From positions 1 through 28,040 of the IMG/VR virus record IMGVR_UViG_3300016476_001549: a stretch of DNA of 28,040 bases. The stretch is one strand, 5' to 3'. Each line of letters begins with the position of its first letter. Position 1 is the stretch's first letter. Below the pieces are notes generated by a model. It ran no database searches. It saw only the letters and a list, made by a program, of their open reading frames with translations, and was not told the origin of the DNA. Positions 1 through 28,040 of this stretch are shown here, one piece after another. The position numbers were made by a program, and so were the translations under genes. This DNA is from a virus (taxonomy: Duplodnaviria > Caudoviricetes).

Positions 1-455
1 ACATCAATATTAACTAATTTATTTTGATGTGGGCTTAGCCCTTTTCTCTTTAACTCTTCAATTGTAATAGGAGTCATTACACCTGAAAGTAATTCTTCTA
101 AATAAATACCAATCTCAGCAAGTCTTTCTACTTCACCCCAAATTTTATTAAATATATTTTCTTGTTTTGCTTCTTTTAATCTCTTTTTATCTTCTTTTAT
201 ATCTCCAGTTCTAGTAATTATTTTTCTTTTAGAAGCAACAAATTCTCTTGAAAATATATAATGAACTCCATCTTTTTTTAGCTCATCATAAAAACAAATT
301 GTTGAAACATAACAAAGAGTTGATGCATTTACCTCATCCGAATCACACCCTACATATATACTAACGTTAGGGTTTTTTAGAACATATTCTAGAACATACT
401 CACTTAAGTCTTCGATAAAATCTCCGCCCAATTTTTTAAACCTCCTTTTTTCCAT
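1..455 (-). CDS. RNase H-like YkuK/DUF458 family protein (3' end runs off the window)
   Basis: Manual translation from ATG at 455: MEKRRFKKLGGDFIEDLSEYVLEYVLKNPNVSIYVGCDS...KIWGEVERLAEIG...VNIDV. The IYVGCDS, ExE and IDV motifs fit DUF458. Not in the ORF track. Confidence 0.75.
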   Translation of the reverse strand, partial: MEKRRFKKLGGDFIEDLSEYVLEYVLKNPNVSIYVGCDSDEVNASTLCYVSTICFYDELKKDGVHYIFSREFVASKRKIITRTGDIKEDKKRLKEAKQENIFNKIWGEVERLAEIGIYLEELLSGVMTPITIEELKRKGLSPHQNKLVNID

Positions 456-490
456 CGCTCACTTTTATTATAAATATAAATTTTTTTTAG

Positions 491-576
491 TAGCTGAGAT
501 GGGGGTCGAACCCACACGAACATTACTGTTCACTAGATTTTAAGTCTAGCATGTATACCAATTTCATCACTCAGCC
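491..576 (-). tRNA. trnL: tRNA-Leu(UAA)
   Basis: Acceptor GGCTGAG/CTCAGCT; anticodon arm CTAGA-CT TAA AA-TCTAG; long variable arm; T-arm GTGGG TTCGACC CCCAT. Confidence 0.95.
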
Positions 577-582
577 ATAAAC

Positions 583-613
583 AAAAAAACCCAAACATTA
601 CTGCTTGGGTTTT
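583..613 (-). terminator. Intrinsic terminator (attenuator 1) directly upstream of tRNA-Leu
   Basis: Minus strand AAACCCAAGCA-GTAA-TGTTTGGGTTTTTTT. Confidence 0.85.
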
Positions 614-637
614 AAAACAAAATTATGACAATAATTA

Positions 638-739
638 TTAACCCAAACTCAATCGAAAATCTAACAATAGAGATTCAGCACCACAAGATAATCCTGTCGA
701 ACATAAACCATAAACCATATTATTAACTTTCATTTTCAT
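638..739 (-). CDS. Putative leader peptide 1, 33 aa, Leu/Ser/Gly/Cys-rich
   Basis: MKMKVNNMVYGLCSTGLSCGAESLLLDFRLSLG*. It has 7 Leu (6 UUA/UUG), and its 3' end GTTTGGGTT is complementary to the terminator 5' arm. Confidence 0.75.
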   Translation of the reverse strand: MKMKVNNMVYGLCSTGLSCGAESLLLDFRLSLG

Positions 740-746
740 TTGTATG

Positions 747-778
747 CAAATTTATTAATTTTTTATTTAAAAATCAAA
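747..778 (-). promoter_or_regulatory. Bacteroidota primary-sigma promoter for leader 1
   Basis: Minus strand TTTG-N20-TAAATTTG matches the -33/-7 consensus TTTG/TAnnTTTG. Confidence 0.7.
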
Positions 779-795
779 TTTTTTTATTTAATTAG

Positions 796-871
796 TAGAG
801 AAGGTGGGATTTGAACCCACGTGAACCAACTACCCTTTCTACACCTTATAAGAGTGAGGGGATACTTCTCC
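796..871 (-). tRNA. Atypical tRNA-Ile(UAU)-like RNA lacking a normal D-arm
   Basis: Acceptor GGAGAAG/CTTCTCT-A and T-arm GTGGG TTCAAAT CCCAC are canonical. Loop CT TAT AA sits on CACT/GGTG. It neighbours tRNA-Ile(GAU). Confidence 0.6.
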
Positions 872-982
872 ATGTGTATGTCTATTTCACCTTCCATTTT
901 ATTTATTTTAATTCTTTCATAGGCGTAATATGCTTTGCGGTAATTACACTCTGTCCAAAAACGTTCGCAACCTACTTATTTG

Positions 983-1057
983 TAGTCATACCCAGGCTCG
1001 AACTGGGGGCCTCTGACGTATCAGATCAGTGCTCTAAACCAACTGAGCTATATGACT
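983..1057 (-). tRNA. trnI: tRNA-Ile(GAU)
   Basis: Acceptor AGTCATA/TATGACT; anticodon arm CTGAT-CT GAT AC-GTCAG; canonical D and T arms. Confidence 0.95.
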
Positions 1058-1063
1058 ATTTTT

Positions 1064-1136
1064 GTAGTGATGGCGGAATGCGCTTTCGTGCCTAACTCAT
1101 CAGACTGGTGACTAAACCAATCATTCACATCACTAT
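1064..1136 (-). ncRNA. Hammerhead-like structured RNA (core present, cleavage triplet non-canonical)
   Basis: Closing helix TAGTGATG/CATCACTA; hairpin ATTGGT/ACCAGT; then CTGATGA-GT TAGGC AC-GAAA. Confidence 0.45.
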
Positions 1137-1141
1137 ATTTG

Positions 1142-1213
1142 TGAGCATAGGGAATTTCGAAATCCCGATCCTCTATTTAAGAGACAACTGCTCTTTCTCT
1201 AAGCTACAAACGC
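1142..1213 (-). pseudogene. Degenerate or chimeric tRNA-Lys(CUU)
   Basis: D and T arms and loop CT CTT AA are recognisable. Acceptor (GCGTTTG/TATGCTC) and anticodon (GTTGT/ATAGA) stems are mispaired. Confidence 0.7.
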
Positions 1214-1215
1214 AT

Positions 1216-1860
1216 TTAATTTTTAATTTCTTTTATTAATCTATTACATCTTTTATAATTACCACCTTTTGGGGTTAACCCTATATCTATTAAAGCTTGA
1301 CGTATATTAAAATTATGTTCTATAATTTTATAAACTAACTCTTCATCTGTTACTTTATTCTTTTTTTTACTTTTATTTCTACCTCTCCATGTTTCAGTTA
1401 TACTATGACAGTTAGGGCATAAACACTCTAAATTTTCTCTTGAATTGTTTAAATTATTTCCGTCTTTATGTTCTAACTCTAGTGATATTTTTTTACCTAA
1501 CCAAGAATCAATTCCACATTCTAAATTATTACACCTACCATTTTGTTCTAAAATAATTCTTTTTCTTAATCTTTCAAAGCTTAAATTTTTATATTCTTCA
1601 TTTAAAATCTTTTCATTAGCTTCTTTATTTTTTTTTAAAGCATTATTCTTCCATTTTTTTATTAAATCACTATCATCTTTCAATCTTAAGCTTAAATTAA
1701 TTCCAGCTTCTTTAACTTTATTAGATAATTTAGCTGATATCCTTTTTTTTTCTTTATCAACTTCATCCCAATCTCTACTATTTCTACAAGACAAAGAACA
1801 AAAATTAATCAAACCTTTAGACGGAATAAAATCTAATTCACATTTTTTACACTTTTTCAT
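1216..1860 (-). CDS. HNH homing endonuclease with N-terminal Cys/zinc motif, free-standing in the tRNA array
   Basis: HNH motif LELEHKDGNNLNNSRENLECLCPNCHS. Start placed at MKKCKKC (1860) because the longer ORF overlaps a tRNA. Confidence 0.9.
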   Translation of the reverse strand: MKKCKKCELDFIPSKGLINFCSLSCRNSRDWDEVDKEKKRISAKLSNKVKEAGINLSLRLKDDSDLIKKWKNNALKKNKEANEKILNEEYKNLSFERLRKRIILEQNGRCNNLECGIDSWLGKKISLELEHKDGNNLNNSRENLECLCPNCHSITETWRGRNKSKKKNKVTDEELVYKIIEHNFNIRQALIDIGLTPKGGNYKRCNRLIKEIKN

Positions 1861-1917
1861 ATTCGAACCTATTTTAATTTTAAATATATAAAAAAAGTTA
1901 AAATATTTCAAATTTTG

Positions 1918-2006
1918 TGTATCCAGCAGGATTCGAACCTGCGACGGAGTCATTAACTCTCCTCATTAAAAGTGAGGTGCTGTCGGCCAACTAAGCGAAT
2001 GGATAC
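1918..2006 (-). tRNA. trnK: tRNA-Lys(UUU) with an atypical long variable arm
   Basis: Acceptor GTATCCA/TGGATAC-A; CCTCA-CT TTT AA-TGAGG; variable hairpin GAGT TAATG ACTC; T-arm GCAGG TTCGAAT CCTGC. Confidence 0.85.
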
Positions 2007-2016
2007 ATTTAAATTG

Positions 2017-2088
2017 TAGGCCCAGCGGGAGTCGAACCCGATTCCATAGATTAAAAGTCTATTGCATCACCGCCAATGCTTTGAGCCC
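2017..2088 (-). tRNA. trnK: tRNA-Lys(UUU)
   Basis: Acceptor GGGCTCA/TGGGCCT; ATAGA-CT TTT AA-TCTAT; T-loop TTCGACT; A at position 8. Confidence 0.9.
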
Positions 2089-2220
2089 ATATTTAGTCAT
2101 TAAGGCTCGCAACTATGCGTCTATGCAAACCTCTTAACGTTTCTTATATTTCATTTTCTTTTTCATTTTATTCATTTTTATTAACATAGACAAATTACCT
2201 GTCTATGTGTCTATGTTTAG

Positions 2221-2293
2221 AGCTGAAGATGGGGTTCGAACCCACAACCTACTGATTACAAATCAGTTGCACAACCAGTCGTGCTCCATCAGC
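2221..2293 (-). tRNA. trnT: tRNA-Thr(UGU)
   Basis: ACTGA-TT TGT AA-TCAGT; acceptor GCTGATG/CTTCAGC; discriminator U. Confidence 0.92.
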
Positions 2294-2303
2294 ATTTTAT
2301 TTG

Positions 2304-2376
2304 AGCCATAAGTCTGAATCGAACAGACGACCTCTTCCTTACCACGGAAGCGCTCTACCAACTGAGCTATAACGGC
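2304..2376 (-). tRNA. trnT: tRNA-Thr(GGU)
   Basis: CTTCC-GT GGT AA-GGAAG; D-arm GCTC AGTTGGTA GAGC; discriminator U. Confidence 0.92.
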
Positions 2377-2382
2377 ATTTTG

Positions 2383-2457
2383 GGTGTATAATCGGGATTG
2401 AACCGATGACCTCTAGAACCACAATCTAGCACTCTAACCAACTGAGCTATATACACC
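2383..2457 (-). tRNA. trnH: tRNA-His(GUG)
   Basis: CTAGA-TT GTG GT-TCTAG; encoded G-1 and C73. Confidence 0.95.
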
Positions 2458-2463
2458 ATATAA

Positions 2464-2613
2464 ATTGTCTAAATTGGAAACCTTACAAGCAAAAACGTGC
2501 TCTACCAACTGAGCTATACGCTTTTCACTAGGATACACGCAGCAGGACTCGAACCTGCGACCACGGCTTTAACAGAGCTAGAAGTAGCGTTGCAAATAGC
2601 CAATTTAGACAAT
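2464..2613 (-). ncRNA. YrlA-like bacterial Y RNA (permuted tRNA-like domain)
   Basis: 14-bp terminal helix ATTGTCTAAATTGG/CCAATTTAGACAAT. Inside, a T-arm (GCAGG TTCGAGT CCTGC) precedes a loop-closed acceptor-like stem and then a D-arm (GCTC AGTTGGTA GAGC). Confidence 0.8.
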
Positions 2614-2645
2614 AATTTAATTCAAAGAACGTTTTCTTTTTCTTG

Positions 2646-2720
2646 CTGAGATGGAGGGACTCGAACCCACTCTCCTCGGCTTAACAGGCCGTAGCTATAT
2701 ACCACTTAAGCTTCATCTCA
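2646..2720 (-). tRNA. trnN: tRNA-Asn(GUU)
   Basis: Acceptor TGAGATG/CATCTCA-G; CGGC-CT GTT AA-GCCG. Confidence 0.88.
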
Positions 2721-2727
2721 ATTTTTG

Positions 2728-2799
2728 CTCTCCAGGGGAATTTCGAAATCCCGACATTTCGATTAACAGTCGAATGCTCTGCCTCTGAGCTACTGGAGA
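2728..2799 (-). tRNA. trnN: tRNA-Asn(GUU)
   Basis: Acceptor TCTCCAG/CTGGAGA-G; TTCGA-CT GTT AA-TCGAA. Confidence 0.93.
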
Positions 2800-2858
2800 A
2801 TATATTTCAATCTTTTCCTTTCGGAAGGCTTTGGACGTTTCCACAAACCTTTGAGCAT

Positions 2859-2887
2859 AAAAAAAGCCCGACATTTTTGTCGAGCTT
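2859..2887 (-). terminator. Intrinsic terminator (attenuator 2) upstream of tRNA array 1
   Basis: Minus strand AAGCTCGACA-AAAA-TGTCGGGCTTTTTTT. Confidence 0.85.
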
Positions 2888-2913
2888 CTGTATATCTTTT
2901 TGTATTTTCTAAA

Positions 2914-3018
2914 TTAAACTAATTCATCTATACCGTTTATACATAGCCCGACCATTCGAATGTGCTTTTTATTGCAAATCGTATTATTAATCGTTATATG
3001 TAAATTTAAACCGTACAT
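2914..3018 (-). CDS. Putative leader peptide 2, 34 aa, Asn/His/Thr/Lys/Ile-rich
   Basis: MYGLNLHITINNTICNKKHIRMVGLCINGIDELV*. It contains the antiterminator GTCGGGCTATGTATA. Confidence 0.8.
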   Translation of the reverse strand: MYGLNLHITINNTICNKKHIRMVGLCINGIDELV

Positions 3019-3029
3019 TTTGTTTTATC

Positions 3030-3101
3030 TTAAATAGTTAAAAAAATTGTTTTTCTTTTATTTATACGTACAAAAGTATAAAAAGTTACATAAAAAACAA
3101 A
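3030..3101 (-). promoter_or_regulatory. Composite promoter cassette for tRNA array 1
   Basis: TTTG-N19-TACTTTTG (host type) overlaps TGTAAC-N16-CGTAT (ECF-like), followed by TATTTAA. A near-identical copy lies at 16818-16889. Confidence 0.75.
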
Positions 3102-3146
3102 ACTTTTTTTTAAAAAAATGAAAATTATTTTTTAAAATGCTGATAA

Positions 3147-3560
3147 TTAAATAGTTATATTTTTAATTTTTATTATACCTAAATATTTTTTTCTCTCCTT
3201 ATTCAGCATATAAGGAGTTAGATCAAGAGTTTTTATAAATTCTGAAGATTCAATTTTATCATTATATATGCAAATATCTTCTAAATGCATGTTTTTATCA
3301 AACTCAATCTGATATCTTCCGCCGAGTGTGTTATCATCACTATTATAATATTCATTTTTTAAGAAAATATTTTTGTGTTTAGGATTTACCATTATTTTAT
3401 TAGATCCCCCACGTAATGTTTTCTTGTGTATAGATGCAGATACTTGATTTATTTTTGTCATTATACCACAATCAACTAAACCAGGTAGCTCGCTCACTCT
3501 AACCCACTCTTTATAATCCCACTCAACAATGGTGTTGCACTCTTCTTCTGTGAAAATCAT
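3147..3560 (-). CDS. Hypothetical protein
   Basis: 137-aa ORF with a 4-nt ATGA overlap with the upstream gene. Confidence 0.75.
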   Translation of the reverse strand: MIFTEEECNTIVEWDYKEWVRVSELPGLVDCGIMTKINQVSASIHKKTLRGGSNKIMVNPKHKNIFLKNEYYNSDDNTLGGRYQIEFDKNMHLEDICIYNDKIESSEFIKTLDLTPYMLNKERKKYLGIIKIKNITI

Positions 3561-4282
3561 TTCTTAAGCTTTACATTACAAGCTTTTTCAAGCATTTCAT
3601 ATTGTTTAATAACATCACTCCATCTATCTTTATACATTTTTTTGCCCCAATCTGTGTTAAATGTAGCTGACTCAAGAAATTTCCTTTGAGGTTGTATAAA
3701 ATCCAAGAAGTCCATTTTAAGCTCACTAGATAACCCTGCTATATTTTGTTGAATCCAATTGTATTCATAAACCTGCATTAAATCAGCATCTCTAATTATA
3801 CTCTGTCTTAAATCCAAATCTTTACTTTCTATTACATATGGATATTGTGTAGCGTCTAATAACTTATTCACATAATCTAAATCAACATCAATTTCTTCTT
3901 GTTTGGTAAATTTTTTAATTGCGTTTTTAGAGTTTTGAACATTTACATCATCTTTTTCTTTTCCAATTGTATGATTTACATCGTGAAATATAGCTGAAAT
4001 TAATAATTCTTTTAATTCTTTCTCATTTTTAATACCTTCTGATACTGCACCTAAATAAGAATATTTAAGAACAGTCAATAAGTGATTTAAATTATGATAA
4101 GGGCCGTTATTTGAACTATTATTAAGTATTATATGCTTAAATGCTTTTTGCAAATATTCGTATTTATCTATTATTTCAATAGCTTCCAATGGTTTGCCCT
4201 TCTTTTTTTTGATAGTTGATGCCTCGGCGAGATTAGAGCGTAGTGTTCCTGCCAAAATATTCATCCTTTCTGCTTTATCCAT
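3557..4282 (-). CDS. HD-domain metal-dependent phosphohydrolase (PDEase-like)
   Basis: Motifs PYHNLNH, FHDVNH and IIRDADL. Confidence 0.85.
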   Translation of the reverse strand: MDKAERMNILAGTLRSNLAEASTIKKKKGKPLEAIEIIDKYEYLQKAFKHIILNNSSNNGPYHNLNHLLTVLKYSYLGAVSEGIKNEKELKELLISAIFHDVNHTIGKEKDDVNVQNSKNAIKKFTKQEEIDVDLDYVNKLLDATQYPYVIESKDLDLRQSIIRDADLMQVYEYNWIQQNIAGLSSELKMDFLDFIQPQRKFLESATFNTDWGKKMYKDRWSDVIKQYEMLEKACNVKLKK

Positions 4283-4333
4283 AAAAAATTTTTAAATAAA
4301 CATAAAGAAAAAATATTTTATTTCAAACACTTT

Positions 4334-5398
4334 TTAAATTGCTCCATTTTTAGCAAAATTAAAGCCTATATTTATTGCGTCTGCAACAGTTCCGTATGCA
4401 AAGTCCCCTTCTCCTCCAACAACTTCTCTTACTTTATCCATCATAATAGGTTCACTTTGAGATGTAGGATCACCTGGAAAGAATGTCCAAACAACTAATT
4501 TATTTGGATTATCTTTTGATGGTCCTAAAATTAACGTTGTGTGGTCTACCACAAGACTACGTTGTGGAATTTCCGCAACCACTTCCACACCCATAGAAGC
4601 TCCTTTGTGCGCAGGCTGAAACCTAACTCTTAAATCTGATGGCAACAACTTTAATTCTGCTATACCCAACTTTCCTGGAATATCTGCTTTATATGCTATT
4701 GCTGGACTTGTAATGTTTGGATGATTATAAGGTTTCCAATCAGCAATCTTTAAATCATCAACAGAAATAGGTGTTAAAAATGTGCTTCCAGCTGATTGTG
4801 AGCTTGGGTTTCTTTGTTCCAAACTTTTCTTCATGTATTCAGAATCTGTATTATCTATAGCATTTACAGCAACTAATTTAGCTTCCTCAGGATATGCTTC
4901 TTTAAAAATAGACTTAAAACTTTCTTTAATAATGTTTTTTAAGCTTTTTGTAGATTCATCGAATTTGTATTTCTCAGGCTCAATTATATGACCAAGAAAA
5001 GTATCATAGTCATCATACAAAGTATTTACTGTCTCAATAAGAGCATTTTTCATTTTTCCTTCACCAACTTCTTCAAGTTGTTTTTCGTACTCACCAGCCA
5101 ACTCTTTTATCATAACCCCATATTTGCGTATGTTTGACCCCCATACACTTTTCCATGCTTCTTTTTCTTGGTCTGTTAGGTCATCCCAATTTACGTCATC
5201 TCCTAAAGTTTTTGATGGTCTGCTTCTTAAGAATTTAGACACATTTTTTTTACGATATAATGAATATTCATGAGCAGCTTGGTCTCTAGTTGAATAGATG
5301 TCTGAAATTCTATTTAAAATATTATTATCAAATAATTCCTTGATTTCCTCTCTAAACTTTGCAATATCTGCGTCTGTCAATTCGTAGTTTAGTTCCAT
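4334..5398 (-). CDS. Hypothetical phage protein
   Basis: 354-aa ORF with an internal LKNIIKES motif. Confidence 0.8.
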   Translation of the reverse strand: MELNYELTDADIAKFREEIKELFDNNILNRISDIYSTRDQAAHEYSLYRKKNVSKFLRSRPSKTLGDDVNWDDLTDQEKEAWKSVWGSNIRKYGVMIKELAGEYEKQLEEVGEGKMKNALIETVNTLYDDYDTFLGHIIEPEKYKFDESTKSLKNIIKESFKSIFKEAYPEEAKLVAVNAIDNTDSEYMKKSLEQRNPSSQSAGSTFLTPISVDDLKIADWKPYNHPNITSPAIAYKADIPGKLGIAELKLLPSDLRVRFQPAHKGASMGVEVVAEIPQRSLVVDHTTLILGPSKDNPNKLVVWTFFPGDPTSQSEPIMMDKVREVVGGEGDFAYGTVADAINIGFNFAKNGAI

Positions 5399-5413
5399 TT
5401 TTGTTTTTTATAT

Positions 5414-5725
5414 TTAATTACATCTATACCAATTAGACCAATAGCAAGACCAAGCATATCCTTCATACCATTGGGTATACCATCCATTTGGCCCCCAAAA
5501 ATACACATATCCTGATCTATATTCTCTATACCAGGTTGTATTTCTGCACATTCTTTGGTACATTGCATTTCCAAAAAAATCATAACCCATAAACACATCT
5601 TGCCATTCAGTCCAAGATTGACCCTGATATTGATACCAATTTTCAGTTTTCCAACCACTTTGAGCTATTGTTTTACTCAAAAAACAAAGCGTAAATAATA
5701 ATGATAATATAATTTTTTTAATCAT
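5414..5725 (-). CDS. Small exported Trp/Tyr-rich protein
   Basis: Signal peptide MIKKIILSLLFTLCFLSKTIA-Q; aromatic-rich mature part. Confidence 0.75.
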   Translation of the reverse strand: MIKKIILSLLFTLCFLSKTIAQSGWKTENWYQYQGQSWTEWQDVFMGYDFFGNAMYQRMCRNTTWYREYRSGYVYFWGPNGWYTQWYEGYAWSCYWSNWYRCN

Positions 5726-5742
5726 ATTTTATAGTTTTAATT

Positions 5743-6315
5743 TTAAAAATGCAATTTGTTATCGTCTCCTATATATAAATATTTTTCTTTCAATGAACGT
5801 GCTGCATCCATTAATTTTTTTTCATTATCATCATCATATGAATGATCAAAGAATCCAGAGCCATGACCATTTCTAGTCAACCAAATATCCATACCAAGTC
5901 TAAACAAACCTTGGTCTTCTATCGCTTCTTCTACAGCTTCTTTTCCTGCTAAACTGATAAACTTTTTTATATCTAAGTAAGAATCTATTTTTGAGTCCTC
6001 ATCTAAACCTTGAGAGATAAAACTTTCAAAAGGCAATCTTTCAAATTGATTTTTTAGTCTTATCAATTTATCTATTTCACTTTCGTCCTCATCTTCTTCG
6101 TCTTCATTGTATTCATCTTCATCATATGAAGATTCCTCATAATCTTCCCTTAACCTTTCTTCTTCAGTCCAAATGGCTGCCTCTAAATAACCTTTAAGTA
6201 TTTCATTTAATTCCTCTTGAGTCAAATCTAAACCTTGAGCAACTTCTATTTCTTTCATTAAAGAATTATAGTTTTCTGCGATTGTTTTTCTAATTATTTT
6301 TCTGATATTTTTCAT
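5743..6315 (-). CDS. Acidic phage protein, possibly virion-internal
   Basis: N-terminus IRKIIRKTIAE; C-terminal DIWLTRNGHGSGFFD segment. Confidence 0.8.
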   Translation of the reverse strand: MKNIRKIIRKTIAENYNSLMKEIEVAQGLDLTQEELNEILKGYLEAAIWTEEERLREDYEESSYDEDEYNEDEEDEDESEIDKLIRLKNQFERLPFESFISQGLDEDSKIDSYLDIKKFISLAGKEAVEEAIEDQGLFRLGMDIWLTRNGHGSGFFDHSYDDDNEKKLMDAARSLKEKYLYIGDDNKLHF

Positions 6316-6323
6316 ACATATTA

Positions 6324-6899
6324 TTATTTAGGCAAAGCTACAAAAGCTTCTGCATAATCCTCTCCTTTACTTAACAACATTGAAGCTCTATTATATCCAT
6401 CAAGCAATTGACCGTCAACAACAACCAATTCTTGATTTAAACCCTCAGAGTCTAAATCATCATATTCATATCTATCTTCAAAATCACCTTCATTATAATA
6501 TTCGGCAAAATCTGAATCAGTATTTAATAATTGATTTAAGTCTACTTTTTGAATTTTAAACTTTCTTGGTTTAATTAATTTATCCATAAACCAATCAGGC
6601 AAATCTTCCTCATTTGGAGTGATTAACTCTATATGCCTATTAACTTCTTTTCCTGAAAAAACTTTATTAGAATCCAAAGATTCATTTAATTGATAATGTT
6701 TTTTCATCCATGTTTTCAATTTATCTAAATCAAACTCTTTTTCCTTATTATCATATCCACAAATGTGACAAAAATATGGACTATCATCTGTTTTTTTTAT
6801 GTCCCAATGATGAAAACAATTTTGACAAGTCACATGCTTTCCTTCGGACTCAACCAATACACGTTCTAAAATTGTTCTAATTTCCTTTCTTAATTTCAT
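6324..6899 (-). CDS. Zn-ribbon plus ParB/Srx-like domain protein
   Basis: CQNC...CHIC; C-terminal LVVVDGQLLDGYNR resembles the ParB-like (I/L)DGxHR motif. Confidence 0.6.
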   Translation of the reverse strand: MKLRKEIRTILERVLVESEGKHVTCQNCFHHWDIKKTDDSPYFCHICGYDNKEKEFDLDKLKTWMKKHYQLNESLDSNKVFSGKEVNRHIELITPNEEDLPDWFMDKLIKPRKFKIQKVDLNQLLNTDSDFAEYYNEGDFEDRYEYDDLDSEGLNQELVVVDGQLLDGYNRASMLLSKGEDYAEAFVALPK

Positions 6900-6904
6900 A
6901 TCAT

Positions 6905-7570
6905 TTAAGAATAATAACTTGAATAAACCTCATGAGTTAAGCCATAATCAATCAAAACAATTGTATCTTGACCATCTCTTTTAACAATTCCATAAGAACT
7001 TAATCTCATTAAATCACCTACAGGAACTGCATAATTACCTATAAAACCAAATAGTTCATACATAAATTCATTTTCCCACATATCATCCGCCAACTCTTGA
7101 CTCATTTCATATTTTGCAACTCTCCTTAGATTTCCAGAATCAACACCAACATTATGAATTGCTGTTTTAATATCTTCAAAGTTATATCCTACAATATTTT
7201 TAAAGTCGGATGCTTTAACTTTTCTAGCCAATTCCATTTCAACCCACAAATTATTTTGCTCATCATAGTCAAATATTTTGGCAACAATATCTTTTATGTC
7301 ATTATATTGACCATATTCAATTTCTACTTCATTTTGAGCAACACCTTTATCGTTTTTTGCTAGCTTAAGAACTTTTTCTTCATCTATCTTATAGACAATT
7401 CTTGATGATCCCGATGATAACCTTTGCAGATGTTCTTGAGCATATCTATTTCTACCAGCATGACTTTTTAAGGATTTGAAAACCTCCATATCAAAACTCG
7501 CAGGATAATCCTCTAGCAATTCAACTTCTTGAACAAATTCACGAATTAAAGTTCTAATTTTTTTATTCAT
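6905..7570 (-). CDS. Protein-kinase-like fold protein
   Basis: SGSSRIVY (Gly loop), VLKLA, NEVE, GDL and VLIDYG. Start placed at MNKKIRTLIRE. Confidence 0.7.
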   Translation of the reverse strand: MNKKIRTLIREFVQEVELLEDYPASFDMEVFKSLKSHAGRNRYAQEHLQRLSSGSSRIVYKIDEEKVLKLAKNDKGVAQNEVEIEYGQYNDIKDIVAKIFDYDEQNNLWVEMELARKVKASDFKNIVGYNFEDIKTAIHNVGVDSGNLRRVAKYEMSQELADDMWENEFMYELFGFIGNYAVPVGDLMRLSSYGIVKRDGQDTIVLIDYGLTHEVYSSYYS

Positions 7571-7608
7571 ATAAATAAATATGAAGCAAAAACACAAAAA
7601 CATAAAAC

Positions 7609-7638
7609 AAAAAAGCCAATAGGAAATCCTATTGGCTT
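7609..7638 (-). terminator. Intrinsic terminator after the giant ncRNA
   Basis: Minus strand AAGCCAATAGG-ATTT-CCTATTGGCTTTTTT. Confidence 0.85.
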
Positions 7639-7661
7639 AAATTTCTTTTTAAAATAAAAAA

Positions 7662-8655
7662 ACGCTTAGACTATCGTTTAAATCTCAGATTTTAATAGGA
7701 TTATTAGTTCCCTACTTTGTCCGACCATCTTTCAATGAATCACCTGAGTAACCTCGGTTATTTATGATAACCACACATTTTCGTCAACATCTACTCTGCA
7801 GATACTCGCCCTATACGTGTATGCCTACCCATACAAAACTTCCACTACAATTCATATCACCTTGCGGGTGAATACGCTCCCAATTCAAGCAAACTTGTCG
7901 GGATCTGAGAGGTCTTTCAATATTAACGCTCACAGGTCTTGGGCTTTAATCAGAGTTTTATTTTCAAATTAAAACTCCAGGAATCGAACCTGGATATTAC
8001 CATTGCTGTGTATACCTATAACGAATAAAGACGTGCCTGTGAGTGACAGATTCATAAATTGCTCTACGAAATACTGCAACGCCTTCTGTACGCTTTTGCA
8101 TGCGCACTATGCAACCGATTAACTCTTTTACATAACAACTCCATTTCAGAAGCTATCATAGGTCTTTAGTCAACCAATTAGCACTATTTGACAGCATTTG
8201 CTTTGCGAGAACTCACACCATCAAACATTGACTTTTCTTATTGCTCATTTCTGAACTCAACCACCAAAGAGGTACACTTTGATGGTATATCTCAAACCTC
8301 AACATTCGTCATTAGCTTAAAATATATACTAGTCTATTTTTCGGACATCCTATCCAATAGCAAGCTATTGATAAGGCGAAGAGATTTCAACCTCCCCTTT
8401 ATTTCTTGTTACCAAGATTTATTTTCCCAAAAAGGGCTTTTCACTCATAGGAGTGAAATAGACACCAAACTGCCTAAAACTTTTTTTGTCATCTGATTTG
8501 TAATAGCTGATTTATATTTCACAATCAATTTAAATGCGAAGGGCTTCCACTATTCTAGATTTACGTTTTAAGCAAATCCTCAAGTCATACACAGTCTCAC
8601 TTTCCTCACATACTATTACTGTCGACTGAACCTAAACATTTATTCAGATGACAAT
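7662..8655 (-). ncRNA. ~1 kb highly structured ncRNA, GOLLD-like
   Basis: No credible ORF and visibly more GC than its flanks. Own promoter, boxA-like site and terminator. Helices include 8486-8496/8644-8654, 8217-8225/8278-8286, 7929-7936/8036-8043 and 7683-7690/7903-7910. The family assignment is unverified. Confidence 0.7.
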
Positions 8656-8693
8656 ATTTTAAAATTCAAAGAACGTTTTCTTGTTTTGTGATA

Positions 8694-8724
8694 CAAAAGT
8701 AAAACAAAAAAAAATTAATTCAAA
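8694..8724 (-). promoter_or_regulatory. Bacteroidota primary-sigma promoter for the giant ncRNA
   Basis: TTTG-N19-TACTTTTG. Confidence 0.7.
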
Positions 8725-8759
8725 ATGTTTTTTGAAAAAAATTAAATTTTTTTAAAAAA

Positions 8760-8847
8760 TTGTTATTGGGAGTTTCCATACAAACTCACTCTAGGAAAAT
8801 TCCTCCAAAAATTTAGGGCTCAACAATTATGAGCGACATAATAACAA
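8760..8847 (-). ncRNA. Small multibranch structured RNA, unknown family
   Basis: Closing helix TTGTTATT/AATAACAA with hairpins GCTCA/TGAGC, AGGA/TCCT and GAGTTT/AAACTC; lies downstream of an ECF-like promoter. Confidence 0.5.
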
Positions 8848-8875
8848 TTCAAAGATAATAATATATTTTTAATTT

Positions 8876-8902
8876 ATACGAATTAAACTTAAAAAAGTTA
8901 CT
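8876..8902 (-). promoter_or_regulatory. ECF-sigma-like promoter
   Basis: AGTAAC-N16-CGTAT, one of six copies. Confidence 0.65.
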
Positions 8903-8921
8903 TCATAAAGTAAAAATTATT

Positions 8922-9137
8922 TTATACATCTTTAATTATAAAATAAACATAACTTAAAAAAGGAACGGCTATTACAGCAGACAATAAGATTCCAAACAAT
9001 GGATGTATGTCATAAGCAGCTTGAAAACCTGTTCCAAGCCCTTCTGCTTCCAATGTATAAAAAGCTATATTCATAAATAATATTAAAGCAGCTATAATCA
9101 CTTTAAACTGCTTTGTTTCTGATACTTTTTTTGACAT
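8922..9137 (-). CDS. Small two-TM membrane protein
   Basis: Two hydrophobic stretches; ATG start at MSKKVSE. Confidence 0.7.
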   Translation of the reverse strand: MSKKVSETKQFKVIIAALILFMNIAFYTLEAEGLGTGFQAAYDIHPLFGILLSAVIAVPFLSYVYFIIKDV

Positions 9138-9144
9138 AAATCTT

Positions 9145-9270
9145 TTATTTATTGTATTTATTTTTTTTTCTAATTTGATCAATCAAGTTTCTTGTCTTTA
9201 CTTCATCAACTATTGAATAAACTAACAACCACAGACCTATTAACATAGTAGTAAAAATCAAAAACTTCAT
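9145..9270 (-). CDS. Small single-TM protein, 41 aa
   Basis: Manual translation MKFLIFTTMLIGLWLLVYSIVDEVKTRNLIDQIRKKNKYNK*; fills the gap between its neighbours. Confidence 0.6.
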   Translation of the reverse strand: MKFLIFTTMLIGLWLLVYSIVDEVKTRNLIDQIRKKNKYNK

Positions 9271-9303
9271 AATTTTTTATTTATTATAAATAGATATATA
9301 ATT

Positions 9304-9771
9304 TTAAACTTTTTTCCAACAATCACCCTCTTTAAAGTAGAATTTAAAATTATTTAATTCAACATTAAAAAAATTTTCTTTTTCTGTATATATTGTTTTT
9401 TTAGATGTTATATTTGATTCTAACACTTTGTTCATAGTTGTTACAGCCAACGTATTGCATGAATTATTTATCATAATAAACAAATCAGCCTCACTTTCAT
9501 TTTTTCTTTGTGGAACATCTATAGTTGACCAGCCTTGCCAAACACCATCTTTTGTCCACACTTTTTTTCTCTCAACTTCCACTTTTACTTTTCTATTTTT
9601 AGAAATCAACAAAACTTCAAAATCTTGTTTCTTAAATTTTTCTATTTGATCTTCTAGTGGTATTTCTAACTTATAGTGTCCAATCCACTCAAGAAAGTCA
9701 ACTGCCACCTCTTTTGATAATCGATCATTCTCATCACATAATTCTTGCGAAAATTTTTTGTATTCAGACAT
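9304..9771 (-). CDS. Putative PD-(D/E)XK-fold protein
   Basis: QDFEVL...VEVERK spacing. Confidence 0.5.
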   Translation of the reverse strand: MSEYKKFSQELCDENDRLSKEVAVDFLEWIGHYKLEIPLEDQIEKFKKQDFEVLLISKNRKVKVEVERKKVWTKDGVWQGWSTIDVPQRKNESEADLFIMINNSCNTLAVTTMNKVLESNITSKKTIYTEKENFFNVELNNFKFYFKEGDCWKKV

Positions 9772-9785
9772 ATTAATAGTTTATT

Positions 9786-10559
9786 TTATAAAAAATCAGG
9801 ATCAAAATCTTCATCATCTTCATTTAATTCATTTTCATTTTTTTTTGTTTGTTCTATTGGCTTTTGAGCATCTGATACATAAAGCTTTTTCAAAAAGCAA
9901 GACCTAACTTGAACTCTGTCATTTCCAAATCTTGCATCTATTAAAGTTTCGGTTGCTTTAATTACAAAACCCCTCATATTTAAAATAGACACATAGCTTT
10001 TTTTATCATATTCACTCATAAGATTTAGGTCAAACTCAACCCAATCACCTTTTTGTATATTTATATTTTCTTTTAATCTTTCGTTTTGGTATTGACCTCT
10101 AAAATAGTTTAAAAAATATTCTATAATAATAGATTTTCTAGTATAGTCTATTTGTTGACTATTTTGTTCCAAAATTAAATCTTCAGAAAATTCAGATAAC
10201 ATTACAACAGAAGATGCAGAGTTTGTAGATCTAGCCTTGTAAGAGCAATCTTTTGATTTAATATCGAAATACAAATTTCCGTTGGGCGCAAAAATGGTTA
10301 TACCTATTTCATTAAAGTCTACCTCAAAAGAACCTTGTAATATATGAATAGCACTTGTGGATTTGTTTATTTTTTGAGCAGTATCATTTACCTCTGAAGT
10401 ATGTATAAATTCTAGAGATATTATGTGTTTATTTATTTTTGTATATAATTTTTCAACAATAGGTTTTTGTAAATTATACACAACAGAAGTCCAAATATTT
10501 GGTTGCGATAATAATTCTAATATTAATCTATCCTCTATTTGCTTTAATTTATCAATCAT
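9786..10559 (-). CDS. Hypothetical protein
   Basis: 257-aa ORF with an acidic C-terminal tail. Confidence 0.8.
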   Translation of the reverse strand: MIDKLKQIEDRLILELLSQPNIWTSVVYNLQKPIVEKLYTKINKHIISLEFIHTSEVNDTAQKINKSTSAIHILQGSFEVDFNEIGITIFAPNGNLYFDIKSKDCSYKARSTNSASSVVMLSEFSEDLILEQNSQQIDYTRKSIIIEYFLNYFRGQYQNERLKENINIQKGDWVEFDLNLMSEYDKKSYVSILNMRGFVIKATETLIDARFGNDRVQVRSCFLKKLYVSDAQKPIEQTKKNENELNEDDEDFDPDFL

Positions 10560-10633
10560 ATTTTTTATGTTTACATAAACAAAATTAATAAAAAATATCC
10601 TTTTTTAAAACTATTTATATCAAAAACATCTTT

Positions 10634-12280
10634 ATGAAAAATATCAACGAAAAAGAATTAGAGAACTATATTTTAAAAATGCTTAAAGAAAGTTATTTCG
10701 ACGAACTTGAATTTGATGATAGTGCTATGAAAGCAGCTATGGCTGATATAAATGCTGATCCTACAGCAGGTGATTTCGAAGAACTTGGAACTAGTAAATT
10801 TGAAAAAGACCCTAAATTCAAGAGCAAACTTAAATCATCTCTTAAACAAGCAAATTTAGAACTTCCTTCTGATGAAGCAGAAGTTGAATATTATGTTGAA
10901 TTATTGAGAAAAAGAAAAGCACAGGAAGATAGATTTGGAAAAGGTAGCTTAAATGAACTTGAAAAATTTGAAAATATAACTGATTCTAAAGGAAATCCTA
11001 TTAAACTTAAATCTCAAGTTGAAGATGTTGAAACTGGTATTCTTGGATATGTAGAGAGACTTAAACAAGACGATGAAACAAATAAAATGTTTGTTAAAGT
11101 TAATTGGATTAAACCAGATAACACTATGATTCCTAGCATAGTTAACCCTAAAACTCTTATAGCTACACTACAAGAAGAAAATACTATAATGAACGAAGAG
11201 GCTTACGAATCAACTAGATATATGTTTTTTAGTAATTTAGAACAAATTAGAAGACAAGCAGATTTGCTATTAGATATGGATGAAGACCAATTAAATTCAA
11301 TTCTTGAAAATGGTCATGATTGGGCTCAAGATCACATTGCAACAGCTAAAGAAAGTATTGACCAAGTTTTTGATTTTTTAATGAACGAAACAAGCGAAGG
11401 AGATACATGGAATTCTGATGATATTGAAAAAGAAGAAGAATTTGAAGAAGAAATAGAAGAAGGGATTGGGCATTCTCATACAATAGGAAAAGGAACAAAT
11501 GAAAAACCTGTAAACTACCCTGAAACATTAATGAGAGAAGCTGTTAAAGATGCTGTAGAAGAAGTTTTCGGAAACTATACATCTACTGCTTCAGGAAGTG
11601 TAGGATATCCAAAAACTAGCTCATCATCTTATGAAACAGATATTGAGAAAAATTTAGGTCAAGGAATTAAACTTAAAGATGTTGTTTCTTCAATTAAAAA
11701 TGTATTAAAAGGCACAGGAAACATTAAAGGTGAACTTGAAAAACTAAGGATGAAAAATTGGAAGGGTACACCTGAAGGTTGGCATGAATTTATTTCAAAT
11801 AAAAAATATTTCTCTGGTACAAATGAGAGTATAGAAGAAGATATGGATAAAACAGATTACCAATTCAACAAAGCAATGCTTGACTATGAAGCTCAAGAAG
11901 ATTTAAACAGAGAATACTCAGATGATGATAGATATGAAGAAGTTGTTTTTTTACAAGATCACGAAGCCAATCATGCTTTAAATATTTTGAAACAAGATGG
12001 GGAAGATGAGGCAATGCAATATCTTATGCAATGGCATCAACCAGGAAATCACGAAACCTCAAATGAAACTGGTTTTGGCTCTTTAGATAAAACATACGAA
12101 AAAGATGGGTATATTATGTATTATAACCCACAAATTGGATATATAGGTTTAATTCATGATTCTTCATTAGATGAAGATTCGCAAAGAAAAAGACATACAG
12201 CTGGTCAGATAGGAAAAGTATCTAAAAATATACCACTAGGTCAACATGCACCCCATTCTGATTCAGCATTAGGATTATAA
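10634..12280 (+). CDS. Large acidic modular phage protein, possibly head-internal
   Basis: 548 aa, E/D-rich, with repeated LNE/MNE/LMRE junctions; preceded by TATTTAT. Confidence 0.75.
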   Translation: MKNINEKELENYILKMLKESYFDELEFDDSAMKAAMADINADPTAGDFEELGTSKFEKDPKFKSKLKSSLKQANLELPSDEAEVEYYVELLRKRKAQEDRFGKGSLNELEKFENITDSKGNPIKLKSQVEDVETGILGYVERLKQDDETNKMFVKVNWIKPDNTMIPSIVNPKTLIATLQEENTIMNEEAYESTRYMFFSNLEQIRRQADLLLDMDEDQLNSILENGHDWAQDHIATAKESIDQVFDFLMNETSEGDTWNSDDIEKEEEFEEEIEEGIGHSHTIGKGTNEKPVNYPETLMREAVKDAVEEVFGNYTSTASGSVGYPKTSSSSYETDIEKNLGQGIKLKDVVSSIKNVLKGTGNIKGELEKLRMKNWKGTPEGWHEFISNKKYFSGTNESIEEDMDKTDYQFNKAMLDYEAQEDLNREYSDDDRYEEVVFLQDHEANHALNILKQDGEDEAMQYLMQWHQPGNHETSNETGFGSLDKTYEKDGYIMYYNPQIGYIGLIHDSSLDEDSQRKRHTAGQIGKVSKNIPLGQHAPHSDSALGL

Positions 12281-12316
12281 AAATACGGATTTAGGACCGT
12301 TCACTAGTTATGGTGA

Positions 12317-12357
12317 GAAACCCCTCAAGAGTCGCTGCCTGAGGGGTTTCATTTTTT
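12317..12357 (+). terminator. Intrinsic terminator, last of three tandem hairpins
   Basis: GAAACCCCTCA...TGAGGGGTTTC-ATTTTTT. Confidence 0.75.
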
Positions 12358-12416
12358 ATTAAAACTTCATCAAGCCTTTATTTTTAAACCTATTTATATT
12401 TAAATTAATTTATTTA

Positions 12417-12809
12417 ATGCCTTATAGTTTTATATACCCATTAGTTAGAGTAAATCCTGATTATAAATTCAATGAAGTTTTATCTGGATATAACTATAAT
12501 TTTACTCTACTTGAGACGGCATTAAACTCAGGCTCTACAACCCCTGGAAATGGTCTTTCTTTTATTAGCGGACAAACAATAGGATTGGGAGGTAGTCTAA
12601 CTCAAGACACACACATATACAATAACAATTACCTATTTTCTTTAGATTCTTTTTCTGGACTATCTGTATCCGCAAACACAATAAATCTAACTTCATTATC
12701 TACAGTTACTGGATTAACAAATTATCTAGTAATTCAAAACGATGGTAGTGTAGCAATACAAAATTTTTCAGGAGAAAGCGAAGTAACATTAGATGGTGGT
12801 AGTTGGTAA
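12417..12809 (+). CDS. Putative virion structural or fibre-like protein
   Basis: S/G/T/N-rich; IGLGGSLTQDT; ends in LDGGSW. Confidence 0.55.
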   Translation: MPYSFIYPLVRVNPDYKFNEVLSGYNYNFTLLETALNSGSTTPGNGLSFISGQTIGLGGSLTQDTHIYNNNYLFSLDSFSGLSVSANTINLTSLSTVTGLTNYLVIQNDGSVAIQNFSGESEVTLDGGSW

Positions 12810-12851
12810 ATTTTTAATTTTTAAAACATATTTATTAAAAAAAGAACAATT

Positions 12852-13004
12852 ATGGCAAAGATTAAAAAAACAGATGGAGCAGGCGGTTCTAAATTCAAAG
12901 AAAAAGGTAAAAAGAAACGTCCAGGTGTTCATGCTAAAAGCAAAACATCTAAATTAAAAACTTCAAAAAACTACAAAAAAAAGTATAAAGCTCAAGGTCA
13001 TTAA
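12852..13004 (+). CDS. Small highly basic protein, 50 aa
   Basis: Manual translation MAKIKKTDGAGGSKFKEKGKKKRPGVHAKSKTSKLKTSKNYKKKYKAQGH*; preceded by TATTTAT. Confidence 0.75.
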   Translation: MAKIKKTDGAGGSKFKEKGKKKRPGVHAKSKTSKLKTSKNYKKKYKAQGH

Positions 13005-13010
13005 AAAAAA

Positions 13011-13310
13011 ATGGAAAACCAAATCAGAAAAATAATAAGAGAAATATTCTATCAAATTATAGAAGAAAGCATCTTTAAAAAAGAAAAAGAGCAAGGTCTT
13101 CATGGTTGGTTTTCTAGAAACAAAGGAAAAGGTTGGATTGATTGTAAGGCGAGCAAAAAAGGTAATTTAGTTCCTTGCGGTAGAGATAAAGCAGGTAGGG
13201 GGGCAGATAGAAAATATCCAGCCTGTAGACCTACGCTAGGCGCTTGTAATTCTATTGGAAAGAAAAAGAAAAAAGGCAAAAAAACTATTTCATGGAAGAA
13301 AAAGAAATAA
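13011..13310 (+). CDS. Basic Cys-containing phage protein
   Basis: N-terminus IRKIIRE; GWIDCK...PCGR...YPACRP. Confidence 0.75.
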   Translation: MENQIRKIIREIFYQIIEESIFKKEKEQGLHGWFSRNKGKGWIDCKASKKGNLVPCGRDKAGRGADRKYPACRPTLGACNSIGKKKKKGKKTISWKKKK

Positions 13311-14134
13311 GACATATTATCAGAGAAGCTTTAGAACAATTCTTAAACGAAATAAAACGTAAAAGAAAAAAGGGTAAAAAAAAGAAAGCTGATAGATGCA
13401 TAAAGATTGCAAAAAGAAAATACAATCGTTGGCCTTCTGCTTATGCCTCTGGAGCTGTTGTTCAATGTAGAGCGGGTAATATATGGAAAGACCTTAAAGG
13501 TGAGTCTGTTGAATATTTCGGAAATATAAACGAAGTATACAATGATTGGTCTAGACCTATGTATCTAAAAGAAGATTCTATGGTTTCTGAAGCTCTTAAA
13601 TATCATTTAGACAATGGAATTTCATTAAGTGAATGTGTATTTAGATATGGTTCAGAACAATACTTTAATCTTATTTCAGAAGTTCAGTATCTATATGAGA
13701 ATGATGTAATTGACCTAAACGAGAATGATGAGTTCATTATTTCAGAACACGATGATGACTTTTGTATTTTAAATGGTGAAAAAATAAAGCTTAACTTCAT
13801 TTTTGAAGAATTGGGAGGTGGGGATGTAATAAATGAAGCTGAATACCAAGGAAAGAACGTTGAAGTTGGTAAACCAAAAAGAGGTGGCTCAAAAAAGTTC
13901 TATGTATATGTTAGAAATCCAAAGACTGGTAAAATTAAAAAAGTTTCTTTTGGTGCAAAATCAGGAGGTGGAAATTTAGCAGTTAAACTGAGAGACCCTA
14001 AAGCAAGAAAAAGATTTGCTGATAGGCATAATTGTGAGCAAAAGAATGATAGAACAACTCCAGGATATTGGTCTTGCAGACTTCCTAGATATGCAAAACA
14101 ATTAGGTCTTTCTGGTGGAGGTAAATGGTGGTAA
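13292..14134 (+). CDS. Modular phage protein with basic Cys/His domains
   Basis: N-terminus IRHIIRE; WPSAYASG; C-terminal KKVSFG...RHNC...GYWSC. Confidence 0.8.
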   Translation: MEEKEIRHIIREALEQFLNEIKRKRKKGKKKKADRCIKIAKRKYNRWPSAYASGAVVQCRAGNIWKDLKGESVEYFGNINEVYNDWSRPMYLKEDSMVSEALKYHLDNGISLSECVFRYGSEQYFNLISEVQYLYENDVIDLNENDEFIISEHDDDFCILNGEKIKLNFIFEELGGGDVINEAEYQGKNVEVGKPKRGGSKKFYVYVRNPKTGKIKKVSFGAKSGGGNLAVKLRDPKARKRFADRHNCEQKNDRTTPGYWSCRLPRYAKQLGLSGGGKWW

Positions 14135-14138
14135 AATT

Positions 14139-14396
14139 ATGAATCCATACAAAGAAAATATAAAAGGAAATATTAGCGAAAGAATATTCAAATCTTCTGT
14201 TGATAATTCAGAACTGGTTTGGCATAGAGACAAAGAAGATAGAATAGTTGAAGCTATTGGAAATACCAATTGGTTATTTCAAATGGATAATCAACTTCCA
14301 ATAAAACTTGAGGGTGAAATATTCATTCCAAAAAATACATTCCATAGAATCATAAAAGGTGATGGTGATTTGAAGGTTAAAGTTCAGAAACTTTAA
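14139..14396 (+). CDS. Small cupin-like protein
   Basis: ELVWHRDKEDR...IFIPKNTFHRIIKG; ATG at 14139. Confidence 0.7.
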   Translation: MNPYKENIKGNISERIFKSSVDNSELVWHRDKEDRIVEAIGNTNWLFQMDNQLPIKLEGEIFIPKNTFHRIIKGDGDLKVKVQKL

Positions 14397-14402
14397 TACT
14401 TG

Positions 14403-14474
14403 TACCGATGAAGGGAATCAAACCCTAAGCCTAGTTCTTATGAGGAACCCGTACTATCATTATACGACATCGGT
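14403..14474 (-). tRNA. trnM: tRNA-Met(CAU) (Ile2 not excluded)
   Basis: Acceptor ACCGATG/CATCGGT-A; GGTTC-CT CAT AA-GAACT; variant D and T loops. Confidence 0.8.
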
Positions 14475-14524
14475 AAATTTGTGGGACTTTCACCCACATT
14501 GTTACTTGTATGGATCTACATACT

Positions 14525-14601
14525 TGGAGTCGGTAAACGGGATCGAACCGTCTCTATTCCAGATTGGAAGTCTGGCGCACCACCATTTATGCGTTACCGA
14601 C
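14525..14601 (-). tRNA. trnG: tRNA-Gly(UCC), CCA encoded
   Basis: Acceptor GTCGGTA/TACCGAC-T-CCA; CCAGA-CT TCC AA-TCTGG. Confidence 0.92.
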
Positions 14602-14676
14602 ATTTTATTTGGCGAATAATCACGCCAATATTCTTAGAGTGAATATTTAATTAAATAAATAAAAAATAGATTTTTT

Positions 14677-14757
14677 TGGAGTATTAGAGGGATTTTACCC
14701 CTCTAATAGTTTAAGTTTGTAGTTTAACCTACTGAGCAATTAATTGCTAAACACTCC
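14677..14757 (-). ncRNA. tRNA-sized cloverleaf-like element with no assignable anticodon
   Basis: 8-bp stem GGAGTGTT/AATACTCC; hairpins AGCAA/TTGCT, GTAG/CTAC and AGAGGG GTAAAAT CCCTCT. Confidence 0.4.
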
Positions 14758-14814
14758 TTTTTTCGATTTACTTTCATTTTCAGTTTGTGGTATCGAATTT
14801 ACCGTTTCTGCTAG

Positions 14815-14888
14815 TGGAGAATAACGGAGTCGAACCGTTGACCCCCTGCGTGCAAGGCAGGTGCTCTAGCCAGCTGAGCTAATCCCCC
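14815..14888 (-). tRNA. trnA: tRNA-Ala(UGC), Bacteroidota host-like
   Basis: GGGGGATTAGCTCAGCTGGCTAGAGCACCTGCCTTGCACGCAGG...; G3:U70. Confidence 0.97.
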
Positions 14889-14964
14889 AAAAAACTTGTG
14901 CTTTATATTAAATATGTTATTTTTTTGTTTTTTGTTAAAAAATAGAAAATAAATATATTTTTTG

Positions 14965-15033
14965 TGGGGACAGATGGAATTGAACCACCAAGGCGATGTT
15001 TTACAGACACGACCAGACCCTGTCGATACCCCC
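14965..15033 (-). tRNA. trnY: Atypical short tRNA-Tyr(GUA)
   Basis: Acceptor GGGGGTA/TGTCCCC-A; GTGT-CT GTA AA-ACAT; T-arm GGTGG TTCAATT CCATC; tiny D-arm and no long variable arm. Confidence 0.7.
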
Positions 15034-15087
15034 AATTTAATTTTTACACCACACCAAAAAGTGACTAAAATTATAACAGTCTCTGTG

Positions 15088-15162
15088 TGGAAGTGATGGG
15101 AATTGAACCCACGACCTTCTACTTGCAAAGCAGGCGCACTGGCCAACACGTGCTACACCCCC
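15088..15162 (-). tRNA. trnA: tRNA-Ala(UGC), divergent
   Basis: Acceptor GGGGGTG/CACTTCC-A with G3:U70; loop TT TGC AA. Confidence 0.88.
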
Positions 15163-15174
15163 ATTTCATTATTT

Positions 15175-16050
15175 TTAAAGTTTTTTTAAATTATTTATTA
15201 TATCTATTATATATTTAACATCACCATACCTTATATCTACCTTTTTTTTAATATACTCCATCTTGCTTTTATCTAATTTCATACAATATGGGTTTTTTGG
15301 GTCTAAAAACAAATTGTAATCATTTAAATAAAAATCTGGATAATATTGTCTTTCTTTATTTTTTTTATCAATCCAAGTTAAACTTTCAGGTCTTATCCAT
15401 CTTATTGATTTAGAGTCTAATAATTCAGCAACTTTCAGTTCCCATGTTGACTCAAGAACAACTATGCTATTAATATATTTATTAAAATAATATATAGTCT
15501 TCCTTGATCCGTTGTTATAACTTCTATTTAAAGAACTTTTTGTTGCACATTCTTTAGAGCACGTTTTTCTGCTCCAACTAGGAAATTTATCAGTAAAAAA
15601 TTCTTTGTTACAATATTTACAATTATATTTGTAGTGTTTATTTATGTAATCATAATTACTCGACTTTATTAAACCAAAATTAGCATTATAACACTTTCCC
15701 GTCTTACTTCTGCTTGCAACCAATTCTCCATTTTTATACTTATTACTTAACGTTAAACCTATTTTCGTCTTTGTTTCATCTGACATTACCCTATTTTTAT
15801 TATTAAATTTTGCTGCACAAGATGAATTACAAAACTTTTTATTTAAGTTTATTGTATTTTTACAATTTTTACACTCATTATATTTTTTTATATTACCACC
15901 AAACTCTTTACTAAAGTCAATATCATATTTGTCACATAATGTTATTACTTTTTTAAAACCATTTCCATTCTTATGATAGCCTAATATGTTTAATATTTCT
16001 GTTTTTGTTTTTGCGTTTTTTATAATATTTAATAACTCTTCTCTACCCAT
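15175..16050 (-). CDS. Free-standing homing-type endonuclease with zinc fingers and a PD-(D/E)XK (TnsA-N-like) domain
   Basis: CKNC..FCNSSC and CKYC..TCSKEC; C-terminal ESTWE...YYPDFYL...LDPK; inserted between tRNAs. Confidence 0.8.
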   Translation of the reverse strand: MGREELLNIIKNAKTKTEILNILGYHKNGNGFKKVITLCDKYDIDFSKEFGGNIKKYNECKNCKNTINLNKKFCNSSCAAKFNNKNRVMSDETKTKIGLTLSNKYKNGELVASRSKTGKCYNANFGLIKSSNYDYINKHYKYNCKYCNKEFFTDKFPSWSRKTCSKECATKSSLNRSYNNGSRKTIYYFNKYINSIVVLESTWELKVAELLDSKSIRWIRPESLTWIDKKNKERQYYPDFYLNDYNLFLDPKNPYCMKLDKSKMEYIKKKVDIRYGDVKYIIDIINNLKKL

Positions 16051-16126
16051 ATTCTTTTAATATAAATAGAGAATAATTATTAAAAATCTAATTTAAGCAT
16101 TTCGAACTTAAATTACCTGTATTTAG

Positions 16127-16201
16127 TAGCACAGAAGAGACTCGAACTCTTATGATACCCACGTCCCAAACGTGGTGGCTTACCAATTAGCCCACTGCAC
16201 T
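16127..16201 (-). tRNA. trnP: tRNA-Pro(UGG)
   Basis: CCACG-TT TGG GA-CGTGG; T-arm AAGAG TTCGAGT CTCTT. Confidence 0.9.
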
Positions 16202-16205
16202 ATTT

Positions 16206-16280
16206 TGGCGGTGCATACGAGAATCGAACTCGTGTCTCCTGATAGACAGTCAAGAAGGATAACCACTACCCTAATGCACC
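16206..16280 (-). tRNA. trnD: tRNA-Asp(GUC), CCA encoded
   Basis: Acceptor GGTGCAT/ATGCACC-G-CCA; loop CT GTC TA. Confidence 0.93.
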
Positions 16281-16285
16281 AAATC

Positions 16286-16599
16286 TGACATACTCCACCT
16301 TCTCACGAGGTAGGAATCGAACCTACATCCCAGGACTCCAAAACGCAAATGCTATTCCTGTGCTTTCCCATTAAGCTACTCCCAATGTGTTTCATATGCC
16401 TTACTCAATCAATTACTCCCCCTTTCTACTTCTACATCCATACTAATTTCCTCCCCCTACTGAACCTGTCTAGACCCTTCCTCTAGTTCTCGGTTTTTAA
16501 AGCTTTTGCGTTCGTTATTCAGTAGTACTCAGAAACTTTCAAAATGCAGTTTCGTTAGAGCGCTTTCGTCAATCTTTCAACTTCATCACCAATATGTCA
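16286..16599 (-). ncRNA. ~315-nt structured RNA with an embedded tRNA-like domain, unknown family
   Basis: Closing helix 16591-16599/16286-16294; internal helix 16518-16525/16457-16464; D-arm, 20-nt-loop arm and T-arm at 16303-16385. Confidence 0.65.
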
Positions 16600-16615
16600 A
16601 ACAACGTTGTAAAAC

Positions 16616-16646
16616 AAAAAAGCTCGAATCTTTCGAAACGAGCTTT
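16616..16646 (-). terminator. Intrinsic terminator (attenuator 3) upstream of tRNA array 2
   Basis: Minus strand AAAGCTCGTTTC-GAAA-GATTCGAGCTTTTTT. Confidence 0.85.
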
Positions 16647-16676
16647 GTTATATCTTTTTTATTTAATTCTAATCTA

Positions 16677-16805
16677 CTATAAGACTTCATTAAAGTATAA
16701 CATACTCGCTTCTCCCAAGCTATAATAGGCAGGAGCATACGCATTCCCTAAGCCGTTCATCGGCATAGCGGGCATAATTGCTGTATATGTTAATACTTTT
16801 TTCAT
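16677..16805 (-). CDS. Putative leader peptide 3, 42 aa, Ala/Pro/Met/Gly/Tyr-rich
   Basis: MKKVLTYTAIMPAMPMNGLGNAYAPAYYSLGEASMLYFNEVL*. It contains the antiterminator GCGAGTATGTTATA. Confidence 0.8.
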   Translation of the reverse strand: MKKVLTYTAIMPAMPMNGLGNAYAPAYYSLGEASMLYFNEVL

Positions 16806-16817
16806 TTTCTTTTTATC

Positions 16818-16889
16818 TTAAATAGTTGTAAAATTTTGTTTTCTATATTTTATACGTACAAAAGTATAAAAAGTTACATAAAAAACAAA
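16818..16889 (-). promoter_or_regulatory. Composite promoter cassette for tRNA array 2 (repeat of 3030-3101)
   Basis: Same TTTG/TACTTTTG, TGTAAC-N16-CGTAT and TATTTAA elements. Confidence 0.75.
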
Positions 16890-16942
16890 ACTTTTTTTTA
16901 AAAAAATTAATAATATTTTATAAAATACTGAATAATAGACAT

Positions 16943-18400
16943 TTAAAAACCAAGCTCATCCCCATTTCTTTGTGGGTTATTTGTTTTAGGATTTATAATA
17001 GAATCCCAATCCAATTTTTCATCCCAATGATGTCTCTTAGCATGATTCGCTGTATCAAACCCAATTGGAGACGGTTTATTAGTTGTCATACTTTCATCAT
17101 CCGCCATTTCATAAACATCTTTCAAGTCTTTACTTAATTGCTCTTTAACTTTAATTAGTGTATCAATAGTAATTTTTTCAACCTTATTAGAAATAGCATA
17201 AGAAATAGTTGCTTCAGATAAGTTTTTAATCTGAGCTCCAGTCATTCCTGTTTCATTATCAACAGCAATAATTTTTTCATATACTTGCTTTAACATTTCT
17301 TCAATTGTTGGAGCTTTATCTTTTTCAACATCAAATAAAATTCCATTGAAATAATGCTTAGTACACATAATAGAATTAACCTGATCTAAAACCCCAAATT
17401 TAACAATCTTATCAATTCTTCCTGGTCTTTTTAAAATTCTTGGCTCAATTCTTTGAGGGAAATTTGTTGTTAAAATCATATAACAACCCTTTTCAGTTCT
17501 TGGTTGGTTTATACCATCTAGATAATTTAAAACATCTGAATTACCCCAAGGAATTGTTGATTCAGCATCTTCCAATATAATAAGAGTTGGCATATTTGCC
17601 TTTGATATATTGTATGTATGCATCATTACAGCTTTTAAGTCTGTTGCGATTACAACACACATATTTTCTGCATATTTTGTTGCAATTTCGTTTGCAGCAC
17701 TTGTTTTTCCTCCACCAGGCTCTCCGACCAAAAGAAGTCTTCTAGACCCAGGTTGGTTAAATCGTGTATATAAATCAATATTCTCAAAAAATTGACTTAC
17801 ATCTTGTTCGACTATTTTTTTGTTTTGATGATAAACTTGTTTACCATTAAGTTTTAACTTAACTGGTGAATAGTTTAGTTTATTTTCTCCAGTTGGAGTT
17901 GATTTTATTGAAACTCTGAATAATCCTACTTTTGGTTTTGAGTTTATTTTCGCTTCTTTATTAAGATATGAATAATACTTGTTAATTGTTTGTTTTGTAG
18001 CAACCGCATAAGTTTCAACATTTTGATTTCTACCCATTCCGACAACACGTTGAGCGAACAACATAACAGAATCATCCGTAAATCTTAAAGCAAACATACC
18101 TGCTTCACTACGAATTTGTATTCCTTTTTCTTTAGCACTAAAACCAAATTGTAAAATCATATTCGGAAGAATATCATTTTTTACAGATTCAATTTTATAC
18201 GGTTTAAAGTTTTTTGTATTTGGGTCAACTTTTGTTCTAAAGCTTTTTGCACATGCTTTTCTAAGCTGGTACATATCTATCTGTATATCCATCGCTGCTG
18301 TTGGATATAAATCTAGATTTGAATATTCGTTAAATTTAGAACGTAAAACACTAATAATAATGTCTCTTTGATTTCTTGCTTTTGATTTTTCTTCTACCAT
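16943..18400 (-). CDS. AAA+ ATPase (classical clade, BCS1/FtsH-like ATPase domain)
   Basis: Walker A GEPGGGKT, Walker B LIILED, SRH TTN...RPGRID. Confidence 0.9.
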   Translation of the reverse strand: MVEEKSKARNQRDIIISVLRSKFNEYSNLDLYPTAAMDIQIDMYQLRKACAKSFRTKVDPNTKNFKPYKIESVKNDILPNMILQFGFSAKEKGIQIRSEAGMFALRFTDDSVMLFAQRVVGMGRNQNVETYAVATKQTINKYYSYLNKEAKINSKPKVGLFRVSIKSTPTGENKLNYSPVKLKLNGKQVYHQNKKIVEQDVSQFFENIDLYTRFNQPGSRRLLLVGEPGGGKTSAANEIATKYAENMCVVIATDLKAVMMHTYNISKANMPTLIILEDAESTIPWGNSDVLNYLDGINQPRTEKGCYMILTTNFPQRIEPRILKRPGRIDKIVKFGVLDQVNSIMCTKHYFNGILFDVEKDKAPTIEEMLKQVYEKIIAVDNETGMTGAQIKNLSEATISYAISNKVEKITIDTLIKVKEQLSKDLKDVYEMADDESMTTNKPSPIGFDTANHAKRHHWDEKLDWDSIINPKTNNPQRNGDELGF

Positions 18401-18404
18401 AACT

Positions 18405-18869
18405 TTATTTATTTATCCTTAACTTTAATTTTAACATAGTACGATATTCAATATTCCATAATTCAATATCTTCAATATTTTCTATTTCATACGCACAACA
18501 ATCCGAATCCCACAAAGACATACGTATACCTAATTTTATTGATTTTAAATCTGATTCATTAAAATAAATTTTAGGGAGACAACATTCTAAAATATGAGGC
18601 AAGTATTTTTGCTCAAGACTATTGTCAAAGTCTCTAAACTCAATCCATTTTTTTTGAGTTTCTATTGGGTCTGAACTTTTATCATAATAAGAACTACGCC
18701 AAACATCTTCAAGATTTTTTAACCTTTCAGCCTCCCCCATAGTTACTTGTATAACAGTGTTTGTTTTAATATAATCACAACTAAGAGTTGGCAAAAAATT
18801 ATATATAATATATTTTCCCATATATTCACCTAGGGAATAGGCTATATTTTCATCCTCTGCATTTGTCAT
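18405..18869 (-). CDS. Hypothetical protein
   Basis: 154-aa ORF in an operon-like run. Confidence 0.75.
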   Translation of the reverse strand: MTNAEDENIAYSLGEYMGKYIIYNFLPTLSCDYIKTNTVIQVTMGEAERLKNLEDVWRSSYYDKSSDPIETQKKWIEFRDFDNSLEQKYLPHILECCLPKIYFNESDLKSIKLGIRMSLWDSDCCAYEIENIEDIELWNIEYRTMLKLKLRINK

Positions 18870-18884
18870 ATATACCCAATTAAT

Positions 18885-19703
18885 TTATGAATTTAATAAA
18901 ACATTTTTAATTTCCTCTACAAGTTTTAGATGTTCAGAACTAAATTCTTCCCAAGCCAATCCCATTTCTTTAAGGTCATAATGCTTAACTATTGTGCTAT
19001 AATCTTTACATCCATCTTTGTGACCAACAACATAAATACTATCAGCCAACTCAACAGCTAAATTAATATCGTGTGTTGAAAATATGATTGTGTTCAATTC
19101 GTGACTTTGTTGAATTAAACTGAATGAATTTTTTACATTTTCAATATTTCCGACATCTAAACCACTAAACGGTTCGTCAAAAACCATAAAATGACCTGAA
19201 GATAGGATTTGCTCAATGATTGCAGTTCTCTGCCTCTGTCCCCCAGAAAGTTCACAAGGATATTTATCTCTATGCTCAAACAAACCCCATTCAGTTAAGT
19301 ATTTATCAACCAATTTTACCTTTTCATCTTTAGGTAAGTTTTTTTTACGAAGAGCGAAATTGCAAATTTGTTGAATTGTCTTATGACGGAACAAAGTATA
19401 TTTTTGATCTACAAAACCAACATCACCTTCAGACACAACTTTAGCATCATCCTTAATATCACTATTCACATCAGTAATTAATACCTGACCTGTTGTTGGC
19501 TTTACAAGACCAGTTAGAACTTTAAAAAGAGTTGACTTTCCTCTTCCAGATCTTCCAACTACAGCAATTGTTTGACCAACAACTTTTCCAGCTGATATCA
19601 CATCATTCTCACGAAGGTTAATATCTTTAATAATTGTTTTTCCATCATATGCAACACTTACATTATCGAAACATAAGATTGTATCTTTAATTTCATATTT
19701 CAT
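18885..19703 (-). CDS. ABC transporter ATP-binding protein (NitT/TauT-like)
   Basis: GRSGRGKS, LSGGQ, VFDEP and STHD. Confidence 0.93.
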   Translation of the reverse strand: MKYEIKDTILCFDNVSVAYDGKTIIKDINLRENDVISAGKVVGQTIAVVGRSGRGKSTLFKVLTGLVKPTTGQVLITDVNSDIKDDAKVVSEGDVGFVDQKYTLFRHKTIQQICNFALRKKNLPKDEKVKLVDKYLTEWGLFEHRDKYPCELSGGQRQRTAIIEQILSSGHFMVFDEPFSGLDVGNIENVKNSFSLIQQSHELNTIIFSTHDINLAVELADSIYVVGHKDGCKDYSTIVKHYDLKEMGLAWEEFSSEHLKLVEEIKNVLLNS

Positions 19704-19852
19704 TTTCTCTGTAGATTTTTAATTTCAATTATAACACCAACCATTGTAAACAAACCTATAAATAAAGGATAACCCCAATATGGCTCATCTAAGTTTGCGA
19801 TACAAATACCTATTATCAAACCTTTTAATAATCCTAGTATGTAATTAACCAT
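19700..19852 (-). CDS. Small two-TM membrane protein, 50 aa
   Basis: Manual translation MVNYILGLLKGLIIGICIANLDEPYWGYPLFIGLFTMVGVIIEIKNLQRK*; ATGA overlap with the ATPase gene. Confidence 0.65.
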   Translation of the reverse strand: MVNYILGLLKGLIIGICIANLDEPYWGYPLFIGLFTMVGVIIEIKNLQRK

Positions 19853-19854
19853 AA

Positions 19855-20622
19855 TTAAATTTTTGAGTATCTGAATAATCTTTTTCTAAGGAATGTTAAT
19901 GCAAAGTCCATAAACAATCCAACAAACAAAATTACTAATTGTAAAGCAATAATTCTCCCATGATTCATCATCTTATCCGAGTTCTTAATCAAAAACCCTA
20001 AACCTCCCGCTGCAGCTAATATACTCTCAACAGTGACGAGCATCATCCACACAATAGCAAGATTTTGTCTAATTACTTCAATTACATAATCTATTCTCCC
20101 CTTGATAACAACTTCCCATAATATCTCCCAACGATTGCATCCAAGTGCTCTAGCATGATCAAACTCTTCTTGCGGAATATCCTTAAGCATTGCAAGCAGC
20201 GAAGTAGTTAGATAAGTTGTCATAAACGTTACAAGTACCCATACCTGAATTGCTCTACCATCACTCAATAAAATTGCAATATAGAAAGATATACCTGTAA
20301 GCGGTAAATATCTAAACTTGCTCAACATATTTGATATTGGTGATATAATTGGCAATGTTGATAAATAAGCAAATGTCAATGAAATAATAATTGCGATTAA
20401 TACAGCTTGAGCACACAAAGCAAGGGAGCTAAATATATGCACAATTAATCCCTCTTTATACAACTCAGACAATCCCCCAAACACCTGACTAGGAGTTGGA
20501 AACATATGTGTTTCACTAAATGAAAACACAATCCATAATGTAGCTATAAAAAATAGCCAACCACACAATATTAATGTTCTAAATTTACCACTAATATTTT
20601 CAAAAGGTTTAAAAATATTCAT
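19855..20622 (-). CDS. ABC transporter permease (NitT/TauT-like)
   Basis: Multiple TM segments; FPTP; EAA-like loop DHARALG; GGLG. Confidence 0.92.
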   Translation of the reverse strand: MNIFKPFENISGKFRTLILCGWLFFIATLWIVFSFSETHMFPTPSQVFGGLSELYKEGLIVHIFSSLALCAQAVLIAIIISLTFAYLSTLPIISPISNMLSKFRYLPLTGISFYIAILLSDGRAIQVWVLVTFMTTYLTTSLLAMLKDIPQEEFDHARALGCNRWEILWEVVIKGRIDYVIEVIRQNLAIVWMMLVTVESILAAAGGLGFLIKNSDKMMNHGRIIALQLVILFVGLFMDFALTFLRKRLFRYSKI

Positions 20623-20634
20623 ACTTGTTTTTAT

Positions 20635-21093
20635 TTAAAAATTATAGGTAATTGATGGACTGATGTAACTAACACCATCCCAGTTGCTTACCGATATACC
20701 ATAACCAATTTTCTTAGGTGTATATGATATTCCAAATCCATATTCTATAAAATTATGCTTTGTGTCAAAATAGGATCCAACTCCAAAAATTACACTTCCA
20801 TAAACCTTACCCATAGGGAAAGATGGAACAACTTTCAATTCATAAAAATAGTTTCTAATATTGTCAGTATTGTTAAAAACACCTTCTAAACTTCCACGAC
20901 CTAGAGCTAAACCAAACCCAACATCATTTATGACTGCACCAAACTCCAATGAACTATAAGATCCAGTGTTGAACTCTGTGTTATTAGAAAGAGATACTCC
21001 CCAAGATACATATTTATTTAATGCGTTATCACTACACTGACTCCAAGATGTTGTTGATATTAAAATAACTAATAATACTAATGTTTTTTTCAT
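20635..21093 (-). CDS. Small outer-membrane beta-barrel protein
   Basis: Signal peptide, alternating aromatic/Gly strands, C-terminal ITYNF. Confidence 0.7.
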   Translation of the reverse strand: MKKTLVLLVILISTTSWSQCSDNALNKYVSWGVSLSNNTEFNTGSYSSLEFGAVINDVGFGLALGRGSLEGVFNNTDNIRNYFYELKVVPSFPMGKVYGSVIFGVGSYFDTKHNFIEYGFGISYTPKKIGYGISVSNWDGVSYISPSITYNF

Positions 21094-21106
21094 GTTAATT
21101 TTATTT

Positions 21107-22507
21107 TTAATTTGTTAAACCTAAGGCTGCATTTTGTATTTCAATACATTCAGATAAAGAATTTGCAACACTTTTATCATCTCTAAAATTTTTAAAAGAT
21201 GGATATAACAACGAATAAGACCCAGTATTGTCAAATGAAAGACCTGAACATTTTACTTCTATAATTGTACCTAGTAATTTATCTTGATTTTCTGTAATCT
21301 CTTTCATTATATCCTCTTTTATACCTTGAGGCCTTGTCTTTAATAAACCACAAGAAGTTTCAGCATTTAAAGAACTAACTACGTTTTCATTTTTTGTACC
21401 CTTTGTTCCATAATTGAATCCCGTAATAACCAAATCCAATGTTAACTCCAATTTCAATTTAATCTGCCAAATAGGCTTTCCATCTTTCCAAAAACCATTT
21501 TGAGCTTTAAGTATAGTACCTTCTTCGTTTCTGCCGAGCATTTGTTTAAAATGTTCCATAGCTTCTTCGAAAGAATTTACCTCCTTACTTTCAATAATAG
21601 AAACCATATTTGTTGTATTTTGATTTCCAAATAATACATTTTCCAAGTTTTTAAGACGTATATTATAAGGAGTATGAGATAATGCTAAATTATATTCATC
21701 TATAGTAATCATATCCCAAACGGTGTAGCGAATTTTCATCAAAGCCTCCTCAAAGTCTCCATGCTTACCCTCAAAAGCAGATAGTTTTTTAGCATTTTCT
21801 TGCTCATTTCTATAATTACGCTTTCCACAAATATCAATAATCGATGCTATTATTCCGTTTGATTCGTATCTAGGGACACCATCCATCGTTAATTCCCCAT
21901 TTAATACAACATCATTCAATAGCGCTAATTCTTCTAAAAATTTTGCACCTGTAACAATTGTTGGTTCACCTTGACGGCTTTCTAAATAAACTTCTCCGTT
22001 ATGAATTGTAGCGTTACAATATCTACCATCCATCTTAACTTGTGAATATGCTTTACCCCCTTTTTCAAACAATTTTCTTGCTTTCTTTTCATCGAATGAT
22101 ACAGCACCCATATATGGAGTTTCTTCAATCAAATCTTTGAAGACCTTATTGATACTTGAATCCATTCCGATTTTTAAATCTTTCTCAATAATACGCTTAA
22201 TCACATAAGCATCATCTACAGATAAACAAGACAAAGTGCTCCTTAAACAATCAATAGCTTCATGGCCAGTAACAATTCTACTAGATATAATTTCTATTTG
22301 ATTTAAGGCATCTTCTAAACTCAACATAGCACTAGAAGATACTTCATAGTTAGGAATTTGCTTAATATAAAACTTAACCCTTTTAGAGTTTGCCATATAT
22401 AAAACACGTTTTAACAAATCATTCTCATCATACTTATTGAGAATAATCATTTTTTGATTCTTTCCAGGCTCATTAGAAATTTCATCAAGAATTTGTTTTA
22501 TACTCAT
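21107..22507 (-). CDS. lig: ATP-dependent DNA ligase (T4 gp30-like)
   Basis: Motif I KMDG, LNGE, VWD, EGTILK, IKLK and a C-terminal OB fold ending FRDDK. Confidence 0.95.
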   Translation of the reverse strand: MSIKQILDEISNEPGKNQKMIILNKYDENDLLKRVLYMANSKRVKFYIKQIPNYEVSSSAMLSLEDALNQIEIISSRIVTGHEAIDCLRSTLSCLSVDDAYVIKRIIEKDLKIGMDSSINKVFKDLIEETPYMGAVSFDEKKARKLFEKGGKAYSQVKMDGRYCNATIHNGEVYLESRQGEPTIVTGAKFLEELALLNDVVLNGELTMDGVPRYESNGIIASIIDICGKRNYRNEQENAKKLSAFEGKHGDFEEALMKIRYTVWDMITIDEYNLALSHTPYNIRLKNLENVLFGNQNTTNMVSIIESKEVNSFEEAMEHFKQMLGRNEEGTILKAQNGFWKDGKPIWQIKLKLELTLDLVITGFNYGTKGTKNENVVSSLNAETSCGLLKTRPQGIKEDIMKEITENQDKLLGTIIEVKCSGLSFDNTGSYSLLYPSFKNFRDDKSVANSLSECIEIQNAALGLTN

Positions 22508-22526
22508 AATTACTATTTTGTTTATT

Positions 22527-22553
22527 ATACGAATAAGCTTTATAAATGTTACA
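22527..22553 (-). promoter_or_regulatory. ECF-sigma-like promoter for the ligase
   Basis: TGTAAC-N16-CGTAT. Confidence 0.7.
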
Positions 22554-22560
22554 TTTTTAC

Positions 22561-22595
22561 AAAAAAAAAGGAGAGTGTTTTATCTCTCTCCTTTT
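22561..22595 (-). terminator. Intrinsic terminator after the OmpA/SBP gene
   Basis: Minus strand AAAAGGAGAG...CTCTCCTTTTTTTTT. Confidence 0.8.
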
Positions 22596-22612
22596 AACAT
22601 TTTTTACTTATC

Positions 22613-24427
22613 TTACTGAAGAAGTGTAATTTCTACACGTCTATTTCTAGCTTTTCCAACAGCGGTTGTATTTGGTGCAATTGGCTGAGCATCACCTTTA
22701 CCATCAATTTCCTGTACACGAGATGAAGGGATACCACGACTTTCTAGATATTCAACAACTGAATTTGCCCTACTTCTAGATAAAGCCTTGTTGCTAGATG
22801 GATTTCCTACATTATCTGTATGGCCAACAATTTTTAATTTTGCATCTTCAGCTTGAATTAATAAGTTATATATTTTTTCAAGATCTTTATATGATACGGA
22901 TTCAATCGTAGAGCTTCCAGTTGAAAAATTTATCGACCAGTTCCCAGAAGCCATTACATGAGTTTTTGTTTCTGTATAATCAGCATGCTCTGCAGTACCA
23001 ACTTCAATATCTTCAATATTTTTCAAGTAGTATAAGTTAACCGCATCTTTGTAAGGAACAACTCCTTTTACTGACTCATTAAATCCAAATGGGTTTAACT
23101 CTGTAAGATATGAAGATACTTGATTGTAAACAGCTTTATATCTATCAACACCATCTGTAATTCCATAATACTGCATAACATCTGCATAATTAAGAACTTT
23201 TGAGCCTCCCACATTATGATTCATACCATGTTTTGAAAACTTTTCTCCTTTAAACATTTTGTACCAATATTTAGGAGTTTCTAAATTAAAAGTTTCAGAC
23301 ACAGCTTCAGATGCTCTTACTTTCCAAGATTCATATTGCTTAATTTGGTTTGATGCCGTTAATGCAGATTTTAAAATATTAGAAACGGTTTTAGGATGTT
23401 TTGAAGCCCACTCTTTAACACCAATAAAAGTTGTTGGCATTTGATTTTTAAATTCTCTAGTAGAAACTATATCTGTAACACCTGCAACAACATCAAAAAC
23501 CATTTTATCTCCAGGAGTCCAAGTTGCACACCCATCAATTTTTTTCTTAATTGTTTTTCCAGTTAATTTTCCTTCTTTAATTTCTTTCAATTCAACTGTA
23601 AATCCACTATTTTGAGATTTAATTAATTCTTTTGCAGAGTTAATATAATCATCATCCTCAGAAGGATAAAAGTTTACAGCTTCTGGGTCATATGTGGTTA
23701 CATCTGGGTTAACTTTTAAACCATTTGCAAAAGCATAATTCAAAGCAACAACCCAATCTCCATCTCCAAGAACTGCAGAAATAAGACTTCCTTTCATCGT
23801 TTGAGGATTTGTTTTCCATTCTTTAGGGCCAATCAACTTATCTTCTCCATTAGACATCCCAAAGCAACCTTGAACTTCTACGTGATATTTATCTTCTCCA
23901 AACTTTTCATCCAATGCAGCTTGCATAGTTGAAATATAAAACGGAGCACCATCACCCATAATCATTACAGCATATGCACTTTTATTAGATTTTGGATATT
24001 CTACACCTTTATCAAATTCTTCAATAAATTTAATTTGCATATTTCTCAATTCAGAAACCCAATCTTGTCTAATAATTTCAACATTAAGACCGTTTTTCTC
24101 CATAATTGAACCTTGGGTGGTCTTAGGTCCTCCATTTGCCACAATAATACCAGACTGACTATTCCAAGCATATCCAGCAACCCTAACTAATGGTTTTTCG
24201 GATGCAATACTAGACAATTCTGTTGATGGTAGTTCAATTAAGGCACTTTTAGTGCTATTGTCTATATTATCATCACTCAATTCCATACCTTCCAACTGCT
24301 TTGAGTCACCTACACGAAGTCCGGGTGCTAAATAATATACACCAGTCAAAACAATCGCTAATACAACAACTAGAATTACTGCTTCAAAACCAGTTGTTAA
24401 ATTTTTTGTTCTTAAAATTTTTCCCAT
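22613..24427 (-). CDS. Membrane-anchored substrate-binding protein fused to an OmpA-like peptidoglycan-binding domain
   Basis: N-terminal TM; SBP-like core (CATWTP); C-terminal GHTD..N..LS..RA..V and NRRVEI. Confidence 0.88.
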   Translation of the reverse strand: MGKILRTKNLTTGFEAVILVVVLAIVLTGVYYLAPGLRVGDSKQLEGMELSDDNIDNSTKSALIELPSTELSSIASEKPLVRVAGYAWNSQSGIIVANGGPKTTQGSIMEKNGLNVEIIRQDWVSELRNMQIKFIEEFDKGVEYPKSNKSAYAVMIMGDGAPFYISTMQAALDEKFGEDKYHVEVQGCFGMSNGEDKLIGPKEWKTNPQTMKGSLISAVLGDGDWVVALNYAFANGLKVNPDVTTYDPEAVNFYPSEDDDYINSAKELIKSQNSGFTVELKEIKEGKLTGKTIKKKIDGCATWTPGDKMVFDVVAGVTDIVSTREFKNQMPTTFIGVKEWASKHPKTVSNILKSALTASNQIKQYESWKVRASEAVSETFNLETPKYWYKMFKGEKFSKHGMNHNVGGSKVLNYADVMQYYGITDGVDRYKAVYNQVSSYLTELNPFGFNESVKGVVPYKDAVNLYYLKNIEDIEVGTAEHADYTETKTHVMASGNWSINFSTGSSTIESVSYKDLEKIYNLLIQAEDAKLKIVGHTDNVGNPSSNKALSRSRANSVVEYLESRGIPSSRVQEIDGKGDAQPIAPNTTAVGKARNRRVEITLLQ

Positions 24428-24487
24428 TTTTTCTTTTTTTTGTTCCTACTTAATTTAAAATTTAATTTTGATTACATTTTTGCTTTA

Positions 24488-25591
24488 TTAGAATAGATCA
24501 CCAAACCCACCACTTTTTAGCTTATCATCGCTAGTTAGTTGGTATTCTGGATTACTATATGCTTTAGCTGAAGGAACAGCTTCTGCTCCAATCTTAATTT
24601 GATTGGCTAATGAATCTAGATTAGTGTATAATTCATCACTATCTAATGAGTATTTACTTGTCAAAGTATCTATATCATTTAAATTACCAGCCGTAATTGC
24701 AATATCTTCGGCTATTGTGCTAGTTACAACGTCTAATGCATAATCAAGTTCCCAACTCTTTGTAAACAACATTGCCGACTTTGCACTTTCAGTTGCCTCT
24801 TTAGACTTTTGAGCAAAAGCATAGTCTTTTTTTAATATTTCAATTGTAGCATCAAAGTCTAACACTTTAATATCCATACTAGTTTCAACCATAACTAATT
24901 TTTGACCGAATTTCTTCATTATATTAGCCCTAGTACCATATTTAGTAACAAAATCTTTAGATTGTTCCATTTGATGCCCTACACGTTGAGCTTCTGAAAG
25001 TAATTTCATAAGCTCAGCATTTCCGTTTACATACTCATCAGAACCTTTAGCTGCAACACCACCCTTAGAAACCATTTCATCTAATTGTGATTTCAACTTT
25101 TGAGCTTTAGCTTGTAAAGATACGATTCTATTTTGCATTTCTTTAGCATCTTTCTCTGATTGAGCAGCTTCAACTTCCATATCTTGTCTAAGATTTGCTA
25201 TTTTACCTTTAGCTGTTCTAAACTTTTGCTGATTTGCAATCATCAACTGCCTTTGATTTTCAAGCTCCGCAAAAGGATCATGCTTAATAATAGCTTTATG
25301 CAAATTTCTCGTTAACAACCTAATTCCTTTTAGAATTACTGGCATCGCAATAACTAAACCAACCAATAAGACACCAGTAGCAGCGACTGCTAAAAATTGA
25401 CCTATTGCCAAAAATAATGGCGGTAGTACATATACCCAAGTTAAATACCCTAACCCTACTAAAGCTGCCAATTTTAAAAACCAAAATAATCCCTTTTCCC
25501 CTTTTCTAAACTTATCTACCTTATTTGAAATCTCACTTTCGTTAAAGTGCTTCATAATAGGTAAATTCATATATGCGCTCTGTGTTTCCAT
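24488..25591 (-). CDS. PspA/IM30-like coiled-coil membrane protein
   Basis: Two N-terminal TM segments, a DP helix start and a long coiled coil. Confidence 0.6.
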   Translation of the reverse strand: METQSAYMNLPIMKHFNESEISNKVDKFRKGEKGLFWFLKLAALVGLGYLTWVYVLPPLFLAIGQFLAVAATGVLLVGLVIAMPVILKGIRLLTRNLHKAIIKHDPFAELENQRQLMIANQQKFRTAKGKIANLRQDMEVEAAQSEKDAKEMQNRIVSLQAKAQKLKSQLDEMVSKGGVAAKGSDEYVNGNAELMKLLSEAQRVGHQMEQSKDFVTKYGTRANIMKKFGQKLVMVETSMDIKVLDFDATIEILKKDYAFAQKSKEATESAKSAMLFTKSWELDYALDVVTSTIAEDIAITAGNLNDIDTLTSKYSLDSDELYTNLDSLANQIKIGAEAVPSAKAYSNPEYQLTSDDKLKSGGFGDLF

Positions 25592-25601
25592 TTTCTACTT
25601 T

Positions 25602-26309
25602 TTATTTAACATTATTAATTAAACCTTGTTTTACCTTGTTGATTGATGCTAATAAATTATTCTTAGCCAAATCATTAGCCATCAATTTACAATCAACCTC
25701 TAATAAATCATTAGCATATTTATTATCTATTTGAATTAAATTATTTTGTGCATTATTCATTTGATTAGTTAATGCTTCTATTTGCATTTTTAAATTTTGC
25801 ACTTCTGTGTTTAATTGTTGCCTTTCATCTTCTTTTCTAGCTAACAACTCTGTTTTCTTAGATGAGCCAGTTTCAACATATTTTGTATGAACTTTAGAAA
25901 TTTCTTGGACATAAAAATCAGATTGAGATACTAAAGAATCTTTAGTTATTTTTTTATCCATTGTTTGAGCCATAGTAAAAGCCATTGGGTAAACAGCTGG
26001 ATTATCAGCTCCTGCTGATACTATAGCCTTATAAAACTCAAAGAAATCATAACCTTCCATATTCAAACCTTCAAATCCAATTTCATACATATGAATAATT
26101 TTTTCCATATGTGGTTGACACGAAGGATTTTGTTCTAATGGAACTCCTGCGTTTGGCACTCCTACATGTGATGATCCAAATCCTGCAGGAGCTATTGTAA
26201 CACCCACAGTTGCACTAGGAAATTTTATAGACTCAGTATTATTATCAACTATCGTCTCTTTTTTACCCTCTTCTTCATTGTTTATAATGAATAAATCTTT
26301 CCAACTCAT
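25602..26309 (-). CDS. Coiled-coil protein of the PspA/OmpA/ABC module
   Basis: GYDFFEF segment; C-terminal heptads. Confidence 0.75.
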   Translation of the reverse strand: MSWKDLFIINNEEEGKKETIVDNNTESIKFPSATVGVTIAPAGFGSSHVGVPNAGVPLEQNPSCQPHMEKIIHMYEIGFEGLNMEGYDFFEFYKAIVSAGADNPAVYPMAFTMAQTMDKKITKDSLVSQSDFYVQEISKVHTKYVETGSSKKTELLARKEDERQQLNTEVQNLKMQIEALTNQMNNAQNNLIQIDNKYANDLLEVDCKLMANDLAKNNLLASINKVKQGLINNVK

Positions 26310-26327
26310 CTTATTATTTTTTTATTT

Positions 26328-26354
26328 ATACGAACAAAGTTATAAAAAGTTACA
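26328..26354 (-). promoter_or_regulatory. ECF-sigma-like promoter
   Basis: TGTAAC-N16-CGTAT. Confidence 0.7.
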
Positions 26355-26376
26355 ATACAAAAAAAATATTTGTAAC

Positions 26377-26829
26377 TTATTTTAAAAAATCATCTAAATT
26401 ATTAGGCAATAAAATTTTACAAGAATCATTCTCAATTACCACAACAAAGTCTTTAAATTTACTTGTGGCAAATTCATTAGTCGTATATCTCAAAATAGTT
26501 TCTGCACCATTATTAGAAGTAGAAACTTTTTTCAAAGTATAATTTATTTTTAGGCTTTTATATTTATCTAAAATAACTTCACTACCATATTTGTCAATTG
26601 ACACCTTAGAAGTAAACTGAAGTGCTGTCTCAAAATTTTGTGTCTTAACAAAAGACATAAACGCAGGACCTACACCACTACCTAAAAATAATTCAGGGTT
26701 TGACATTGAGGGATCTACACTTACTTTTTCAGAAACTTCAGTAGTAGAATTACTCATATTCTTAAACTCTTTTTGACCGCAAGAGAATAAAAATAAAGAA
26801 ATTGAAATAATAAAAATTAATTTTTTCAT
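26377..26829 (-). CDS. Lipoprotein
   Basis: Signal peptide with lipobox LFSC. Confidence 0.8.
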   Translation of the reverse strand: MKKLIFIISISLFLFSCGQKEFKNMSNSTTEVSEKVSVDPSMSNPELFLGSGVGPAFMSFVKTQNFETALQFTSKVSIDKYGSEVILDKYKSLKINYTLKKVSTSNNGAETILRYTTNEFATSKFKDFVVVIENDSCKILLPNNLDDFLK

Positions 26830-26858
26830 AAAAATATTTTTGAACTTATGTATTTATA

Positions 26859-26885
26859 ATACGACCATAAATTCAAAATGTTACA
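26859..26885 (-). promoter_or_regulatory. ECF-sigma-like promoter
   Basis: TGTAAC-N16-CGTAT. Confidence 0.7.
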
Positions 26886-26890
26886 AAAAA

Positions 26891-27490
26891 TTATTTTACC
26901 GTAGCATTCTTAGACCAAAAGTCGACTGATTTTTTGTAAGCGTCTCTATCGATTGTAACTCCAGATCCTCCTTCTTCTATTCCCAACGCATTTCGCATCA
27001 TAGTTATCGGCTTCATTGGCTCTTCAATTGCAGACATTTGCGCTAGTATGGCAACAACACCCCAATCGCCACCAAGCTCTTCTTCGCCCTCCTTTCTCTC
27101 TTTATCCAATTGTTCTTTTGAGTATAAGACAACAACAAGATATTCAGCTTTTGGAGCAGGAAGAGGAAGCTCAAACCATCTTTCCATAACAGGAAGTTCA
27201 CTTTCTGTTCTAGAAGAATATCCAGATCTTAAATATTGATAATTATCTAACGTGATTGGTAAAGTACCAGTTTTTGCATTTGTAAAATTTTTGACAACTA
27301 ATAATTTGCAAAAATCAGCATACCCTGGAATAATACGCTCAAACAAATACTCTTTTTGAACTGATGTAACTAAATTATTTATAATATGTTCAAAATCTTC
27401 AGGGGTAACATTTAAAATTTTTGTACCTCCAAATTTTGGATCGAAATGCCTTTTGGCAAATTCTGTAATTCTTATATTTTCTATCATCAT
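26891..27490 (-). CDS. DUF3228 family protein
   Basis: GYADFCK, LRSGYSSRTESELPVMERWF, LYSKEQL and PITMMRNALGIEEGGSG. Confidence 0.85.
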   Translation of the reverse strand: MMIENIRITEFAKRHFDPKFGGTKILNVTPEDFEHIINNLVTSVQKEYLFERIIPGYADFCKLLVVKNFTNAKTGTLPITLDNYQYLRSGYSSRTESELPVMERWFELPLPAPKAEYLVVVLYSKEQLDKERKEGEEELGGDWGVVAILAQMSAIEEPMKPITMMRNALGIEEGGSGVTIDRDAYKKSVDFWSKNATVK

Positions 27491-27512
27491 AACTACAAAG
27501 ATACATTTTTTT

Positions 27513-27755
27513 TTAAAAAGGACAATCTATTATTTCTGAAATCACAATTTCTTTTTTCGATTTCAATGAAATATTATTCAATTTCCTTAATGTAAAGAAT
27601 CTTCTATCCACCCAATAACCAATAGATCTACAATTTAATTTTTGAGAAATAAACTTTTTCCTTTTAATATGGTAAATAGATTTATCTTCTAGCATGACTA
27701 TAGGTAAACCTTCAAACTCAAATAGTATTCTCTTTTTTATTTCTTGTACAATCAT
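27513..27755 (-). CDS. Hypothetical protein
   Basis: 80-aa ORF ending CPF. Confidence 0.65.
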   Translation of the reverse strand: MIVQEIKKRILFEFEGLPIVMLEDKSIYHIKRKKFISQKLNCRSIGYWVDRRFFTLRKLNNISLKSKKEIVISEIIDCPF

Positions 27756-27807
27756 AATTGATTGATTTTAAGTATTGATTTGACAAAATGATGCGTATAT
27801 ACATTAG

Positions 27808-28017
27808 TTAGCGTAAATTACCGCTTTCTTTTATCCAGCGTTCATACGCTTTCAATATCTTTTCCTGTTCCATCCCTGAATACCATTTCACAAAGTCAAG
27901 CGGTAACTGTCCGCTAACACTAAATAAACGCAATATTCGTTCTGCCGTTCCAACACAATGTTGGTTTGCATACTTAGCGTTTTCTACTTCTCTCGATATT
28001 TGTTCTTTTAATTCCAT
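27808..28017 (-). CDS. Hypothetical protein
   Basis: 69-aa ORF with an ATG start. Confidence 0.6.
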   Translation of the reverse strand: MELKEQISREVENAKYANQHCVGTAERILRLFSVSGQLPLDFVKWYSGMEQEKILKAYERWIKESGNLR

Positions 28018-28040
28018 ACTGCGTTTATTATTTTACGTTA

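What the first reader, a model, noticed from the sequence alone, without database searches (positions are those of the whole stretch)
2859..3018. Attenuator 2: the leader spells out tRNA array 1
Residues 5-20 (NLHITINNTICNKKHI) are 14 of 16 Asn/His/Thr/Lys/Ile. The array downstream is Asn, Asn, His, Thr, Thr, Lys, Lys, Lys, Ile, Ile. Codons sample both AAA/AAG, ATA/ATT and CAT/CAC. Shortly after, GTCGGGCTATGTATA (2952-2938) pairs with TATACAGAAGCTCGAC (2894-2879), excluding the terminator. Caveat: N, K and I are common in AT-rich DNA, though H and T are less so.
Basis: partly seen in the sequence, partly recalled or inferred. Interest (0 to 1): 0.88.

Follow-up and report, generated by a model that had tools for sequence, protein, structure and literature searches.

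The report
Leader-peptide attenuator gating phage tRNA array
In front of a block of ten tRNA genes in an uncultured freshwater phage lies a 34-codon reading frame rich in the amino acids those tRNAs carry, joined to RNA that can fold either into a transcription stop or into a shape that blocks it, so the phage likely makes these tRNAs only when ribosomes read those codons slowly.

Summary
A 34-codon ORF (3018-2914, minus strand) sits between a Flavobacteriaceae-type promoter and an intrinsic terminator (2889-2859), 60 nt before tRNA array 1. Residues 5-20 are 14/16 Asn/His/Thr/Lys/Ile. The array is Asn, Asn, His, Thr, Thr, Lys, Lys, Lys, Ile, Ile.

Folding gives three mutually exclusive helices, as in the trp leader: 1:2, 2:3 (antiterminator) and 3:4 (terminator).

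Alone, the codon match is modest (p about 0.01-0.03 for the whole peptide). The strength comes from siblings. The window holds two more such units (array 2; tRNA-Leu). Related contigs hold Ser/Arg, Val/Leu/Phe, Gln/Phe/Val/Arg and Glu units. Each leader matches its own tRNAs best, and the true pairing is the best of 5040 permutations. Each leader also carries an antiterminator arm fitted to its own terminator.

Best reading: ribosome-mediated attenuation that likely releases a tRNA block when its codons are decoded slowly. No expression data exist.

Eight literature searches found no description of this control for tRNA genes. This scan has noted the same kind of thing before on other DNA. A later check of that claim marked it "in doubt", with no reason shown to me.

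The parts
3098..3101 (-). Predicted -33 element (TTTG) of the promoter, 19 nt upstream of the -7 box
   Evidence: Read from the sequence. The spacing rule is recalled knowledge of Bacteroidota sigma-A promoters.
3071..3078 (-). Predicted -7 box, TAnnTTTG type; the start of transcription would lie near 3066
   Evidence: Part of a 29-nt element present 3 times in the window against 0 expected. A degenerate form of this element hit 7 genome records, all 7 Bacteroidota and 6 of them Flavobacteriaceae. The TAnnTTTG -7 box at -12 to -5 is stated in passages of PMC9723704.
2914..3018 (-). Leader ORF, 34 codons plus stop
   Evidence: Other frames of the same stretch carry stops and fewer matches: 10/33 and 8/33 against 17/33.
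2959..3006 (-). Codons 5-20, the regulatory stretch: 14 of 16 are Asn, His, Thr, Lys or Ile
   Evidence: In masked folds, stalls with the A site at codons 9, 13 or 17 leave the antiterminator free; at codon 21 it is lost.
2988..3017 (-). Segment 1, the 5' half of the 1:2 hairpin (anti-antiterminator); it overlaps codons 1-10
   Evidence: MFE folds: -19.5 kcal/mol, z = -2.96, 0 of 200 shuffles as good.
2929..2954 (-). Segment 2. It pairs with segment 1, or through 2952-2938 with segment 3
2878..2894 (-). Segment 3: right arm of the antiterminator (2894-2879) and 5' arm of the terminator (2889-2878)
2859..2873 (-). Segment 4: 3' arm of the terminator (2873-2862) running into 7 T (2865-2859)
   Evidence: Terminator scan. 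Stem energy about -15.8 kcal/mol.
795..2799 (-). tRNA array 1: Asn, Asn, His, Thr(ggt), Thr(tgt), Lys, Lys, [HNH endonuclease ORF 1953-1216], Lys(ctt), Ile(gat), Ile(tat)
16616..16877 (-). Sibling unit before array 2: the same promoter, a 42-codon leader (16805-16677) with 16/41 Pro/Asp/Ala/Gly/Met, an antiterminator and a terminator
583..739 (-). Sibling unit before tRNA-Leu(taa): a 33-codon leader (739-638) with 7 Leu, and a terminator at 613-586

Best explanation
This is a short reading frame wired to a terminator/antiterminator RNA switch in front of ten phage tRNA genes, and it likely works as a ribosome-mediated (trp-type) transcription attenuator.

Inferred course of events:
- Host RNA polymerase would start at the Flavobacteriaceae-type promoter near 3066 and transcribe the leader.
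- A ribosome would translate the 34-codon frame.
- If codons 5-18 (Asn, His, Thr, Lys, Ile) are read fast, the ribosome moves on to the stop codon. Segment 2 is then held by the ribosome or by segment 1. Segments 3 and 4 form the terminator and transcription would end 60 nt before the first tRNA.
- If any of those codons is read slowly because its charged tRNA is scarce, the ribosome would sit on segment 1. Segment 2 then pairs with segment 3, the terminator cannot form, and the polymerase would read into the array.

Because the products are the very tRNAs that read the test codons, the loop would be self-limiting. The tRNA block is made on demand and shut off once supply suffices.

Shown: the ORF, the codon match, the three alternative helices and the family pattern. 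Inferred: translation, termination, read-through and the signal sensed.
For: (1) Anatomy in the right order and spacing: promoter, 47-nt 5' UTR, ORF, terminator, tRNAs.

(2) Energies of comparable size: 1:2 is -19.5, 2:3 is -20.7, 3:4 is about -15.8 kcal/mol. For each of 1:2 and 2:3, 0 of 200 shuffles fold as well.

(3) Folds with a masked ribosome footprint were run on 12 units, of which 11 gave a usable result; U4_L060 had its terminator arm misplaced there and was re-folded with U7. All switch as the model needs. A stall in the regulatory codons gives the antiterminator. No ribosome, or a ribosome at the stop, gives 1:2 plus the terminator.

(4) Seven units were used, one per class or locus: N/H/T/K/I; P/D/A/G/M; S/R; F/V/L/R; E; Q/F/V/R; L.
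- Each is enriched for its own array's amino acids: binomial p = 0.008, 0.012, 2.7e-5, 9.6e-5, 0.044, 2e-4 and 0.018.
- The own array gives the highest z-score in every row, and the true pairing is best of 5040 permutations (1 of 720 without the Q/F/V/R unit).
- With each ORF's own base composition as the null, the combined p is 1.1e-8.

(5) The match is frame-specific in 7 of 7 units.

(6) The terminator stems differ between units, and each ORF's 3' part carries a matching arm. The own pairing ranks first in both row and column for 7 of 8 units, and is best of 5040 permutations.

(7) Orthologues keep composition while sequence drifts.
- In the Ser/Arg leader, codons 8-17 show only synonymous changes.
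- Two Val/Leu/Phe leaders differ at 18 of 27 codons yet both stay Val/Leu/Phe-rich.

(8) The same promoter in front of a protein gene (26353-26325) has no leader and no terminator.

(9) The only two minus-strand terminator-like sites in 400-3400 are the two leader terminators.

(10) Passages of PMC9723704 report clues for leader-peptide attenuation in Flavobacterium.
Against: - No RNA run holds the stretch, so nothing shows transcription, termination or translation.
- This unit alone is weakly significant on the whole peptide: p = 0.008 to 0.035 depending on the null.
- Its start-codon context scores no better than 36% of all 983 ATGs in the window. The array-2 leader is in the top 2.8% and the Leu leader in the top 16%.
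- No orthologue of this particular leader was found.
- A ribosome resting on the stop codon would not itself cover 2952-2938. Blocking of 2:3 then rests on 1:2 re-forming or on steric hindrance. This is inference.
- The Glu leader of a more distant contig has only 3 Glu in 23 residues. Two other tRNA loci of that contig have no leader at all.
- The array-2 leader has 5 Tyr codons but no tRNA-Tyr was found in that array here.
- Earlier notes of this scan making the same claim on other DNA were later marked "in doubt", reason not shown.
Confidence: 0.72

Rival explanations
1. The hairpin is a leaky, unregulated terminator or insulator after a strong promoter. The small ORF is not translated, and its codon match comes from AT-rich composition and chance.
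For: For this unit alone the whole-peptide enrichment is modest: p = 0.008 to 0.035. Its ATG context is unremarkable. There are no expression data.
Against: - Chance does not explain seven leaders each matching its own array: best of 5040 pairings, combined p = 1.1e-8 against each ORF's own base composition.
- It does not explain frame specificity in 7 of 7 units.
- It does not explain a unit-specific antiterminator arm inside each ORF.
- It does not explain synonymous-only change in the Ser/Arg codons.
Confidence: 0.1
2. The terminator/antiterminator switch is real, but something other than the ribosome flips it, for example a phage or host protein, or direct tRNA binding as in T-box leaders. 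The ORF is incidental.
For: The alternative helices are strongly supported on their own. Translation is not shown.
Against: - No T-box or other Rfam family matches the window apart from tRNA.
- An in-frame ATG-to-stop frame is kept in all 12 units, with class-specific amino-acid content.
- The regulatory codons sit where a stalled ribosome frees segment 2.
Confidence: 0.08
3. The promoter-to-terminator stretch is a stand-alone gene for a small RNA or a 34-residue protein. The tRNAs are transcribed from elsewhere.
For: The unit has its own promoter and terminator. Released attenuator RNAs and leader peptides can act in trans in other bacteria (titles and abstracts listed, such as PMC6614838).
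Against: - Leader peptides of one class diverge freely in sequence and keep only composition, which is unlike a folded or binding peptide.
- No other shared-type promoter lies between 2859 and the first tRNA at 2799.
- The units occur only in front of tRNA blocks.
Confidence: 0.05

Closest known systems
Multivalent leader-peptide attenuators of enterobacterial amino-acid operons (ilvGMEDA, thr; also trpL, hisL, leuL, pheL). Recalled knowledge; general principle in the abstract of PMC1183508.
   Same: A short leader ORF with clustered regulatory codons for more than one amino acid. Four RNA segments give 1:2, 2:3 and 3:4 helices. An intrinsic terminator lies just before the first structural gene.
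   Different: The genes controlled are tRNAs, not biosynthetic enzymes, so the product feeds back directly on decoding of the test codons. The element is viral. Several paralogous units, each with its own codon set, govern separate tRNA blocks. There is no sequence or Rfam relationship.
Predicted leader-peptide attenuation upstream of amino-acid biosynthesis operons in Flavobacterium psychrophilum (PMC9723704, passages read; supplements not looked at)
   Same: The same likely host family, the same promoter type (TAnnTTTG -7 box) and translation starts without a Shine-Dalgarno sequence.
   Different: Those are host operons for amino-acid synthesis. No tRNA genes are involved.
Inducible tRNA L-array (trn operon) of Anabaena sp. 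PCC 7120 (PMC8421152, abstract and outline read)
   Same: A supernumerary tRNA gene array that is silent by default and induced when translation is impaired.
   Different: It is a bacterial array switched on as a whole within a global stress response. The abstract reports no leader peptide or attenuator.
T-box riboswitches (recalled; Rfam RF00230)
   Same: They sense the supply of a particular charged tRNA and act through a terminator/antiterminator choice.
   Different: T-boxes bind the tRNA directly, need no translation and control synthetase or amino-acid genes. No T-box match was found here.

Membership tests
Ribosome-mediated (leader-peptide) transcription attenuators | Short ORF with start and stop in the 5' leader, between the promoter and the first structural gene | tested here: met
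   ORF 3018-2914, 47 nt after the predicted start of transcription and 115 nt before tRNA-Asn.
Ribosome-mediated (leader-peptide) transcription attenuators | Regulatory codons cognate to what the operon supplies, enriched above background | tested here: met
   14/16 in residues 5-20. Whole peptide p = 0.008 to 0.035. At family level the true pairing is 1 of 5040 and the combined p is 1.1e-8.
Ribosome-mediated (leader-peptide) transcription attenuators | Intrinsic terminator between the leader ORF and the first structural gene | tested here: met
   12-pair stem at 2889-2862 plus 7 T.
Ribosome-mediated (leader-peptide) transcription attenuators | Antiterminator helix mutually exclusive with the terminator | tested here: met
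   2952-2938 pairs with 2894-2879: -20.7 kcal/mol, z = -5.92. Unit-specific in 7 of 8 units.
Ribosome-mediated (leader-peptide) transcription attenuators | Upstream 1:2 hairpin that a ribosome stalled on the regulatory codons would disrupt | tested here: met
   3017-2988 pairs with 2954-2929: -19.5 kcal/mol, 0 of 200 shuffles as good. Masked-ribosome folds agree.
Ribosome-mediated (leader-peptide) transcription attenuators | The leader is translated, and read-through rises when the cognate charged tRNA is scarce | not testable with these tools
   No RNA run holds the stretch. The start context is inconclusive for this unit.
Ribosome-mediated (leader-peptide) transcription attenuators | Classical scope: the operon encodes amino-acid biosynthesis or related enzymes | tested here: not met
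   The downstream genes are ten tRNAs and one HNH endonuclease ORF. This is the point of novelty. It does not bear on the mechanism.
Curated Rfam leader families (His, Thr, Trp, Leu leaders and the like) and T-box | Match to the covariance model at the gathering score | tested here: not met
   The whole window matched only the tRNA family, 17 hits.
Bacteroidota sigma-A promoter | -7 box TAnnTTTG, with TTTG about 19 nt upstream | tested here: met
   3078-3071 and 3101-3098. The degenerate promoter pattern hit 7 genome records, all 7 Bacteroidota. The consensus comes from passages of PMC9723704. The -33 spacing is recalled.

The most novel reading that the evidence does not exclude
This phage family runs a demand-driven tRNA supply system. 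Each isotype-sorted tRNA block has its own codon-matched leader peptide and terminator switch. The phage therefore senses, block by block, which codons the infected cell can no longer decode, and replaces exactly those tRNAs. Decoding could fail because of a codon-usage mismatch, host shut-off or host anticodon nucleases. This would be the first case of leader-peptide attenuation controlling tRNA genes, and an autoregulatory loop in which the product reads its own sensor.
Probability: 0.45. Interest if true: 0.92.

Novelty: new variant of a known kind. Interest (0 to 1): 0.85.

Why it matters
Leader-peptide attenuation is textbook biology for amino-acid operons. In eight full-text searches I found no account of it controlling tRNA genes.

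How phages regulate their tRNA genes, and why large phages carry them, are open questions. A built-in sensor that reads "which codons are slow now" would make both directly testable. It predicts block-specific induction when a single tRNA species is depleted.

It would link phage tRNAs to host tRNA-cleaving defences. It would also offer compact, programmable codon-specific switches for Bacteroidota, where genetic tools are scarce.

The modular family, with one scaffold and interchangeable codon sets, is a natural experiment on how attenuators evolve new specificities.

Tried and rejected
- Phage GenBank collection, blastn with 2300-4300: 208 records, all matching only tRNA parts, none covering the leader.
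- tblastn with the neighbouring AAA protein: best hit 35% identity, to a crAss-like phage. No cultured close relative.
- Orthologues of this particular leader: three searches in viral contigs found none. They used proteins 3557-4282 and 3147-3560 and a 36-nt piece of the first tRNA-Asn.
- The exact promoter pattern found nothing in viral contigs. Looser patterns found 4 and 7 stretches.
- RNA evidence: no RNA holder listed.
Laying 2700-3100 gave only DNA contigs.
  - Near-identical copies in three other runs keep the leader. One contig over 2803-3090 has 4 differences: three downstream of the terminator and one in its loop.
  - Another contig, over 2800-3075, has 1 difference, in the 5' UTR.
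  - A more distant contig over 2965-3100 has 18 differences. Of the 12 listed, one lies in the ORF and is synonymous.
  - Depths were under 5, so I give this little weight.
- A joint skipping 2824-2987 in one contig has a 25-letter side at 80% likeness. I treated it as unreliable.
- Start-codon context model from 25 window genes: inconclusive for this leader.
- Automated scan of array heads limited to 330 nt upstream: too crude. It missed leaders that lie further upstream or behind an inserted ORF, so I used it only as a cross-check.
- Rfam on related loci found no family for an unknown RNA next to the Ser/Arg array.
- Rejected readings: a composition artefact, and a T-box or other known RNA family.

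Full report
**What the window is.** The window is a whole IMG/VR virus record of 28,040 bases, estimated 8% complete, so it is a fragment of a very large phage. G+C is about 30%. Most proteins have no Pfam family. Those that do include an AAA ATPase, an ABC transporter pair, an ATP-dependent DNA ligase and an OmpA-domain protein. ARAGORN finds 16 tRNA genes and Rfam 17, all on the minus strand and in two main arrays. Rfam finds no other family.

**The observation.** On the minus strand an ATG at 3018 opens a 34-codon frame that ends with a stop at 2916-2914.
- Residues 5-20 hold 14 of 16 Asn/His/Thr/Lys/Ile.
- Both Lys codons, ATA and ATT, and CAT and CAC occur.
- A terminator-like site is called at 2889-2862, followed by 7 T. 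It is one of only two such sites on this strand in 400-3400. The other (613-586) belongs to a sibling unit.

The first tRNA, Asn, starts at 2799. Default tools give Asn, Asn, His, Thr, Thr, Lys, Lys, Ile(gat). Ile(tat) is seen by Rfam and by low-threshold ARAGORN. Lys(ctt) is seen by low-threshold ARAGORN only. An HNH endonuclease ORF (1953-1216; phrog_14736, E = 1.4e-26) interrupts the array.

**Is the codon match more than chance?**

For this unit alone:

| Test | Result |
|---|---|
| Whole peptide, 17/33, against 0.30 in the window's 21 long ORFs | p = 0.008 |
| Random ORFs of the strand's or the ORF's own base composition | p = 0.017 to 0.035 |
| A 16-residue stretch with 14 or more hits (length chosen after the fact) | P = 7e-5 to 1.4e-4 |
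| A 16-residue stretch with each of the five amino acids at least twice | P = 7e-4 |
| 70 small ATG ORFs of the window, itself included | 4 reach its fraction; 1 (itself) reaches 14/16 |
| Other two frames of the same stretch | 10/33 and 8/33, with stops |

**The structure.** The leader folds well below shuffles: -37.3 kcal/mol, z = -4.32. Three helices compete.

| Helix | Positions | Energy (kcal/mol) | Shuffles as good |
|---|---|---|---|
| 1:2 | 3017-2988 with 2954-2929 | -19.5 | 0 of 200 |
| 2:3 antiterminator | 2952-2938 with 2894-2879 | -20.7 (z = -5.92) | 0 of 200 |
| 3:4 terminator | 2889-2878 with 2873-2862 | about -15.8 | not run |

I folded the nascent RNA with a ribosome footprint masked.
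- A stall with the A site at codon 9, 13 or 17 gives the antiterminator.
- At codon 21 the antiterminator is lost.
- The full transcript without a stall gives 1:2 plus the terminator.

This is the four-segment logic of the trp leader (recalled).

**Siblings in the window.** The 130 nt upstream of the ORF recur at 16936-16803 (88% identity) and 26403-26311 (75%). A 29-nt core occurs 3 times against 0 expected.
- The copy at 16.9 kb heads array 2. It is followed by a 42-codon leader (16805-16677) with 16/41 Pro/Asp/Ala/Gly/Met, and by its own terminator and antiterminator.
- The copy at 26.3 kb runs straight into a protein gene, with no leader and no terminator.
- A third unit with a different promoter lies before tRNA-Leu(taa). 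It has a 33-codon leader (739-638) with 7 Leu, and the terminator at 613-586.

**Relatives.**
- The neighbouring AAA protein led to three IMG/VR contigs, at 98%, 97% and 76% identity.
- The 76% relative keeps the array-2 leader, with 2 synonymous and 9 non-synonymous codon changes. These include Ala to Gly and Tyr to Asp. Its array holds Pro, Asp, Tyr, Pro, Gly, Gly, Met.
- The same contig has a further unit. Its 27-codon leader has 11/26 Ser/Arg, with all five Arg codons AGR. A terminator follows, then a protein ORF, then tRNA-Ser(tga) and two tRNA-Arg(tct).
- A degenerate promoter pattern found 42 metagenome stretches. By eye, from the print-out, about ten carry such units:
  - four Ser/Arg leaders, one of them cut;
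  - three Val/Leu/Phe leaders before Phe, Val, Leu, Leu, Val, Arg, Leu;
  - one Gln/Phe/Val/Arg leader before an HNH ORF and Gln, Phe, Val, Val, Arg;
  - one Glu leader, plus a cut copy, before Glu, Glu, Glu.
- The other stretches are promoters of protein genes, rRNA-like leaders or unrelated Bacteroidota DNA. I did not study them.

**Family-level tests.** I took 7 of the 12 units in hand, one per class or locus. Left out were five close orthologues. Also left out was the Glu leader of contig G004, found later, which is weaker at 3 Glu in 23 residues.
1. Each leader is enriched for its own array's amino acids: p = 0.008, 0.012, 2.7e-5, 9.6e-5, 0.044, 2e-4 and 0.018. Its own array gives the top z-score in every row. 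The true pairing is the single best of 5040 permutations, or 1 of 720 without the Q/F/V/R unit.
2. With each ORF's own base composition as the null, p = 0.027, 0.0013, 0.0042, 0.0081, 0.007, 0.0051 and 0.12. Combined, p = 1.1e-8.
3. The ATG frame beats both other frames in 7 of 7 units.
4. The terminator stems differ between units, and each ORF's 3' region carries an arm complementary to its own terminator's 5' arm.
   - The own pairing ranks first in row and column in 7 of 8 units. The Leu unit ranks 3rd and 2nd.
   - It is best of 5040 permutations.
   - Shuffled arms reach the observed energy in 0, 0, 2, 8, 0, 1, 0 and 13 of 300 trials.
5. Orthologues keep composition rather than sequence.
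   - Ser/Arg codons 8-17 change only synonymously.
   - Two Val/Leu/Phe leaders differ at 18 of 27 codons yet both stay rich in Val, Leu and Phe.

**Host and plausibility.**
- The promoter has a TAnnTTTG box (3078-3071), with TTTG 19 nt upstream.
- The degenerate pattern hit 7 genome records, all Bacteroidota: four Flavobacterium, Arenibacter, an uncultured Flavobacteriaceae and a "Bacteroidetes bacterium".
- Window genes likewise lack Shine-Dalgarno-like upstream sequence.
- DNA holders of the stretch are mostly freshwater metagenomes.

**Against, or open.**
- There are no RNA data.
- The ATG context of this leader is ordinary: 36% of 983 ATGs score as high. The array-2 leader is in the top 2.8%.
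- No orthologue of this leader was found.
- A ribosome at the stop would not cover 2952-2938, so the "fast" state relies on 1:2 re-forming or on steric hindrance. This is inference.
- In the more distant contig G004, tRNA-Arg/Met and tRNA-Phe follow protein genes with no leader.
- The array-2 leader has 5 Tyr codons, but no tRNA-Tyr was found in that array here, although the relative has one.

**What is known.** Eight full-text searches gave listings and abstracts only. Exceptions are PMC9723704, where I read passages, and PMC8421152, where I read the abstract and outline. None describes leader-peptide attenuation of tRNA genes. The nearest functional parallel is the Anabaena tRNA L-array, induced on translational stress (PMC8421152).

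This scan has noted the same kind of unit before in other genomes (eight notes shown). Two of those notes were later marked "in doubt", without a reason visible to me. I rely on the tests run here.

**Verdict.** This is a new variant of a known mechanism. The mechanism is untested at the bench.

Noticed in passing
window 2457-2644 (minus strand), between tRNA-Asn and tRNA-His: Two tRNA-like pieces lie in the wrong order: a T-arm and 3' end first, then an acceptor and D-arm 5' half. A 13-nt inverted repeat brackets them, and a boxA-like motif precedes them. This could be a decayed or rearranged tRNA gene. No tool calls it a tRNA.
   Followed up: partly
window about 16600-16585 and 2632-2620; L006 6785-6800; L027: A short motif resembling the boxA of rRNA operon leaders (GTTCTTTGA-like) follows several of the leader terminators. 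It also occurs in rRNA-like leaders among the metagenome hits. The resemblance to boxA is recalled, not tested.
   Followed up: no
window 1216-1953 (minus strand): An HNH homing-endonuclease ORF (phrog_14736, E = 1.4e-26) sits inside tRNA array 1. A weaker endonuclease-like ORF (15175-16050) splits array 2. A related contig (L027) has an HNH-like ORF between its leader and its tRNAs.
   Followed up: partly
window 16302-16385 (minus strand): The first tRNA of array 2 is read by default ARAGORN as an 84-nt tRNA-Ala(agc). With introns allowed it is read as tRNA-Pro(tgg) with a 13-nt insert in the anticodon loop. Relatives have Pro at that place. Several tRNAs of the family are unusually long (77-96 nt).
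   Followed up: partly
window 16677-16805 against array 2 (16385-14402): The array-2 leader has 5 Tyr codons but no tRNA-Tyr was found in the window's array 2. The 76% relative (L006) carries tRNA-Tyr(gta) there.
   Followed up: partly
L018 3845-4000; also L021 and L048: Right after the Ser/Arg array, another copy of the promoter is followed by a conserved stretch of about 130 nt whose ends pair. No Rfam family matches it at the gathering score. It may be an unknown small RNA.
   Followed up: partly
window 26325-26353 (minus strand): A third copy of the shared promoter drives a protein gene (26309-25602) directly, with no leader ORF and no terminator.
   Followed up: yes
L024 and L069: In the Glu unit the promoter is followed first by a tRNA-Met(cat). 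Only then come the Glu leader, the terminator and the Glu tRNAs. The leader would therefore be translated from an RNA that begins with a tRNA.
   Followed up: no

Follow-up and report, generated by a model that had tools for sequence, protein, structure and literature searches.

A probable leader-peptide attenuator ahead of a phage tRNA array, with a leader whose codons mirror the tRNAs it precedes

A 42-codon open reading frame (ORF) at 16805-16677 of a viral contig, together with the hairpin and U run that follow it at 16646-16612, probably forms a ribosome-mediated transcription attenuator of the trp/ilv type that controls the tRNA genes at 16385-14402. The contig is a 28,040-base IMG/VR record that we analyzed over its whole length, hereafter referred to as the window. 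An attenuator at this locus was the subject of an original prediction, and that interpretation is supported by the match between the leader and its tRNA array, the restriction of this match to a single reading frame, the complementarity of the leader to its own terminator and covariation within the leader's family. The cassette has the parts by which attenuators are recognized, namely a promoter-proximal ORF, cognate codons, a terminator with no later promoter and a predicted antiterminator.

CheckV places the completeness of the window contig at 8%, so the phage of which the window is a piece must be very large. The sequence is A+T-rich, with 16-17 minus-strand tRNA genes grouped in two regions, and the DNA ligase that it encodes is closest, at 53% full-length identity, to those of Cellulophaga phages phi4:1 and phi17:2. 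Upstream of this leader and of the others described below are promoter-like sites of the form TTTG, 18-21 nt, TAnnTTTG, which we take to be the -33/-7 promoter type of the Bacteroidota, and from the form of these sites we consider a Bacteroidota host likely. A DNA search of a phage collection matched only the tRNA-Asp of Aeromonas phages (7 records, 6-7% coverage) and returned no relative. Using the adjoining ATPase gene, we found three related viral contigs, all of which carry one identical allele of the 16805-16677 leader, and four more contigs were found by the promoter pattern. Six related contigs and the window were then scanned jointly with ARAGORN and a terminator finder. The features of the cassette and of the array behind it are as follows.

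16859-16889, minus strand: promoter-like site (TTTG, 19 nt, TAnnTTTG; motif scan), ending 53 nt before the leader ATG
16806-16858, minus strand: putative A/T-rich 5' untranslated leader (from sequence, the transcription start being deduced from the promoter motif)
16677-16805, minus strand: leader ORF of 42 codons plus TAG, starting with ATG (ORF call, codon print)
16713-16787, minus strand: candidate regulatory codon run, residues 7-31 (amino-acid counts)
16612-16646, minus strand: intrinsic terminator, an 8-bp stem (16646-16639 with 16626-16619) followed by a U run (hairpin -9.4 kcal/mol)
14402-16385, minus strand: tRNA array 2 (ARAGORN default, relaxed and with intron option; Rfam)
16385-16302, minus strand: odd first tRNA with a 13-nt insert in the anticodon loop, Pro(UGG) with the ARAGORN intron option
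16280-16206, minus strand: tRNA-Asp (ARAGORN default)
16201-16126, minus strand: tRNA-Pro (ARAGORN default)
16050-15175, minus strand: HNH-like ORF inside array 2
15162-15087, minus strand: tRNA-Ala, first of two (ARAGORN default)
15033-14964, minus strand: weak tRNA-Tyr candidate (ARAGORN at relaxed threshold only; uncalled by Rfam)
14888-14814, minus strand: tRNA-Ala, second of two (ARAGORN default)
14601-14525, minus strand: tRNA-Gly (ARAGORN default)
14474-14402, minus strand: tRNA-Met (ARAGORN default)

The 140 nt upstream of the leader ATG form a repeat that is 85% identical to 3018-3157, with an exact copy of a 43-nt core at 3061-3103. The terminator and the first tRNA are 236 nt apart, and a motif scan of this interval found no promoter motif. 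Between these two elements the window holds about 170 nt of extra sequence that its relatives lack. The tRNAs that the original prediction had listed for this array were largely recovered, since ARAGORN called Asp, Pro, Ala, Ala, Gly and Met at default settings; the listed Tyr was called at the relaxed threshold only, and the list had omitted the additional first tRNA at 16385-16302.

The amino-acid content of the leader mirrors this array. Residues 7-31 contain four Tyr, five Ala, three Met, three Pro and three Gly, exactly the composition claimed for them, and these 18 of 25 residues compare with 5.3 expected (binomial p 6e-8, for a stretch that was picked post hoc). Expected counts here and below were taken from the composition of long ORFs in the window and the related contigs. 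Over the whole leader, the amino acids of the default tRNA calls (Ala, Asp, Gly, Met and Pro) account for 16 of 41 residues against 9.4 expected (p 0.015), rising to 21 of 41 against 11.1 expected when Tyr is added (p 9e-4). Taken singly, therefore, the whole-ORF codon match of this cassette is of moderate significance. The codon print agrees with the codon usage that had been described, in which all four Ala codons occur and Pro and Gly are represented by three codons each, and it also agrees that the leader has no Asp codon, even though the array encodes a tRNA-Asp. Under strict wobble rules, array anticodons can read 13 of the 41 leader codons (7.3 expected). The moderate significance and the missing Asp codon count against an attenuator, as do two further points: three of the 16 in-set leader codons are unreadable by array anticodons under the same rules, and the five Tyr codons of the leader depend on a tRNA-Tyr that is called only at the relaxed threshold. 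A PHROGs search with the 42-residue product matched no family.

Two further cassettes of the same layout are present in the window.

2859-3101, minus strand: sister cassette 1, with promoter 3101-3071, a 34-codon leader 3018-2914, and terminator 2885-2866 plus U run
583-778, minus strand: sister cassette 2, with promoter motif 778-747, a 33-codon leader 739-638, and terminator 609-590 plus U run

Sister cassette 1 precedes tRNAs for Asn, Asn, His, Thr, Thr, Lys, Lys and Ile (2799-982), and 17 of the 33 residues of its leader belong to this set, against 10.2 expected. When it is compared with the 16805-16677 cassette, similarity ends at the ATG and restarts just before the terminator, so that the two share a promoter and a terminator flank and differ in the ORF between them. 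The terminator of sister cassette 2 lies 13 nt before tRNA-Leu(UAA) (576-490), and Leu makes up seven of the 32 residues of its leader (2.6 expected).

We extended the cassette set with a fixed rule, in which a terminator had to lie no more than 500 nt upstream of a tRNA and was paired with the longest ATG ORF ending no more than 120 nt from it. Fifteen terminator-like hairpins lie within 500 nt upstream of a tRNA, and 12 of them have an ATG ORF of 12-70 codons; the hairpins at 2539-2496 and at 22366 of contig G004 were left out as lying inside tRNA sequences, and the one at 48609 of G004 as lacking an ORF. Dropping a cassette of contig G002 that is identical to one in G001 left 11 cassettes from the window and the six contigs, nine of which are independent after setting aside two homologues of the 16805-16677 leader. 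Terminators more than 500 nt from a tRNA were excluded, among them that at 9606 of contig G005, where an Arg-rich ORF of 29 codons lies 765 nt from a tRNA-Arg.

The leaders of these cassettes differ widely from one another and resemble their own arrays. In one, nine of ten consecutive residues are His, Gln or Pro, and its array consists of Pro, Pro, His, Pro, His, Gln, Gln and Gln. Another has 11 Ser or Arg among 26 residues, with all four Arg codons being AGR, ahead of Ser, Arg and Arg tRNAs. A Lys/Tyr-rich leader is followed by Lys, Lys, Lys and Tyr. Asp, Glu, Val, Leu and Ala are abundant in a further leader, which also has a single Trp, and its array consists of these same tRNAs, including Trp. 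The weakest match, a Glu cassette on contig G005 (3/23 residues, p 0.26), counts against the attenuator reading.

The promoter motif is found upstream of ten of the 11 leaders, where the background expectation is 0.013 per 150 nt, and the eleventh leader lies within an operon, preceded by a tRNA-Met located immediately after a promoter. The gap separating the terminator from the first tRNA, which in some cassettes measures 12-24 nt, contains the motif in none of the 11. On this basis we rejected a separate promoter of this type placed after the terminator, and the arrangement suggests that the tRNA arrays depend on read-through of the terminator. We also searched upstream of 21 array-internal tRNA genes, over 420 nt each (145 nt where one contig ends), and found no more cassettes; the terminator scan likewise listed none at these positions. 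Most of these internal tRNAs follow homing-endonuclease-like ORFs, and the many tRNA blocks within arrays that have no leader of their own are a further point against attenuation.

We quantified the match between each leader and each array as a z score for the number of residues falling in the array's amino-acid set, relative to background composition. Across the nine independent cassettes, the mean z was 3.44 with the leader's own array and -0.49 with other arrays, and among 362,880 permutations the observed z sum was reached by the true pairing alone. Array limits were set by hand in this first permutation test; fixed array spans of 1,500, 2,500 and 4,000 nt gave the same outcome. The expectation attached to the original prediction, that related leaders should track array content, is thus borne out in homologous and paralogous leaders. 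As the longest candidate ORF was used in every case, the frame was not picked to fit. The match is confined to that frame, in which 122 of 278 residues are in-set; the remaining frames give 47 of 259 and 46 of 255 (0.44 vs 0.18 and 0.18).

These comparisons bear on the simplest alternative, that the 16805-16677 ORF is a small phage gene of no special kind with a conventional terminator behind it, that the tRNAs are made by leaky read-through, and that the codon match is coincidental or arises from G+C-rich structure. In favor of this reading, hairpin-forming RNA tends to be rich in G+C and so are the codons for Ala, Pro and Gly, the 42-residue product belongs to no known family, and the p value for this cassette alone is 0.015. 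However, the sister leaders favor Asn/His/Thr/Lys/Ile, Leu, Ser/Arg, His/Gln/Pro, Lys/Tyr or Asp/Glu/Val/Leu/Ala/Trp, each fitting its own array, and in the comparison of the window with G001 described below nine of ten differing sense codons alter the residue. We therefore regard an ordinary gene as very unlikely, and an attenuator remains the reading that we prefer.

The same arrangement is found in a cultured phage, Cellulophaga phage phi4:1 (NC_021788.1), in which most of the 24 tRNAs lie in one array and two cassettes are located at about 87065-87195 and 88025-88165. A first cassette consists of the promoter motif, a 22-codon ORF and a terminator, followed by tRNAs for Pro, Glu, Gln, His, Leu, Leu and Arg; eleven consecutive residues of the ORF, and 11 of 21 overall, belong to the set of this array. 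In the second cassette the promoter recurs, the short ORF falls inside the annotated gp075, and the terminator is followed by Ala, Lys, Ile, Gly, Met, Asp, Thr, Val, Arg, Met and Tyr; here 23 of 26 residues are in-set. Against the other array, the first ORF scores 10/21 and the second 4/26. An annotated coding sequence in phi4:1 overlaps a leader plus its promoter.

Homologues of the 16805-16677 leader are present in the three viral contigs, in contig G006 and at eight metagenome loci, the last being the true homologues by blastn among 94 loci returned by a metagenome scan with a conserved-core pattern. In an alignment of eight homologues, the terminator stems vary and the pairing stretch of the leader varies along with them. 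We assessed this covariation by swapping leaders and terminators, rather than by counting pairs, because two terminator types are one column out of register; with six terminator types, four of 720 permutations equal the true leader-terminator pairing. One homologue, L071, is an exception, as its duplex with the arm of its own terminator is weak (-4.9 kcal/mol). Two public DNA runs contain contigs that span the leader and represent further alleles, in which the differences within the ORF all fall at codon 27 or beyond among the differences listed (nine more are unlisted). One RNA library yielded contigs at 16214-16372 and 16342-16491, with two differences each, covering the tRNA side of the locus, and none on the leader or the terminator.

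Variation among these homologues is suggestive of translation. A Pro-Ala-Met-Pro block is present in all eight, with its Pro and Ala codons varying at third positions only, and each of the four indels within the shared ORF portion measures 3 nt. Six bases of region 1, an upstream segment of the leader defined below, are invariant in all eight. Between the window and G001, 10 sense codons of the leader differ and nine of these differences alter the residue; two of the nine changes remain within the array's set and two exit it. The leader DNA is about 92% identical between the two, and the adjoining protein 76%. This pattern is unlike that of a conserved protein and fits a constraint on the RNA and on the class of certain codons.

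Both the frame control and the homologues speak to a second alternative, in which the leader would bind tRNAs directly, in the manner of a T-box, and set the terminator independently of translation. Such a switch would share the terminator and the predicted antiterminator, and triplets that complement the downstream anticodons abound in the leader. Nevertheless, the match is limited to the frame set by the start and stop codons (0.44 vs 0.18 and 0.18, as above), the indels keep that frame, the Pro and Ala codon changes are synonymous, and up to seven amino acids are represented where a T-box has one specifier. Rfam at gathering thresholds reported tRNAs only across the whole window, with no T-box or leader family, and the T-box covariance model had no match either in that search or over 14380-16700 at E up to 1. 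We find direct tRNA binding very improbable, and the translated-leader attenuator would account for the frame dependence.

The RNA of the 16805-16677 cassette is predicted to adopt two alternative structures, built from the following segments.

16785-16799, minus strand: region 1, codons 3-7, predicted upstream partner of region 2 (minimum-energy fold)
16692-16712, minus strand: region 2, candidate antiterminator strand, predicted to pair with region 1 or region 3 (fold, duplex, covariation)
16635-16656, minus strand: region 3, the terminator 5' arm and preceding bases (fold)

In the minimum-energy fold, region 1 pairs with 16705-16692 through two 7-bp helices and the terminator forms. When the 3' arm of the terminator is removed, or nucleotides 1-48 of the ORF are masked, the predicted fold changes and 16712-16692 pairs with 16656-16635; masking nucleotides 109-142, which mimics a ribosome at the stop codon, brings the terminator back. 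The predicted antiterminator comprises 16712-16704 with 16643-16635 and 16702-16696 with 16652-16646, and the pairing originally proposed, 16709-16696 with 16652-16638, falls within it. The duplex of region 2 with the 5' arm of its own terminator has an energy of -12.1 kcal/mol, which 2% of codon shuffles equal, and the corresponding duplex in sister cassette 1 has -12.5 kcal/mol, which 0.2% of shuffles reach. The ORF regions of the three cassettes in the window all fold better than shuffled sequences (z -4.2, -4.0 and -3.4).

Complementarity to the terminator extends across the cassette set. The stretch complementary to the terminator is always in the 3' part of the ORF in the 11 cassettes. 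The mean energy of the leader duplex is -11.4 kcal/mol with a leader's own terminator 5' arm, compared with -6.9 kcal/mol with foreign arms, and the own pairing is the best among 362,880 permutations. Counting against the switch, the own-arm duplex in three of the 11 cassettes is no better than codon shuffles (fractions 0.21, 0.22 and 0.30).

From these data, we propose that polymerase would enter the tRNA genes at 16385-14402 only if the Ala, Pro, Gly, Met and Tyr codons of the leader are decoded slowly. The leader ORF would be translated, and a ribosome delayed early in the codon run would leave 16799-16785 unpaired; 16712-16692, thus freed, could then grab the 5' arm of the terminator and allow transcription to go on. 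Under rapid decoding, the upstream helices and the terminator would form instead. Since the tRNAs made in this way are the ones that decode the test codons, this arrangement would amount to negative feedback on tRNA supply, and the switch would turn on once the host's stock of these tRNAs, or the degree to which they are charged, drops in infection.

Reversed logic is conceivable, as in pyrBI, where the leader ORF also adjoins the terminator. There, a ribosome following close behind polymerase blocks the terminator, and in the phage cassette fast decoding would then turn the array on. The adjoining ORF and terminator of the phage cassette fit this layout. However, with 30 nt between the leader's stop codon and the terminator stem, the stem is out of reach of a ribosome at the stop, and the leader contains an apparently dedicated antiterminator strand that would be superfluous for a pyrBI mechanism. 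We consider this reversed scheme extremely unlikely and return to attenuation that is relieved by slow decoding.

In the placement of the stall codons, the 16805-16677 cassette departs from the classical scheme. Most candidate codons of its leader sit downstream of region 1, which is a point against the proposed switch, and three simple ribosome-footprint models disagree on which stalls flip its fold. With a 27-nt footprint, an equilibrium model flips the fold only with the A site at residues 2-4 and 10-12, and never flips six of the 11 cassettes; a sequential model flips this leader at one of 42 positions. Pooled over nine cassettes, matched codons are enriched at flipping positions in the equilibrium model (15/22 vs 107/265, p 0.011) and in the sequential model (21/34 vs 101/253, p 0.013). 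A model in which the RNA ends at the terminator loop did not discriminate matched from other codons (p 0.26). The sister cassettes, in which matched codons overlap region 1, look more classical, and these models suggest that stall-codon placement is less classical in the 16805-16677 cassette than in its sisters.

This difficulty leaves some room for another use of a translated, codon-matched leader, in which the stalled ribosome affects processing or stability of the tRNA precursor, or acts through Rho or another factor. The lack of a clean switch for this cassette in simple stall-position models would be explained, as might the roughly 170 nt of extra sequence between terminator and tRNA in the window, absent from relatives. 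On the other hand, the leader's complementarity is specific to its own terminator arm and covaries with it, as a choice between terminator and antiterminator predicts, nothing else here needs that complementarity, and the terminators are canonical hairpins with U runs. We judge an effect on processing or through Rho to be unlikely, and continue to favor transcription attenuation.

Leader-peptide attenuators are well known from enterobacteria, where ilvGMEDA and thr are multivalent and trp, his, leu and pheA respond to a single amino acid. Like those of ilvGMEDA and thr, the phage cassette would combine a promoter-proximal short ORF, a regulatory codon run, an intrinsic terminator and a switchable leader segment, and several amino acids would be sensed together. 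Unlike the enterobacterial systems, it would control phage tRNA genes rather than biosynthetic enzymes, it mirrors up to six or seven amino acids behind a Bacteroidota-type promoter, and most of its candidate codons in the 16805-16677 cassette lie downstream of region 1. There is also no sequence relationship: the best Rfam leader match, Thr_leader in a search of 14380-16700 at E up to 1, scored 23.2 bits (E 0.19) where the cut-off is 55; its alignment was confined to the terminator, and it was rejected as a family assignment.

Another functional parallel is pheM, whose leader attenuates pheST, an aminoacyl-tRNA synthetase operon. There, as proposed here, cognate codons in a leader peptide gene govern part of the translation machinery and not a biosynthetic pathway, although pheM senses one amino acid and its operon yields protein, whereas the phage product is tRNA, which would close a feedback on decoding speed. 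T-box riboswitches are similar in that tRNA status is sensed and sets the choice between terminator and antiterminator; they differ in having no ORF and in recognizing one tRNA through a specifier codon and a conserved T-box sequence, while the phage signal is frame-specific.

Several reasons have been proposed for phage tRNA genes, including codon compensation, replacement of a decaying host pool and escape from tRNA-cleaving defenses. Full-text literature searches, with subscription journals outside their scope, returned no account of leader-peptide control of phage tRNA genes, and passages of PMC13602947 and PMC10264068 describe none. What appears to be new, as judged from sequence comparison, is an attenuator that would control tRNAs themselves, with the known multivalent leader-peptide attenuators as its closest counterparts. 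More broadly, and tentatively, we suggest that large phages of the Bacteroidota may keep isotype-sorted tRNA arrays for use on demand, each behind a codon-mirror leader that gauges on the ribosome how efficiently those same codons are decoded and opens its terminator when supply fails.

If this is correct, such phages would have direct feedback on tRNA supply and a sensor of host tRNA loss, for example through host shut-off or anticodon nucleases. Small ORFs annotated as "hypothetical" in phage tRNA regions would gain an annotation rule, and leader-peptide attenuation would reach beyond amino-acid metabolism to tRNA expression. Decoding speed would be a signal that the phage uses, and the question of why phages carry tRNAs would become testable.

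The anticodon loop of the first tRNA of array 2 (window 16385-16302, minus strand) carries a 13-nt insert; in Rfam this gene scored 42.9 bits, and its loop region there spans 18 nt. ARAGORN called it as Ala(AGC) under default settings and as Pro(UGG) with an intron when the intron option was used. The interval between the terminator and this tRNA contains an extra stretch of ~170 nt (window ~16590-16390, minus strand) that is absent from relatives, where the gap is 69 nt. This extra stretch matched no Rfam family, and its predicted folding was no better than that of shuffled sequence (z -0.79). Contigs from one RNA library covered window positions 16342-16491.

One promoter-like element is present in the window as four copies, half of them ahead of tRNA leaders and half ahead of protein-coding genes.

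Copies of the promoter-like element in the window
3047-3107, promoter-like element
8859-8919, promoter-like element
16835-16895, promoter-like element
26311-26371, promoter-like element

In the cultured Cellulophaga phage phi4:1, the annotated coding sequence gp075 (NC_021788.1 87989-88108; 2490-2609 in L139, our handle for a stretch of that genome) covers the promoter motif and leader ORF, and gp076 (NC_021788.1 90117-90218; L139 4618-4719) overlies what by eye is a tRNA-Ser-like sequence with a long variable arm. These two annotations appear questionable.

Behind sister cassette 1, the Asn-to-His tRNA interval (window ~2640-2460, minus strand) contains apparent tRNA halves in swapped order, the 3' half preceding the 5' half. 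This arrangement, for which neither ARAGORN nor Rfam made a call, may represent a tRNA that has been permuted or disrupted. In the same region, a 17-codon ORF with eight Lys codons (window 2186-2133, minus strand) sits immediately 5' of two tRNA-Lys genes (2088-1917), with no canonical terminator downstream of the ORF. As the genome is strongly A+T-rich, this Lys enrichment could be due to chance.

Of the compared sequences (L003-L005) and related phage contigs (G004, G006 and G007), L003-L005 and G006 carry 95-96-nt tRNAs that combine a long variable arm with the Pro anticodon UGG, an uncommon combination in bacteria and phages.

Long-variable-arm UGG tRNAs
L003 5898-5993
L004 8256-8351
L005 8149-8243
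G006 19250

A tRNA with a CUA anticodon, labelled Pyl by ARAGORN, lies at G007 29979 (plus strand) and is possibly an amber suppressor of this related phage contig; another tRNA nearby had its anticodon called as four bases. Inspection by eye of G004 revealed a stretch resembling a phage-type tmRNA gene 5' of a tRNA-Leu (~33180-33580, plus strand), with a short reading frame whose final residues are Ala-Leu-Ala-Ala.

HNH or homing-endonuclease-like ORFs are scattered through the tRNA arrays of G004 at several places, and two lie inside tRNA arrays of the window.

HNH or homing-endonuclease-like ORFs (PHROGs matches) inside tRNA arrays of the window
16050-15175, minus strand
1953-1216, minus strand

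Many inner tRNA blocks come straight after such ORFs.
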